From NCBI GenBank assembly GCA_965204375.1, contig OZ241986.1, positions 3,232,001-3,296,000 of the forward strand: 64,000 bases of DNA, given 5' to 3'. Below the pieces are notes generated by a model. That model did no database searches. It saw only the letters and a list, made by a program, of their open reading frames with translations, and had not been told where the DNA came from. Source of the stretch: Candidatus Latescibacterota bacterium (GTDB taxonomy: Bacteria; Latescibacterota; UBA2968). Position 1 is the first letter of the stretch; each line of letters opens with the position of its first letter. The translations under genes were made by a program, and so were the position numbers. Of this stretch, positions 1-64,000 are shown in pieces.

Positions 1-11
1 AAAATTAGTTC

Positions 12-58
12 TTGACATTTTACCAACACAACATTATTGTTGTGTTTCGGATTGTCAA
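12..58 (+). promoter_or_regulatory. sigma70-like promoter overlapped by an inverted repeat (putative operator)
   Basis: TTGACA (12-17), 17-nt spacer, TATTGT (35-40); inverted repeat AACACAACA-ttat-TGTTGTGTT with outer TTGACA/TGTCAA. Confidence 0.55.
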
Positions 59-135
59 TATCTTGTACTTTATTGGATCCAGCTTGGGCGGGAAGCTGCT
101 ACCCGTCGGAATCTGTCAGAAGATACGGCGAATCT

Positions 136-585
136 ATGATACCACTTTTCGATTCTAACGGATGCTTACCCGTCGGCATATATTGGACAACTTGGGAAAA
201 ATTCAAAATCAGATTCGGTGTGACCGCTCATAGGCGCAGACTCTTGGATGGCCTGGAGCAAGGATTAAAGTCTTTGAAAGCGGCCGGCTGCTCGACTGTT
301 TACATAGATGGAAGTTTTGTTACAGACAAAGAAATCCCTGGAGATTTTGATGCATGCTGGGATGGCAGCGGGGTTGATCTGGCATTACTTGATCCTGTTC
401 TGTTAAACTTCGATAATCAACGGGCGGCACAAAAAGCCAAATATCGTGGAGAATTCTTCCCTGCTCATTTTGAGGCAGAAGCTACGCCTCCCTACAGGAT
501 GTTTCTCGATTTTTTTCAGACCGATAAAGCTACGGGCGATCCAAAAGGGATTATAGCCATAGACCTAAGAGGATGGCAGATATGA
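136..585 (+). CDS. DUF6932-like predicted pol-beta-type nucleotidyltransferase (putative toxin)
   Basis: Motif YIDGSFVTDKEIPGDFD (GS...DxD); N-terminal MIPLFDSNGCLPVGIY and C-terminal PKGII typical of the family; ATG at 136 preferred to TTG at 37. Confidence 0.7.
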   Translation: MIPLFDSNGCLPVGIYWTTWEKFKIRFGVTAHRRRLLDGLEQGLKSLKAAGCSTVYIDGSFVTDKEIPGDFDACWDGSGVDLALLDPVLLNFDNQRAAQKAKYRGEFFPAHFEAEATPPYRMFLDFFQTDKATGDPKGIIAIDLRGWQI

Positions 586-2030
586 TCAAAAACGCGAGAC
601 AATATCGGATCACCAAGGCCCAGATGAGGAAGTTTGAGGGTGCTTTGGCGGAGTTGGCTCAAAATAAAAATAAGAATATTCATCCTCTACTTCAGAAAGC
701 TCATCAGGATGCATTGAGAAGTCAACATGAGGAACTCCGTATGCAGTTGGAGGAATACGACGCGCTTGTAGAAGGTAAGCGCAATGTTCTCGAACGTCTT
801 TCACTTACTGATCTTCCTCGTGCTCTCATTCAGGCTCGGATTGCTATGGGGTTGTCTCAGAAAGAACTTGCCCATCGTCTCGGACTCAAAGAGCAACAAA
901 TACAGCGATACGAAGCAAATGAATACGCGACTGCCAATCTTGAACGATTGAAAGAGGTCGTAGAAGCTCTAGGTATTGAAATGCAAGAGGATCTTTTTCT
1001 TTCCTCGGACCACTTTTCACTGGAAGAAATCTTCAGTCGAATGAAAAAATCTGGTTTTGAGAAGAATTTCATATTCAATCGATTACTGCCGCGAGATTTA
1101 GTCGCATATATAGAGCAAGAGAATGAAAAGAGCCAAACCGGAAATGTGCCATTGCAAGTTGCTACAGCAATTGCTCGCGTATTTGGATGGTCTCCTACTC
1201 TGATCTTTGGTTCTCGTCCATTAATAATGGATCCTGCTATTGCGGGAGCTGGAAGATTTAAAACTCCTGTATATGCAAAAAGAACCAGATTAAGTGCCTA
1301 TACCATGTTTGCCCATATTTTGGGTCTGCATCTTCTTGATACAACGCAGGATTTGAAACCACAAAAAGTGCCTACAAATGGTCTCAAAGTGAGAGAGGAG
1401 ATACTGTCTTTCTATGGATCTGTCACATTTGAAAATGTGCTACGCTATGTATGGGGCTTAGGTATACCCGTATTGCCGTTGCGTGATCCAGGCGCGTTCC
1501 ATGGTGCCTGTTGGCGGATAGAATATCGGAATGTGATCGTACTAAAACAAGGGACGGATTCGTTAGCGCGTTGGCTATTCGATCTTTTGCATGAACTTGC
1601 CCATGCGGGCGAAGATCCCGACAGCGAAGAATATGCTATGGTTGAGACTGATCCAATAGAAAGGCAAGGCTCTGACGAGGAGGCTGCTGCGAATAAGTTC
1701 GCTGATGATGTCATGCTTGCGGGACGCGCGGAGGAACTTGCTGAAAAATGTGTTGAGGCTGCTGAAGGAAAAGTAGAATGGTTGAAAAGGGTAGTTCCCG
1801 AAGTGGCTGAAAAGGAGGGTGTAGAGACAGATTCTCTTGCCAATTATATGGCATATCGACTGTCGTTACAGCAGTTAAATTGGTGGGGAGCAGCCAGCAA
1901 CCTGCAGAAAAAAGATCCTCTGCCCTGGGTCACCGCTCGGGATATACTACTCGAACACGTAGATCTTAGTTACCTCAATGAATTCGATAGAGATCTACTA
2001 ATGCGTGCAATAGATGATGGTCTGTATTGA
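582..2030 (+). CDS. XRE-family HTH protein fused to an ImmA/IrrE-family zinc metallopeptidase
   Basis: HTH GLSQKELAHRLGLKEQQIQRYE; HExxH motif LLHELAH plus EEAAANKFA; ATGA overlap with the upstream stop (alternative start 573). Confidence 0.85.
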   Translation: MIKNARQYRITKAQMRKFEGALAELAQNKNKNIHPLLQKAHQDALRSQHEELRMQLEEYDALVEGKRNVLERLSLTDLPRALIQARIAMGLSQKELAHRLGLKEQQIQRYEANEYATANLERLKEVVEALGIEMQEDLFLSSDHFSLEEIFSRMKKSGFEKNFIFNRLLPRDLVAYIEQENEKSQTGNVPLQVATAIARVFGWSPTLIFGSRPLIMDPAIAGAGRFKTPVYAKRTRLSAYTMFAHILGLHLLDTTQDLKPQKVPTNGLKVREEILSFYGSVTFENVLRYVWGLGIPVLPLRDPGAFHGACWRIEYRNVIVLKQGTDSLARWLFDLLHELAHAGEDPDSEEYAMVETDPIERQGSDEEAAANKFADDVMLAGRAEELAEKCVEAAEGKVEWLKRVVPEVAEKEGVETDSLANYMAYRLSLQQLNWWGAASNLQKKDPLPWVTARDILLEHVDLSYLNEFDRDLLMRAIDDGLY

Positions 2031-2382
2031 GGATCCGCGCAGTTTTGGAACCGGATGAGCGGAAGTGGCCAGTGTATGATACCGAATCACCCGTGGGATT
2101 GATGTCGCCGGATTACACATCGGAGAAAATTGATCAGGTTTTGTTTAGCAAAGCAAAAGCGTGGTTGAATACGCATTTTGAAGAGCGAAAGGATGATTCT
2201 TTCTTTTTGTATTTTCCATCGTCGGCGATCCATCGTCCGTGTTTGCCAACCCATAAGTGGATTGGAAAAAGCCAGGCAGGATTGAGAGGTGATAAGGTTG
2301 CAGAATTAGATGATATTGTCGGGCGTTTGTTGGGAGAATTGGAAAAACACGGCGTGCTCAATAACACACTGGTGATCTTTTC
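2030..2382 (+). pseudogene. internal fragment of an arylsulfatase-family gene
   Basis: FFLYFPSSAIHRP...GDKVAELDDIVGRLLGELEKHGVLNNTLVIFS stops just before the usual SDNG motif; no N-terminal catalytic motif. Confidence 0.7.
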
Positions 2383-2460
2383 AAGGGGGACTATATACGA
2401 TGATACCGTTGTTTGTTTCTTAACCGTCATATCATTATACCCGACCAAAAAACAAATTTA

Positions 2461-2498
2461 CAAGAAAAAACTCTCACCTAAAAAGGTGAGAGCTTTTA
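2461..2498 (-). terminator. intrinsic terminator after the hicA-like gene
   Basis: CTCTCACCT-aaaa-AGGTGAGAG hairpin flanked by A/T runs. Confidence 0.65.
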
Positions 2499-2535
2499 TC
2501 TTCTATTTTTTATTATTTACTGCCTGTAAAGATTT

Positions 2536-2772
2536 TTAATCAAGTGCTTCTTCAACGTCAAAGATGCTGATATTAAAACGGGCACAGATACTTCTCATTA
2601 GTGTGGGTGCGATAATATCCCCATCATCAATAAAGGGGATGTGATACTTTTTTTCGCCGTGCTCAAAATAACAAAGCCCATTGGTTGTAATGTAATTACA
2701 ATTAAATTTGCAGGCAAGACAATCTCTAAACGCGCCAAAAGTCGACATTTGCCGCCTGAATGGAAATGGCAT
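2536..2772 (-). CDS. small protein, divergent HicA-like toxin candidate
   Basis: 78 aa, directly downstream of a HicB-like gene; C-terminal IAPTLMRSICARFNI resembles HicA. Confidence 0.45.
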   Translation of the reverse strand: MPFPFRRQMSTFGAFRDCLACKFNCNYITTNGLCYFEHGEKKYHIPFIDDGDIIAPTLMRSICARFNISIFDVEEALD

Positions 2773-2792
2773 TTCGTGCTCCTGATTTTAAT

Positions 2793-3158
2793 TTAGGCAA
2801 ATGCGAGCTTTGCAGCGGGGATAGATTTTGCGACGGTTGGTGACACTCCATTAGGAACGGGGATATCAAATTGAGACTTCTTTTCATATTTCTGTTTTTC
2901 TTTCCCCAACTTTTCATATTCTTCTGCTAATTTGTGATATTCCCGCGGGGTTTCAGGTATTCCATCAAGCGGTTCTTTGCCGTCTTCAAGGTCTAAAAGA
3001 ATCTGACCTGAAAGAGTCTTTTTCCATTGATCTATCGCTATCTCAGGCGTATCGCCCTGAGATGCGATATCGTATTCAAGGCACTGAGCCACCCACTTTC
3101 CGCATTCGGGGATGAGAATAAGCGTCAAATGCAAGTAGTTCATCTGTTGGGCGTTCAT
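2793..3158 (-). CDS. HicB-like antitoxin
   Basis: WVAQCLEYDIASQGDTPEIAI motif typical of the HicB fold; GGAGG RBS upstream. Confidence 0.65.
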   Translation of the reverse strand: MNAQQMNYLHLTLILIPECGKWVAQCLEYDIASQGDTPEIAIDQWKKTLSGQILLDLEDGKEPLDGIPETPREYHKLAEEYEKLGKEKQKYEKKSQFDIPVPNGVSPTVAKSIPAAKLAFA

Positions 3159-3490
3159 GCTGACAACCTCCTTGTGTGCGCGGAATGCGCTTGTTAGCTG
3201 AATACTGTGACGAGGGCAAAAGTCAGCTAACTTTGCCCTCCCGTTTGCCGTATGACAGCTTAACCGTAATACACGTCAAGATGTCAAGAGAAAATACAAT
3301 ATAGTATAATATCACACAGGTCAAGCGGTTTTTCAGCAAAATCATGTCAAGTCCGTGTATAAAAATTTGAGAGGTACAGGCCTTTTTCATTGTGTTCTTT
3401 GCTCCCTTCTCATATATTTTCTAGGACAAAAAGGAAGCACGAAGATTAGTGTCCCTTCGGGCTTCAAACCCTCAAACGGGAGATAAAACA

Positions 3491-3754
3491 ATGGATGCGA
3501 AAAACGATACACCTAAGTTAGTTATCAATATCCCAAAATACGTGTCTGCTGACAAACAACCAACCTTTGCGCGTGAACAAGCTCAGGCTGAAGTAGATGC
3601 ACTAATTAAAGCAAAAGTGGCCGCTGGCGAAGATCTGCCGCAAAGAGTAGATGTTGAAGTAAAGTCGGATTATTTAACCCTCAATTATCGATTTGGGCCA
3701 CCAGATATCTCCGGCTTCCTCAGATGGTGCTCAAACGACGATAAAAATCCGTAA
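3491..3754 (+). CDS. hypothetical protein (87 aa)
   Basis: ORF with GGAG RBS before ATG 3491; no recognisable motif. Confidence 0.5.
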   Translation: MDAKNDTPKLVINIPKYVSADKQPTFAREQAQAEVDALIKAKVAAGEDLPQRVDVEVKSDYLTLNYRFGPPDISGFLRWCSNDDKNP

Positions 3755-3896
3755 AATAACTACAAAAAAGACCTTGCAAAACAAGGGTTATGACACTATA
3801 ATAGTTTTGTAATTATTTGTTTTTTATGTTCTTATCGCACACACATCCCTTTGCACATTCGGCTCGCCTCCCTCGAATGATCGTTCAACGCCATTC

Positions 3897-6266
3897 CTAC
3901 CTTCGGTTGCTCCAAGCTTCAGGTTGAGAGTCGAGTACTTCGGCGTATTTCAGTCTCTCGAGCCGATCTTTTAGTGAGTCTTTGTTGCCAATCGGACCAT
4001 TAAGATCCTGGTTTAACTTCAAGTCATCCCGGATCCGTCTGACATCCGTCAGGAGAGCATCGCCCTCTACGGATGTGTCGACAATGGCCTCAATCCTCTC
4101 GAGCAGCACAACAATATCCGCTTTTGTTGCCGTAGAAAGACGATCTTTGAGAAAGAGTGCCTTCTCTCTTTCCACGCGAGCCGCGATGGATTCCTGCTCC
4201 CGTTCTCGTTCAGCTTTGCGTTGCATGGCTGTCAACTTGGAAAATAGTGCTGCGAATCGGCTTCGCATTTTATTTGCGGCCTCGGAATTTCTTTCTGCAC
4301 AGACGTCAAGGGCATGTCGGGCAAATCCGAGTTTCTCAAGGCGAAGTTCGCTACCGGCCTTGTCAAGACCCTTCTGGATCGCCTTGAAGACCCCAGTGGA
4401 TTCTGACAGCGATTCTTTAATGGTATCTGCTTCGGGGAACTCCTCGGGTAGCTCTATGTCCATCTCGCTCAGGTATTTTTTCGCAGCCTCTATCGCTATT
4501 TCTACCGGAATGAGATCCTCAATTTCTAAAGGTCCACCACACCGGTCGCTTGAAAGACCATCAACCGCGTTGGGTTTTAACTGCAGGACGTATTCGTCTC
4601 TGATCAACTGCTTGTTGCGGGGGCCGCCTCGCTGCAGATCTTTCACAGCACGGTCGCCTTCCTCGTCGCCATCGAGGAGCACAATAACTGCAGGCTTGTT
4701 GGCATCTCTGCCACGAGCCAAGAATGCCATGTACGGAACATGACTGGCAGATCCTGCTGGAACCAGAGTGATCCGATTTAGATCGAGACGTTGGGTGCTA
4801 GCGAAATTTGCTTTGCCGAGTAGGTCAGACATGCCAGCGAGGTATACCTGATCAGCCATTCCTTCCAACATCAGGTTGCAGTTCCCGATGAATGCCATCT
4901 CCCCTACGAAACCTCCCAATGCGGTACGAAGCGGCTCAAAGTGGTTGCGCCCAACATCGCGTACGACACGCACGCCTTCCTCGCCGGAGCCTTTATCGAG
5001 GACCCGAATCCGGTCAGCGCGGTTTTTGTCGATTAGGAATGGTGAGTGGGTTACAAATACAACTTGGCCTCCCGGAGCAGTCTCTGTGGGCAGTGTGAAC
5101 TCATGCAGGACTCGAAGGAGGTCCTGCTGACCTTGGTTAGACAAATATGCGTCTGGCTCATCCATTAGGAGAATCTCCGACCCAGAGCGGTCCTTGACAT
5201 GGGCCAAGAATTGAACGAGGTAGCTGAGGAAATATTTTAGGCCACTACTGCGTTCAGCAAAGGAATACTCGCTGCCCGTACGATCTCGGATAGTAAAGAC
5301 GATGTCGAAGTCTCGAACGGCAATCGCTAAACGAAACTGGTGATCCTGTGACCACCACTTGGAGAGATTTAGAGAGCTTTCCAGTTGTGAGTTCATTGAG
5401 GCCACAATGCCATTAGCAAGCCCTTCATCATCATTACGAAGAGCCTTCTGTAGTTCAACGAATGCCGAGACGTGGATGCCACCAACAGTTACCAGAAGAT
5501 CAAAGGCAAGGTTCAGTTGGTTGCAATGGGATTCTGTTTCCTGCGCACTCATCCTAGAAATATTTGATAAGAAGGACTGGATTTTTTGGCTAAAGTGCTG
5601 TGAATCAGGCATCTGTTTCGATAAATCCTGAGCATGTCCGAGTAAAGAATCTAAGAGTGTCAAGCGATCGGTACGCATCAGGTCTGGTTTTGCGTTTTGA
5701 TCCCCGTCTCTGTCAATCAAAAATGAAATCGGTACACTGTTTGGGATGGCACGTGCTGGATCAATGCGGAAGACCTTTGGGAGAAAACCAGCTAGTTTTT
5801 CGAGATCATTGATTTCATAATGCTGATCGTCTGTATATAGTGTCGCACTGTCGGCGCTAGTACGGAAAACCCGAAACGAGGAGATATTTAAATCATCAGG
5901 GGATTCAATGAGTTCTGATATTTCTTCAGCCTCGTCGGATGTAACATCTTCGAAATGGAGGCCAAAGTGCGGGATCTTCATGGCTTCTGAGACGGTGAAG
6001 TAATCGGAATATCGGCAAAAGTCTGCTGGCGTTGGGCACTCATTGCCTAGCGCGCATTCGATCGCCTGAAGGAATTGACTTTTTCCAGATTCGTTAGCAC
6101 CGACAATAGCCGTGAGTTCAGGGTCAATGTCAAGAGAAACGTAGGGGTAGAATGTATCGTCCTCCATCTGATCCCAAGGATCAGGCTGGGCATTGGGGTG
6201 CTGTTTTCGCAGGTAGTCGAAGTTGAAGGCTCGGTAAAATCTGACGTATGCGGTTCGAAGTATCAT
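3897..6266 (-). CDS. OLD-family-like ATP-dependent nuclease (ABC ATPase + TOPRIM)
   Basis: Walker A GANESGKS, signature RSSG, Walker B LLMDEPD, H-loop VTHSP, TOPRIM MLEGMAD and LLDGDEEG. Confidence 0.8.
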   Translation of the reverse strand: MILRTAYVRFYRAFNFDYLRKQHPNAQPDPWDQMEDDTFYPYVSLDIDPELTAIVGANESGKSQFLQAIECALGNECPTPADFCRYSDYFTVSEAMKIPHFGLHFEDVTSDEAEEISELIESPDDLNISSFRVFRTSADSATLYTDDQHYEINDLEKLAGFLPKVFRIDPARAIPNSVPISFLIDRDGDQNAKPDLMRTDRLTLLDSLLGHAQDLSKQMPDSQHFSQKIQSFLSNISRMSAQETESHCNQLNLAFDLLVTVGGIHVSAFVELQKALRNDDEGLANGIVASMNSQLESSLNLSKWWSQDHQFRLAIAVRDFDIVFTIRDRTGSEYSFAERSSGLKYFLSYLVQFLAHVKDRSGSEILLMDEPDAYLSNQGQQDLLRVLHEFTLPTETAPGGQVVFVTHSPFLIDKNRADRIRVLDKGSGEEGVRVVRDVGRNHFEPLRTALGGFVGEMAFIGNCNLMLEGMADQVYLAGMSDLLGKANFASTQRLDLNRITLVPAGSASHVPYMAFLARGRDANKPAVIVLLDGDEEGDRAVKDLQRGGPRNKQLIRDEYVLQLKPNAVDGLSSDRCGGPLEIEDLIPVEIAIEAAKKYLSEMDIELPEEFPEADTIKESLSESTGVFKAIQKGLDKAGSELRLEKLGFARHALDVCAERNSEAANKMRSRFAALFSKLTAMQRKAEREREQESIAARVEREKALFLKDRLSTATKADIVVLLERIEAIVDTSVEGDALLTDVRRIRDDLKLNQDLNGPIGNKDSLKDRLERLKYAEVLDSQPEAWSNRR

Positions 6267-6331
6267 GCTTAAAACCTTATTTTAAAGTAAATCTGCCTCG
6301 AGAGATGATTCGGCATTTCCCATACACGGCT

Positions 6332-6445
6332 TCAAGGGCGGCGAAGAAGCTTTCGTAAATCGGATTCGGCATCGGCATTGGACGTAAATTCCACGCCTCC
6401 CTCACTCCAATAAATGATGATTTCGTACTTGTGATTATTAATCAT
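6332..6445 (-). pseudogene. 5' stub of a HicB-family antitoxin gene
   Basis: MINNHKYEIIIYWSE matches a common HicB N-terminus, then the sequence diverges. Confidence 0.5.
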
Positions 6446-6476
6446 TGGTTTGATCTCTTGAAAAGAGTGTTTTTGG

Positions 6477-7265
6477 TCAAACAGATTCGCCAAAAGCACT
6501 TTTTTTGTACAGTTCCCTATGTTCTTCATCTATCAGTTCTACGGAAGATACATCCTCAAGAAGGGCATAATCCTCAACGAAATTTTTGAATTTGGCTCCT
6601 CGTTCGCTCAGACAATTGTAAAATAGAAGCCCCAATTCATAACTTGACAATTGTGCGCGGACAAGATTGGTATAGAGTTTTGTATCTTCTTTGAGAAGAT
6701 CGCTATGATGGTCAACAAATTTGACAACATTGTACAGATGCCTAAAGTAATACCCAACATGTGGCTCATAGGGAATTAAAAAACTTTCATAAGTATCATT
6801 GAGAATTTTCGCTTCAGGAGAATTACTACTTGCAGCTTTTTGGACTTTGGGATAATGTTCTTTTTTCAAATCATTAAGCATTTTAACAAAGCACTCCCGT
6901 CCGCCTACCATGTTCCGAATTTCCATTGTATTGACAATATCATTATGCAGGCTAAGAAGTTGAAAAAAGGCACTTCCAAAATTCTGCTTTTGAAGTTGTT
7001 CTTTTTGGAGTGCGAGTTCCGCTTGCTGAACGTGTAGCGTCCAAATGAGAATAGCAAAAGCCAGTCCAGTAAACAAAGCGGTGATAAAGCCAAACGAATC
7101 GCCCCATTGTCCTCTTTTCTCAACGCTAGGAACTAAATCTGGGAAAAACCATGCCCCCCAAAGAATGAGCAAACCAATGAGAACGACAAATATTCCCAAA
7201 CCTATTAAACCTGTTTTAATCTTTTTCCGCCAGTTCGTTTTCGATTCATCAGAACTTTTGTCCAT
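6477..7265 (-). CDS. putative phage abortive infection protein (putAbiC-like) with two N-terminal TM helices
   Basis: GQWGDSFG in the TM region; YFRHLYNVVKFVD and YTNLVRAQLSSYELGLLFYNCL motifs. Confidence 0.75.
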   Translation of the reverse strand: MDKSSDESKTNWRKKIKTGLIGLGIFVVLIGLLILWGAWFFPDLVPSVEKRGQWGDSFGFITALFTGLAFAILIWTLHVQQAELALQKEQLQKQNFGSAFFQLLSLHNDIVNTMEIRNMVGGRECFVKMLNDLKKEHYPKVQKAASSNSPEAKILNDTYESFLIPYEPHVGYYFRHLYNVVKFVDHHSDLLKEDTKLYTNLVRAQLSSYELGLLFYNCLSERGAKFKNFVEDYALLEDVSSVELIDEEHRELYKKSAFGESV

Positions 7266-7279
7266 GGAAACAACCTTTC

Positions 7280-9868
7280 CTAAATTTGCGCGTGTCCATT
7301 TATCTTCAATGCCTGATACAGGCTGTCCTTAAATTTATTCTCATCTTCATTGTTGTAAAACGGCACGCCAATCAAACGGTAGTTTTCGTTCTCAAATGTC
7401 AAGGTTTTGCAGTCAAACTCGGAAGAGATGTCCTGTAAGAAGTTTTCCTTCCAACGGTCATTCTCTTTCAGATGCTTCCCTTTGGGTTCAATAAACATCT
7501 GATAGGTAAGCAGGTTTCCATCTTGTTCTCGCAGAAACAGAACAAAATCTGGCTCAAATGCCTGTCCATCCTCAAAGTTATAAATCTTGAAATGCCTTTC
7601 GTTTCGCAGCAGATATATCTCGTCGTAATCTTCTGTTAGCTTGCCCATCTGGCGGTCGAGCATTCGCACAAATGCCTTTTCCTCACTCGTGCCGTAAACT
7701 GTATTGAAGGCAAACCAGTCTTTGGATGATACGAAATGTACGAATTGTGCATCCTCAGCGGCCTGCGGGTTTTGAGCGTCAAATTTTAACACTTTATCCT
7801 TGAAGACGTTATGCACCCTATCGCTCCTGAAATCTCGCGAGCCTTCGTATTCGGTAATTTGCTGGCGGATTTCGGATTCGATTTGGTGCAAAAGCCCGCA
7901 CACAGCTTCCCGCTGTTCAGCGCGGTTGTATTGCAACGCAGACACCTGGCCTTCAAAAGTGATCTCCAGCCCCCCAAGATAATTTTCAGAACTAATGAAT
8001 TCTCGAATAGATGCTATATTGGGGAAATAGCGTCTGAGGGATGAGAACGTAAAGAATGGATTGCGTGCAATAGCAGATTGAACAATATTCCGTCCAAAGT
8101 CTTTAACCTTCATATCCCGACGGTTTTCATCTTTCACAATTGCGCCCTGATGTTCGCTTGCCAAAACTGTTTGTGTGCCACCGTGACCTGTGGCGATGGT
8201 ATGAACGTAGTTTTGCATTTTCACACCTAAATCATCAAAAGATTGTACCCTCTGATAATTTTTGGGAAGACGGTCATTGAGCCAGACCACACCGTATTTG
8301 TAGAAGTCGGTCTGCTTGAACGGGTCTTTGAGTTTCAGTTTGCGGGTCACTTCGCGCTCATCCATCATGCCTTGCTCGATCAGCGCGGTGCGAAGTTCAG
8401 AGATATATCGGGAATCATGGATACTGTGATAATGCAACTCCTCCAGCACGCGCAGTTCATTTTCAAGGTCATCATCAAATTTTCGACAGAAGCGGTCAGT
8501 GTTCTCGGGTAAAACAAAAGGAAAATAACGCGCTCCACGACCAATGAGTTGCGCTTCGGAAAGGGTTGTTCTCCCAATTCTATTCTTTCCCGAGTCACGC
8601 GCTTCGTAACAGCGGACAATGTCGAACAGATTCAGGACATCCCAACCCTCATTGAGTTTTTGTACAGCAAAGATAGCGCGGATGAGATTGTCTCGGTCTT
8701 CGAGCGTGTTGACCAGTATTTGGTAGTTCTCCTTCTCTTTTTCTGCGTTGACTGAGATGCAGTAGTCTTCCTGAAATGCCCGCTTGAGGCGTTCTGCCAA
8801 CTGCGCGTCACTGATATTGTGATCATCAAAGAATTGAAACGCCCGCAAAACAAGAGGAATATCCGATCTGCGAATGCGAGCTATATGGTCTGCTGTGAGA
8901 CCATCAACGAGTGTGTGAAAGTTGGTCTTGTTCTCTTGCGATTGTGCAATCGTACGCTGTGCTTTGAACAAAATCACGGGTTTGAGATTGATCTGATATT
9001 TCGCAGCCACTTCCTGTTTGTACTGGCTAAGAATCAGAGCTTGTAGGATGCGCTCGTCCAGGTCGAAGTCGGATTGCACAATGACTACATCTTTTGAAAA
9101 ACGGTCGTTGCGGAATTGAAGCAAATCATAGCGGTATAATACCTTGTTGCGGTATTTTTCCACCATCGCAGGCGTCTCGTAATCGTGCGTGGCCGTGAAC
9201 TCCAAGAGGAGATTGTCTTCATTCTGGGAGAAGATGCGCTCAACGGTATTTTCCCAACTCTCGAACATCTCTCGCTGAGATTTGGTCGTAACGTTCATGT
9301 GATGGGCTTCATCGGCAATCAACACAATCCTGTGTTTGCGGAAGTCTTCAAAAGTGATGGCATTTTCTTTTTCAGTAGTCAGATCGGAGTGTAGTTTTTG
9401 GATGGTGGTGAAACAGATATTGATATCGTTGGGATTAACCGACTCGAAGTTCTCTACTGGTGCGATTCGCACGGAGCGGTTGGCGATGTGAATATCCCTG
9501 CTGAACAGGTATTTGATACTGACGGGATTGAGAAAATTGTCCCGCGTCTTTTCGATGATATTGGTGGAATTGACGAAAAAGAGAAAGTTTCTATATCCCT
9601 TTTCATACAAGTAGAGAATCAGCCCCGCCATGATAAGCGTCTTGCCGCTGCCTGTCGCCATGTTGAACAGAAAATGCAGTGGCCGTTCCTTGCCGGGAAA
9701 CTCCTTATCAAGACAGTGAAAGAACCGGGTAAACGCCTCTTCTTGATAGGGGCGGAGTTCAAATTTAGGATTCAGATTGTCTTTGAGGTAGGAGGGGATT
9801 TCTTTTTGGAGAAATCCCATTTGGAAAACAGCATCAAGCTGCTCATATAGAAAATTATCAGCCATCAT
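7280..9868 (-). CDS. res: type III restriction endonuclease Res subunit
   Basis: MATGSGKT, DEAHH, LNEGWD, QLIGRGAR helicase motifs; C-terminal PD...EPK nuclease motif. Confidence 0.92.
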   Translation of the reverse strand: MMADNFLYEQLDAVFQMGFLQKEIPSYLKDNLNPKFELRPYQEEAFTRFFHCLDKEFPGKERPLHFLFNMATGSGKTLIMAGLILYLYEKGYRNFLFFVNSTNIIEKTRDNFLNPVSIKYLFSRDIHIANRSVRIAPVENFESVNPNDINICFTTIQKLHSDLTTEKENAITFEDFRKHRIVLIADEAHHMNVTTKSQREMFESWENTVERIFSQNEDNLLLEFTATHDYETPAMVEKYRNKVLYRYDLLQFRNDRFSKDVVIVQSDFDLDERILQALILSQYKQEVAAKYQINLKPVILFKAQRTIAQSQENKTNFHTLVDGLTADHIARIRRSDIPLVLRAFQFFDDHNISDAQLAERLKRAFQEDYCISVNAEKEKENYQILVNTLEDRDNLIRAIFAVQKLNEGWDVLNLFDIVRCYEARDSGKNRIGRTTLSEAQLIGRGARYFPFVLPENTDRFCRKFDDDLENELRVLEELHYHSIHDSRYISELRTALIEQGMMDEREVTRKLKLKDPFKQTDFYKYGVVWLNDRLPKNYQRVQSFDDLGVKMQNYVHTIATGHGGTQTVLASEHQGAIVKDENRRDMKVKDFGRNIVQSAIARNPFFTFSSLRRYFPNIASIREFISSENYLGGLEITFEGQVSALQYNRAEQREAVCGLLHQIESEIRQQITEYEGSRDFRSDRVHNVFKDKVLKFDAQNPQAAEDAQFVHFVSSKDWFAFNTVYGTSEEKAFVRMLDRQMGKLTEDYDEIYLLRNERHFKIYNFEDGQAFEPDFVLFLREQDGNLLTYQMFIEPKGKHLKENDRWKENFLQDISSEFDCKTLTFENENYRLIGVPFYNNEDENKFKDSLYQALKINGHAQI

Positions 9869-9870
9869 AT

Positions 9871-10131
9871 CTAATCTCTGTACACTTCACGACGATGCTG
9901 GACCCGGTAAACTTCAATCTCCCGCTTTTTTCGGTCAACAACATAGACGACGCGATAATCGCCCACGCGCAGTCTGAACCGGCCTTGATCCGGTCCAGTG
10001 AGTGCCGTCAGTTTGGTAGCCTCAAAGTTCTCGGCTAACCACCGCAGTTTTCCAATTACGCGCTGTGCTGTTGCCCTATCCAAACGTCGTACATCAGATT
10101 GAGCACGATCCGAAAATACCACATCATACAT
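9871..10131 (-). CDS. RelE/StbE-family toxin
   Basis: YDVVFSDRAQSD...FRLRVGDYRVVY...VQHRREVYR; TAATG stop/start overlap with mod. Confidence 0.9.
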   Translation of the reverse strand: MYDVVFSDRAQSDVRRLDRATAQRVIGKLRWLAENFEATKLTALTGPDQGRFRLRVGDYRVVYVVDRKKREIEVYRVQHRREVYRD

Positions 10132-12254
10132 TACCAATTAAGCCCCAATTCTTCGGCGACTTTCTCGGCAGGGGTAGTCTTTCCACCAGCTTTCACATCG
10201 GCGATGGTCTGCTGGAGATCTGCGACAAATTCGTCGCGCAATTCCAACCCCTCGTCGGGATCATGTCCGTAGAACTCCTCGTTTAATTCCTTGTCTCCCG
10301 CGCTTATGCCAAAGTCCTCGTCGTCAATCTCCGAAAAATTCACATACAACTGATTCTTGTCCAGCAGTTCCACCAGCAACTTCTTCTGCTTGCTCACCCC
10401 ATTTTCTCCTTCGCCGATGGCGATAAAATCGTTGACTGCATCTTCCGGGATTTCAGGATTCACATACCAATTCAAAAACGAATTTTCGGCAATATCTCGC
10501 CAGAGTGCTACAAGCTCTTTTGAAGATTGCGCGGCTTGAATTTTATCCATATAGACTTCGTTGTATTGCATCAGTTCACAATAGACAAAGTCGCCACCGC
10601 CCTTCCATGCGACGGATTTAGATATACCGCCAGCGTCATATTCAATTTTTTTGGGTAGTTTGTCCTTCGCCTTAATTTTTTTTCCAACAACTTTTTTTAT
10701 TCGTTCAAGCGTGATAGTTTCCACATAATCCATCTGTTCAATTCCGATATACTGACGTCCCATTTTGTGAGCGACAGAGCAAGTCGTTCCACTTCCCAAA
10801 TGGAAATCTAAAACAATATCTCCTTCTTCAGTTGTGTATTCAATAATGCGTTGAATGAGTAATTCAGGTTTTGGATAAGCAAACACTTTGCCCCCGAATA
10901 ATTCTACAATTTCATCCGTGCCTTTCTTGTTGGTCACACTCTTTAGCAATTCATCCATCACTTGATTGAGAAAGTTTGATGATACGTATGTTTTATCAAA
11001 GTCGGCTCCTTTTTTTTCAATTTCTTCCGACTTAAAAACTCGCATAGCAGGGCGTTTAAGATTGAGAAAATCATAATCGCCGGGAAAAACTATTTTCTTT
11101 CTTTTCAGATATTCATCTACTGAATCTTTAGTAATACCCCAGCAACGATTAGGATTAACGGGAAACTCTTGCTCATTTCTCGGATTGACCAATGTGAAAT
11201 TTGAATTAGGGCGTTCATGAATTGTGCGTTGAGTAGTAAGATCGCTCGTTCTCCATTCATCGTCTGGAAAATCGGGTGTTTTATAATACTTTCTTACAAT
11301 GGTGCGCCCGAAAAGCTCATCTTTCTTCGATGCGCCTTTTGTGTACATCAGCATCCAGTCAAAATCTTGTGATAGTTTATAAGGCACATCGCTTTTTCCA
11401 CTTCGTGTCTTTCTGGGAACAGTTGCGATAAAATTGTCTCTGCCAAATATATCGTCAGCAATGAGTTTCAAATAGTGCATTTCTTGGTCGCCAATGTGAA
11501 TGAAGATAACCCCTTCATTCTTCAACAACTCTCTCGCCACTTCCAGCCGATTCCTCATAAACGTCAGCCAGCTTGAATGTTTGAAATTGTCGTTATATCC
11601 AAAGCCATCACCATTGATGTTATAGGGCGGATCAATGTAAATTAGCGTCACCTTACCCTGGAACTGCTGTTTGAGCGTGTGCAATGCCACCAAATTATTG
11701 CCCTTTATAATCAAGTTTTCACGGATCGTGCCACTTTCATCCCGTTTGAACCCCATCACGTCCTCTTCACCATCCACCGTATAGCGTTTCCACTGGGTCA
11801 ATACCTTTGGATCAAATAGCCGGTCAATCTCGTCCTGTGCCAGAATTTCATTGAAGAAAATCTCTTTGCGCTTTTCCTCTTCCTTGGTCTGCCCGCCCTC
11901 CAGTACACAATCTTTGTACGGCCACACCAGGGACACTTCACCTCGCTCCCGCAGAAATTTATCGTCGATATTCAAACCAATCCTGTTGCGGAATCGGGTG
12001 TATGCATTGGCGAGAAAGTTCTTATCGGAAACATATTCGATAAAGGTGTTGATATTGAAAATCCAGTGGCCTTCGATTTCGTCAAAAAATTTTGCCTTGA
12101 TATCCGCATCACCAAGCAGCAGTCTCACAAGATCAGGATCAATCTTCCAAGCTCGATCTGTCACTGCAGCCTTGACCAACTCGCCCTCTTCATCAATGAA
12201 ACGGGCGTCGGTTTTGAGCAATTCGATCAATTTTTCGTTAAAGTTTTTTGACAT
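10131..12254 (-). CDS. mod: type III Mod adenine methyltransferase with a C-terminal antitoxin-like extension
   Basis: IYIDPPY and DFHLGSGTT motifs; NLIIKGNNL; 44-aa tail after LNEEFYG. Confidence 0.92.
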   Translation of the reverse strand: MSKNFNEKLIELLKTDARFIDEEGELVKAAVTDRAWKIDPDLVRLLLGDADIKAKFFDEIEGHWIFNINTFIEYVSDKNFLANAYTRFRNRIGLNIDDKFLRERGEVSLVWPYKDCVLEGGQTKEEEKRKEIFFNEILAQDEIDRLFDPKVLTQWKRYTVDGEEDVMGFKRDESGTIRENLIIKGNNLVALHTLKQQFQGKVTLIYIDPPYNINGDGFGYNDNFKHSSWLTFMRNRLEVARELLKNEGVIFIHIGDQEMHYLKLIADDIFGRDNFIATVPRKTRSGKSDVPYKLSQDFDWMLMYTKGASKKDELFGRTIVRKYYKTPDFPDDEWRTSDLTTQRTIHERPNSNFTLVNPRNEQEFPVNPNRCWGITKDSVDEYLKRKKIVFPGDYDFLNLKRPAMRVFKSEEIEKKGADFDKTYVSSNFLNQVMDELLKSVTNKKGTDEIVELFGGKVFAYPKPELLIQRIIEYTTEEGDIVLDFHLGSGTTCSVAHKMGRQYIGIEQMDYVETITLERIKKVVGKKIKAKDKLPKKIEYDAGGISKSVAWKGGGDFVYCELMQYNEVYMDKIQAAQSSKELVALWRDIAENSFLNWYVNPEIPEDAVNDFIAIGEGENGVSKQKKLLVELLDKNQLYVNFSEIDDEDFGISAGDKELNEEFYGHDPDEGLELRDEFVADLQQTIADVKAGGKTTPAEKVAEELGLNW

Positions 12255-13125
12255 GTTGTGGTCCTTTAACGTTTATTTTTTTGGTGTTATCGGCCGTTTG
12301 TAGCTTTGAAACCAAATCATTTACAGCCGCTTGCACTACTGACCAGGATATTTGATACGTATCGGCATCTGGATATATACCTGTAGTCATCTGCTCATAT
12401 GGATGAATAAGATTTCTAAAATCTCTCAATGCATGTGAAAACTTTTGAACATCCGTATTGATCCAACCAATTTGATGCGCCACATCTATCATTTCGGCAA
12501 GTTTCCAATCGGAAAATTTTTTTATCTTGTTCGTTTTTGGATCTTTAGGAGCACTCGCGCATTTATTGGCTTCTGCTGGATTCTGTTGAAAAATTCCGAA
12601 CAGCAATCCTTCCAATATGCTACCCATGATAATTATTGCCGATAAATATGTTCCAGCTTTACCACAATTTTGCGCTTCATCCCATCTGTTTTTTAGTATC
12701 TTTCCGACCTCGGGTCTTAATCCAATTGACAAAAAATCTGGAGGTGGAAACAGCTTCATCTCTTTTGTAACCTCACCATCATCTGAAAAATCTACAGCGA
12801 TTTTTTTAAATTTTGGTTCATTGCCATCAAGTATTATTTTGAATCCTTCAAAATAAAATATGTTATTTAGCTGCTTAAGCGCAGTTCTAATTTGCTCCTG
12901 ATTACCGCCGTACTCAAATGGTGAGGCCAGCCTTTTAAGTACAAGTGCAAGTTGTTCTCTGTTACACGCTTTTAGTGTTTCTAAAACCCATAACCGACGG
13001 GTTGAGCCATCATGAACAAATTGAGGTAATCCCACTCTTTGAAAGAATTTAGTTAGTTCGTGGCCAGATCGATAAGGATAACCACAAATAAACTCGGCAA
13101 TTTCATTGAAAGTACTTTCATCCAT
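12238..13125 (-). CDS. putative HEPN-domain protein with an AbiJ-like N-terminal domain
   Basis: N-terminal YRSGHELTKFF...HDGSTRRLW; C-terminal GSILEGLL and RDFRNLIHP (R...H); overlaps the mod start. Confidence 0.6.
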   Translation of the reverse strand: MDESTFNEIAEFICGYPYRSGHELTKFFQRVGLPQFVHDGSTRRLWVLETLKACNREQLALVLKRLASPFEYGGNQEQIRTALKQLNNIFYFEGFKIILDGNEPKFKKIAVDFSDDGEVTKEMKLFPPPDFLSIGLRPEVGKILKNRWDEAQNCGKAGTYLSAIIIMGSILEGLLFGIFQQNPAEANKCASAPKDPKTNKIKKFSDWKLAEMIDVAHQIGWINTDVQKFSHALRDFRNLIHPYEQMTTGIYPDADTYQISWSVVQAAVNDLVSKLQTADNTKKINVKGPQHVKKL

Positions 13126-13166
13126 TTCAAACTTCCTCAGACACTACAAAACTTTATAGCTGTATT

Positions 13167-14618
13167 CTATCCCAGTTTCTCCCGCAATAACTGACTGGCT
13201 TTTTGGGGATTCGCCTGGCCTTTTGTAGCTCTCATAAGCTGGCCCATAAAGAACCCCATAAGCTTCTGGTCGCCGCCTTTGAACCGCTCAACCTCGTCGG
13301 GATTATCCGCTATAATCTGATCGATCACGCCATCGAGTTCACCCGCATCGCTAATCTGCACAAGCCCCTTCTTCTCCACAATAGACGATGCACTCTCCCC
13401 TGTCTCCACCATATCGTCAAAAACCGTTCGCGCGATATTGGTACTGATATCGCCCTTATCGATCAAACCAATCAATTCTGCGAGAGATTCAGCCGAGACA
13501 CGCAAATCGCCAATCGCGATCTTCCGATCATTGAGAACGCGCATCACATCGCCCTGTATCCAATTGGCCGCGAGCCTGCTCTGCACACCCGCCGCAACCG
13601 TAGCTTCAAAATAATCCGCAACATCTCGACCTGCAGTAAGCACCTCAATCTGATCGACAGACATATCGTAATCTTCTGCAAACCGCGCGCGTTTGGCCTC
13701 TGGCAACTCTGGAATCTGGTTCTGAACGCGCTCGACCCAGGCATGATCTACGACAAGTGGAACCAGATCCGGATCGGGGAAATAGCGATAATCGTCCGAC
13801 TCCTCTTTTGTACGCATAGCGCGCAAAATATTGCGATCGGGATCGTAGAGCATCGTCGCCTGCTCAATTTCACCGCCGGTCTCAACCAAACCAATCTGCC
13901 GCTGAATCTCGGACTCAATAGCGCGCTGGCAATTGCGAAAAGAATTGACATTTTTGATCTCAACCTTTGTGCCGAGTTGGGTTTCTCCAACGGGCCGAAT
14001 CGACACATTGGCATCAATCCGCATATGTCCTTTCTCCATATCGCCTTCAGAAACACCCGTGTACACCAGCAATTGATGCAAACTCGTCAGATAGTGAAAA
14101 ACTTCCTCCGGCGTCGAAAGATCCGGCTCACTCACAATCTCGATAAGCGGCACCCCACAGCGATTGACATCCACGAGAGACTCCCCTGCAGCCACAAAAG
14201 CTTCCTGATGGATGCTCTTGCCAGCATCTTCTTCCATATGGATACGCGTAAGACGAATAGTCTTTGTACCGCCGTCCTCCGTGGGCACCTCAACACCCCC
14301 GCCAGTAGCCAGAGGCATTTCTTCATTCGATTGAAACTGCGAAATCTGATACCCCTTGGGCAGATCGGGATAAAAATAATTCTTCCGCAAAAAACGGCTG
14401 CGCGGTTGAATCGTACAACCTGCGGCCAGCGCAATACGCATCGCCAGTTCAACGACATTCTGATTCAGCACGGGAAGCGCACCCGGCAAGCCCAAACACA
14501 CCGGACAAACATGGGTATTGGGATCGGCGCCAAACTCGGCACTACATCCGCAAAAAATTTTGGTCGTAGTCGCAAGTTGGGCGTGTACTTCCAGACCGAT
14601 GACAGATTCGTAAGTCAT
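13167..14618 (-). CDS. gatB: Asp/Glu-tRNA amidotransferase subunit B
   Basis: [35 protein letters not shown]. Confidence 0.98.
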
Positions 14619-16072
14619 AACGCCAATTCTCTTTCCACAACCGCAGACGCGCTCAAAATGGTCTCTTCGGCAAAAGTATTGCCGAGCAATTGCAAGCCCA
14701 CGGGCAAGCCTTCAGTCGATGTACCACAAGGCACCGAAATACCGGGAATACCCGCGAGATTCACAGAAACAGTATAAATATCGGAAAGATACATCTGAAG
14801 CGGATCGTCGAGTTTTTCACCCAGCTTGAATGCCGGAGTAGGCGATACGGGCGAAGCGAGAAGATCGCAGGATTCAAACGCGCGGTCAAAATCTCGACGA
14901 ATAAGCGTCCGCACCTGTTGCGCCTTGCGATAATACGCATCGTAATACCCCGCACTCAGCGCGTAAGTACCCAGCATAATGCGACGCTTGACCTCTGCGC
15001 CAAAACCCTTGCTACGCGTTTGAACATACATATCAATCAGGTTTTCTGCCTCATCGCGGAAGCCGTATTTCACCCCATCGTAACGCGACAAATTTGACGA
15101 CGCCTCAGCCGTAGCGATAATATAATAAGCGGCAATAGCAAAAGCGGGATGGCCGGCAGTTGGCAGCGAAACTTCGCGAATAGACGCGCCATTTTTTTTC
15201 AGAATGTCAACCCCTTGCATGACGGCATTGCGAACATCGGATTGCAGACCCTCGCCGAAAAACTCTGTCGGCAAGCCAATGGTGAGACCATCAACGCCTC
15301 TTTGACAAGCCAAAAGGTAATCGGGCACCGGTACATGGGCAGAGGTAGAATCGCGGGAATCGTGCCCGGCAATAACGCCGAACAGGGTGGCCGCATCTTC
15401 GACAGTACGCGCAAATGGGCCAATCTGGTCGAGAGAAGAAGCATAAGCGATCAGGCCATAACGAGAAACGCGACCGTAAGTGGGTTTAAGCCCCACCACA
15501 CCGCAGAAAGATGCGGGCAAACGAACAGACCCCCCTGTGTCAGACCCCAGAGTCATAAGAGCCTGACCGGCAGCAACAGCAGCTGCAGAGCCACCGCTGG
15601 ACCCACCTGTTACACGGGTTTGATCACGCGGATTTTTGACCGAACCAAAATGGGAATTTTCGCTGGAAGAGCCCATGGCAAACTCATCCATATTGAGTTT
15701 GCCCAGGATGATTGCATCGGCCTGACGCAGACGGGTAACAACGGTTGCATCATAAGGTGGGATAAAATTATCGAGAATTTTTGAAGCACAGGTCGTGCGC
15801 AGCCCTTTGGTACACAACACATCTTTCAGGGCAATCGGGATGCCTGCAAGAGGGCCAAGGACCTGCCCCTCTGCGGCCTTTTGATCGACAGCATCTGCAG
15901 CTTTGAGCGCGCCTTCTTCATCAACGGTAATGAAGGCATTGATATCGGGGTTTGTATTTTGGATGTGCGCGAGGATCTCTTCCGTTATTTCGCGGGCTGT
16001 GTGCGTACCCCTGCGAATGCCCTGTACAAGCTCCCGCGCTGTTTGGACGGAAAAAACAGAGTCGTCAGACAC
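14615..16072 (-). CDS. gatA: Asp/Glu-tRNA amidotransferase subunit A
   Basis: Amidase signature [25 protein letters not shown]. Confidence 0.97.
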
Positions 16073-16084
16073 CCTGCCTCCAGA

Positions 16085-16339
16085 TTACGATTTTGTTTCT
16101 GTACCCGACGTGGTCTGTGTAGTCTGTGTGGTCTGCGCGGTCTGCGCGGGTTGCTGTTCAGGGGGCGGATCAATATTGACGTTAGTTTCTATTTCGGTCT
16201 GAACGTCCTTCACGCCGCGCTTAAATTCGGTAATGCCCTTGCCCAGTGACTGGGCAATTTCGGGAATGCGTTTTGCACCAAACACCAGCAAAACAACGAC
16301 CAAAATCATCACGATTTCCCATGGTCCCATGCCAAACAT
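16085..16339 (-). CDS. tatA: twin-arginine translocase TatA/E
   Basis: MGPWEIV...LVFGAKRIPEIAQSLGKGITEFK; GGAGG RBS. Confidence 0.93.
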   Translation of the reverse strand: MFGMGPWEIVMILVVVLLVFGAKRIPEIAQSLGKGITEFKRGVKDVQTEIETNVNIDPPPEQQPAQTAQTTQTTQTTSGTETKS

Positions 16340-16359
16340 ATCGCACCTCCAGAAATAAC

Positions 16360-16638
16360 TCAATAGGAATACTTGACGTAATACCAGGCTATTCCTATAC
16401 CGAGAAAGCTCAACACATTGAAGTTGAGCGAAAAACCAAATGTAAGGGTCATAACGATCAAGTTGATCTCAATGGGATTGAGCCTATAGACATAAGATTC
16501 AATAAGCACTTTTTCTACCACATTATTTTCCAGACCGAGACCGTCAAAAATAACAGCGAGGATCTGACCAACCACGTTACCGGCAAGAATGCCGATAACA
16601 ATCGCAACAATGAGAATTCCCAGACTTCTTCGCCCCAT
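16360..16638 (-). CDS. small membrane protein (DUF4321-like)
   Basis: Two hydrophobic segments; INLIVMTLTFGFSLNFN pattern. Confidence 0.65.
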   Translation of the reverse strand: MGRRSLGILIVAIVIGILAGNVVGQILAVIFDGLGLENNVVEKVLIESYVYRLNPIEINLIVMTLTFGFSLNFNVLSFLGIGIAWYYVKYSY

Positions 16639-16666
16639 AACCACGCTTTTTTAGAAAGGTGAATTT

Positions 16667-17398
16667 TTAGTCCCGTACATCTGCCACTTCGCGGTCTGTG
16701 ATAGCGTAATACAACCATCTGAACAGGCCAGATAAGGAAATGGCGAGTGCCATGGGAAAGAATACTTCATAAGTATAAAAAAACATAAGCACAATAACAC
16801 ATAGTAGAAAAATCAAGCGAACGCGATCGCGTCTGGTTTCAATAGATAACCTCGAAAATACACTGTATTCGATTGTACTGATCATGAGTAATGAGAGCAC
16901 AACGCACAGGGCAATGGCAATATGAGGCGCGTGGGTACTACTCTGCCACACCCGTTCTGTAAAAAGAATATATGCGGCCAGAGTACCCGCTGCCGTTGGA
17001 ATCGGGAGGCCGGAGAAATTCTCTTTATCAAATCCCTTTAATTGTGCGTTGAAACGCGCCAGCCTCAGCGCACCACACAGGAGAAACAAAAAACAAACGA
17101 CAAAAGGCAACCAGCGAATGACCAGCAAGGTATCGAGATAGTACAACATGAGCAGAGCCGGGGCCACGCCAAAAGAGCAGACATCGACAATGGAATCAAA
17201 TTGGACGCCAAAGTTGCTGGACGTATGGAAGTATCGCGCAATTTTTCCGTCGCACGCATCGAGAAGTCCCGCAATAACGATGAGAAGTGCTGCACCGATA
17301 AAACGCCCATTCACAGCGTAGTACATAGATAAAAAGCCACAAAACAAACTGCTAATGGTAAACAGGCTGGGCAGAGCTGCTTTGGCATTCATCGACAT
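16667..17398 (-). CDS. pssA: CDP-diacylglycerol--serine O-phosphatidyltransferase
   Basis: DACDGKIAR...FGVQFDSIVD, LRLARFN, FSGLPIP. Confidence 0.9.
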   Translation of the reverse strand: MSMNAKAALPSLFTISSLFCGFLSMYYAVNGRFIGAALLIVIAGLLDACDGKIARYFHTSSNFGVQFDSIVDVCSFGVAPALLMLYYLDTLLVIRWLPFVVCFLFLLCGALRLARFNAQLKGFDKENFSGLPIPTAAGTLAAYILFTERVWQSSTHAPHIAIALCVVLSLLMISTIEYSVFSRLSIETRRDRVRLIFLLCVIVLMFFYTYEVFFPMALAISLSGLFRWLYYAITDREVADVRD

Positions 17399-17413
17399 GG
17401 CTCCAATCGGGAA

Positions 17414-18526
17414 TTACTCGTTGCGTGGGTCGGCTTCTAAGACAAGTTGGGTACCAAATACGTCCTCGCCACGCAAAATTTTGAGATTAAATGTATCGGC
17501 AACAGCCGCGTATCGAAAAGCATCTACGACATCATCAGCACTACTTGTATGTTTATCGTTGACCATCACAATCACATCGCCGGGCAGCAACCCGGCACTT
17601 TCGCCTGGGCTGAGGGGATCGACGACGGTGATCAAAGCACCTTTAATTGTCTGAACCCCAAGGGTGCGAGCAATGTGCGAGTTGATATTGTGAATGTCCA
17701 GCCCGGTCCAGAACTCGCGGCTACCCTGGTCAATGAGCTGGCAAGCCACCTGGATTGCGCGATCAATGGGCACTGCAAAACCGATGCCCAGCGATCCGCC
17801 CTGTGAAAAAATAAAAGAATTAACGCCAATAACTCGGCCGAGACTGTTCACCAGAGGACCGCCGCTGTTGCCCGGATTAATTGAAGCATCCGTTTGAATC
17901 ATACCTTTGTACGCGCGTTCGTTTTGCTCTGGGCGAACAATGCGATCTACTGCACTAATAACACCAACCGTAACGGTGGGGTTGAGATCTTCAAAGTGCA
18001 AGCCAAAAGGATTTCCAAGCGCGATTGCCCATTCGCCTATAATGACGCTTTCAGATGTCCCAATCTCGGGAACATAGAGGCTATCGGCATCGATCTGCAC
18101 AACTGCAAGGTCCCACTGGCGATCTATAAAAACGTCGAGAACATCAAAACCGCGCCCGTCGGGAAAAATTACAAAAATTTCTTTAGCACCATCGACAACA
18201 TGGCTGCTGGTCAGGATATAACCATCGGTCTGGATCACGAATCCCGAGCCGATTCCGGGAATGCGCTGCCTGTTGGACAAAGGTTCAAAGGGTTCAAAAA
18301 AGCGATCGGGATATCGGGGATAATCCCGATCGTAAACCGTATTGATACTAACGACGGCTGGCGCCACATTTTCAATCGCTCGAACAATGGCATTTCGGCG
18401 CGAAGTCTCAATACTTGTACTTACCGCGCTCGTGTTGGACGAAGACCGATTGAGCAGGGGAAATAGTGCCAGGCCAATGCACAGGCCCAATAGCAAAATC
18501 AGCAAGGGGTGCTTCACGGCACTCAT
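17414..18526 (-). CDS. HtrA/DegP-family serine protease with one PDZ domain
   Basis: GSGFVI, TSSHVV, IQTDASINPGNSGGPL. Confidence 0.93.
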   Translation of the reverse strand: MSAVKHPLLILLLGLCIGLALFPLLNRSSSNTSAVSTSIETSRRNAIVRAIENVAPAVVSINTVYDRDYPRYPDRFFEPFEPLSNRQRIPGIGSGFVIQTDGYILTSSHVVDGAKEIFVIFPDGRGFDVLDVFIDRQWDLAVVQIDADSLYVPEIGTSESVIIGEWAIALGNPFGLHFEDLNPTVTVGVISAVDRIVRPEQNERAYKGMIQTDASINPGNSGGPLVNSLGRVIGVNSFIFSQGGSLGIGFAVPIDRAIQVACQLIDQGSREFWTGLDIHNINSHIARTLGVQTIKGALITVVDPLSPGESAGLLPGDVIVMVNDKHTSSADDVVDAFRYAAVADTFNLKILRGEDVFGTQLVLEADPRNE

Positions 18527-18528
18527 CC

Positions 18529-19269
18529 TCACGGAAGTTCATCGTCGTAAATCACCCTTTCGAGAAACAAACCCTGGGCAGGAGCGGATTCTCCGGCACT
18601 TTGGCGGTTGCGAGCACCGAGAATATCGTGCATAGATTCGGCTGGTCGCGCCCCTCGGCCCATTTCTACGAGGGTGCCAACGATGCTGCGCACCATTGCG
18701 CGTAAAAAGCGATCACCGGAAATATGAAATGTTAGCCCGTCACTCTGCCGTTGCCAATCGCAGGTATAGACCTGGCAGACTCGATTTTCTTTTTCATTGG
18801 CCGCCACGCAAAAGGACGTGAAATCGTGCCGACCAATGAGAACTTTGCTCGCCCGTTTTATCACATTCAGGTCGAGTTTGCGACGTATATACCACGCATA
18901 GTGCCGGCCGATGGGCTGTTTGTTATACCGGATGCGATAAAAATAATAGCGGCGCTGGGCATCGAAACGCGCGTGAAAGTCAAGACCGACATAATCGGCT
19001 CTTTTGACGGCAACATCGGGTGGTAACATGCCATTGAGCGCGTGCTGCAAGCGATCGAGCGGAATATCGCGCGAAGGCGTAAAATTGACGACCTGCCCGA
19101 GTGCGTGAACGCCCGCATCTGTGCGACCAGACGCCGTAACCGAGATCGATGCACCATAGAGTTGCTCAAGGCGTGCCTGAAGTTCGCCCTGGACCGTGCG
19201 CTGGTCGGGCTGAATTTGCCAGCCCTTAAAGTCGGTTCCATCGTATTCGAGCGTCAGGCGAATCTGCAT
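18529..19269 (-). CDS. truA: tRNA pseudouridine(38-40) synthase
   Basis: YDGTDFKGWQ, GRTDAGVHA, FLRAMVR. Confidence 0.96.
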   Translation of the reverse strand: MQIRLTLEYDGTDFKGWQIQPDQRTVQGELQARLEQLYGASISVTASGRTDAGVHALGQVVNFTPSRDIPLDRLQHALNGMLPPDVAVKRADYVGLDFHARFDAQRRYYFYRIRYNKQPIGRHYAWYIRRKLDLNVIKRASKVLIGRHDFTSFCVAANEKENRVCQVYTCDWQRQSDGLTFHISGDRFLRAMVRSIVGTLVEMGRGARPAESMHDILGARNRQSAGESAPAQGLFLERVIYDDELP

Positions 19270-19510
19270 AATAACGGCCCGCACCAAACGCGAAGAGAGA
19301 ACGATCCCAACTTCCACAAAAAGCATACAGTAGAAACTCAGTTTCGAACAGTTTTGCAAATATACCATCTCACATGGTGAAAGTCAATGACGAAAAGGGA
19401 GAACATTTTTTTCAGACAAGTGAACAGTTTTTTCCCAAAATAGCTGAATGAGCACGCCATGAGAGATGGCACGAAAATTGCCACAATACGGGATCAAAAA
19501 AGGAAACAAC

Positions 19511-21883
19511 ATGAGACGACCCGCATTGTGGACTGCGCTGTACTTTGCTTTGGGAATCGGCTTACACAGGTATATTGGGGTGTTTCCAGTCCCCACCATG
19601 CTCTGTGCCTTTGCGGTTATTTGCATTTGTGGCGTGGGGCTGTGGAGAAACTGGAATAAGGGAAAGATGAGCATCCTTTTTGCGGGCCTTCTCATTTTGC
19701 TGGGTGCATTGAGAAGCGCGCAGAGCCTGGAACGCGCTGTAGATCACTTTGCCCAGTTCTTACCTGCAGACCGCACACTTGCCGAAGTCGAAGGATTGGT
19801 ATCATCGGACCCCGAAAACATCGATGGCGATTATCGCACCGTCTTTGACGTACTTCAAATCGTCTTCAAAGACACGGCACGCGCTGTAAGCGGCAGGGCG
19901 CTAATCAGGTTTAAGGCGGGTACTGCATTGCCCACCTACGGGGATCGAATGCAATTGCAGATACAGCTTTATCAACCGGATCCCCCGAGAAATCCAGGCG
20001 CATTTGATTACCGGGAATTCCTGAAGCGAAGGGGCATTGATGCTCTGGGCACGGTGCAAAAGCCTTTTCAGATTATTGCACAGCGACGCGAAAAAGACGA
20101 CTGGTGGGCGCAGATCGTATTACCCGTCAGAAATCTCATTCGCCAGGCAATTGAGCAGAATCTTTCCGGCGGGCCTGCTGGCCTCCTGAAAGGGGTGCTT
20201 TTGGGCGCAAAACACGCTGTGCCCGAAGAAGTCAAAACCGCATTTACGCAAACCGGCGTCAACCACGTCTTAGCGGTGTCTGGACTTCACGTGGGATTGA
20301 TTGCTGGAGCTATATTTTTCTCGCTAAAGATACTGGGAATCGGGCGGGCTATCACTGCCGCATTGACGATCTGCGCGCTGGTATTTTACGCGCTGATAAC
20401 CGGGTTGCCCCCTTCAGTCGTGCGCGCTTCGACAATGGGCTGTGTGGCACTTTTGGGCATAGTGGGACAACGCGATATAGACGGAGGAAACATCCTGGGC
20501 ATAGCGGGTTTGGGGCTGTTAATCGCTCGACCGCAGGATTTATTCGACGTGGGTTTTCAACTGTCATTTGTAGCCACGGGCGGCATTTTGATCTTTTATC
20601 GGCCATTGCGCGATCTGTTACCCCAAAAAAAGGGATGGTACGATACCTGTATCGCTGGACCGCTGGCTGTTTCTCTCGCCGCTCAAGCAACGACCCTTCC
20701 CTTTATTGTGGCATATTTTGGGCTGGTATCGGTCATTGGCCTGATTGCTAATTTAATTGTCGTACCGCTCATAGGCGTTGGCGTTGGACTGGGACTCCTG
20801 ACTGTATTGGCTTTCGCCTGTTGGGAACCCATAGCGACGGTATTAAACGCCGCGAATTGGCTCATTTTGAGCACGGCAATCAAATGTACAGAATTTATGG
20901 CCAAGCCAGAGTGGGCTGCCTTTGAAATAGCGCGTCCCTCCTGGGTTATCTTTGCTATTTATCTGGTCCTGCTTCCTCTGATTCACTCTACTGCCAGACG
21001 ACTTTGGGGTACTTATTGTCTCATAATCGCCCTTGTTCTGGCAAATATCGGGATTTGGAAAAATATCTGGCAAACAGAATCAGCCCTTGAAGTCTATTTT
21101 CTCGATGTCGGTCAGGGCGATGCCATTTTTTGCAAATACCCAAATGGGCTAACACTTCTGGTCGATGGTGGTATTCGCACGCAATATACCGACATGGGAG
21201 AGCGCGTGATTCTCCCATTTCTCAAAAGTCAGAGTATTGATCATATCGATGTCGTGGTTGGATCTCATCCACATGCCGATCATATTGGTGGCCTGATTTC
21301 CATTTTGGAACACCTATCGGTAGGTCATTATCTCGACGCGGGACAGCACGTCGATTCTTTTACGGGCAAACGGCTTCAAGAGGTCGTAAAGACAAAAGGT
21401 ATCAGATATCATACTGTGGCTGCGGGAGATAGTCTGGTGGGTATTGGCGGTCTGGTCCTCCATCCGACATCGGCTTATGTTTCCAACTCGGGACCGGCAC
21501 CTGATGGCGTGAATAATGGTTCGGTCGTCATTCGAATCGTCTATCGGGGAACATCGATATTGTTGACCGGAGACATAGAGCACGAGACAGATGGCGACCT
21601 GATGCGCTGGGACCATCGTCTGCGCTCAAGCATCCTCAAAGCAGCGCACCACGGCTCGCGCACTTCCTCGACGCCCGAATTTCTCGCGGGTGTCAATCCC
21701 AGCATTGTGGCCATATCGTGCGGAAAAAACAATAAGTTCCGACATCCTTCGCCAGAAGTTGTGCAGCGCTTTCACGAGATGGGGATACAAATTTGGAGAA
21801 CCGATCATTCGGGTGCAATCGCAGTGAGAATAGATCGTGGACACATCGATATCGTGCCGTGGATAAAGAATAATGAACCTTAG
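19511..21883 (+). CDS. comEC: ComEC/Rec2 competence DNA-uptake channel
   Basis: NPGAFDY, HVLAVSGLHV, GFQLSF, MBL domain SHPHADHIGG and HHGS. Confidence 0.95.
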   Translation: MRRPALWTALYFALGIGLHRYIGVFPVPTMLCAFAVICICGVGLWRNWNKGKMSILFAGLLILLGALRSAQSLERAVDHFAQFLPADRTLAEVEGLVSSDPENIDGDYRTVFDVLQIVFKDTARAVSGRALIRFKAGTALPTYGDRMQLQIQLYQPDPPRNPGAFDYREFLKRRGIDALGTVQKPFQIIAQRREKDDWWAQIVLPVRNLIRQAIEQNLSGGPAGLLKGVLLGAKHAVPEEVKTAFTQTGVNHVLAVSGLHVGLIAGAIFFSLKILGIGRAITAALTICALVFYALITGLPPSVVRASTMGCVALLGIVGQRDIDGGNILGIAGLGLLIARPQDLFDVGFQLSFVATGGILIFYRPLRDLLPQKKGWYDTCIAGPLAVSLAAQATTLPFIVAYFGLVSVIGLIANLIVVPLIGVGVGLGLLTVLAFACWEPIATVLNAANWLILSTAIKCTEFMAKPEWAAFEIARPSWVIFAIYLVLLPLIHSTARRLWGTYCLIIALVLANIGIWKNIWQTESALEVYFLDVGQGDAIFCKYPNGLTLLVDGGIRTQYTDMGERVILPFLKSQSIDHIDVVVGSHPHADHIGGLISILEHLSVGHYLDAGQHVDSFTGKRLQEVVKTKGIRYHTVAAGDSLVGIGGLVLHPTSAYVSNSGPAPDGVNNGSVVIRIVYRGTSILLTGDIEHETDGDLMRWDHRLRSSILKAAHHGSRTSSTPEFLAGVNPSIVAISCGKNNKFRHPSPEVVQRFHEMGIQIWRTDHSGAIAVRIDRGHIDIVPWIKNNEP

Positions 21884-21905
21884 GCATTGTTGGGTAAAAA
21901 CAAAG

Positions 21906-21937
21906 AAAAAAAGCGATCCAAATAGGATCGCTTTTTT
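21906..21937. terminator. bidirectional intrinsic terminator
   Basis: A-run-GCGATCC-aaata-GGATCGC-T-run. Confidence 0.8.
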
Positions 21938-21941
21938 GTAG

Positions 21942-22138
21942 AGGTGGATGAAGGGTTCTTTCCCATCAGCCTTCGCTGATTGGGGTGCACCAAAATAGGG
22001 ATGTGGTTTCTTCAGTATATCGGCCAGTACTATAGTATTATCTCCCCCGGTAATACCATAATTTGACCGTCAAAGGCCAACCCAAATTCCTCCTGGACCA
22101 ATTCAGGGCTGGAAGGTTAGAGCAACCTCCACCCACCT
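21942..22138 (-). ncRNA. candidate structured non-coding RNA (~200 nt; possibly 6S-like)
   Basis: Ends pair (AGGUGGGUGGAGG / CCUUCAUCCACCU) using G-U pairs that work only on the minus strand; several internal hairpins; own promoter and terminator; no ORF. Confidence 0.55.
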
Positions 22139-22208
22139 AAATAGAAATACCTGTAACCATATTAAAAATATAAAGATACAGAAAAAATTTCTTTTGAAGC
22201 ACGCATAG

Positions 22209-22237
22209 AATATATATAGTGAAAGTCCGCTCGTCAA
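22209..22237 (-). promoter_or_regulatory. sigma70-like promoter facing the ncRNA candidate
   Basis: TTGACG-N17-TATATT on the minus strand. Confidence 0.6.
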
Positions 22238-22370
22238 CTACTAAATTGCCCTTTAATGTCGGTTTTTTTTGGGTGATTGAAATAAGGTCTTGAAACTTAA
22301 GGACATCGCCAACAAAAAAAATTTTACGGGGTTTTCCCGCACGGATATTCGGGCTGGATGTACGATCCCG

Positions 22371-23339
22371 CTATTTATGAGATTCTTCCCAAATCCCCAT
22401 TCGATTGAATTTTTCAACCCGCAATTTTGGAAGATTTTCAACGGGTATTTTGACAATCTCTGCAAGAGCATCTGAAACGGCTTTTTTGAGATTTTGCGCG
22501 GCCAACTCAAAGTTGCGATGTGCCCCCCCATAAGGCTCTGGCACAATGCTATCAATGACACCGAGGTCCAGGAGATCTTCAGCCGAGATTTTCATGGCTT
22601 CTGCGGCTTCTGTGCGTTTGTCGCGGTTGCGCCAGAGAATGAGTGAACAGGATTCGGGATTGATCACAGAGTACCAGGCATTTTCGAGCATGAGGATTTG
22701 GTCACCCACCCCAATGCCGAGTGCTCCCCCACTCGCGCCCTCACCGATAATAGCAACGACAACAGGAACGGGCAACCGTGCCATCTCAAAAAGGTTGCGA
22801 GCAATGGCTTCTGATATGCTTCGCTGTTCCGAAGCCAGTCCTGGAAACGCGCCTGGCGTATCGACCATACAAAGCACGGGCCGGCCAAATTTGGCAGCCA
22901 ATTGCATCAACCTCAGGGCTTTGCGATAACCTTCCGGATGTGGAAGGCCAAAATTGCGCTTGAGATTCTCGCTTGTATTGCGCCCTTTTTGTTGCCCGAT
23001 AACGACGATGGGTTGGCCTTCAAAATACGCCAACCCCCCGATAATCGCCTGATCATTCCCACTACAGCGATCGCCGTGCAATTCGATAAAATCAGAAGTT
23101 ATGCGGTCGATATAGTCCAGCGAATAAGGACGCTGAGGGTGGCGCGATAGCTGATACTTTTGCCACCGCGTGAGATTGCGAAAAATCTCGCGTTCGAGTT
23201 TCGCGCGGCGTTTCTCGAGAACTTCAATTGCGTCAGTCACATCCAGACCTTCCGCTTTGGCCCGTTCCCGAAGCGCGGCGATTTTCTCCTCCAACTCGGC
23301 CAGTGGCTGTTCAAAATCGAGATAAGATCGGTCGCTCAT
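22371..23339 (-). CDS. accA: acetyl-CoA carboxylase carboxyltransferase alpha subunit
   Basis: YLDFEQP, RHPQRPY, GYRKALR, IGEGASGGALG. Confidence 0.97.
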   Translation of the reverse strand: MSDRSYLDFEQPLAELEEKIAALRERAKAEGLDVTDAIEVLEKRRAKLEREIFRNLTRWQKYQLSRHPQRPYSLDYIDRITSDFIELHGDRCSGNDQAIIGGLAYFEGQPIVVIGQQKGRNTSENLKRNFGLPHPEGYRKALRLMQLAAKFGRPVLCMVDTPGAFPGLASEQRSISEAIARNLFEMARLPVPVVVAIIGEGASGGALGIGVGDQILMLENAWYSVINPESCSLILWRNRDKRTEAAEAMKISAEDLLDLGVIDSIVPEPYGGAHRNFELAAQNLKKAVSDALAEIVKIPVENLPKLRVEKFNRMGIWEESHK

Positions 23340-23489
23340 GAATGATCGTCCTTTCAAAGAAGACGAATAGACGAATAGACGAACCCCGCCCAACCACCCA
23401 AAATCACTACGAGCTTCGATTCGTTGATGAACTGGCCTGAGAGGCGGCCAGTTGTACACCGTTTCGTTGATTCGTTGATTCGCTGATTC

Positions 23490-24692
23490 TCATAAAAGTG
23501 CGGTCAAAGCCGCTTCAATGCGATCCATGCCCCGGGCAATTTGCTCGGGTGACGCGGCATAGGAAAACCGCAGATACCCCGGCGCGCCAAAACCCGTACC
23601 GGGAACGCAGGCGACACGCGCTTCTTCAAGCAGAAAATTGCAAAGTGCAACATCGCTGTCAATGCGCCCGCAAGACGACGACTTGCCAATATATTTAGAG
23701 ATATCGGGAAAAACATAAAACGCGCCCTGGGGCATATTGCAAGACACGCCCGGCATCTGATTGAGACGAGAAACGATTTGATTGCGTCGTTTAACATAAG
23801 CTTTTCGCATCACTTCGACACAATCTTGAGGGCCTGTAAGTGCTTCGATCGCGGCGTATTGGGAAATCGAGCACGTATTTGTAGTCTCCTGAGTCTGGAC
23901 TTTAATCATCAGATCGATCAAATTCTGGGGACCTGCGCCATACCCCACGCGCCATCCGGTCATCGCATAGGATTTTGATACGCCATTAACCGTCAGCGTT
24001 TTATCTGCCAACTCGGGCAACAAAGCCGCAATAGACACATGCTCTGCCTCTTCGTAGAGGAGCTTTTCGTAGATTTCATCGGCAATCACATAAATATTAG
24101 CACCCGCAATCACATCGGCCAGTGCATTCAGATTTTCACGGGTATAAACACTTCCCGTCGGATTGCAGGGACTATTTAAAAGCACAAATTTTGTTCGTGG
24201 AGTAATAGCATCCTGGAGTTGTCGCGCCGTCATGCAAAAATCCGAGTCTTGCGTAGTCGGCACAATGATCGGATTGCCACCCATTAAGCGCACCTGATCG
24301 GCATAGCTCGTCCAATAAGGAGCGGGAATAACGGCTTCGTCCCCCTCCTCTATTAAAACAATAATGGCGTCAAAGATGGTTTGTTTTGCCCCACACGTCA
24401 CGATAATTTGTGAGGGGTCATAATACAAATTATTGTCGCGCTCAAATTTGTCACATATCGCGAGTTTGAGTTCGGGAATACCCGACGCGGGATTGGTATA
24501 TCGCGTATGGCCCGCATTAATAGCCCGAATCGCAGCATCTCTTATATGTTCAGGGGTCTCAAAATCGGGTTCACCCGCAACGAGAGAAATGAGATCAACG
24601 CCCTGTCGTTTCAGTTCTCCTGCCCTGGCAAAAGCCGAAACCGTCGCAGAAGCCTGGATATTGAGAACGCGCTGTGTAAAAGGAGATTTCAT
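23490..24692 (-). CDS. aspC: aspartate aminotransferase (class I/II PLP)
   Basis: GEPDF, NSPCNPTG, DEIY, SKSYAMTGWRVG. Confidence 0.85.
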   Translation of the reverse strand: MKSPFTQRVLNIQASATVSAFARAGELKRQGVDLISLVAGEPDFETPEHIRDAAIRAINAGHTRYTNPASGIPELKLAICDKFERDNNLYYDPSQIIVTCGAKQTIFDAIIVLIEEGDEAVIPAPYWTSYADQVRLMGGNPIIVPTTQDSDFCMTARQLQDAITPRTKFVLLNSPCNPTGSVYTRENLNALADVIAGANIYVIADEIYEKLLYEEAEHVSIAALLPELADKTLTVNGVSKSYAMTGWRVGYGAGPQNLIDLMIKVQTQETTNTCSISQYAAIEALTGPQDCVEVMRKAYVKRRNQIVSRLNQMPGVSCNMPQGAFYVFPDISKYIGKSSSCGRIDSDVALCNFLLEEARVACVPGTGFGAPGYLRFSYAASPEQIARGMDRIEAALTALL

Positions 24693-24809
24693 TTGAAGTG
24701 TGATCCGCAGATGAACGCAGATAAACGCAGATAAAAAAGAAGGGCTGTGAAGTGTAATAAAGCACCCGCCCAGGGGTGATGTTGGGTGGGGTATTCTTAA
24801 TTCGTAATT

Positions 24810-26006
24810 CTATGTCGTGTACTCCGCATTTATGCGGACGTAGTCATAAGTCAAATCACAGGTATAAATGGTAGCCGATGCCTCGCCGATATTCAAATTG
24901 ATGTCGATATCTATATCGGAAGCACCCAGAGCTTCGATAGCGTGGTCCTGGTCAAAAGGAAGACCACTACCATTATCATAAATGGGGATGCCAGCCATTG
25001 AAACGGCTGTGCGATCGGGATCAATAGCAACACCGGCATAACCCGCTGCGCACAAAATTCGCCCCCAGTTGGGATCGCGCCCAAAAACAGCGGTCTTAAC
25101 GAGATTCGAGTTGGCGACAGACAGCCCCACAGTGCGTGCATCGGCTGCTGTGGGCGCGCCATCAACGCGAACCGTGATAAGTTTGGTCGCACCTTCGCCA
25201 TCGCGTGCAATTTGTTTGGCCAGACTAATACAGACTGCATTGAGCGCAGCCTGGAAGACCCGAAGGTCTTCGCCCGAAAGTTCGCTCTTCCTCGCCGCGC
25301 CATTTGCCAGAGCCAGAACCGTATCATTGGTACTCATATCGCCGTCAACAGTAATACAATTGAAAGATTGTGTTACAGCTTCACAAAGCGCGTTTTGGAG
25401 CACCTCAGGGGAAATATCTGCATCTGTAAGCACAAAAGCGAGCATAGTCGCCATATTTGGTGCAATCATACCCGCGCCCTTGGCTATCCCCGCAATGGTA
25501 ATTTCGCACCCATCTATTTCACATCTCACAGATGCTTTTTTGGGCACAGTATCAGTCGTCATAATCCCCTCTGCGGCATCGTCCCATCCCTCAACACTGA
25601 GTTGAGGAATGATATTTCGGATACCCGCTTCAAGGCACGCCATTGGCAAAGGCACACCAATGACCCCCGTCGAATTGACCAGCGCATCTTCTGGTGCAAC
25701 ATCCAACCCACTGCCCACCCATTGCGCCATCTGGCGCGCATCGGCCATGCCCTGATCTCCGGTACACGCATTGGCATTTTTGCTATTGATCACAATGGCT
25801 CGCGCCCGTCCATTTTGCAAATGTTCCCTATTGAGATGCACGGGTGCTGCACACACGCGATTTGTCGTAAACATCCCCGCTGCCGAAGCCGCTCGATCAG
25901 AGACAATAAGCGCGAGATCTTTGTCATCCCCTTCTTTGAGACCACAATGAAGCCCCGCGGCCACATAACCTTTCGGAGGATAGATGGTATTTTCTATAAT
26001 GTTCAC
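24810..26006 (-). CDS. argJ: bifunctional ornithine acetyltransferase / N-acetylglutamate synthase
   Basis: IMTTDT, AKGAGMIAPNMATML, DGEGATK, YVRINAEY. Confidence 0.97.
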   Translation of the reverse strand: MNIIENTIYPPKGYVAAGLHCGLKEGDDKDLALIVSDRAASAAGMFTTNRVCAAPVHLNREHLQNGRARAIVINSKNANACTGDQGMADARQMAQWVGSGLDVAPEDALVNSTGVIGVPLPMACLEAGIRNIIPQLSVEGWDDAAEGIMTTDTVPKKASVRCEIDGCEITIAGIAKGAGMIAPNMATMLAFVLTDADISPEVLQNALCEAVTQSFNCITVDGDMSTNDTVLALANGAARKSELSGEDLRVFQAALNAVCISLAKQIARDGEGATKLITVRVDGAPTAADARTVGLSVANSNLVKTAVFGRDPNWGRILCAAGYAGVAIDPDRTAVSMAGIPIYDNGSGLPFDQDHAIEALGASDIDIDINLNIGEASATIYTCDLTYDYVRINAEYTT

Positions 26007-26051
26007 AAAACACCTCAATTGTAATAATTCGGAATGTCTGTCTCTCTAATC

Positions 26052-26619
26052 TCAGTACCCAGGTACGCCGGTCTTATCGCCAATCCAATCAATCATGTCA
26101 CGGAATGCCGGACACTGTTTCGCTATCTCTCGCAAGTCTGCATTTCTGAGAATGGCATTGCTATCCGAATTTTCAAGATAGGCTCGCTTAAGATGCCGCA
26201 GAAAGAGTTCCTCAACAATTTTCTTTGGGGGCCTGTTTTGGTTTTGATCCTCAGGAGGCCGCCGCCAACCGCTGGGCCTGTTCCGCATCTTAAGTCGGGA
26301 TTGAAGTTGACTCGTCGCAGCGAGGAGAAGCACTTCCAAATCGTATTTCAACGCACTGGCATAAAAACGCGCCATGTGGCTATCAACGTCAGCCCTTCTG
26401 ACCTGCTGTTGTAAATTCTGTTTTACGAGTTGCGTTTGCACATCTTGAAGTTGTTTCAAATTGTCGTGTTTGTAGTCCGTATTCGCGTATTCTCGATTAG
26501 GGTAGAGATCCGGTAATCCCACAGCCAGATCGCTTGTATCATACAACAACTTCCTGATCACTCGGGGGCCAATATTTCTGAAATAGTTGGACTTGTTTCC
26601 AAGAGATATTAGCTGAATG
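26052..26619 (-). pseudogene. DUF4276-like partner nuclease, apparently 5'-truncated
   Basis: GLPDLYP, KYDLEVLLLA, PEDQN, CPAF motifs; frame open upstream of the GTG (IQLISLGNKSNYFR) into the ATPase end, with no N-terminal VEG motif. Confidence 0.55.
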
Positions 26620-27913
26620 CGCCGGCCTCCAGTTCGCCGGAGCGGTGAAGGTCGCCCAGGGTTTCGCCGGTAATGTTGTCGAGCATTGGCAAAAGCGTAT
26701 TACGACTCGCGGGACGATGCCACACGACCTTTGCGTCATATATATCCCGCGCCATCACGGCTACATCACCTATCTCAAAACAGTTGAGCAAGTCCGGGCT
26801 ATGCGTCGTCACGAGCACCTGGGTGCGCTCAGCCGCTAACTTGATCATTTCTGCCACAATCGGCAACAGGCCGGGATGCAAGCCCAATTCCGGTTCGTCA
26901 ATCGCCACCAAGAGTGGAGGGTGCGGATCCAATAGGGCAGTCGCCAAGCAAAGGAATCGCAGCATACCGTCCGACAACTCCCACAACTCCATAGAGCGGG
27001 ACATGCCCTTCTCTCGCACCCTGACGAGCACTTGTGCTGGCGTTCCATACGTGGTATCACAATGAATTTCCTCAAATGCAGGATAGGCTACGCGCAGAAA
27101 ATCGCGTAACTCTTCTGCTGATGAACGGTAATCATATCGGGTCAGGATTTCGTGTAGCACGGTACCCAAATTGTCGCCGTTAGTCGATAATGCTGTAACC
27201 GGTCTGATATCGGCGGCCCTGGTGCGGAGCGCGGAAGACCGTGTTACATCGAAACCCGGATAGAACGCCATGTTTGCCAATAGAACGCGTACCCAGGAGG
27301 GAATGGGAAACTCGTTGAAGAATCGGATTTGTGAAAGCAACAACGCAGGCTCCTGTTGTACTGATTGCAGCAGACCGCTTTTTGAGGTGGCTTCCACCGA
27401 ATCGGACTCGCGGACAGCATCAGGGGAAGATTGTGCTTCATCAAACGGTACCAATTGACGTCGTTTTCTGTCAAATATGCGTCGTTGATCCGGAGTTGCT
27501 TCCAGTAATGTGGAGGAATCGCCATATCCTTGCATTGGTTCTCGATACCTGAGAACCTCGTATTGCGGGTACATCTGGCTCTGTGCATCGGCCTGGAGAA
27601 CGACCTCGTACACCAAGGACTGTCCCTTTTCCAATGGAACAGTATTCCACGGAATCGCCGCGGACTTATGAAAAGTGATCTTCCAAGTCAACCGTCGATT
27701 TTCGTTCCCTACTGTAAGAAGAGAGGCTGTCCCCCCTTGCCAACTCATTGCGGCATTTACCGGTACCGTGTTACACCGAGCAATCAGTTCTAAGCAACTA
27801 ATTAGCGTGCTCTTGCCAACGGCATTCGCCCCTATAACTACTGTTAGCTGTGTGAGATCGGCCTCAAACTCGTCGAGAAGCCGGTAGCCCCCGATCTCGA
27901 TTTGTGTAATCAT
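26609..27913 (-). CDS. AAA_21-like ABC-family ATPase
   Basis: GANAVGKST, LSDGMLR, IDEPELGLHP, TTHSP. Confidence 0.88.
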   Translation of the reverse strand: MITQIEIGGYRLLDEFEADLTQLTVVIGANAVGKSTLISCLELIARCNTVPVNAAMSWQGGTASLLTVGNENRRLTWKITFHKSAAIPWNTVPLEKGQSLVYEVVLQADAQSQMYPQYEVLRYREPMQGYGDSSTLLEATPDQRRIFDRKRRQLVPFDEAQSSPDAVRESDSVEATSKSGLLQSVQQEPALLLSQIRFFNEFPIPSWVRVLLANMAFYPGFDVTRSSALRTRAADIRPVTALSTNGDNLGTVLHEILTRYDYRSSAEELRDFLRVAYPAFEEIHCDTTYGTPAQVLVRVREKGMSRSMELWELSDGMLRFLCLATALLDPHPPLLVAIDEPELGLHPGLLPIVAEMIKLAAERTQVLVTTHSPDLLNCFEIGDVAVMARDIYDAKVVWHRPASRNTLLPMLDNITGETLGDLHRSGELEAGAFS

Positions 27914-28018
27914 GATTTATTACCCTATTTTTACCGGGACATGCCTGTATTTGCTTTCAGTCTTCAGATTCTTGTTTTGCTTCCCCTTCGTGTCCTTCGT
28001 GCCCTTCGTGGATATCCA

Positions 28019-29191
28019 TCAAAACAACGCGCGTTTGACATTGCGAACAGCCTGGCGGATTCGGTGTTCATTTTCGACCAGAGAAATGCGTACATATCCC
28101 TCGCCCATATCGCCAAAACCAATACCGGGAGAAACCGCGACTTCGGCCTCTTCCATGAGCTTGAGGGAAAAATTCATAGAACCGAGATACCGATACTTTT
28201 CTGGAATAGGCGCCCAAACAAACATCGACGCTTTGGGCTTATTGACGGGCCACCCAATGCGATTGAGGCCTTCTACCAGCGTATCCCTGCGGCTCTGATA
28301 CCTGGCGGCTGATTCCCGCACGCAGTCTTGTGGACCATCAAGCGCGGAAATTGCGGCGACCTGGATGGGGGTAAAAACGCCGTAGTCATAGTAATTTTTG
28401 ATCACGGAAAGCGCTTTAATCACCTCCGGATTTCCGAGGCAAAACCCCACGCGCCAACCAGCCATATTGTAGGACTTGGACATCGTGTAAAATTCAACCC
28501 CCACATCTTTGGCACCCTTAACCTGTAAAAGACTGGGCACCACAGTGTCGTCAAACGCGATATCCGAATACGCCATATCGTGAATAACAATGATATTTTG
28601 ACGGCGGGCAAAAGCCACGATCTCCTCAAAAAAAGAAATATCGACAGTAGCTGTGGTGGGATTGTGGGGAAAATTAAAAATCATCACTTTGGGTTTGGGC
28701 CACAATTCCCGCGGGATCATTTGCAGATCGGGCACAAATTCTTTTTCCGGACGCAATGGCAAGCTGAAAACATTGCCATTGGCAATCGCAACACCATAAA
28801 GATGCAGAGGATATGCCGGATTTGGCACAATGGCGAGATCGCCCGGATCGAGAAGCGCGAGACAAATATGCGCCAGTCCCTCTTTCGAGCCAATCGTGAC
28901 AATCGCTTCTGTTTCCGGATCGAGATCAACGTCAAAACGGCGTTTGTAATGGCGACAAATCGCCCGCCTCAACGCTGGAAGGCCCGCCGATGGCGAATAC
29001 CCATGCGTCTTGGGGTCGCGAACAACTTCGGTGAGTTTATCAATAATATGTGGCGGTGTCGGCTGGTCGGGATTGCCCATGCCCAGATCAATAATATCAA
29101 CACCCTTGCGCCGCAGATACATCTTGCGGGCATTGACCTCGTGAAAAACATAGGGCGGCAAGCGTTCAATGCGGCGAGAATTGATTTGCAT
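28019..29191 (-). CDS. class I/II aminotransferase, AlaC / LL-DAP aminotransferase-like
   Basis: [39 protein letters not shown]. Confidence 0.85.
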
Positions 29192-29211
29192 ACAATACTC
29201 TTTGAAAAAGG

Positions 29212-30792
29212 TCACTCAACGACGATGATGCCATCGAGCAGCAATTTATAAGTCAAACTATCGACCAGTGCGGTCCAACTGGCTTCGATAATATTTTCAG
29301 ATACACCCACAGTACTCCACACGCGCCGCCGGTCAGAAGACTCGATCAGCACCCTTATTTTGGCTGCTGTGCCTTTGGCACTGGATAACACGCGCACTTT
29401 GTAGTCTTCCAGGCGCACATCTTTAAGCGTGGGATACATGCTTTCAAGTGCCCGGCGCAAAGCCGAGTCAAGGGCATTAACCGGGCCATTGCCTTCGCCA
29501 ACCGTGTGGTAGATCTCTCCTTCGATATCTATTTTCACAATAGCTTCTACTTCAGAGCCTTCAGCACTGTTGCGATTGAACGTCCTGTAACTGATGAGCT
29601 TGAACGGTCTGCGAATACTACCCAATATCTGGCGGGCAATAATTTCAAACGACGCTTCAGCGGCTTCAAAAACATAGCCCTCGTGTTCGAGTTGCTTAAT
29701 TCTTTGCAGCAATTTTTGGACCGTTGGATGGCGTTTGTCCAGACCCGGAATCAAATGGTCCAATTTTGCTGCAACAGCCCCGCCGCCCGATTGTTCCGAA
29801 AGAAGAAAACGGCGCTGATTGCCCACAGATTCTGCATCGCAGTGTTCATACGCCACGGGTTGTTTGAGCATGGCATCTACGTGAACACCCGCTTTGTGTG
29901 CAAAAGCACTCTCGCCCACATAAGGTTGGCGGTGGTCGTGATAGACATTGGCTATCTCGCTGACAAAACGCGATAATTCCATCAGTCTTTTCAGATTTTT
30001 CGCGCCAATAGCTGTCTTCCCCAGCTTAAATTCAATATTTGGAATCACTGAACACAGGTTGGCATTGCCACAGCGTTCCCCATATCCATTGATAGTCCCC
30101 TGCACATGCGTGGCACCCATTTCGAGTGCGACAATGCTATTGGCCACAGCCATACCCGCGTCATTGTGCGTGTGAATGCCCAAAGGCACATCGAGCCTGG
30201 GTTGAATAGCACTGATAATCTCCTGTACCTGATACGGCATTGCGCCGCCATTGGTATCGCACAAGACGAGTATCTCTGCCCCGCCTTCTTGTGCTGTCAA
30301 CAAAGTTTCCAGCGCGTATTCGGGATCGGCTTTATAACCGTCGAAAAAGTGTTCGGCATCGTAAATAACTTCGCGGCCGTTTTCCTTGAGCCAGGCGCAG
30401 GAATCCCTGATAATTTGCAGATTTTCGTCCAGTGTTGCCCGCAAAACATCCGTCACGTGAAGCGTCCAGCTTTTCCCGAAGAGCGTGATAACCTCTGTTC
30501 CTGCCTTGAGCAAAGTGGTAAGAGTGGGATCGTCTTCGGGCGGATTGTCAACCCTGCATGTACTGCCAAAAGCGACAATTTTGGTATTGTGAAATTCGAG
30601 ATCGCGCACGCGGTCAAAAAATTCGAGATCCTTGGGATTCGTTGGATTGGGCCAACCGCCTTCAACATAGTGAATGCCCATCGCATCGAGATGCTGTGCA
30701 ATCATGGTTTTGTCTTCAGCCGAAAACGAAATACCCTCGGCCTGCGCGCCGTCTCGAAGGGTCGAATCGTAGATTTGTACAAGTTCAGACAT
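29212..30792 (-). CDS. cimA: citramalate synthase
   Basis: [37 protein letters not shown]. Confidence 0.93.
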
Positions 30793-30941
30793 GTGATTTC
30801 CTCTGGTTTGGGGTCAAAAAAGAGCGGTCATGCAAAACGATCCAACTCCCAAACCAATGGCCTCCGGGCAACGAGTGCCCGGATAATATCTCCTGCCTGT
30901 TCGCATGTGAGAATGCATAATAACTCGCAAAAAAGCCCGCG

Positions 30942-30960
30942 AGATGCGGGCGTAAAAAAG
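30942..30960 (-). terminator. intrinsic terminator after leuD (U-tract extends to ~30929)
   Basis: GCCCGC-atctc-GCGGGC followed by T6 on the minus strand. Confidence 0.65.
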
Positions 30961-30961
30961 G

Positions 30962-31555
30962 TTAAAAGCCCGTAACATAGGGAAGTTTATTGGCAACCTC
31001 CCGCACCGCATCGCGGCCTTCGAGAAGCATACCCGTCGCATCCCACGCGCCTTCGATAAGTTGGAGCCGATTGCCTTCTGCAATTTGGAGATCGACTTCT
31101 ATATCGCCAAATGTCAATTTTTTTTCTGTTAAATCAACAGTCATTTCCCGTTGTGGGTCTGCTTCGGCCGCGTCCTGAATTTTGACAATATCCCCGGTCG
31201 AAGCCGTCAGACAAGGCACGCCCATAGCCGTGCAATTGCCCAGAAAAATCTCGGCAAAAGATTCGCCTACAATGGCTACAATTCCCCAGCGCATCAGCGC
31301 CTGGGGCGCGTGTTCTCTCGAAGACCCACACCCGAAATTGCCATTGGCAATAAGGATGGACGCGCCCTGATAGCGCGGATCATCAAATGGGTGATCGGGA
31401 TTTGATTTGCGGTCGTCTTCAAACGCGTGCTCACCCAGGCCGTCAAACGTAATAGCGCGAAGATATCGCGCGGGAATAATGCGATCGGTATCGATGTCAT
31501 TTCCCCGAACGGGAATCGCGCGTCCTTCTACCTGCTGGATTACAGATGAATTCAT
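30962..31555 (-). CDS. leuD: 3-isopropylmalate dehydratase small subunit
   Basis: DIDTDRIIPARYL, NFGCGSSREHAP. Confidence 0.96.
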   Translation of the reverse strand: MNSSVIQQVEGRAIPVRGNDIDTDRIIPARYLRAITFDGLGEHAFEDDRKSNPDHPFDDPRYQGASILIANGNFGCGSSREHAPQALMRWGIVAIVGESFAEIFLGNCTAMGVPCLTASTGDIVKIQDAAEADPQREMTVDLTEKKLTFGDIEVDLQIAEGNRLQLIEGAWDATGMLLEGRDAVREVANKLPYVTGF

Positions 31556-31568
31556 AAATAACCTTCCT

Positions 31569-32966
31569 TCACATAGCGCGTACGTCAATAACCTCACCGG
31601 CGACGGCCGCGGCTGCAACCATTGCGGGACTCATCAAGAGCGTGCGCCCCGTGGGGCTGCCCTGACGCCCTTTGAAATTGCGATTGCTCGACGACGCGCA
31701 CACTTCGCGTCCCTGCAATTTGTCGGGATTCATAGCCAAACACATCGAACACCCCGCACCGCGCCATTCAAAGCCCGCATCTTCAAAAACGTGGTGCAAG
31801 CCTTCCGCCTCGGCAGTCTTGAGAACGGATTTAGACCCCGGCACGACCAGCGCTTTGACGCCATCGGCCACCTTGTGGCCCTCAACAACTCTGGCAGCTT
31901 CTCTGAGATCGGAAATGCGACTATTAGTACACGACCCCACAAAAGCCACGTCAATAGGCATACCAGATATGGCCGTACCCGGTTTCAAGTCCATATAATC
32001 ATACGCTTCGGCTGCAACATCGCGCTCATCGTCGGGCAAATCCGTCAAAGCCGGTACTTTTTCTGATACAAAAAGTGCCTGCCCTGGCGTGATGCCCCAT
32101 GTCACAGTAGGCTCAAGGGCAGAGCCATCGAGGTGATAAACATCGTCGTAATCGGCATCGGCATCGGAAGCCATAGAACGCCACCAGGAAACCGCGCGAT
32201 CAAAGGCTTCGCCCGAAGGTGCATAAGTGCGCCCCTGCAGATAGTCATAAGTCGTCTGATCGGGATTCACATACCCTGCACGCGCGCCGCCTTCAATGGA
32301 CATATTGCACACCGACATACGCGCTTCCATATCCATAGCTTCAATAGCGGATCCGGCATATTCGTAAGCATAGCCCGTACCGCCTTTTACACCGAGATTG
32401 CGAATAATATTGAGAATAACATCTTTGGCATAAACCCCATTGCCCAGCGCACCGGATACTTCAATACGACGCACTTTAAGGGGATCCATCGCCAAACACT
32501 GTGTGGCGAGCACATCGCGCACCTGCGAGGTGCCAATACCAAATGCAATAGCACCATAAGCACCGTGCGTTGAAGTGTGACTATCGCCACAAGCAATGGT
32601 CATCCCCGGCTGTGTCAGACCCAGTTCGGGACCAATAACGTGGACAATCCCTTGACGCTCGTCGTCCAGACCAAAAAAAGAAAGGCCGAACTGTTGGGCA
32701 TTTTCTTCGATGGCGATCATCATGTCCTCGGCCATCTCATCGGCAAATGGGCGTGCCACATCGCTTGTGGGCACAATGTGATCAACCGTAGCAAATGTGC
32801 GTTCTGGATACGCAATGGCGAGACCGCGCTCTCTGAGCATATCAAAAGCCTGCGGACTGGTAACCTCGTGAACGAGATGCAAGCCGATAAACAACTGCGT
32901 CTGTCCCGAAGGCAGCGTTCGCACCGCATGCGCATCCCAAACTTTGTGAAATAAACTTTGACCCAT
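31569..32966 (-). CDS. leuC: 3-isopropylmalate dehydratase large subunit
   Basis: [34 protein letters not shown]. Confidence 0.98.
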
Positions 32967-33067
32967 CTATAACCTCTATTCTTAAAACCCTTTGGAACCA
33001 CAGACGTGCAGACACGAGGCACTGCTCTTGCATTTCATCTGTGCCCATCTGCGTCCATCTGCGGATA

Positions 33068-34624
33068 CTAAACGGTTGGTTCTCGCTCCTTGTGATTATC
33101 CTGCTGAATCGCCAGGCGATTGAGAGCATCGAGAAAAGCTTTGGCACTGGCTTCGATAATATCGGTTGAAACGCCGCGTCCCCTGGTCAGGCGTCCATTG
33201 CACGACACATTGACCGTGACTTCTCCCATCGCTTCGGCACCTCCGGTAACGCCGCGGATAGTATATTCTTCCACTTTTGTATTTGTATTATCTGTGGCTT
33301 TTTTGATCGCCCGATACGTTGCATCTACCGGTCCGTCGCCCCAGGCAGATTCCTGGACGTGGTTTTTACCGTCAATACCAATGCGAACCGTCGCAGAGGG
33401 AACCGTGCCAGTACCACTCACAGTATGCAAATAGTCCAGCGCGAAACGCATGGGAAAGTCTCGAATTTCATCTTCCACAATAGCCATGAGATCTTCGTCA
33501 TAAACTTCCTTCTTCTTATCGGCAACTTTGACAAAACGCTCATAAGCGATGTTTAATTCATCCTGATTGAGATGATAACCGAGCTCTTCCAGACGATGGC
33601 GCAATGCGTGGCGACCAGAACGCGCCGTAAGCACAATGCTCGATTCTTCCCAGCCCACAGACCTGGGATCGATAATTTCGAAATTTTCGCGGTCTTTGAG
33701 CACCCCGTCCTGATGGATACCAGAACTATGAGCAAAGGCATTGGCTCCCACAATAGGTTTATTGGGCGGAACGACAATACCCATAAGGCGGCTGACCAGA
33801 CGGCTCGTATTTACGATCTCGCGCGTCTTGATATCCGTATAGAGATCGAAATAATCCCCGCGCGTCTTGACGGCCATAACCACTTCTTCAAGCGAAGTAT
33901 TGCCCGCGCGTTCACCCAATCCATTAACCGTGCATTCGACCTGACGGGCGCCATTTCTGAGTGCTTCGAGAGCATTGATAGTCGCCATGCCCAAATCGTC
34001 GTGGCAGTGGACACTGATAATGGCACGATCGACATTGGGCACTTTCTCGCAAATATTGCGGATAATACGGCCAAACTGATCGGGAACTGCGTAGCCCACA
34101 GTATCGGGAATATTGATAGTTGTCGCACCCGCTTCAATGGTAGCTTCGATCACGTCGAGGAGGTATTGCGGATCTGTACGCGCAGCATCCATCGGCGAAA
34201 ATTCCACATCGTCGCAATGCGACTTAGCTCTTGCAACCGCATCAACAGCCATTTGCAGGACTTGAGCGGGCGTTTTGCCAACCATGGAAATATGGAGCGG
34301 CGATGTACCAATAAACGTGTGTATGCGCGGTCTTGGCGCGTCTTTCAGGGCTTCACCTGCGCGGTCAATATCTTCGAAAATTGCGCGAGACAGACCGCAA
34401 ATAACAGGCCCTTCGACCTCGTGTGCAATGCGCTGCACCGCATTAAAATCCTGATCGGACGATACGGGAAATCCGGCTTCGATAACATCGACATTGAGAC
34501 GCGCGAGTTGATGGGCAATCTCAACCTTTTCGCGCAACGCGAGCGAAGCCCCCGGCGTCTGTTCCGCGTCTCTCAAAGTAGTATCAAAAATAATGACGCG
34601 GTCTTTATTTTTTGCGTTTGACAT
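33068..34624 (-). CDS. leuA: 2-isopropylmalate synthase
   Basis: FDTTLRD, HCHDDLG, GERAGN, GIHQDG, C-terminal regulatory domain. Confidence 0.96.
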   Translation of the reverse strand: MSNAKNKDRVIIFDTTLRDAEQTPGASLALREKVEIAHQLARLNVDVIEAGFPVSSDQDFNAVQRIAHEVEGPVICGLSRAIFEDIDRAGEALKDAPRPRIHTFIGTSPLHISMVGKTPAQVLQMAVDAVARAKSHCDDVEFSPMDAARTDPQYLLDVIEATIEAGATTINIPDTVGYAVPDQFGRIIRNICEKVPNVDRAIISVHCHDDLGMATINALEALRNGARQVECTVNGLGERAGNTSLEEVVMAVKTRGDYFDLYTDIKTREIVNTSRLVSRLMGIVVPPNKPIVGANAFAHSSGIHQDGVLKDRENFEIIDPRSVGWEESSIVLTARSGRHALRHRLEELGYHLNQDELNIAYERFVKVADKKKEVYDEDLMAIVEDEIRDFPMRFALDYLHTVSGTGTVPSATVRIGIDGKNHVQESAWGDGPVDATYRAIKKATDNTNTKVEEYTIRGVTGGAEAMGEVTVNVSCNGRLTRGRGVSTDIIEASAKAFLDALNRLAIQQDNHKEREPTV

Positions 34625-34633
34625 TGTTATCCC

Positions 34634-34747
34634 TTAAAACATGCCAGAATCGGAGTGGAAATGGGCAGATGGAACGCTCTGGCGGTCTTTCCCCATCTGC
34701 CAAACGAGAGCGAGTTCTTCGGTAAGATCACCGAGATCGGGATCCAT
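34634..34747 (-). CDS. small 37-aa ORF between ilvN and leuA
   Basis: Near-perfect SD AAGGAGGTG upstream of the ATG; fills the intergenic gap. Confidence 0.4.
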   Translation of the reverse strand: MDPDLGDLTEELALVWQMGKDRQSVPSAHFHSDSGMF

Positions 34748-34760
34748 CTGCATCACCTCC

Positions 34761-35252
34761 TTATTGCGTAGCAGAATCTCGCAACAGGGCAACCGTGCCT
34801 GTGCGCGCGATTTCTTCGATGCCAAAAGAACTGAGCATGCCAATGATAGCCTGGATTTTATCATTTTTGCCTGTAACCTCTATGGTCATCGATCTGGGAC
34901 ATACATCGACGATATTTGAGCGAAACACTTCGGCAATTTGGATAATTTCTGCACGCGTTGTTGTATCGGCTTTGACCTTGATCAACATAAGTTCGCGCTC
35001 GACAAATGCGCCCTGCGTAATATCGATTACGCGAATGACATCAATGAGGCGATCCAATTGCTTGACCACTTGCTCGAGTACGCTATCGTCGCCACCGACA
35101 ACAATGGTCATGCGAGAAATACTCGGGTCTTCTGTCTCGCCAACGGACAGACTATCAATATTGAATCCGCGACTGGAAAAAAGGCCCGCAACGCGACACA
35201 GAACGCCAAAATGATTTTCGACCAGGGCACTTATCGTGTGTTTTTGAGTCAT
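34761..35252 (-). CDS. ilvN: acetolactate synthase small regulatory subunit
   Basis: ACT domain [39 protein letters not shown]. Confidence 0.95.
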
Positions 35253-35300
35253 TAAACATTTCCCGAATACATGAAGTGAAAACGACCTATGAGTAAATCA

Positions 35301-35473
35301 CAGGCTCTGTCCTTTTATGGGTGTTGTCGCAAGAGTTGGGGAAAGAGCCTGAACTAATGAGTGAGAATAGATAGAAAAAGGCTCACGAGCAGGAGAAGGT
35401 GCAGAACGAGCAGAACTCGCCCTGCAATAGAAAGGCGCAAAGAACGGATACGCAGTTGTACACCGTCTCGCAT
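35301..35473 (-). promoter_or_regulatory. Leu/Ile/Val-rich leader peptide (35354-35473) with alternative hairpins (attenuator)
   Basis: 39-aa ORF with 13 Leu, 4 Val, 3 Ile; segment CAGGCUCU can pair with upstream GAGCCU or downstream AGAGCCUG. Confidence 0.7.
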
Positions 35474-35700
35474 TGTGGAAATCGCCAATATAGAAATTGA
35501 GCGCATAATAGAAGACTTGGAAAAAGAAGTAATAATGTATCTTAGATTGAATAACTTACGCAATCTCAGTGGAATATGTCAAGAAAAAATATTATTTAGT
35601 TGTCGGTTGTCAGTTGTCAGTTGTCAGTCCACCCAGCCCCTGAGTAGCCAGTTATCAGTCCGCCCTACTCCCAATTCTTAATTTTTAATTTTTAATTCAC

Positions 35701-36450
35701 CTATATCACAAAGTCCCGCCGCACCCCGCGCATATCCATCTCAAATTCAATATCGACCACTGGCGGCCGGGTAAAGTGCCAGCGGAAACCGAGCCGTCGG
35801 GCTGGCCCAATGCGATTGAACAAAATATCCTCTACCAGCCCGTCCAGAGAATGCACCGTGTACACATCCACAGCATTGATCAACTCCCATGATCCACCCA
35901 GGCCGAACAGACGCTCGACCATTACATCCACCACATAACTAACCTTCTCCCGCATGGCTTCTGCACTGGTATCCCCACTGCGGACAATACCCTGCTCCAC
36001 AAGTACCCCCTCGCGCAATTCCCCTGCCCCAGCGATCACCAGAGTCCGCGGTGCATCAGTCGCTGCTGGTACCGTATAGGAAAATGCGTGCAACACCGGC
36101 TCCCCGGGCGGATCGAACAGCGGTGCCACATTGGTACGCGCCACTGGATTCAATTCCCCCACGTACAGGTCCCATGCTTTGAGCACCCGACAATAATCCC
36201 GATTGAAAGCGATAAATCCCGCCATAGTAAAAGGCGCGGGCGAACGCAACTCCATGCCGCACAATGCCTGTCGATCTCGCCCGACCTCCCTCAAATGCGC
36301 CTCAACCCGTTCAAAACCCTGCCGCCAGGGCAGATCCTGTTCCAGTGTCACATGGACAATCTCCCAGCCGGGATCGGCAATAACGCCGCAGGAATAGGGG
36401 TCAATACCCTTGAGAAAGTGGTAGTGTCCTTCGGACTTGGCAATCAACAT
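35701..36450 (-). CDS. RidA-fold protein, CnbZ (aminomuconate deaminase)-like
   Basis: PYSCGV, ELRSPAPF, NPVARTNVAP, RPPVVDIEFEMD. Confidence 0.65.
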   Translation of the reverse strand: MLIAKSEGHYHFLKGIDPYSCGVIADPGWEIVHVTLEQDLPWRQGFERVEAHLREVGRDRQALCGMELRSPAPFTMAGFIAFNRDYCRVLKAWDLYVGELNPVARTNVAPLFDPPGEPVLHAFSYTVPAATDAPRTLVIAGAGELREGVLVEQGIVRSGDTSAEAMREKVSYVVDVMVERLFGLGGSWELINAVDVYTVHSLDGLVEDILFNRIGPARRLGFRWHFTRPPVVDIEFEMDMRGVRRDFVI

Positions 36451-36496
36451 AATAACTCTCTGTACAATTACAACTAATCGCAAACTATCTACCCCC

Positions 36497-37042
36497 TCAC
36501 CCCAACCCGATAAATTTGAGAAACGTCTTTTTTCCACCCGTCTCTTTTCGCGCATTCCACGCTTCAAGTCTGGCATAATAGGGTTCTTCTTCCCACGTCT
36601 CCCACTTTGCAATAGCCTTAATTTCACCCAATGGCGTGTACCCGTCGAGTTCATACGGGCAATCGGTAGATTGGCTAATGCTGAGCAACTCGATATCGCC
36701 CTCTTCGTCAAACTCGAGATCAAATGGATATCTTCGGCAAGTCACCGGGCGATAATCGTAGATAGTACACAAATCATCTTCACCCAGATATTGGCATCCG
36801 CTCTCGGTTCTACGCAATCCCATAATGCGCTGACCAGACCTCAAACGTATCCAGCCGGGCTGATCCTCGCCCCATTCAATCTCACTCGGCTTATAAAAAT
36901 CGACAACATCACAAGCCGCCTGATCTGTGCCCTCAATAATGCGGCGCACATCTTCGTCGGTAACCAGAACAATGGGATCTCGGCAGCAATTTCCACAGCG
37001 AGTGCAGCGAAACTTGAGCAAGTGTTTCCACTCTTGCGCCAT
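36497..37042 (-). CDS. YkgJ-family CxxCxxCC cysteine-cluster protein
   Basis: FRCTRCGNCC, CQYL, CTIYDYRPVTCRRYPF. Confidence 0.9.
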   Translation of the reverse strand: MAQEWKHLLKFRCTRCGNCCRDPIVLVTDEDVRRIIEGTDQAACDVVDFYKPSEIEWGEDQPGWIRLRSGQRIMGLRRTESGCQYLGEDDLCTIYDYRPVTCRRYPFDLEFDEEGDIELLSISQSTDCPYELDGYTPLGEIKAIAKWETWEEEPYYARLEAWNARKETGGKKTFLKFIGLG

Positions 37043-37057
37043 ATCGTCTCCAAATAG

Positions 37058-38236
37058 TTATACGGCCTTTTGTTCCAACCAGTCCTTCGTAATTTCAAGA
37101 CCAAAACCGGGAGCATTGCTCGGAATGAGATAACCGTCTTTGATCACAGGGGTTCCCGGCAGCGCGACGCGTTCTTCGAGCGGAACGCCCGGAGGCGATA
37201 CCCCTTCGGAACGCTCGCCCCACTGTATCGCCGGCATAGCATAAGAAAGGTGCTGACCGTAGGGGTAATTCATGCCCGCGTGGCTGATAACCGTTAGCCC
37301 ATGCGCCTCGGCAATATGGCATATTCGCATCAAGGCCGTCACACCACCTGCCCACTGAATATCGGGCTGCAAAATATCGACAAGCCCCTGGCTCGCGGCT
37401 GTGGCAAAGGGATGGATGGTGTACCAGTGTTCGCCCGTTGCGAGAATTTGCCCGGGGACGCGCTGACGCACTTTCGCATAGCTTTCCATATCTTCGGGCA
37501 GCACGTAATCTTCAAGCCACTTGAGACGATATGGTTTTAATGCTTCGACAAGGCGAACCGTGTACTCGACATTGAGCGACATCCACGCATCGAGCATGAG
37601 TTCCACATCATCGCCAATCTGCTCGCGCGTTTTTGCAACGAGTTCTGCAGTCTTATTTATGCCCTCAATACCGGACTCCGGTCCATATCGCGCAAAGAGC
37701 TTGACCGCCTTGAAACCCAGTTCGAGAAACCATTCAATGCTATTTTCCGTACCATAAGATATATCTGTATTGCTGGCATAACAGAAAATTTTGTCTTTTT
37801 GAGGACCGCCCAAAAGCTCGTAAACAGGACGCTGCAAAATTTTTCCCTTTAAGTCCCACAGGGCATTATCCACAGCACTGATGGCATAGCTGGACAAACC
37901 CGCCGTATGATAAGGCGAAGAAGCGCGGCGCATCATGTCCCATAACTTTTCAGTCGCCATGCAATTTTGCCCTTCGAGCAAAGGAGCAAAATGATCGTTG
38001 ATAATACTGAGCACTGGACCGCTATTGATAGTGAAACCAATCCCCCATGTGCCGTCTTGCGCGGTCACGACACAGGCTGCGCGGGTCCAATTTGAACCCC
38101 ACCCTGATCTTTTAAATTCGGGATATCGCGCCATAGGACTGATAAAACCATCTGTGGGCAACTTCGGGACGCGAGGTTCTGTTTTTTGAGCGGGAGAAAT
38201 ATCGACGGCAACTGCGCGAATATCTTTGATTTTCAT
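37058..38236 (-). CDS. mandelate racemase/enolase-family acid-sugar dehydratase (rhamnonate dehydratase-like)
   Basis: ALWDLKGK...PVYELLGG, MLDAW, WLED, GEH, ILQPD. Confidence 0.85.
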   Translation of the reverse strand: MKIKDIRAVAVDISPAQKTEPRVPKLPTDGFISPMARYPEFKRSGWGSNWTRAACVVTAQDGTWGIGFTINSGPVLSIINDHFAPLLEGQNCMATEKLWDMMRRASSPYHTAGLSSYAISAVDNALWDLKGKILQRPVYELLGGPQKDKIFCYASNTDISYGTENSIEWFLELGFKAVKLFARYGPESGIEGINKTAELVAKTREQIGDDVELMLDAWMSLNVEYTVRLVEALKPYRLKWLEDYVLPEDMESYAKVRQRVPGQILATGEHWYTIHPFATAASQGLVDILQPDIQWAGGVTALMRICHIAEAHGLTVISHAGMNYPYGQHLSYAMPAIQWGERSEGVSPPGVPLEERVALPGTPVIKDGYLIPSNAPGFGLEITKDWLEQKAV

Positions 38237-38247
38237 AATTATTCCTC

Positions 38248-39885
38248 TTAAAAAGCAATGGCGTATCCGTCTCGTCTGGGATCTGAACCGCCCATCAGAG
38301 TACCGGTCTCGGGATTGATCTGAATGGCCTGTGCATTTCCCGGCCCACCCCAATTTGAGAGATAGCGAAGGTCGTGACCTTTCCGAGCCAGAGCTTCGCA
38401 CTCAATTGTAGGAAAACGGCTTTCGAGTTGAAGCACATCTTCGCAGGTATGGGGAACCGTGGATTCCATAGGATTTTGCAGAGAACGCCAGCGGGGGGCT
38501 TCAACAGCCTCTTGAGGTGTCATGCCAAAATCCAGAATATGTGTCACCAGTTGCAAATTGGTCTGCACCTGTGTATCTGCGCCCGGCGTGCCGCATATCA
38601 GAACGGGTTTACCGTCTTTCGCGACAATAACGGGATTCATAGTGTGGCGAACCCGCTTACCTGGCATCAGACAATTGGGATGATCTTTTTCCAGATGCCA
38701 GTACGTCATGCGATTGTTGAGAAGAATACCCGTATCCCCCGCAATAAGACTTGACCCCCAGCCAGATTGAATACTCTGCAATTGACAAACCGCGTTGCCC
38801 TCGCCGTCAGCTACGCAGAAACAGGTGGTATCCTCGACCGATTCCGGGATACCGGGCGAAACATGAATAGCAGCGCGTTCGAGATCGATGCACGAGGCGC
38901 GCTCTTTTGCATAATCTTTTGAGAGAAGTCCATCAATTGGCACATCGACCCAATCTGGATCGGCCACGTATTTTTCTCGGTCTGCAAAAGCGAGTTTTTT
39001 GGCTTCAACCATAAGGTGGATACTCTCGGCAGTATTGCAGCCCAGTGCCCGAAGATCGAAATTTTCGACAATATTGAGTTCTTGAAGTAAAATATGCCCG
39101 CTCGAATTGGGCGGCGCTTCATATACGGTATAACCTTTGTAGGTCACGGCAATGGGATCGCCAATGCGGGCGCAATGGTTTTTCAAATCGGCTTCGGTGA
39201 GCAACCCACCTCGCGACTGGCTAAATGCAACAAGTGCCCGGGCTATTTCACCCGTGCGATAGGCGTCGCGTCCCTCTGCGGCGATTTTCCGCAAGGTCTT
39301 ACCCAGGTCTTTCTGATAGACGATATCTCCGGGACCGAATGGCTGACCATCATTTGTGAAGACCGCCCGCGTATATGGATCAGATGCAAAGCGTTTTGTT
39401 TCCCCCCGCAAGCTACCCGCCAATTTGTGACTGAGCGGAAAGCCGTCTTCGCAAAAGGCGATTGCCGGCGCAAAAATATCTTCGAGCGGGCGCGTGCCAA
39501 AGTGCTCGTGAGCAACAAGCCAGCCGTCAACAAGACCGGGAATGGAAACGCTCAGAATACCTTTCATCGGGATACCACCGCGTTTGAGATAAAATTCCCG
39601 GGTCGCACCCGTTGGGGCTGCGCCAGTGGCATTGATGGCAGATACTGTGCCCGTCTTAGCTGAATAGACCAGGATAAAACCATCGCCACCTGCGCCTGAA
39701 GATTGCGGTTCAACCACGCCGAGCGCAGCGGCCGTGGCAATAGCCGCATCAATGGCATTACCACCCGCCATCATAACCTGAATACCTGCTTGAGAAGCGA
39801 GATGGTGTCCCGATGTGACCACGCCATTTCTGCCCATAATGGACGGCCTAAAGGCGGGATAGGCAATTGCATGAGGAGAAGACAT
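38248..39885 (-). CDS. ggt: gamma-glutamyltransferase family protein
   Basis: GGNAIDAAIA, DTTCF nucleophile, LNNRM, GSDPRRDG. Confidence 0.9.
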   Translation of the reverse strand: MSSPHAIAYPAFRPSIMGRNGVVTSGHHLASQAGIQVMMAGGNAIDAAIATAAALGVVEPQSSGAGGDGFILVYSAKTGTVSAINATGAAPTGATREFYLKRGGIPMKGILSVSIPGLVDGWLVAHEHFGTRPLEDIFAPAIAFCEDGFPLSHKLAGSLRGETKRFASDPYTRAVFTNDGQPFGPGDIVYQKDLGKTLRKIAAEGRDAYRTGEIARALVAFSQSRGGLLTEADLKNHCARIGDPIAVTYKGYTVYEAPPNSSGHILLQELNIVENFDLRALGCNTAESIHLMVEAKKLAFADREKYVADPDWVDVPIDGLLSKDYAKERASCIDLERAAIHVSPGIPESVEDTTCFCVADGEGNAVCQLQSIQSGWGSSLIAGDTGILLNNRMTYWHLEKDHPNCLMPGKRVRHTMNPVIVAKDGKPVLICGTPGADTQVQTNLQLVTHILDFGMTPQEAVEAPRWRSLQNPMESTVPHTCEDVLQLESRFPTIECEALARKGHDLRYLSNWGGPGNAQAIQINPETGTLMGGSDPRRDGYAIAF

Positions 39886-39977
39886 TATATGCTCCTGAGA
39901 CGGTTTTTTGATAAAAAGTGATAAAAGTGTTTTGTTAATTTCTCTCTAACGCCCGCGCCCGTATTCTTAGATACACC

Positions 39978-40006
39978 TTGACAAAATGCCCTGAGGCCAC
40001 TAATTT
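39978..40006 (+). promoter_or_regulatory. sigma70-like promoter upstream of the response regulator
   Basis: TTGACA-N17-TAATTT. Confidence 0.5.
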
Positions 40007-40095
40007 TCGGCTTTCTGTTTTCAGTACTGATATTACACACGGGCGCATTAAAATGCGTAATATCAGTTCCTCCCTTATTCCCAATTTCGTCTCCA

Positions 40096-40767
40096 ATGGC
40101 AACTATTCTTCTTCTCGCAGACGAAGCCTACGGCGCGCGTCTCAAATCAGACCTCGAATATATCGGGCATCAAGTTGAACACGTGATCCTGAGGGGACGG
40201 AGCAATTTGCCTCCCATACCCGCCAACAGCATTGACTTGACCATCATTGACCCCGAATCCTCCCTCGACCGCCTCTCACAGGCCATTGCGCACCTTCAAC
40301 AACAGCACCCTGCCAACGACTGTTCCCTGCTCGTCATCACCGATGAAATGACCGCACTCAACCTCGATTTTTCACTCGGCATTTCAGATTTTATCATCAA
40401 GCCCTATAGCCTGCGCGAGTTCGAAGCGCGCCTGCGTCTGGCCCTTTGGAACGACGACCATACCCCCGACGACCACACCCTTAAAATAGACGACCTCGTC
40501 ATCAATATGGCGCGCTACGAAGTGCGCGTCAAGGGCAGCGTTGTCGAACTCACACTCAAAGAATACGAACTACTCAAACATCTGGTCACCCACGAGGCTC
40601 GCGTATTTACCCGGTCGGACCTGCTCGACAGCATCTGGGGCTATGACTATTACGGCGGCATGCGCACCGTTGACGTCCACATTCGCCGCCTGCGCTCCAA
40701 ACTCGGCGAATCGGGCAAAGCCATTACCACAGTGCGCGGTGTCGGCTACAAATTTGATCCACCCTGA
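40096..40767 (+). CDS. orphan OmpR/PhoB-family response regulator (GlnR-like)
   Basis: LTLKEYELL, IWGYDYYGGMRTVDVHIRRLRSKLG, TVRGVGY. Confidence 0.88.
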   Translation: MATILLLADEAYGARLKSDLEYIGHQVEHVILRGRSNLPPIPANSIDLTIIDPESSLDRLSQAIAHLQQQHPANDCSLLVITDEMTALNLDFSLGISDFIIKPYSLREFEARLRLALWNDDHTPDDHTLKIDDLVINMARYEVRVKGSVVELTLKEYELLKHLVTHEARVFTRSDLLDSIWGYDYYGGMRTVDVHIRRLRSKLGESGKAITTVRGVGYKFDPP

Positions 40768-40795
40768 TAATCAAAAATAGCACCTGACACACCAC

Positions 40796-40824
40796 AAACC
40801 CCAGAAGCACGCTCCTGGGGTTTT
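40796..40824 (+). terminator. intrinsic terminator
   Basis: AAACCCCAG...CTGGGGTTTT hairpin. Confidence 0.65.
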
Positions 40825-40885
40825 CTGGTTCATATCAAATCTGCATACATAATAGAAATATCTGCTGTGCGGTAAATCTCATTTT

Positions 40886-42124
40886 TTATACGGATAACGC
40901 GCCCTGCTGCGTAGTGATCCACTGATAACGAACCGGTTTGTACAATTTCTCCAATTTCTGATCAGCGGTGGCCCGCTTGAGCCAGATATTGAGTTGGGTC
41001 TTGTGAACTTGCAATGCTTCAGCTAATTCATCAGGAGTCTTTGAGACATCTTTACACAGGATCTGAGCTTTTGAGAGAAATAGATCATAGAATCCAATAT
41101 CCTCGACTGAAGAGTATGTCTTAGCATCCTCCTTAACAACTTGGACGAACTGATCTGATTTCGTCAGCGTCATTTGTTGTGGGGATTTTTCTTTACGACC
41201 TGTCGTAAACAGTGCTTTGAGATCAACGTTCCCGATATTCTTCGGTACCCATGTTGCACCAGTCCTGACGATAGCTGCATTTCCGATTCTTTTTTCGTTA
41301 GTCCTTTTTACCCAAAGCGGTACCCATTGCTTCTTGAGATTTTCCATCGCGCCGCTCCAAGTACCGCCCCTTGTACCGGAGTGAACCACCAGAGCTGCAT
41401 CAGAAAGGCAATAAATGTACTTGTTACGCTGCATGGCATGGCCCACGTTGAACCCAGCTTCGGGATAAAAAGTCGAAATAAGTACAAGATTATTTGCCAT
41501 CAAGTGTTTGCGATACTTGACACCTGAGCAGGCTTTCATAAGGCTATCCGCAAGCACACCAATCACAGTGCCTTCTTCTTCAAGTGCTCCAAGCATAGAT
41601 GCCTCATCAACCCCTCTCGCACCTCCCGAAACAACCGAATAACCAGTGTCCGCAGCCAGGGCACCCAGATCACGACTATATGCCAAATCCTCTTCCGTTG
41701 CATTGCGAGAGCCTATGACTGCCAAGCCACCGCTATCGAGTAAGGCTCTGTTACCGCAACCAAACACGACGGCAGGTGAGTCAATCCCCAGACGTTGCTT
41801 GAATCGCATCGGGTAATCTGGATCCGATCTTGTCATAACCCATAGACCCGCACGGAACCATTTCTCCAAGGCCAGCGCAAGTGCTGAACCGCGATGCATC
41901 AGGCCCTCGATACGCTCCATGGTAATCGTCTTGTCTGACCACCCATTTAAGAGTTCATCAAGTCGCCCGGTCATCAGGTCCTCTGGGGTCAGTGACTGCT
42001 TCCTAAGCCACCATGTAAAACGCCCCCATTCTTTCATCGTCAACGGTTTAACCGCCTCATTTTTCGCTTTGGAAAAATGCGCCGTCAACAATAAAATCGC
42101 CTGTGTATTATGTGATACCGACAT
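40886..42124 (-). CDS. DprA/Smf-family protein (RqlI-like)
   Basis: AVIGSR, VSGGARGVD, AMQRNKYIY, GGTWSGA; C-terminal HTH. Confidence 0.85.
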   Translation of the reverse strand: MSVSHNTQAILLLTAHFSKAKNEAVKPLTMKEWGRFTWWLRKQSLTPEDLMTGRLDELLNGWSDKTITMERIEGLMHRGSALALALEKWFRAGLWVMTRSDPDYPMRFKQRLGIDSPAVVFGCGNRALLDSGGLAVIGSRNATEEDLAYSRDLGALAADTGYSVVSGGARGVDEASMLGALEEEGTVIGVLADSLMKACSGVKYRKHLMANNLVLISTFYPEAGFNVGHAMQRNKYIYCLSDAALVVHSGTRGGTWSGAMENLKKQWVPLWVKRTNEKRIGNAAIVRTGATWVPKNIGNVDLKALFTTGRKEKSPQQMTLTKSDQFVQVVKEDAKTYSSVEDIGFYDLFLSKAQILCKDVSKTPDELAEALQVHKTQLNIWLKRATADQKLEKLYKPVRYQWITTQQGALSV

Positions 42125-44221
42125 TTAATCCCCCGCACTCGTCGAGGCTAATGCCACCGGAAAGACCGGCCCACTTCCCGCCTGCCGCAACAAGGCAGCA
42201 AGTACGGTGACCGTCCATCCAGAATCTATTATATCATCCACCAGTAGCACAGGTGTTTCAGGAATATTTCCCGAAATTTCGAACACGCCATCCAGATTTT
42301 GGCATTGATGGAAACGGTTCTGCTGGTTCTTTTGCGGTTCGTTATTCTTTATTTTATGAATGGCGTCCACAAAAGGCAATTGCAATTGGATTGCGAGTCG
42401 CTGTGCAAAGTCCGGCACCAGCGTACGATGGCTGATAGAAGGAACACAGGTCACCCATTTCGGGGCGGGATCTGGTTGCCATCGTTGCTTGATCATCTCA
42501 GCCATAGCTTCCACCAACGCATCCCGAAAGCGACCTGCATGCTTATCAGTGGACACCAGTTGACCCCAACCAGCATCACCCCATCGCGATAATATCCGTC
42601 CTTCCAATGCCTGAAGTTCAGGCCGTAGATTGCCTCGAAAGCCATATATGGGAAACGCACCAGTAGCGACCTGTCTATTCGGTTTGAAGGGCATTTCCGC
42701 CTGCCTCAAAAACCGAGTTGCATCAATGATAAGGGAGTGTTCCGTATCTATATCCACAACTGGTCCACCCAGACAAACAGCACACCGACCACACGCATCG
42801 CTTTCTGGATCATCAAGGGCATTTCTCAAATAGGCCATGAGACAAACATCCGTGTCGATATAATCTTGAACCTCTTGCCACTCGATTTCTCTTTGCTGTG
42901 TCAAACGTTCAATTCGCGCGTGGTCCATACGGTATAGAACAGGTGTCCGACGCCACCTGCTACCCTGATTGATTACAGGAGATGGGTTCTCAACACTGAG
43001 AATTTTTAAGACTTTTTCAATTTGTCCATGCCTCAAATTGAGATACTGTTGAAGTTGAAATATAGATAATTCATCGTGGTCGGCCAGCACATCCAGGATT
43101 CTGTTCACGTCTTGCTCATCAGGGAACGCGCTACTGCGGAAGTACTCGTGGATATCTTCGTCCTCCCGGCCCGCCAGCAACACACCATAAGCATTGTCGA
43201 TTGCTCTTCCGGCTCGACCGACCTGTTGGTAATAGGCCACCACTGAACCGGGAGCCTGGTAATGAATGACAAAGCTAAGGTCAGGCTTGTCGTAACCCAT
43301 GCCTAATGCAGTAGTCGCTACCAGCACCTTTATCTTATTTCTCAACAGCAGGTCTTCGAGATGTTGTCGGTACTCGTTGCTGTCCTCGAAGTCTTCATGC
43401 TGGACATAGCTATAGTAGGCGTACGCCTCTATCCCCTGCTGCTTTAGCCAGTCTGCCACCTGTTCAGCGTCCCGAATCGTCAGCACATAGACGATCCCGG
43501 TACCCGGTAATTCTGGAATATGTTGTGCCAGCCAAGCCAGCCGAGACGCCTGATCGGGTAATCGAAGTGTTTGCAGCGCCAGACTATCCCGAACCAGTGT
43601 ACCGCGCTGAATCTCGATATCGCTGAGTTGTGTCTTTACGTCCTCAATCACCCGGTCATTGGCGGTGGCAGTTGTGCCCAGTACCGGCATATTCGGCGGC
43701 ATTTGTTGTAACACATTGATCAGTCGTTGATAATCCGGGCGAAAGTCGTGGCCCCAGTCAGAAATGCAATGTACTTCATCAACTACGAACAAACCAACGC
43801 GATCAGCTACCGGTATCAAAACTTCTTCGACAAATGTCTCGTTCGCGAGACGTTCAGGCGAAATCAGAATGGCATCAACCTGATCGGCTAACATGGCATG
43901 GCTGATCTCTGGCCAGTTATCCTGGTTTGTGGAATTGATCGTCTCTGCACGAATACCAAGTCGATTGGCCGCTTCAATTTGATTGCGCATCAGCGCAAGA
44001 AGTGGGGACACAATCACTGTTACTCCGCTCCCTTGATCACGTAATATGCGCGTGCCAATGAAGTAAACCGAGCTTTTGCCCCAGCCAGTGCGCTGTACCA
44101 CCATCAACTTGCGGCGGTAGTTGACCAGCGCGTCAATAGCTTCCCATTGACCCGTTCGAAAACGGGCGTTGGGATCACCGACAGCACGTCTCAATAAGAC
44201 TTCGGCTTGATATTTTTGCAT
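42125..44221 (-). CDS. RecQ-like helicase with a C-terminal phosphoribosyltransferase domain (RqlH-like)
   Basis: TGWGKS, VDEVHCISDWGHDFRP, YYQQVGRAGR, Zn-binding CGRCAVC, VLLVDDIIDSGWT. Confidence 0.9.
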   Translation of the reverse strand: MQKYQAEVLLRRAVGDPNARFRTGQWEAIDALVNYRRKLMVVQRTGWGKSSVYFIGTRILRDQGSGVTVIVSPLLALMRNQIEAANRLGIRAETINSTNQDNWPEISHAMLADQVDAILISPERLANETFVEEVLIPVADRVGLFVVDEVHCISDWGHDFRPDYQRLINVLQQMPPNMPVLGTTATANDRVIEDVKTQLSDIEIQRGTLVRDSLALQTLRLPDQASRLAWLAQHIPELPGTGIVYVLTIRDAEQVADWLKQQGIEAYAYYSYVQHEDFEDSNEYRQHLEDLLLRNKIKVLVATTALGMGYDKPDLSFVIHYQAPGSVVAYYQQVGRAGRAIDNAYGVLLAGREDEDIHEYFRSSAFPDEQDVNRILDVLADHDELSIFQLQQYLNLRHGQIEKVLKILSVENPSPVINQGSRWRRTPVLYRMDHARIERLTQQREIEWQEVQDYIDTDVCLMAYLRNALDDPESDACGRCAVCLGGPVVDIDTEHSLIIDATRFLRQAEMPFKPNRQVATGAFPIYGFRGNLRPELQALEGRILSRWGDAGWGQLVSTDKHAGRFRDALVEAMAEMIKQRWQPDPAPKWVTCVPSISHRTLVPDFAQRLAIQLQLPFVDAIHKIKNNEPQKNQQNRFHQCQNLDGVFEISGNIPETPVLLVDDIIDSGWTVTVLAALLRQAGSGPVFPVALASTSAGD

Positions 44222-44282
44222 TCTAATCCTATCTCTTGGGACATGCACAGGAGTACATCCCTACACTCACACCTCTTGCCTC

Positions 44283-45248
44283 TTACTTTACAACCGGTGT
44301 GCGACTACGATAGCCGTTCACATGTGGTTGCTTTTGGCTCGTCTCTTGTTCCTGTGCCCAGGCTCGCAACGGAACATCATCCCAATTCTTTGTCAGCCAG
44401 TATTGCGACGAAGGGTGAAAATCCGGTTCTGGTCCCAGCGGGTCTTTTCCCGATGCCAGCGCGCCCAACAACTGACGCCTAATTGGCGAACTCCGTTCAA
44501 TGAGCGCGGCATCCTGCTCAATATAATCAGTTGGACGAAGCCACCGATAATTATACCCCACATGCATAATCTTCCGCGTTTTTCTCGACAAATTGGGCCC
44601 CACGCAGTGCCAAACAGCGGTTCGCCACAACACCGCAGAACCAGCCCGCAACTTAAGCTCGACCGCCTCTTCTGGATTGACCTCGCGTCCCATTTCCCGC
44701 AACTCTTCGGGCTTGCGCTTGTGACTACCCGGCACCAACCACAGATTGCCACAATTGGATTCGGTCATATCGTAAAGCACATAAAAAACCTTAATCTCCA
44801 TAAACGGGAGACGTCCATCCAGCGAAGGACCCAGAAACAGCATATCGCTCGCCAAATCGGGATGCCATGCCACATTGCGGTACCCAACCTCCTGATCTTC
44901 GCCCTTGCCAATGCCAACATCGCCTGCTTTCAAACCCTCGGGATACGGTGGTCGATAGTCCAGATGCGTGGTTCGGATCTGAATATTCCAGCCAATCGCA
45001 TCCACCACCAGAGGCAACATGCGCGGATGATCAACCAAATCGAGAAAAGCCTCGTGCTGCGACAGGACATTGCGCACGGCAAAAGGATCATCAGGTCCCA
45101 GACCCTCGGCCTCTCGAACCCGCTCTGCCACCTCATCAATAGCCAGCAAAAGCCGATTCACTTCGTCCTGAGTAAAGAAATCCTCAAGAATAACAAATCC
45201 CTTCTCATCAAAATCTCTCTCTTGCTGCTCTGTCATCGCAAGAGCCAT
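44283..45248 (-). CDS. phytanoyl-CoA dioxygenase (PhyH) family Fe/2OG oxygenase
   Basis: FDEKGFVILEDF, WHPD, VPGSH, WHCVGPN. Confidence 0.85.
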   Translation of the reverse strand: MALAMTEQQERDFDEKGFVILEDFFTQDEVNRLLLAIDEVAERVREAEGLGPDDPFAVRNVLSQHEAFLDLVDHPRMLPLVVDAIGWNIQIRTTHLDYRPPYPEGLKAGDVGIGKGEDQEVGYRNVAWHPDLASDMLFLGPSLDGRLPFMEIKVFYVLYDMTESNCGNLWLVPGSHKRKPEELREMGREVNPEEAVELKLRAGSAVLWRTAVWHCVGPNLSRKTRKIMHVGYNYRWLRPTDYIEQDAALIERSSPIRRQLLGALASGKDPLGPEPDFHPSSQYWLTKNWDDVPLRAWAQEQETSQKQPHVNGYRSRTPVVK

Positions 45249-45444
45249 AAATACCTCCTTTAGCCTGCAAGTATCAGCTATGCCAATTATTGAAGCTCTG
45301 GATCTGCATTCGCACTTCGTTCTATCAAATACTCACTTGAGGGTGATTTTATCAAAACTGCGCTATCCCGCCATTGCAAATATAAATCAGGTGGGATATT
45401 TTGATGAATACCTTCAATCGATTCTATAGGTGGTCTGATGGGAA

Positions 45445-46744
45445 TTATATACTAAACGGCCGGTGAGGCCATTAGTATATTTCCTGCTTCGTCGTGTTTA
45501 GCCACTATATTAGCTGGTCTTACATTCACTCCACAGGCGTTCACTTGTCTTACAGATGAAGACAAGTCAATTTCGGTCACTCCAACCGTATTGTGCTGAA
45601 CATTTATTGCTGCGTTCACGTCTCGGTCATGGTATGCACCACACTCCGGGCACTCCCAATTACGGATATGCAATGGAAGACCACCAAGGACATGCCCACA
45701 TACATGACACGTTTTACTACTCGGATAGTATGCATTGAGTTTCTTTACTCTTCGTCCATACCACTTGCCTTTGTATTCCAACATGCGTACAAACTCCGAC
45801 CAGGACACATCACCGATCAGTCGGGCAAGTCGTCGGTTTTTCATCATATTTCTTACACGTAATGTCTCTACACCGATAGCTTGGCTCTCACGTATCAGGC
45901 GTGTTGATAACTTGTGTAAAAAATATCTCCGACTATCCGTAATCTTTGCATATATGCGAGCAACATTACGTCTTGCTTTTTCCCTATTTTTCGATCCCTT
46001 TTTTCGCCGGGACAACGTACGTTGCGCTCTACGTAGCTGCTTAAAGTGTTTATCAAAAAAGCGCGGATTATCTACCTTCTCACCACTGCTCAATATCGTA
46101 TGGTAGGTTAATCCCAAGTCTATACCTATTTTGGTATCAATGGGATCCAGTTGCTTAATAGGCTCTATGACGCCGATACTCACAAAATACCTTCCCAAGC
46201 GGTCTTTCGTTACTGTCATATTACGTAATTCACAGGCTTCTGATAGTTTCTTATGAAATCGTACCTTTATATCCCCATCTATCTTTTGTAACTTTACACC
46301 GCGTTCTGTCACCTTACACCGTGTCCGGTCATAACGGATACTCTGCTTATTACTCTTACTCTTAAAACGAGGCTTTCTGCTCTGCTTATTAAAAAACCGC
46401 TCATAACTATCCTTCAAAATACGTAACGACTCTTGTAACGCCCCCGCAGATACCTCATTCAACCATCCCTTATCCGGCTCTTTTTTTATCGCTGTCAATT
46501 CTTTTATCAATTCTTCATGACTCACACTACGTCCCAACTCTTTATATGATTTTTCTTTCCGCTCCAAACCGTGATTATACACATACCGGACGCACCCAAA
46601 TGTCTTACTTAACATCTGTACCTGATACTTATTCGGATACAAACGATACTTATAGCCGCGCTGCACTCTCACTACACTCATCTTCTATGACCTCAAAAAT
46701 TAACAACAAAAATACACACTAAACCCCAGCCCTTTTGTATATAA
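45445..46744 (-). mobile_element. TnpB-only insertion element (IS200/IS605/IS1341-like), approximate bounds
   Basis: tnpB with no tnpA; related hairpins and an imperfect inverted repeat at both ends. Confidence 0.6.
45452..46681 (-). CDS. tnpB: RNA-guided endonuclease TnpB
   Basis: YKYRLYP HTH; RuvC residues GIDLG, VETL, DRDVNAA; Zn finger CHVCG...CPECG. Confidence 0.96.
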   Translation of the reverse strand: MSVVRVQRGYKYRLYPNKYQVQMLSKTFGCVRYVYNHGLERKEKSYKELGRSVSHEELIKELTAIKKEPDKGWLNEVSAGALQESLRILKDSYERFFNKQSRKPRFKSKSNKQSIRYDRTRCKVTERGVKLQKIDGDIKVRFHKKLSEACELRNMTVTKDRLGRYFVSIGVIEPIKQLDPIDTKIGIDLGLTYHTILSSGEKVDNPRFFDKHFKQLRRAQRTLSRRKKGSKNREKARRNVARIYAKITDSRRYFLHKLSTRLIRESQAIGVETLRVRNMMKNRRLARLIGDVSWSEFVRMLEYKGKWYGRRVKKLNAYYPSSKTCHVCGHVLGGLPLHIRNWECPECGAYHDRDVNAAINVQHNTVGVTEIDLSSSVRQVNACGVNVRPANIVAKHDEAGNILMASPAV

Positions 46745-48005
46745 GTCTCTTTGTTTTGTACAATCTCTGAAGCATATTATCCGTTTTTGTGAGAGCTGGA
46801 CTCATAGCAGTTGCTTTTGTTAAAGTATGTGCAAATAATCTACCCGGTGAAGTGCGCTTCGTTTCTCCAAAACCATAATTAACCAGTAAATGCACTGCAA
46901 AAATCTCTGCTAATAAAGGGGGAATCGCATTTCCTATCTGCTTGATCCTCTCTGAAGTATTTCCTTGAAATCTGAACCAATCGGGAAATGTTTGTATTCG
47001 AGCGCATTCACGCAAAGTTAATGGGCGATTGTCTTCTGGATGTATAAATTCTCTTATAGCAGCACCTGTGATAGTTAAACTCGGTTCGTCAAAAATCAAT
47101 CGCTTAATTCCCGATGGCGCACCTCCTCGTCTTTCCGTGGGTGTTCCATCCATAACACGTCGATTGGCTCTTCTTCTAAATGATTCATGATGAAGCGATT
47201 CTGGCAGATCCTTCATCGATTGCCCCGGTTTTAAATTTTTAATTCTCTCAAGTTGGACACCCTCAATTTTGGGTGTAAAGTGATCATATAATTTTTTATT
47301 TCCATCACGCAGTTGTTCTTCCCACTCATTTTTGGGCTTGTTGCTGTAACAGATAGGACTGCTCTTATCCAGTGTCGGATTGGGAAGCTCTCCAATCGTA
47401 TGTCTAAGTGTAACATCGGCATTCTTAAAAATGCGACCATACACAGGCACAATTGGTTCTGGCAAATTAAATTCCATACCCCGGCTATTTCCAATAACGA
47501 AAGTTCTCTTTCGTCTTTGTGGTATCCCGTATTCCTGTGCATAAATTTTATCAATTCTTATCGAATATCCCAATTTGATAAAGGCTCTTGCTGCTTCATA
47601 GACATATATACCACCTTTAGCCGTAAGCAGACCCTCAACATTTTCCATAATAAACCATTTGGGACGTAAGATGGCTAAGGCGTTGACGTAATGCTTCAAT
47701 AATCCATTTCTTGGATCGTCCCAAAACCGCATACCCGCTGTGCTAAAGCCCTGACATGGAGGTCCACCAATAAGAATATCCAACTCACCCGTTTTTAACT
47801 TCAAATTTTTAAGAAGTTTTTCAAAATCACAAGATATAATGTCCCCCATTTCACATTGGGTATCAGGAAAGTTATGTCTGTAAGTTTCCACAGCATTTTC
47901 GTTTATATCTATTGCGTAGAGAATATTATAACCAGCGCGTTTGAATCCCAAAGAGCAACCGCCTGCGCCTGCAAAGAGACTAATAGCTAAAGGCTTGGCA
48001 TCCAT
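46719..48005 (-). CDS. DNA (cytosine-5) methyltransferase
   Basis: LFAGAGG, GGPPCQGFS, MENV, QRRKR, RIQTFP, QIGNAIPP. Confidence 0.95.
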   Translation of the reverse strand: MDAKPLAISLFAGAGGCSLGFKRAGYNILYAIDINENAVETYRHNFPDTQCEMGDIISCDFEKLLKNLKLKTGELDILIGGPPCQGFSTAGMRFWDDPRNGLLKHYVNALAILRPKWFIMENVEGLLTAKGGIYVYEAARAFIKLGYSIRIDKIYAQEYGIPQRRKRTFVIGNSRGMEFNLPEPIVPVYGRIFKNADVTLRHTIGELPNPTLDKSSPICYSNKPKNEWEEQLRDGNKKLYDHFTPKIEGVQLERIKNLKPGQSMKDLPESLHHESFRRRANRRVMDGTPTERRGGAPSGIKRLIFDEPSLTITGAAIREFIHPEDNRPLTLRECARIQTFPDWFRFQGNTSERIKQIGNAIPPLLAEIFAVHLLVNYGFGETKRTSPGRLFAHTLTKATAMSPALTKTDNMLQRLYKTKRLIYKRAGV

Positions 48006-48230
48006 ATTCTATTTCTCTGACTTAAAATTGAGAATAATACAGAAGAATATTTCAAATCGAATATACTCATCACCTGCGAATAATTCAAGACACAACTGAT
48101 TCAAAAATCTCTCAAACCCAAATAACCCTAAACCACTTTATTTTTTAACATTGAGAATTATATTGTCACACCGGCGAACACCTCGTATTTCTCAACCCAT
48201 CGCGTCGGATGTCCTTCAAGGGAGAATGCT

Positions 48231-49190
48231 ATGCCAGATACAATTGTGGGTCGCGTTTCCGATATCATTGGTGGAACGCCGATGGTTCGGTTAGAAAACT
48301 TGTCGCCTGCGGGGGGCGCTACCATTCTGGCCAAAATGGAATATCTCAATCCGGGTGGCAGCGTAAAAGACCGCATTGCGCTGAGTATGATCCGAGATGC
48401 AGAAAAAGTCGGAACACTCAACCCCGGCATGACCATTGTAGAGGCGACCAGTGGAAATACCGGAATCGGCTTGGCAATGTTGTGTGCCAAACTCAAATAT
48501 CGGCTGGTATTGACAATGCCTGAAACAATGAGTTTTGAACGACGGGCACTGGTAACCAGGTACGGAGCCGAAGTGGTCATCACACCCGGCGCAGGCGATA
48601 TGGATGGCGCAAAACAGCGGGCGCAGGAGATCGTAAAAAAGAATGCAAATTGTATCGAATTAAAGCAGTTCGACAATCCGGCCAATCCGGAGGCACATCG
48701 ACAGACCACGGGACCAGAAATTGTGAAAGCAACAGGGGGAAAGGTAACGGCTTTTGTGTCGGGAGTAGGGACAGGGGGGACAATTACGGGAGTGGGCGAG
48801 GTCCTCAAAGCAGAAGTGCCAGATGCAAAAGTGATAGCTGTTGAGCCTGCGGGGTCGGCTGTATTGAGTGATAAAAGCCGGGGACCTCACGCGATCGAGG
48901 GAATTGGCGCGGGATTTATTCCATCGATTTTAAATTGCAATATACTGGATGAAGTAATCACAATAGAGGATCGCGAGGCATTTGACATGACGGAAACTCT
49001 GGCGCGAGAAGAGGCACTATTGGTCGGAATATCTTCGGGGGCAAATGTATTGGCAGCCCGGCGCGTGGCGCAGAGACTTTCGAGCGATGACGTAGTCGTC
49101 ACAGTACTGTGTGATACGGGAACCCGATATTTCAGTATTGAAGAATATTTTCGGCGCGACGAAGTGCAAAATGTAAATGCGCTTCTATAG
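48231..49190 (+). CDS. cysK: cysteine synthase
   Basis: NPGGSVKDR, EATSGNTG, GVGTGGT, GIGAGF. Confidence 0.93.
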   Translation: MPDTIVGRVSDIIGGTPMVRLENLSPAGGATILAKMEYLNPGGSVKDRIALSMIRDAEKVGTLNPGMTIVEATSGNTGIGLAMLCAKLKYRLVLTMPETMSFERRALVTRYGAEVVITPGAGDMDGAKQRAQEIVKKNANCIELKQFDNPANPEAHRQTTGPEIVKATGGKVTAFVSGVGTGGTITGVGEVLKAEVPDAKVIAVEPAGSAVLSDKSRGPHAIEGIGAGFIPSILNCNILDEVITIEDREAFDMTETLAREEALLVGISSGANVLAARRVAQRLSSDDVVVTVLCDTGTRYFSIEEYFRRDEVQNVNALL

Positions 49191-49202
49191 GAAAATAAAG
49201 GT

Positions 49203-50342
49203 ATGAATCTGAGCGGGAAAGAGCGATCATTTGAAGCGCAATTTCGCAAAAAACTCTCTATCTGGCCCAAAGAAAGTCCCTGGCCAGGCATTGGGATATG
49301 TGTAATCTTGTCGTGGGCAGCAATATATTTAAACACATTGCCTTTTCCGCCGTTTACACTGTCTTCGGGCCAGCATCCTTTGAGCGCAGTATTACTGGCA
49401 TTGTTGTTGGGCATGCTGTTGTGCAATGTGATGCCGTCAACAGCAAAATTAAAGCCCGGCATAGATACAGTGGTGCAAAAGTGGCTACCCGTTGGAATTG
49501 TGCTCCTGGGTGCGCGGTTGGATTTTTACGACTTGATTCGCGTCGCAGTGCAGGTCCTGATTGGGGCGGCCGTGTTGATTGCAATAATTGTTGTATTGAC
49601 CCATCTCATGTCGCGCTGGTTTAACATCGAAAAAAAAATGGGACTGTTGATTGGTGTGGGCACAGGGGTTTGCGGAAGTTCTGCCATTGTAGCCCTTGCG
49701 CCCGCAATCAGAGCCAACAACGAAGAAATAACGTATTCGGTCGGGGTAATTAATCTGCTGGGCGTAGTTGCGATGCTGCTATTTCCTGTGGTTGGATCTC
49801 TGGCGATGATAGATGCAGAAGTATATGGCATCTGGTGTGGATTGGGCATTCACGCAACACCACAGGTCATTGCCGCGGGATTCGCGCATGCAGGAGATGG
49901 ACAGACAGCGGGGGAAATGGCGACCATTGTCAAACTGGTACGCATTTCACTTTTGGGACCTGTCGTATTTGTGCTGGGAGCATGGTTTGCTTATACGCAA
50001 CGACAGACGATTTATATCGATGAACCAGTGCGTTATTCCAGGCTGGTACCGGGGTTTGTCGTGTTGTTTCTGGCAATGGCGCTACTGCGAACCCTGGGCT
50101 TTTTGCCGGAAGTAACACTACATTTATCTGAACAATTTGTGTTTGGTGCAGGCGATCGGCATATTGATCTATCTGGATTATTGAGCCAGAGCGGCAAGTG
50201 GATTATTACGTGCGCGATGGCCGGAGTTGGATTATCTACGGCATTTGCTACAATGAAAGCAGGCGGTATAAAACCGGTGATATTGGGCGTCTTATCAGCT
50301 ATCACTCTGGCATTGCTGGGTCTGGGTGTTGCACAATTATAA
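49203..50342 (+). CDS. YeiH-family putative sulfate exporter / membrane protein
   Basis: GIVLLG, GTGVCGSSA, IHATPQV, VKLVR, AMAGVGL. Confidence 0.85.
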   Translation: MNLSGKERSFEAQFRKKLSIWPKESPWPGIGICVILSWAAIYLNTLPFPPFTLSSGQHPLSAVLLALLLGMLLCNVMPSTAKLKPGIDTVVQKWLPVGIVLLGARLDFYDLIRVAVQVLIGAAVLIAIIVVLTHLMSRWFNIEKKMGLLIGVGTGVCGSSAIVALAPAIRANNEEITYSVGVINLLGVVAMLLFPVVGSLAMIDAEVYGIWCGLGIHATPQVIAAGFAHAGDGQTAGEMATIVKLVRISLLGPVVFVLGAWFAYTQRQTIYIDEPVRYSRLVPGFVVLFLAMALLRTLGFLPEVTLHLSEQFVFGAGDRHIDLSGLLSQSGKWIITCAMAGVGLSTAFATMKAGGIKPVILGVLSAITLALLGLGVAQL

Positions 50343-50397
50343 AAACAAGCCCCGAATGCATCAAAACATCCGGGGCTTTGATCCAACAATCGGCAGA

Positions 50398-50754
50398 TTA
50401 ATTCTCAGGTACCTGGCAGCAACTGGGCAACTTTGCATACGCCTCGGCATCGGCCTTTTTGTCATTAGCCGCATAACCCGTCTTAGTAACGGCCTGCTCC
50501 AGAGCGGGAACATTGGTCACCTTGTCATCAAACGTCACCTTCGCTGTTTTCTCCTCCAAATTAACTTCCACGCTCTGAACACCATCAACCTCTTTCAGTG
50601 CTTCCTCTATGGTATTCGAGCACATAGCGCACTGCATCGTTGACAACTTCACCTCGACAGTTGTCGCCTCCGACTCTGACGAACAGCCAACCCATCCCGC
50701 CAGGCCTATCGCTGTCGCGCCAATGACCAGTAATGCAAAAATACGAGACTTCAT
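50398..50754 (-). CDS. exported HMA-domain metal-binding protein (CopZ/MerP-like)
   Basis: Signal peptide with VGC; MQCAMC motif; LPSCC tail. Confidence 0.88.
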   Translation of the reverse strand: MKSRIFALLVIGATAIGLAGWVGCSSESEATTVEVKLSTMQCAMCSNTIEEALKEVDGVQSVEVNLEEKTAKVTFDDKVTNVPALEQAVTKTGYAANDKKADAEAYAKLPSCCQVPEN

Positions 50755-50798
50755 AACACACCTCCTGATAAGTGAATGATTCGGGTTTTACCTCTCGG

Positions 50799-50825
50799 TG
50801 GGCGGGTTAAAAACCCGCCCCTACA
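50799..50825 (-). repeat. GTAG-type REP-like palindrome
   Basis: TGTAGGGGCGGGTTTTTAACCCGCCC on the minus strand. Confidence 0.5.
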
Positions 50826-50844
50826 TTTCGCCTTTCATCTGCCT

Positions 50845-53800
50845 CTATCTGCGTCCATCTGCGGATCTCCTCCTCTCTTTCCACAACGCATAAATCGCCG
50901 GAATCACCAGCAGCGTCAAAATCGTCGATGACACCATCCCCCCCACCATAGGCGCTGCAATGCGCTTCATCGCCTCGGATCCCGTACCCGTTGACCACAT
51001 AATCGGCAACAGACCCATCATCGTCGAAAACACCGTCATCAACTTGGGCCGCACCCGCTCCACAGCACCGGCCATCACCGCCTGATTTAAGTCCGCCAGC
51101 GTCAAAACATCGCCTTTCTCACGTCTAATACTATCATAAGCCTGATCCAGATAAATCAGCATCACCACCCCCGTCTCGGCAGCCAATCCCGCCAGCGCAA
51201 TAAACCCAACACCCACGGCAATACTCATATCGTAATCCAAAATATACATCAACCATATCCCACCGACCAGAGCAAAGGGCAGTGAAAGCATCACAATCGC
51301 GGTCTCAGCCACATTTCTAAAATTCAGATACAACAGAACAAAAATGATCGCCAGCGTCACGGGCACCACAACCTTCAGCTTTCTCTCTGCCCGCAACATA
51401 TATTCATACTGACCGCTCCAGATCGCGGTGTACCCGGGTGGCATCTGCACCTGCTCCAACACCGCCTGTTGCGCCCGCGCCACATAAGTCCCCACATCCA
51501 CGCCTTCAATATCGACATAGACCCACGCATTTAACCGCGCATTCTCGCTCTTAATACCCGGTGGTCCCTTCCGAATGCGAAGATCGGCCAATTGCCCAAT
51601 GGGAATCTGCGCCCCCATCGGCGTGGGCACCAGCACGCGCCGAAGCGCGGGCAAATTGTCGCGCAACTCCCGCCCATAACGCAAATTCACCGGATAGCGT
51701 TCCAAACCCTCCACAGTATGCGTGATATTCATCCCACCCAATGCCGACATAATAACATCCTGTACATCTCCAACCGTCAGCCCATAACGCGCAGCAGCCT
51801 GTCTATCGATCTCAAAATCCAGATAATTGCCACCTGCTGCGCGCTCGGCAAACACACTCAGCGTACCCGGCAAATCGCGCACCACCGTCTCGATCTTCTC
51901 GCCCAACATCTGCAATGTCTCCAGATCATCTCCCACGACCTTGATACCCACAGGCGTCTTAATACCCGTTGAAAGCATATCGATGCGCGTCTTAATCGGC
52001 ATAGTCCACGCATTGGTCAACCCCGGAAATTTCACCGCCTGATTCAATTCTCGAATTAATTTTTGAGGCGTCATGCCTTCTCGCCACTCGGACTCGGGCT
52101 TGAGCATAATCGTCGTCTCAATCATCGACAGCGGAGCCGGGTCTGTCGCAGTCTCCGCCCGACCAATTTTGCCAAATACATGTTCAACTTCGGGAAAAGT
52201 ACGGATGATTTTATCCGTCTGTTGCAACAACGCCCGCGCCCTCGTAATCGATACCCCCGGCAATGTCGTGGGCATATACAACAGATCGCCCTCGTACAAA
52301 GGCGGCATAAATTCCGATCCAATTTTTTCCATAGGAAACAGCGCGTCCAACTTCACCAATGCCTTATAAGTCAAACTCTGCGGTCGGTCTGAAAAACGCG
52401 ACACCACAATATCCCGAAAAGGAAACACCGTCACAAATAGCACCAGCCCGCCCAGCACCACAGTCAGCACCCGATGTCGCAACACCCAATCAATCACGGG
52501 CCGGTACAGATAAATCAACACGCGACTGATGGGATTCTGCGCCTCAGAACGAATTTTACCCCGCACAAAAAAAGTCATCAGCACCGGCACAACCGTAATC
52601 GCCAAAAATGCCGCCGCCGCCATAGCATAAGTTTTGGTATATGCCAGCGGCTTAAACAACCGCCCCTCCTGCGCCTCCAGCGCAAAAACAGGCAAAAACG
52701 ACAGTGTAATAATCAACAGCGAAAAAAACAGCGCAGGTCCCACCTCTTTCGAAGCGGCAATGATCATCTCACTATGCGACTTTGCCCCGCCATCGCGTTC
52801 GATATGCTTGTGCGCATTTTCAATCATCACAATAGCGGCATCCACCATCGCCCCAATGGCAATCGCAATACCGCCAAGAGACATAATATTCGAATTGACA
52901 CCCTGGTGATACATCGCGGCAAACGCAATTAAAATCCCCATCGGCAATGTGAAAACAGCCACAAAAGCACTGCGAAAATGGAGCAAAAAAACAATACACA
53001 CCACAGCCACTATCGCGATCTCTTCAATCAGCTTTTTTTGCAAATGATCAACCGCGCGCAGAATAAGTGCCGAGCGATCGTAATTGGCGACCACCACCAC
53101 GCCTTCGGGAAGACCCGGTTTGAGCGATTCCATCTTCTCTTTCACCCGATCGATAACTTTGAGCGCATTCTCCCCATACCGCATCACCACAATACCCCCC
53201 ACCACTTCCCCCTCGCCATTCCACTCGGCCAAACCCCTTCTGAGTTCTGGCCCCACCTGCACAGTCGCAACATCCTTTACGCGAATCGGTGTACCGTGTT
53301 CATCCACACCCAGTGCAATCTGCTCGATATCCGCTACAGACTGGATATACCCCAACCCACGCACCATAAACTCCGTCTCTGCCAACTCGACCAACCGCCC
53401 CCCCACATCGTTATTGCTTCGCTGAATCGCCGTCCGAATCTTCTGCAAAGGAATATTGTATGCCAGCAAGCGATTGGGATCCACAACCACCTGGTACTGC
53501 TTCACAAATCCCCCCACAGACGCCACTTCCGACACACCCTGCACACTGCTCAACTCATACCGCAAATACCAATCCTGAATCGAGCGCAATTCCGAAAGAT
53601 CATATCTCCCGGTCGTGTCCAGCACCGTATATTGATATACCCAGCCCACACCTGTCGCATCTGGTCCCAGCTTTGGCGTTACCCCCTGCGGCAATCTATC
53701 AGACGCGGAATTGAGATACTCCAACACCCGACTGCGCGCCCAGTACATATCCGTACCATCCTCAAAAATTACATACACATAAGAAATGCCAAAAAACGAA

Positions 53801-54054
53801 TACCCCCGCACCGTCTTTGCATAAGGAACGGACAACATCGCCGTCGTCAGCGGATACGTCACCTGATCTTCCACCACCTGCGGTGCCTGCCCTGGATATT
53901 CGCTAAACACGATCACCTGCACATCCGACAAATCGGGAATCGCATCCAGTGGCGTATTCAACATCGCGTACACCCCCCATCCAATCACCATCAAAGTGGC
54001 AATCACCACCAAGAACCGATTCTCGACACTCGCTTCAATAATTCGATTTAACAT
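50845..54054 (-). CDS. cusA: CusA/SilA-family heavy-metal RND permease
   Basis: DAIPDLSDVQVI, GPDATGVGW, PIKTRIDMLSTG, RIAAPMVGG. Confidence 0.95.
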   Translation of the reverse strand: MLNRIIEASVENRFLVVIATLMVIGWGVYAMLNTPLDAIPDLSDVQVIVFSEYPGQAPQVVEDQVTYPLTTAMLSVPYAKTVRGYSFFGISYVYVIFEDGTDMYWARSRVLEYLNSASDRLPQGVTPKLGPDATGVGWVYQYTVLDTTGRYDLSELRSIQDWYLRYELSSVQGVSEVASVGGFVKQYQVVVDPNRLLAYNIPLQKIRTAIQRSNNDVGGRLVELAETEFMVRGLGYIQSVADIEQIALGVDEHGTPIRVKDVATVQVGPELRRGLAEWNGEGEVVGGIVVMRYGENALKVIDRVKEKMESLKPGLPEGVVVVANYDRSALILRAVDHLQKKLIEEIAIVAVVCIVFLLHFRSAFVAVFTLPMGILIAFAAMYHQGVNSNIMSLGGIAIAIGAMVDAAIVMIENAHKHIERDGGAKSHSEMIIAASKEVGPALFFSLLIITLSFLPVFALEAQEGRLFKPLAYTKTYAMAAAAFLAITVVPVLMTFFVRGKIRSEAQNPISRVLIYLYRPVIDWVLRHRVLTVVLGGLVLFVTVFPFRDIVVSRFSDRPQSLTYKALVKLDALFPMEKIGSEFMPPLYEGDLLYMPTTLPGVSITRARALLQQTDKIIRTFPEVEHVFGKIGRAETATDPAPLSMIETTIMLKPESEWREGMTPQKLIRELNQAVKFPGLTNAWTMPIKTRIDMLSTGIKTPVGIKVVGDDLETLQMLGEKIETVVRDLPGTLSVFAERAAGGNYLDFEIDRQAAARYGLTVGDVQDVIMSALGGMNITHTVEGLERYPVNLRYGRELRDNLPALRRVLVPTPMGAQIPIGQLADLRIRKGPPGIKSENARLNAWVYVDIEGVDVGTYVARAQQAVLEQVQMPPGYTAIWSGQYEYMLRAERKLKVVVPVTLAIIFVLLYLNFRNVAETAIVMLSLPFALVGGIWLMYILDYDMSIAVGVGFIALAGLAAETGVVMLIYLDQAYDSIRREKGDVLTLADLNQAVMAGAVERVRPKLMTVFSTMMGLLPIMWSTGTGSEAMKRIAAPMVGGMVSSTILTLLVIPAIYALWKERRRSADGRR

Positions 54055-54083
54055 CGCGTTCCAACCCCCTCAAAATACGCGCA

Positions 54084-55403
54084 TCAATGTCCACCATGTC
54101 CACCATGTCCGCCATGTCCACCAACATCCCCGCGCATCCCCGCCAGTGCAGCCTTCAAATTGCTCTCTGAATCGATCAAAAATTGCGCCGAAGTCACAAT
54201 CCGCTCCCCCGAATTTAATCCCTGCATTACCTCATAGCCATCCTCGGTCTCCACCCCGGTGTGAATCTCGCGCGGTTCAAACTTGCCATCTCCCTGGGCC
54301 ATCACAACAACCCTGCGCGTCCCCGAATGAATCACCGCCTGCACGGGAATCACAATCCCCTCACGCGCCACCTCGGAGCGAATCACCACATCGGCATACA
54401 TATCCGGTTTAAGCGCACCATCTGCATTATCGAAAATCATCCGTACCTGCACCGTACGCGTCTTTTCATTCATAAAGGGAAAAATATAATCCACTTTTCC
54501 CCCAAATTGCTCGCCCGGCAAATAAGACAGCGACACCTCTGCGCGCTGCCCTTTGGAAACCCACGGCATCTCGTATTCGTACACATCTGCATAAATCCAC
54601 ACCACCGACAGATCCGCAATGCGATACAGATGTTGACCCGACCCAATATACGCTCCCTCCAGCACATCTTTGTGCGTCACAATCCCCGAACGAGGAGCCA
54701 GAATGGGCATTGTCCGCCCAGCCTGTCGCGTCTTCTCCAACTCGGCAATCTGACCCTCCGAAATATCCCAGTACAGCAACCTCTGTCGCGCAGCAGCAAG
54801 CAGATCGTCGGCACTTTGCGCCACATTTCGATCCACGCCACCGCGCATTCTCTCCGCATAATCCAGAGCCGTCAAATACTCCTCCTGCGCCGCAACGAGT
54901 TCAGGGCTATAAAGCGCCAGCAAAGGCTGCCCCTTTTTCACCCACTGACCGGTATAATCCACATATAACTCTTCAACCCATCCGGCGACCTTACTATTCA
55001 CATCCATAATCCGCGTCTCGTCATAATCCACCCTGCCCACCGCACGCACCGTACGCTTCAAAGGCTGTTTCTTCACCACCATCGTCTTCACACCAATATT
55101 CTGAATCGTCGCGGGATCGATCTGCACAGTCGCCGATTGCACATCTCCCTCAGACGATCCAGTGACCTCTTTCTCGACCAAATCCATATTGCAAATTGGA
55201 CAAGTACCGCGCTTATCCGACACTACCGTCGGATGCATCGGACAGATATAGGTCGCGTGCTCCATCTGCGCGTCATGATGATGCCCGCCATTCATCTCCT
55301 TTTGCACCTGATCTGTATGCGTATCTCCCGAAATCCAGACCCCACCAACAAATCCCGCGACCAATACCGCGATCAATACTAAAATTGGAAGGAGATATTT
55401 CAT
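54084..55403 (-). CDS. cusB: CusB-family membrane fusion protein
   Basis: YICPMHP...CPICNMDL metal-binding domain, YSPELVAAQEEYL, FLIDSES, (GGH)n tail. Confidence 0.92.
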   Translation of the reverse strand: MKYLLPILVLIAVLVAGFVGGVWISGDTHTDQVQKEMNGGHHHDAQMEHATYICPMHPTVVSDKRGTCPICNMDLVEKEVTGSSEGDVQSATVQIDPATIQNIGVKTMVVKKQPLKRTVRAVGRVDYDETRIMDVNSKVAGWVEELYVDYTGQWVKKGQPLLALYSPELVAAQEEYLTALDYAERMRGGVDRNVAQSADDLLAAARQRLLYWDISEGQIAELEKTRQAGRTMPILAPRSGIVTHKDVLEGAYIGSGQHLYRIADLSVVWIYADVYEYEMPWVSKGQRAEVSLSYLPGEQFGGKVDYIFPFMNEKTRTVQVRMIFDNADGALKPDMYADVVIRSEVAREGIVIPVQAVIHSGTRRVVVMAQGDGKFEPREIHTGVETEDGYEVMQGLNSGERIVTSAQFLIDSESNLKAALAGMRGDVGGHGGHGGHGGH

Positions 55404-55417
55404 ATCTCAACTCCTTG

Positions 55418-55449
55418 TTAGAGGGCAGGCACAGGAGCCTGCCCCGACC
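55418..55449 (+). repeat. GTAG-type REP-like palindrome
   Basis: GTAGAGGGCAGGC-acagga-GCCTGCCC. Confidence 0.45.
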
Positions 55450-55455
55450 TTACAC

Positions 55456-56715
55456 CTAACGTCCTACCGCCACCGCCAGATCTGCCACTCGTTTTTCATG
55501 CTCAATCACATGTCGATAATGTGCGACCTCAAAATTCAACAGCGTCATCTGATTATTCAACAGCGTCAAAAAATCTACCTTATCCACCCGATACCCCGAC
55601 AATGCCGACGCCAGCGACTGCTCTGCCTGAGGCAACATCGCAGAGCGAAACAACTCGGCACTTTCCCGGTGTTGCCCGACCTCAATAATCAGACGCTGAA
55701 TCTCGTAGTGAATCTTCTGGCGTTCAGCGGCCTTTTGCGCCTCAACCTCTCGCATATTGGCCCGCGCTTCTGCAATCTGCTGGCGTTGCTTGCGCCCGCC
55801 AAACACGGGCAATGGAATACCAATACCAACAGATATAAAATCGCTTCCTTTCACCGGATCATTTGCCGCAAACACGCGCTGGCGATATCCCAAACTCACC
55901 GTCATATCCGGCCAAACATTTCTTCGTGCAACCTCAACCTCTGCTTGCCACATCAAAACCGATTGATCCATCGCCTTCAGGGATGGATGTACCTCGTCGG
56001 CCTGCGCCTGCAAGGCATCAACTGTCAGCGGCACGCCCGAAAGGCCAATAGTATCTGGCGGTGCGCCCAGAGGACTTTGCGGAGACCGATTCAACACCAG
56101 ATTCAAACGCGCCTCTGCCAATTGTTTTTTAGCCCGAAGAGCAATCAACTCTGTATCCAGTGCCGAAAGCGAAACCTGAGCTTTCAACACATCCTGTTGC
56201 AACCCCTTTCCAACGGCGTATTTCGTGCGGGCAATGCGAATCAGGTCTTGCAACAACACCCGATTCTTTTTCATAATCGCAATGGCACGGATCACATAAG
56301 CCAGATCAAAAAAAGGCTGCTTGACCGCATTGGCAATAGCCAGTTCTCGATCGCGTAACAGCCAGGCAACAGACTCTGAGGCAAACTGGGCTGAACGCTC
56401 GCGCGCCCGCTGTTTTCCCGGTAAAGAAAACTTCTGGTTGAGCACAAATTGATTCCCACTCATCGGCGTACTGCTCAAATTGAAGTCGCTCAACGGCACA
56501 TTGCTCACCTCAAAGCGAAAAGACGGATCTTCCAGCGTGCCCGCCTGGGGAATTTTTGCTTCAAAAGCAGCCAACCGCGCCCGCAAAACCGACAAATTGG
56601 GATTATTTTTCAAAGCCTCCTGAATCAGCGCATCCAGATCCAGTTCATCTGCCTGCAAAGGCAAAATAGATATACCCATGAGGCATAGTCCGATCATGGC
56701 TCGGATAGCATACAC
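55456..56715 (-). CDS. TolC-family outer-membrane efflux protein (CusC-like)
   Basis: ALKNNP, DVLKAQV, YRVDKVDFLTLL; first structural gene of the RND operon. Confidence 0.88.
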   Translation of the reverse strand: MYAIRAMIGLCLMGISILPLQADELDLDALIQEALKNNPNLSVLRARLAAFEAKIPQAGTLEDPSFRFEVSNVPLSDFNLSSTPMSGNQFVLNQKFSLPGKQRARERSAQFASESVAWLLRDRELAIANAVKQPFFDLAYVIRAIAIMKKNRVLLQDLIRIARTKYAVGKGLQQDVLKAQVSLSALDTELIALRAKKQLAEARLNLVLNRSPQSPLGAPPDTIGLSGVPLTVDALQAQADEVHPSLKAMDQSVLMWQAEVEVARRNVWPDMTVSLGYRQRVFAANDPVKGSDFISVGIGIPLPVFGGRKQRQQIAEARANMREVEAQKAAERQKIHYEIQRLIIEVGQHRESAELFRSAMLPQAEQSLASALSGYRVDKVDFLTLLNNQMTLLNFEVAHYRHVIEHEKRVADLAVAVGR

Positions 56716-56856
56716 AAGCCACCTCCAGAAAATTTGTATTTATTTTTTTATTCAAAAAGGAAAAATGCTGCAAAACATGCGGCAGGAAAAACGACCATTT
56801 GGGAACGATTTGTACACACCTATCCCCAAACGCCGTTCAAGCGCAGGCAGGAAAAA

Positions 56857-57210
56857 TCAGATGAGAAATGCAGCGTGGAGAAGGTACAGATCGGGCGGTG
56901 ATCGCAAAGCTTTCTGCCGATCATATACCTTAAAAGGAAGGAAATCATTCTGAGAAAGAACAACAGAGGAATACAACGTCACACAAGGCAAATCCAACTT
57001 TGGATTTTGCCATTCACCCGGCAAAACAGCCAGATCGCGCGCAGGCATCTGCTGATCAACTGTTGCCTCTTTGCTACAACAACAATCTTTCATCTCTACC
57101 GCAGCATGACACTCTGGCATCGAAGCCTGATGCGCCCAGCACAGACAGGGCGCAACCATTCCCATGAGCGTCAGCGCGACAATACAAATATGAGCAAAAC
57201 GACGAAACAC
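56857..57210 (-). CDS. small Cys-rich exported hypothetical protein upstream of the metal efflux operon
   Basis: Signal peptide; CHA...DCCC; RSPPDLYLLHAAFLI tail. Confidence 0.6.
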   Translation of the reverse strand: MFRRFAHICIVALTLMGMVAPCLCWAHQASMPECHAAVEMKDCCCSKEATVDQQMPARDLAVLPGEWQNPKLDLPCVTLYSSVVLSQNDFLPFKVYDRQKALRSPPDLYLLHAAFLI

Positions 57211-57285
57211 GGCTCAATCTCCAGAAGTTGGAAAACTTTGTAAAAAATAACCAAAAGCACTTATTTCGTCAAGACGCGCATTTTT

Positions 57286-57981
57286 TTACCACCACCCGCG
57301 CCGCCGACCTCGCCGACCCCGATCATTTTCCCGATCTTCGGGTATCTCGCCAATTACAATATCAAAATTTGCCGTCAATTCGCCAATCTCAGACCCGGGC
57401 AATGGCTTAAACGGCACGGACAACAAATCGTGAGAAGCGCGACCAGTATTCCTGAAAATAGAATCCCACGCATTGTCCGGATTATCTTTCACGTACATCT
57501 GCGACGTCAAAAGCCGGTGCCCATTTTTATTAATCGCAAAATGAATATGAGCGGTTCGCGACCCCCCGTACCGCACGGGCTTAATCGTCCGAAAGCGGTA
57601 CTCCCCTGTAGATCCCGTCTCAAAACGCCCAAAACCCTGAAAATTCGTGTCCCGCCTGTTGCGCCGCGGAGCCTCAGAATGAATATAAACCCCATTGCTA
57701 TCGACCTGCCAGATCTCCACGATGGCATTCTTTACGGGATTGGCATTCACATCCAAAACGCGTCCGGTCAAATGCGTAATCTCTCCCACGGCTGGCGTAA
57801 TCGCATCGTTGATTATCACGAGATCATTATCGACATCCAGCGGCATCTTATCCGGATAAAATGGGCCCTCGGTCTGTCGAGGCGTAAGCGTCAATTGCTC
57901 GGCAAAAACCCCTGGCGTCACAAAAACCGCAGCACCCAATGCAGCGGATTGATACAGAAAATGTCGGCGATTAACAGACAT
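57286..57981 (-). CDS. intradiol ring-cleavage dioxygenase family protein with a Tat signal
   Basis: NRRHFL, EGPFYP, EIWQVD..GVY, RTAHIHF. Confidence 0.88.
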   Translation of the reverse strand: MSVNRRHFLYQSAALGAAVFVTPGVFAEQLTLTPRQTEGPFYPDKMPLDVDNDLVIINDAITPAVGEITHLTGRVLDVNANPVKNAIVEIWQVDSNGVYIHSEAPRRNRRDTNFQGFGRFETGSTGEYRFRTIKPVRYGGSRTAHIHFAINKNGHRLLTSQMYVKDNPDNAWDSIFRNTGRASHDLLSVPFKPLPGSEIGELTANFDIVIGEIPEDRENDRGRRGRRRGWW

Positions 57982-58025
57982 CACGGCCTCCCTCGCATAA
58001 AATTTTCTAGCTGTATAAAAAACGA

Positions 58026-58718
58026 CTATCTAATCTCCACGTACCGCTCCAAACGCGCGACCTCGCCGTCATCGACGTACTTGCCAATCTCACGCCGAAA
58101 CTGCTCCATGCTCGAATACGGACGGTACTCCTCAAACTCGTGCGCCATCCGCTTTCCCACGCCGGGAATGGCGAGGATCTCATCCTCGGTAGCTGTGTTC
58201 AAGTCAATAGGCACAAAAACATACTGCTCCATTCGCGCAACCTCGGTATCATCTACGTATTTGCCCATCTCACGGCGCCATTGGGCAATAGCCGTATAAG
58301 GACGGTACTCCTCAAACTCGTGCGCCATCTTTTTGCCTACACCAGGCACCAGAAGAATCTCCTCCTCGCTGGCGGTATTCAGATTAATCGGAATGAACAT
58401 CTGAACGTAGAGCTTCGCGGTCTCCTCCTCGCCAAGATGTTGCGAGATGACCGAGTGCAATGCGTCCATACCGAGGAACGGGCGCTGCGCCATAATCGAG
58501 TCACCGAGTGCTTTGCTCACCCCGGGAAGTGCGCCGAGTTCATCGGCTCCTGCGAGATTTGGATTGACAACCACCGCGCTACTCGCGGCTTCTTCTGCGG
58601 GAGCATCAGAAGCAGGTTTCTCATCTACATTCGCACCACCACAACCCCAGAGCATCGCAAAACACACGAGTAACACCGCCATATTGGTAAACTTCTCTCT
58701 TCTACCGCAAATATTCAT
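58026..58718 (-). CDS. lipoprotein with tandem helix-hairpin-helix repeats
   Basis: LWGC lipobox; three N[LT]A..EL/EI..[LVI]PGV repeats. Confidence 0.75.
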   Translation of the reverse strand: MNICGRREKFTNMAVLLVCFAMLWGCGGANVDEKPASDAPAEEAASSAVVVNPNLAGADELGALPGVSKALGDSIMAQRPFLGMDALHSVISQHLGEEETAKLYVQMFIPINLNTASEEEILLVPGVGKKMAHEFEEYRPYTAIAQWRREMGKYVDDTEVARMEQYVFVPIDLNTATEDEILAIPGVGKRMAHEFEEYRPYSSMEQFRREIGKYVDDGEVARLERYVEIR

Positions 58719-59194
58719 GTTCCCTCCTGAGAATTTTTCACTTTACCAGCCCGCAAACCGGGATGGCGAAAACAAACCGCTAAACCGAGCAATCCGAGAA
58801 GTGTCATCGTACCTGGTGCCAGCGACGGGGTGGCACCGCCCAAAGCTTCCCAAACAAGCTCAAGCCCACTGCGGGATGGATACATCTCCAACTCGAACTC
58901 GACGTTTCCCTTGTAGTGAAGCCACTGTCCGACAAAACCCGAAACAACGAACAATACCATAACAATCTGAAAAACGCGGACACTCACCACGCCAGGCGCG
59001 ATAAAGAGCCAGCCGGCGCACGGAAGTGCCGCCATAAAGAGCACGAGAGGAACCCACTGCCAAAAATCCTCCATATGCTCGAGGAGAACAAGCTCGGCTC
59101 CCGTGCCGACAATTCCCATTATCAAAATAGCGAGAACAAAACGCCGAAGCAGGTCGGCGTCTTCTCTCCAAGACCGTTGGGTTGAAATATCCAA
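58715..59194 (-). CDS. four-TM hypothetical membrane protein
   Basis: ELVLLEH, WQWVP, GATPSLAPG; ATGA overlap with the HhH gene. Confidence 0.7.
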   Translation of the reverse strand: MDISTQRSWREDADLLRRFVLAILIMGIVGTGAELVLLEHMEDFWQWVPLVLFMAALPCAGWLFIAPGVVSVRVFQIVMVLFVVSGFVGQWLHYKGNVEFELEMYPSRSGLELVWEALGGATPSLAPGTMTLLGLLGLAVCFRHPGLRAGKVKNSQEGT

Positions 59195-59344
59195 AACGCA
59201 TTCCTATTTTTTATCACTAATCCTTAGACCACCCAACACGCCAGAACGTTCCCACCTATCATCTCCCATCCTATATACCTTTTATTTTTTCTCTTAGAGA
59301 ATTATATTACGCATCCTCAATACTCATTTCACAAGGAGACCACA

Positions 59345-59722
59345 ATGAAAAAACAACCCTTCACCAGCAAACGCGGCAACATCCCCAAATTCCCCTACTC
59401 GCAAGCCATAATCTACGGCAACCTCATCTTCATCTCTGCCCAACCCCCGGTCGATCCGGAAACCGATGAAATTGTCGGAGACGATATCAAAGCGCAAACC
59501 CGGTGCATACTCACCAATATCTCGGGCATTCTCGAAGACGCGGGAACATCGCTCGACAACGTCCTGAAAGTAACCGTCATCCTCCAGGACCGCTCTCTTT
59601 TTTCGGACTTCAACGACGCCTACGCCGAATTTTTCCCCGAAAACGCGCCCACGCGCACCCCCATCTTCGGCGATACCGGCGCACATCTGGTACTCCTCGA
59701 CGTCATCGCGGGGATGAAGTGA
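59345..59722 (+). CDS. RidA/YjgF-family protein
   Basis: PYSQA, FISAQ, QTRCILTN, FNDAYAEFF, PTRT. Confidence 0.88.
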   Translation: MKKQPFTSKRGNIPKFPYSQAIIYGNLIFISAQPPVDPETDEIVGDDIKAQTRCILTNISGILEDAGTSLDNVLKVTVILQDRSLFSDFNDAYAEFFPENAPTRTPIFGDTGAHLVLLDVIAGMK

Positions 59723-59821
59723 GAAGGAAGAAGAGAGAAGTGAGCACAGGCGGAGCCTACAACGCAGCGCAGCAAGTAACGCCCACCCAACACCACCCCA
59801 AGACGGATGCTTCTTCACACT

Positions 59822-60853
59822 TCAAACTTCACACTTCAAACTTCTCCAAATCGCCAACTTACTCCCCACACGGATCGCCTGCAACATATTTACAGCTTTG
59901 GCAACACCTTTACCCGCGATATCATAAGCCGTACCATGATCCACAGACGTCCGCACAATCGGCAGACCCAGCGTCACATTGACGGCCTCATCAAACGCCA
60001 CCAGCTTTGCGGGCACATGGCCTTGATCGTGATACATCGCCACCACCCCGTCGTACAGCCCATTATAAACCTTTAAAAAAGTCGTATCCGCAGGCAGCGG
60101 ACCGTCAACGCGCCAGCCTTCGCTCAAAGTCTTTTCAACAGCCGGACGGACGACCTCTGCGTCCTCGCTACCAAACAAGCCATTTTCACCCGCGTGTGGA
60201 TTTAACCCGCATACTGCTATTCTGGGATCTAACTTCCCCATGCCGATAAGCACATCTCGGGTAAGCCGAACCGTATCGTAAATCAGATCGACCGTAAGCC
60301 TATCGGGAACCTCGTGCAACGCAATATGCCCCGTCACATGCGACACATTCATGCGATCAGATACCAGCATGAGATGTGCGCGACCTGCACCTGATTTTTC
60401 AGCCAACAACTCCGTATGACCCGCAAAGGGATAACCCGCCAGATTCATCGCCTCCTTATTCAAAGGCGCCGTCACAATCCCGTCAATTCGATCCGCCATC
60501 GCCAGATCAACCGCGCGAATCACCCACTCAGCCGCTGCTCTACCCGCCTCGCGACACACCTCGCCCATAGCAATCTGACCCACATCCACATCTACCGGGC
60601 ACCAGATATCAACGCCCCCAAATTCAAACGCACCATCTTCGGGTCGCTCCACAACCCGCACATCCAGTCGCACACCGGCCATAGCCATATCGCGCTTCAA
60701 TATTTCCGGATGCCCAATAACCAGAGGTCTGCACACGCGATAGCTTTCCTCACGCGCCAGAGCCTTCAAAATCACTTCCGATCCTATACCACACGGATCG
60801 CCCATCGTAATACCCATCAGCGGGCGTTTGTCCAAACCGTCTTTCTCAATCAT
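59822..60853 (-). CDS. pdxA: 4-hydroxythreonine-4-phosphate dehydrogenase family (PdxA/PdxA2)
   Basis: GDPCGIG, GHTE, LNPHAGE, MYHDQG, RTSVDHGTA. Confidence 0.93.
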   Translation of the reverse strand: MIEKDGLDKRPLMGITMGDPCGIGSEVILKALAREESYRVCRPLVIGHPEILKRDMAMAGVRLDVRVVERPEDGAFEFGGVDIWCPVDVDVGQIAMGEVCREAGRAAAEWVIRAVDLAMADRIDGIVTAPLNKEAMNLAGYPFAGHTELLAEKSGAGRAHLMLVSDRMNVSHVTGHIALHEVPDRLTVDLIYDTVRLTRDVLIGMGKLDPRIAVCGLNPHAGENGLFGSEDAEVVRPAVEKTLSEGWRVDGPLPADTTFLKVYNGLYDGVVAMYHDQGHVPAKLVAFDEAVNVTLGLPIVRTSVDHGTAYDIAGKGVAKAVNMLQAIRVGSKLAIWRSLKCEV

Positions 60854-61006
60854 AATAAATCCAACAAAAAAGTGGCGGCCTCAAAACCGCCACAATCGTT
60901 CTTTCTTCTTTTTTGCTTGCCACCTTACCAGCAAGGCGGTAAGCCCACACAGGCCCGTTACTACGATCATACCAATGACTGTTTCCATTACGCATCCTCT
61001 CAACCA

Positions 61007-64000
61007 TCAATCATCGTCAGCAGTATCATAAGCCTCATCCCTCGCGCGAGAGGCAAACACACTCGCGCTCAAACGCCGAATAGCCAGACGCAAATCGTCG
61101 AGCAAGGTATAAAACAAAGGCACGACCAGCAACGTCAGGAATGTCGAGGCCAACAACCCGCCCATCATCGTGCGCCCCAAAGGCGCATAAGACGTACCCA
61201 TTGCATTGCTATCGCCCACTGCCATGGGCAGCAAGCCAAAGACCGTTGTAAACGTCGTCATCAAAATGGGGCGAAAGCGATTGTGACCCGCTTCCATAAT
61301 CGCATCAAAGCGATTCATGCCATCGGCACGCAAGCGATTGACCATATCCACCAGCACAATCGCGTTATTCACCACCACACCAATCAACACAATTATCCCC
61401 ACAGACGCCATCCTATCCATGGCCGTATCTGTCAAATACAGCGTCCAGTAAACACCGAAAAAAGAAAATGGAATTGAAAAAAGCACTGAAAACGGCAAAA
61501 TAAACGACTCGAACAAAACACCCATCAACAAAAACACACTCGTCACCGCCATCACAATTCCCAGTCGCTCAGAGGCTTCGTCCTCTTTAAGTTGCCTGAA
61601 ACTCTCTCCTTTGTCCCACGAATACCCGCGGGGCAACTCGAGACCATCCATCACCTTGTCAATCTCCTCAGCCAGACCCCTGATATCTGCCCGCGTCGTA
61701 TAAGCCCTGATACGCAACTTGACCTTGCCATCGTATCGCGCAATGCGCCCCATCCCCCGCGAGACCTGGAAGAAGGCGACTTCGCTCAAAGCCACTTCTG
61801 TACCATCGTCGGTCTCAAACGGAAAATTGCGCAACTGATTCAAATTTTGTCGGTCTGTCCTATCCAGAAAAAGCCGCACCCGCACCTCGCCGTCATCGGA
61901 CTTAAAACGAGGCAACGACACCCCTTGCAGGCCATAAGAGATATAGCGCGCAACATCCCGTACAGAAATCCCAAGTCGTTTCGCCCGCTCCCGATCAATC
62001 ACGACCCGCACCTCGTCATCAGCCAGTTCCAAATCTGTATCAACACCGACGAGAGAAGGGATCTGCCGCAAACGCCGCTCCACCTCATCGACGAGACTGA
62101 CCAGAACCTCGGTATCATCGCCTTCCAGATAAATCGACACGCCCGGATCACTACCACCACCCTCATTTCTAGCCCCTTCCACGGAATGCCGCACCCCCAC
62201 ATATCTGGGCATGTTTTTGCTAATATCTTCCGCGACCTCAGCCCGTTCCATTGGCCCAGCAACGGGTATCCCCAGAGCATTGCGCGTATTTTTGTACGCC
62301 ACATACCACCACGGATCATCGCTCTTGGCCGGCATATACAAGCTCAGATTACCGTAGCCAGGTCGGTAGTAAACACGCAGAGTTTCATAGCCGTATTTTT
62401 CGCGCCGCGCCTCCAGAAATTCCTCAACCTCCCCCACAATCGCTTCGGTTTCTTCCGGCGAAAAGTGACGCGGCAACTTCAACCGCACATCCAAATCGTT
62501 AAATGCGCCACCGCGGTGGCGGTCTGCGCGCTTCAGATTATCCATGGGATACATCGTCGTTGCCGCAAGTGCCAGCGCGATCAACACTGCGTCCCGACGG
62601 TGTCGCAATGTCCAACTCAACATGCGCGCATAAATTCCTCGCGCCTTCACAATAATTTTGGAATTGGGACGCACCCGTCCCTTGCCCAAGCGCACAGATG
62701 CCAGAGGAATAAACAACAGCGCCACAAATAGCGACCCCACCAGAGCCACTCCAACCGGAACGCCCAGACGCGTCATGTAAAAAGTCATAAACATATCACC
62801 GCTAAACAACATCATAGGCAAAAACACCACCACCGTCGTAAACGTCGCCATAGTAATGGCCTGCCCCACCTCACTCGCGCCAAAGATAGCGGCATCTTCG
62901 GGTGCCTCGCCATTGCCTCGCCGGCGATAAATATTCTCCAAAATCACAATGGCATTATCCACAACCAGCCCAATCCCAACCATAAGTCCCATCATAGTCA
63001 CCACATTGAGCGACCAGCCGACAAAATACAACGCGGTCATCGCAATCATCACACACAGCGGAATAGCCAATGTGATAATGGCCGTCATCCGCACGGTACG
63101 CAAAAAGAACAACAACACCAGCGCGGCAAACAGCCCGCCCCAAAGCCCGGTTTCCCGAAGATTGCGAATCGATTCCTTAATAAAAAACCCCTGATTGAAC
63201 ATCACCTGAAACGACACCTGCCCGGCCATGCGCGGATCTTCTTCGATAGCTTTCAATTTTGCCACAACCCGATCGGTCACATCCGCGACATTTGCACCCG
63301 ATTCCTGTTTGATACCAAAACTCATACCTCTTTTGCCATCAATGCGCTGCGTCCACGACTTTTCGGGCACCTCGAAAACCACCGAAGCCACATCGCCAAG
63401 GCGCACCTTGCCAGCCCGCGATCGAATCTGGATATCTTCAATTTCCCGCAACGTGACATACTGCGCCAGCGACCGCACGTAAAATTTCTTTGTGCCTTCG
63501 CGCACATAGCCCCCGGCAAGCGCAAAATTGTCGCTCCTCAAGGTCGAAACAATCTCGCCAATGCGCACACCGCGCGCCCTCATGCGCTCCTGATCTACCT
63601 CCACCATCACTTCCTTGCGATCCGCGCCAAAAATATCCACGCGCCCAACCCCATCCACGCGCTCCAGAGGATATTGCACAAAGGTCTCGATAAACTGAAA
63701 GGGTTCCGTAATAGCCGAGTCAATCGACACAGCCACATACATAACAGACCGCGAATCCTGATCGTATTTGTGAATACGCACCTCGTCTCGCGCCTCTTCC
63801 GGCAACAGGGGCTTGAGGCGCTCGAGCCGATCTGAAACCTGATTGTACGCGGCCACCATATCCGTATATTGGCGAAATTCCATATGCACACGTGCACCCC
63901 GAGAGCTGTAGCTACGCATGGTCTTAATACCCTTTACAGTGCGCAGCGTCTCTTCCAGCGGCAGGGTGATCTCTTGTTCGGTCTCCTGCGGAGAGGCATT
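61007..64000 (-). CDS. AcrB/MdtB-family RND permease (5' end beyond the window)
   Basis: GLVVDNAIVILENI, GVVVNNAIVLVD, RFRPILMTT; frame open to the window edge. Confidence 0.93.
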   Translation of the reverse strand, partial: NASPQETEQEITLPLEETLRTVKGIKTMRSYSSRGARVHMEFRQYTDMVAAYNQVSDRLERLKPLLPEEARDEVRIHKYDQDSRSVMYVAVSIDSAITEPFQFIETFVQYPLERVDGVGRVDIFGADRKEVMVEVDQERMRARGVRIGEIVSTLRSDNFALAGGYVREGTKKFYVRSLAQYVTLREIEDIQIRSRAGKVRLGDVASVVFEVPEKSWTQRIDGKRGMSFGIKQESGANVADVTDRVVAKLKAIEEDPRMAGQVSFQVMFNQGFFIKESIRNLRETGLWGGLFAALVLLFFLRTVRMTAIITLAIPLCVMIAMTALYFVGWSLNVVTMMGLMVGIGLVVDNAIVILENIYRRRGNGEAPEDAAIFGASEVGQAITMATFTTVVVFLPMMLFSGDMFMTFYMTRLGVPVGVALVGSLFVALLFIPLASVRLGKGRVRPNSKIIVKARGIYARMLSWTLRHRRDAVLIALALAATTMYPMDNLKRADRHRGGAFNDLDVRLKLPRHFSPEETEAIVGEVEEFLEARREKYGYETLRVYYRPGYGNLSLYMPAKSDDPWWYVAYKNTRNALGIPVAGPMERAEVAEDISKNMPRYVGVRHSVEGARNEGGGSDPGVSIYLEGDDTEVLVSLVDEVERRLRQIPSLVGVDTDLELADDEVRVVIDRERAKRLGISVRDVARYISYGLQGVSLPRFKSDDGEVRVRLFLDRTDRQNLNQLRNFPFETDDGTEVALSEVAFFQVSRGMGRIARYDGKVKLRIRAYTTRADIRGLAEEIDKVMDGLELPRGYSWDKGESFRQLKEDEASERLGIVMAVTSVFLLMGVLFESFILPFSVLFSIPFSFFGVYWTLYLTDTAMDRMASVGIIVLIGVVVNNAIVLVDMVNRLRADGMNRFDAIMEAGHNRFRPILMTTFTTVFGLLPMAVGDSNAMGTSYAPLGRTMMGGLLASTFLTLLVVPLFYTLLDDLRLAIRRLSASVFASRARDEAYDTADDD

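Follow-up and report, generated by a model that had tools for sequence, protein, structure and literature searches.

A Type III restriction-modification (R-M) operon of a Candidatus Latescibacterota bacterium carries the gene of a RelE-type protein between mod and res, and raises the question of what would neutralize such a toxin where no antitoxin gene accompanies it. The window analyzed here, the whole 64,000-nucleotide stretch taken from contig OZ241986.1 (positions 3,232,001 to 3,296,000), shows mod and res as a pair by domain matches, with relE as the sole gene between them. Among minus-strand open reading frames (ORFs) of at least 30 aa, none other than mod and relE was found at 9871-10400, and there is thus no separate antitoxin ORF. 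The features needed to follow the argument are as follows.

12238..13125, minus strand: 295-aa ORF without a known family, which shares 17 nt with the start of mod and may be the first operon gene
12254..10131, minus strand: mod, Type III R-M methyltransferase of 707 aa, including the putatively grafted tail
10265..10134, minus strand: 44-aa C-terminal tail of Mod, probably the former toxin-binding portion of a small antitoxin of RelB type
10239..10253, minus strand: GAGGGG-N6-TTG within the tail, read in the sequence, a possible but unproven internal start
10129..10133, minus strand: TAATG overlap of the mod stop and the relE start, read directly, a candidate for translational coupling
10131..9871, minus strand: relE, 86-aa RelE-type toxin ORF
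9868..7280, minus strand: res, Type III restriction subunit of 862 aa, with its ATG at 9868

As seen, the genes are tightly packed. The mod stop codon TAA (10133..10131) shares a base with the relE ATG (10131..10129), an alternative TTG start at 10137 would give a RelE of 88 instead of 86 aa, and 2 nt separate the relE stop from the res start. The tail (HDPDEG...LGLNW) follows directly on the Mod segment ...DKELNEEFYG. All the elements of the layout described in the initial annotation, namely 44 in-frame residues past FYG, the TAATG overlap, res just after relE and the lack of an antitoxin ORF, are therefore present. A TAATG-like overlap or close abutment was found in fused and free antitoxin-toxin pairs alike. 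The 295-aa ORF gave no Pfam or PADLOC matches and is conserved in the closest relatives only, at loci L026 (89%) and the edge of L006. Directly downstream of the operon lie an AbiC/AbiP-like protein and an AAA_15 ATPase of the AriA/OLD/GajA kind.

The identity of the two R-M subunits is clear. Mod matches the N6/N4 methylase domain PF01555 (2.8e-45, 155.4 bits), the N-terminal Type III Mod domain PF12564 (6.6e-19, 68.4 bits) and PADLOC MTase_III (2.6e-174), the last match being confined to residues 128 to 663, and DPPY (IDPPYN) and FxGxG-like (HLGSGTT) motifs are read directly in its translation. Res, on the same strand and 3' of mod, matches the superfamily-2 helicase (ResIII) domain PF04851 (1.1e-32, 113.6 bits) and PADLOC REase_III (2.5e-143). 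Aligning Mod homologues, as the initial annotation had proposed, located the usual end of the protein at ..FYG. Of the best 120 out of 1687 Mod homologues, 86 terminate no more than a few residues from this segment, and the other 34 have the tail. A metagenome scan aimed at fused Mods yielded untailed ones, which were used as a control set of 80 loci. The Mod alignment ends at residue 662 to 673 in 75 of them, including L084, which ends at residue 673 and has its stop just after ..FYG/..FYH; in the other 5 (L104, L122, L124, L128 and L090) it extends further, but their translations stop 3 to 5 residues past ..FYG/..FYH. Alignments that apparently enter the tail in L104, L122, L124 and L128 are spurious, as they cross a stop codon and overlap res. 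relE is missing from all 80 of these untailed loci, and of the 73 in which both mod and res are present, 62 have the two genes abutting, at most 11 nt apart. By these comparisons, the tail is an add-on to Mod.

A fusion of this kind might arise during assembly, but independent DNA and RNA-library contigs and independent assemblies span the junction, and an artifact was rejected. A 4158-nt contig from an RNA library (run X16) spans 9600..10600 unbroken, showing 41 substitutions and no gaps, and two further contigs, X5 from a sponge metagenome and X15 from a metatranscriptome, run through both 10131 and 10265 without indels; indels were listed only at 9635-9655, within res. The assembly junction at about 10265 that the initial annotation had considered was seen in none of the contigs crossing the site. 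RNA-library contigs were taken as evidence of presence, not as proof of transcription, and an uncovered part in X3 (10246-10313) was given no weight.

The ORF between mod and res belongs to the RelE/ParE superfamily. Its 88-aa form scores 45.4 bits against PF05016 (cutoff, 23) and 24.2 bits against TIGR02385, the RelE/StbE subfamily (cutoff, 27.9); since the latter score is just below the threshold, we name the ORF RelE-like rather than a member of the curated subfamily. The family profile matches solved RelE toxins (2khe at 4e-17, 3g5o, 9g12, 4fxe and 1wmi), and the same profile gave no ParE match at E<=0.01. The conserved RelE residues R60, H79, R80 and Y84 are all present, and we take them to be the counterparts of the catalytic residues of Escherichia coli RelE. 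Judged from these matches, the toxin is closer to RelE-type RNases than to gyrase-poisoning ParE.

The origin of the tail is suggested by its relatives. The initial annotation had proposed a likeness to the C-terminal half of small antitoxins that precede relE, and both a genome scan and a profile search bear this out. The genome scan, for which the tail was the query, retrieved 239 relatives, and 80 of them entered the locus analysis. The tail is 50 to 81% identical to the C-terminal half of free 74- to 81-aa ORFs that, across many phyla, immediately precede a relE homologue. The majority of tail-bearing ORFs have this length, with the tail as their C-terminal half; among 82 tail-bearing ORFs in 79 kept loci, the relE directly downstream was intact in 48, partial in 17 and missing in 17. 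The profile search gave 209 representative clusters (E<=1e-3), mostly of 70 to 80 aa and matching at the C-terminus. Searching with the tail alone, another proposal of the initial annotation, thus led to matches that adjoin relE on its upstream side; in a word-indexed protein collection, an index too insensitive for the purpose, the same query gave a single match, the 65-aa partial C-terminus of a Mod. Against curated antitoxin families the tail stayed below all cutoffs (NF048017, E of 0.022, 15 bits versus 50), and so did its free relatives against RelB models NF048017, NF050811 and TIGR02574/PF09720 (best score, 17.6 bits versus 50; TIGR02574, 14.9 versus 31.9). The nearest Atlas cluster is labeled "Addiction module antitoxin RelB family" (score, 0.92) and is without a Pfam family. 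The tail would act like the RelB C-terminus yet lies outside curated families. The fusion keeps the C-terminal half only, and the approximately 30 to 38 N-terminal residues of the free relatives are without a Pfam DNA-binding domain.

Some tail proteins of Poribacteria are longer, at 228 to 240 aa, and BLASTP alignments of them reaching Mod residue 601 had prompted the idea that they are C-terminal fragments of Mod. This was rejected, as the pairwise extension past the tail is weak; their neighbors are recG-like, hexapeptide-transferase, sigma-factor and purH-like genes, and by sequence they are a different N-terminal domain on the same tail.

Whether the tail could bind this RelE was addressed by modeling the complex, as had been proposed. 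The co-fold of the tail with RelE gave an ipSAE of 0.78, against 0.01 for the best control, and so predicts binding, a pass that may mirror known structures because RelB-RelE complexes have already been solved. Of 80 solved complexes, 58 attain the co-fold mark, as do 2 of 110 mismatched pairs; these counts hold roughly for our co-folds, which were fed with our own alignments. At least 93% of contacts are shared between runs, partner pLDDT is 83 or higher, and the predicted interface comprises RelE residues 80 and 82 to 85 and tail residues 6 to 10 and 39 to 40. The tail also evolves slowly: over its 44 codons, dN/dS is approximately 0.2, and it ranges from 0.17 to 0.3 in diverged fused pairs with dS of 0.6 to 1.0. 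By this codon measure, the tail is under purifying selection. Its invariant residues are kept in all six Mod-fused loci with an intact relE; in the relE-less locus L007 the invariant E8 is replaced by A, and in L009 the near-invariant L40 is replaced by S.

The arrangement is not an accident of one genome, an outcome that the initial annotation had considered; a synteny survey found mod::tail-relE-res in metagenome-assembled genomes of Latescibacterota, Poribacteria and Opitutales. The module is shared by unrelated, mostly sponge-associated phyla. Seven Mod-linked RelEs form one clade (support, 100/99) that covers the three phyla and is nested in a clade of 36 rows, 29 of them from free pairs, and the module has been kept despite up to approximately 40% divergence of Mod. 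This topology suggests a single capture by Mod, followed by spread. A likely picture of the origin of the fusion is offered by L026, where an untailed mod is followed by a full-length free antitoxin, a PIN toxin, a 3' remnant of relE and res, in this order; the free antitoxin is joined at its end to another segment.

A second architecture was found on a different enzyme. The same tail, together with relE, occurs on Type ISP-like methylases of relatives in Chloroflexota. Of the tailed loci, 14 of 23 have an intact relE immediately 3' of the methylase gene, versus 0 of 7 untailed ones; in the other 9 tailed loci relE is lost or broken. This capture appears to be independent of that by Type III Mod. 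Since the tail was found in one metagenome-assembled genome, G001, alone among 401 sampled Chloroflexota genomes, the fusion is not phylum-wide; among the relatives of G001 (n=151), 68 have the ISP-like enzyme, and the sister architecture occurs in 25 matches. We write "Type ISP-like methylase" and not complete Type ISP enzyme, because no helicase or nuclease gene was found beside the G001 methylase, where a DUF4145 protein stands alone.

The suggestion that Mod itself neutralizes RelE, made in the initial annotation, fits the predicted complex, the purifying selection on the tail, the multiphylum recurrence and the lack of a full-length free antitoxin elsewhere in the genome, where the sole other tail-like match is a 52-aa ORF that covers tail positions 1 to 27 and has no relE adjoining. 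The same annotation had also pointed to GAGGGG-N6-TTG (GAGGGG at 10253..10248, 6 nt, TTG at 10241..10239) as a start from which a free peptide of approximately 36 aa could be made. Were this nested gene the real antitoxin, its in-frame overlap with mod would be a by-product and the Mod tail would be irrelevant, a reading that we regard as improbable. The motif exists, and its codons are conserved in Mod fusions: GAG GGG TTG GAA TTG is identical in 8 of 10 fused sequences compared, including pairs with dS of approximately 0.7 (the exceptions have GGT in L008 and GCA in L007). In contrast, free antitoxins vary at these codons; of 38 compared, 27 have GAA and just 16 use TTG for the second Leu. 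However, the rough chance of seeing no synonymous change without constraint is approximately 0.1, which is not significant, and the conserved protein sequence D-E-G-L-E-L accounts for the motif. Moreover, the start is not needed in ISP fusions, 13 of 23 of which have TTC, TTT, TGG, CTG or CTT at the equivalent codon, and L186 to L189 lack TTG at both Leu positions and have an intact relE. A start at that Leu would also drop tail residues 2 to 8, within the predicted interface.

The loci in which the toxin has decayed bear on whether the module functions at all. Tailed Mods without relE, which the initial annotation had taken as a point against the pairing, do occur: of 9 Mod-fused loci, L005, L007 and L009 have lost an intact relE to truncation, deletion or replacement. 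However, relE remnants in L005 and L009 point to secondary losses of the toxin, not to a tail independent of relE. Methylase-dead Mods are also common. Forms of 457 to 458 aa make up 15 of the 34 tailed Mod clusters among the 120 best of 1687 homologues, and P0005, the one that was aligned, has an in-frame deletion of approximately residues 258 to 506 by which part of the methylase core is gone; the deletion variant also appears as a loose end at 10056 in runs X5 and X15. These losses could suggest a decaying relic, with two genes joined by an accidental deletion, a RelE that is inactive or disappearing and a tail that does nothing. We consider this very improbable, given a dN/dS of approximately 0.2 in the tail, the intact conserved residues of RelE, retention of the module in three phyla across the Mod divergence noted above and a separate ISP-like capture in which most tailed loci retain relE.

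The reading that we prefer, with a probability of roughly 0.7, is that full-length Mod is the antitoxin and that the cassette serves as an integrity lock, or addiction device, of the R-M operon. A two-gene RelE toxin-antitoxin cassette would first have been captured by a mod-res operon, between its two genes; a subsequent deletion would have taken out the mod stop codon and the N-terminal helix of the antitoxin, so that its C-terminal, RelE-binding half of 44 aa became the C-terminus of Mod. Translation of relE would be coupled to the mod stop and that of res to the relE stop. The tail of full-length Mod is predicted to bind RelE and would wrap it, covering its C-terminal catalytic face; RelB likewise needs its C-terminus to suppress RelE (PMC12301738). 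If the locus were lost or no longer expressed, or if mod were truncated by mutation, RelE would be free to arrest translation. Because the neutralizing segment is translated last, only cells still making full-length Mod would be protected.

Type III Res requires Mod. An R-M system of this type is therefore unable to kill after its loss, and the cassette would supply the lock that it lacks. In this reading we infer the toxicity of RelE, its neutralization, the lability of the tail and the selective role. The tail sits on a large, presumably stable fusion partner and may not be labile, in which case addiction by differential decay fails. The frequent loss or breakage of relE (3 of 9 Mod-fused and 9 of 23 ISP loci) indicates that the module is dispensable. 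In the 457- to 458-aa Mod forms the lock may never have operated: in L005, the one locus seen with the Mod break points of P0005, both relE and res are deleted.

The same architecture and binding would also serve a second line of defense resembling PrrC/EcoprrI, with abortive infection as the selected function: phage shutoff of the host, degradation or inhibition of Mod-Res or displacement of the tail would free RelE, stop translation and abort the infection. The operon stands among defense genes (the AbiC/AbiP-like gene and the AAA_15 ATPase directly downstream), HEPN-MNT and PIN cassettes occupy the same junction in other members of the Mod/Res family, toxins masked by R-M proteins and embedded in R-M operons are an established idea (PrrC; PMC3710099 and PMC12707154), and RelE/ParE toxins are known from defense operons (PMC11980606). 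However, the module does not keep its flanking defense genes (AbiC recurs in L008 only and the upstream ORF in L026 and L006 only), and free relatives of the pair and the 228- to 240-aa tail proteins occur in ordinary contexts, e.g., beside recG or purH-like genes. We thus find abortive infection rather unlikely as the selected function, although it is compatible with the integrity lock, and both may hold.

Tentatively, and at somewhat less than even odds, the two captures may represent a general class, in which DNA-recognition/methylase subunits of ATP-dependent R-M enzymes were turned into antitoxins by a RelE-binding C-terminal tail, with at least two independent origins (Type III Mod and Type ISP-like). 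If so, RelE would police the full-length translation of R-M enzymes, and nonsense and frameshift mutations, phase-variable switching, deletion or shutoff would release it; the same wiring could also signal that a phage is attacking the R-M enzyme. Such policing would account for the finding of both captures in R-M types whose restriction needs the methylase and which hence have no self-enforced maintenance, and it would fit the in-frame deletion of P0005, a common Mod-dead form that retains the tail.

Since PrrC, toxin genes have been recognized inside R-M operons, and defense islands often contain toxin-antitoxin cassettes. How R-M and toxin-antitoxin systems are coupled is usually unclear, both physically and functionally; here, the coupling would be written into one protein, with the methylase carrying the antidote, which makes the locus a clean and directly testable case. 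It suggests a new route of self-protection, in which the antidote is placed at the end of the protein's own reading frame so that truncation or loss is punished. The multiphylum module and its ISP sister architecture indicate a recurrent solution, not a curiosity. The analysis also defines a portable 44-aa segment, putatively RelE neutralizing, and a widespread family of small antitoxins that has no name in current Pfam and NCBIfam models. A search of one library of papers, without their supplements, found no description of a Mod-antitoxin or ISP-antitoxin fusion (Table S2 of PMC11980606 might list such loci); in the main text of PMC11980606, "methyltransferase" has 0 occurrences.

Among known systems, the RelBE type II pairs (E. 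coli RelB-RelE and archaeal aRelB-aRelE) share with this locus a RelE-family toxin and a neutralizing element that lies directly upstream and is translationally coupled. The tail is predicted to wrap the toxin by a C-terminal segment, as the RelB C-terminus does (PMC12301738). Unlike those pairs, the module lacks both a separate antitoxin gene and any DNA-binding or N-terminal portion; the segment is the C-terminus of a 707-aa methyltransferase, and expression is tied to the R-M operon instead of an autoregulated promoter. With PrrC of the Type Ic system EcoprrI it shares a toxin gene inside an R-M operon, here relE between mod and res; PrrC likewise targets translation and is thought to be held inactive by R-M proteins (PMC3710099 and PMC12707154). 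In contrast, PrrC is an ABC-ATPase/HEPN anticodon nuclease that a Type I enzyme masks through noncovalent contact and the T4 peptide Stp unmasks, whereas here an 86-aa RelE-type protein in a Type III system would be masked through a grafted antitoxin segment.

Other cassettes use the same junction. In 9 of the 73 untailed loci of the same family holding both genes, 428 to 836 nt lie between mod and res. The genes found at the junction are PF08780 with a Polbeta nucleotidyltransferase (confirmed in L101 and L129; by eye in L135, L143 and L149), PIN_3 in L118, DUF559 in L136 and a DUF6036 nucleotidyltransferase-like ORF in L114, below the cutoff, with L142 alike by eye. HEPN-MNT and PIN cassettes in R-M operons stay separate genes with their own antitoxins, whereas here the antitoxin appears to have merged into Mod. 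Finally, fused toxin-antitoxin genes (CapRel-type; RelE-YiaG and YefM-YoeB, PMC11980606) resemble the module in their covalent antitoxin segment and possible role in defense. In those proteins the antitoxin is joined to its own toxin; here, it would be joined to an unrelated enzyme, and the toxin is separate.

The locus consists of four co-oriented, tightly packed genes on the minus strand (a 295-amino-acid [aa] ORF, mod, relE and res), followed by two further genes downstream.

13125..12238, minus strand: 295-aa ORF without a Pfam or PADLOC match; 17-nt overlap with the mod start
12254..10131, minus strand: mod, 707 aa; PF01555 and PF12564; PADLOC Type III methyltransferase (2.6e-174)
10131..9871, minus strand: relE-type ORF, 86 aa from ATG or 88 aa from TTG at 10137; PF05016 (45.4 bits; cut-off, 23)
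9868..7280, minus strand: res, 862 aa; PF04851; PADLOC Type III restriction enzyme (2.5e-143)
within 3897-7265, minus strand: AbiC/AbiP-like protein directly downstream of res, 262 aa; PF16872
within 3897-7265, minus strand: AAA_15/AAA_21 ATPase downstream of res, 789 aa; best PADLOC matches AriA, Old and GajA

The PADLOC methyltransferase match covers Mod residues 128 to 663 only. As the initial annotation had described, mod terminates and relE initiates within a single TAATG, with res just beyond the relE stop (a gap of 2 nt). No further minus-strand ORF of at least 30 aa was found near relE, and thus there is no separate antitoxin gene. Given the AbiC/AbiP-like protein and the AriA/Old/GajA-like ATPase located 3' of res, the operon lies within a defence island, beside gatB/gatA. 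The 295-aa ORF is conserved upstream of mod in the closest relatives only, namely, locus L026 (89% identity) and the edge of locus L006.

The last 44 residues of Mod had been proposed to be an addition to a protein normally ending at ..FYG, and the homologues agree. A search with residues 520 to 707 found 1,687 Mod homologues, and the C termini of the best 120 were compared; 86 stop at most a few residues from ..LNxxFYG, and the other 34 are tailed, reading DPDEGLELR...LGL(N/K/T/H)W or, in a more divergent version, ...LG(I/V)(K/E)L. A metagenome scan yielded 80 loci, all of them untailed and with relE absent from every one; in 62 of the 73 with both mod and res, the Mod alignment ends no more than 11 nt from the res start. 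Four seemingly longer Mod alignments among the metagenome loci were rejected as tailed candidates, since each crosses a stop codon. Complete mod::tail-relE-res units were found in metagenome-assembled genomes of Latescibacterota (L004, L008, and L011), Poribacteria (L006) and Opitutales (L014 and L018), with Mod 58 to 93% identical to that of the window and with varying flanking genes, so the synteny is not a single-genome occurrence. Contigs from other studies cross the fusion junctions without indels, which argues against an assembly junction near position 10265; a 4,158-nt RNA-library contig, evidence of presence and not of transcription, spans 9600..10600. The dN/dS of the tail (44 codons) is 0.17 to 0.3 for pairs with a dS of 0.6 to 1.0. 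The Mod-tail fusion is real, under selection, and mobile.

The tail had been proposed to resemble the C-terminal half of antitoxins that precede relE, and this proposal was borne out. An alignment of ten tails was scanned against one genome per prokaryote species; in the 80 loci kept of 239 relatives, the tail shares 50 to 81% identity with the C-terminal half of 74- to 81-aa free ORFs upstream of relE, with the consensus M..VADLTVDEFRELIREVV.QTL.E.LGDPDEGLELR..F...LQ.SLAAV.AGGKTIPAEEVA..LGL.W. HMMs of both families located 82 tail-bearing ORFs in 79 loci, directly followed by an intact relE (48), a partial relE (17) or none (17). Against 1.84 billion representative proteins, the tail profile matched 209 clusters at an E of ≤1e-3, most of them 70 to 80 aa long and matched at residues ~32 to 74. 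The free proteins fall below every curated Pfam/NCBIfam cut-off (the best being NF048017, "RelB-like," at 17.6 bits versus 50, and TIGR02574), and the closest Atlas cluster is automatically named "Addiction module antitoxin RelB family." We take these proteins to act as RelB does but do not assign them to any curated family.

Elsewhere in the window's genome, the family has no full-length antitoxin; the only other tail match is a 52-aa ORF outside the window (L209, G000:C1:5148368-5148448), which covers tail positions 1 to 27 only (..GDPDEGLELREEFVEELREAEAKVDAG..), has no relE nearby and represents a decayed remnant or else another kind of small protein. In Poribacteria, 228- to 240-aa proteins without a Pfam family end in the tail, usually with relE next (L054, L060, L062, L064, L065, L068, L073, L075, L076, and L080 to L083, at about 5440-6140), and their neighbours are recG-like, hexapeptide-transferase, sigma-factor or purH-like genes; in these proteins, the tail has yet another, third type of N-terminal partner. 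Also in Poribacteria, free antitoxin-relE pairs at L029, L031 and L032 lie 0.2 to 1.5 kb from fragments of the same mod/res family, which hints that restriction-modification (R-M)/toxin-antitoxin units have come together or decayed repeatedly in this phylum.

When 46 RelE sequences of the tail loci were combined into a profile, it matched solved RelE-type toxins, namely, 2khe (4e-17), Rv2866 (3g5o), E. coli RelE (4fxe; ribosome bound, 4v7j/4v7k), and archaeal 1wmi. No ParE appeared among the structure matches at an E of ≤0.01. Residues R60 and R80 never vary, and H79 and Y84 hardly do; the window's copy, which looks functional from its sequence, has all four, which we take to correspond to the E. 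coli RelE catalytic residues. Co-folding of RelE with the tail, as had been suggested, with both supplied as custom-made alignments, gave an ipSAE of 0.78 (0.74 to 0.79 in three runs), whereas the best of three controls scored 0.01. In calibration, 58 of 80 solved complexes and 2 of 110 mismatched pairs attained this mark, counts that apply roughly given the custom alignments; the pass may also partly reflect resemblance to known structures, since RelB-RelE-like complexes have already been solved. The runs share at least 93% of contacts, with a partner pLDDT of at least 83, and the modelled contacts involve RelE residues 3 to 11, through strand addition by tail residues 30 to 33, and C-terminal residues 80 and 82 to 85. 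The tail is thus predicted to bind RelE. According to PMC12301738, the RelB C terminus is needed for RelE suppression.

The relE gene was lost in three more Mod::tail loci. In L009, 18 codons are left in frame, running from the start straight into the final 17 residues; L005 joins the first 27 relE codons to res residue 760, and L007 has 214 nt of other sequence in its place. L007 and L009, the two loci with a full-length Mod and no usable relE, carry E8A and L40S, respectively, at tail sites otherwise conserved in 46 relE-linked tails; both sites fall within the predicted RelE interface. This pattern of decay agrees with the results above. The relE 3' end surviving in L009 and L026 is the stretch immediately upstream of res and probably carries the res translation signals.

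Shortened Mod forms of 457 to 458 aa make up 15 of the 34 tailed clusters (P0004 to P0006 and P0009 to P0020) among the best 120 of 1,687 homologues. In P0005, the one form aligned, an in-frame deletion of about residues 258 to 506, between two IG..QM.Y repeats, takes part of the methylase core and keeps the tail; Mod of L005 breaks at the same residues, and the L005-type relE/res deletion junction shows up at 10056 as a loose end in sequencing runs X5 and X15. The 214-nt replacement in L007 (6136-6348) contains a repeated ATTGTAGGGGCGA motif and finishes with a coding stretch (..SREGLYEYHL) resembling the C-terminal extension of 132-aa antitoxin hybrids (L026:6130-6288 and L017:6124-6285); it could be a mobile or recombining element of small size.

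Regarding the origin of the fusion, L026 has an untailed mod, ending ..FYGDS and split into two ORFs, followed by a free, full-length antitoxin (N-terminal helix plus tail) whose end carries a further fused segment; next come a PIN-domain toxin, what remains of the relE 3' end, and res. This layout indicates that a cassette formerly sat unfused at the mod-res junction. Among the 73 untailed loci with both genes, 9 have 428 to 836 nt between mod and res, which makes this junction a hotspot where toxin-antitoxin modules insert. The following features lie between mod and res.

L101 and L129: HEPN-type PF08780 plus Polbeta (MNT) nucleotidyltransferase, confirmed
L135, L143 and L149: the same pair, recognized by eye
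L118: PIN_3 pair
L136: DUF559
L114: DUF6036 nucleotidyltransferase-like ORF, below the cut-off
L142: DUF6036-like pair, resembling L114 by eye

In an unrooted tree of 86 columns, the 7 Mod-linked RelEs form one clade (support, 100/99) with a long stem, nested in a 36-row clade in which 29 rows come from free pairs. The RelEs linked to a second fusion, with Type ISP-like methylases, fall outside the Mod-linked clade, with supported branches between. At L078 (691-4211), a 1,087-aa protein with Type ISP coupler, N6_Mtase and Type_ISP_C domains has the C terminus DPDEGLELRPEV... and is followed by relE; tailed enzymes of about 1,040 to 1,120 aa also occur at L176 and L178 to L200, in relatives of G001, the Chloroflexota genome carrying this fusion. 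All of the best 120 of 4,341 homologues of the L078 C terminus end in a DPDEG-type tail (75 with the strict pattern, most others with a near variant, and 5 ending inside the motif), and many of them read ...DPDEGLEFTEEFLAGLEQSIAEAAAGKTIPAEEVYRRLGLD. The enzyme is present in 68 of 151 relatives of G001; in a 401-genome phylum sample, the tailed form occurred in G001 only. For the 23 tailed loci with downstream sequence, relE is intact in 14 (within about 10 to 40 nt), broken in 4, and missing in 5, and it adjoins none of the 7 untailed copies. This looks like an independent capture of tail and relE. No helicase or nuclease gene adjoins the methylase in G001, hence the label ISP-like methylase. 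L078 (3951-6389) also holds three tandem tail-relE pairs, in which the methylase and 161-aa and 153-aa tail proteins each precede a relE.

An internal start yielding a free antitoxin peptide had also been suggested. Of the 10 fused Mod sequences compared, 8 share the codons GAG GGG TTG GAA TTG, which vary in free antitoxins; the roughly estimated chance of such conservation is ~0.1. Nevertheless, the equivalent codon is TTC, TTT, TGG, CTG or CTT in 13 of 23 ISP fusions, and L186 to L189 have no TTG at either Leu position and keep relE. Since ISP fusions without TTG retain relE, the free peptide is not required for this architecture, although one may be made from mod.

A full-text literature search, together with passages of a HEPN survey (PMC3710099) and a 2025 R-M review (PMC12707154), yielded no Mod-antitoxin or ISP-antitoxin fusion; the main text of a 2025 RelE/ParE survey (PMC11980606) contains "methyltransferase" 0 times. 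On the observed anatomy, homology, recurrence and selection of the fusion, a mechanism can be proposed in which full-length Mod would be the antitoxin for RelE, coupled translation would hold RelE at or below the Mod level, and whatever stops full-length Mod production would release RelE. We prefer to read the fusion as an integrity lock or addiction device, because restriction depends on the methylase subunit in both host R-M types, whose own loss would otherwise go unpunished. The main rival, by analogy with PrrC, is that RelE may act as a guard; the window's defence neighbours, the AbiC/AbiP-like protein and the AriA/OLD-like ATPase, are in line with such a role, but they are not conserved alongside the mod::tail-relE-res module. 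A PrrC-like guard would also be compatible with the favoured lock.
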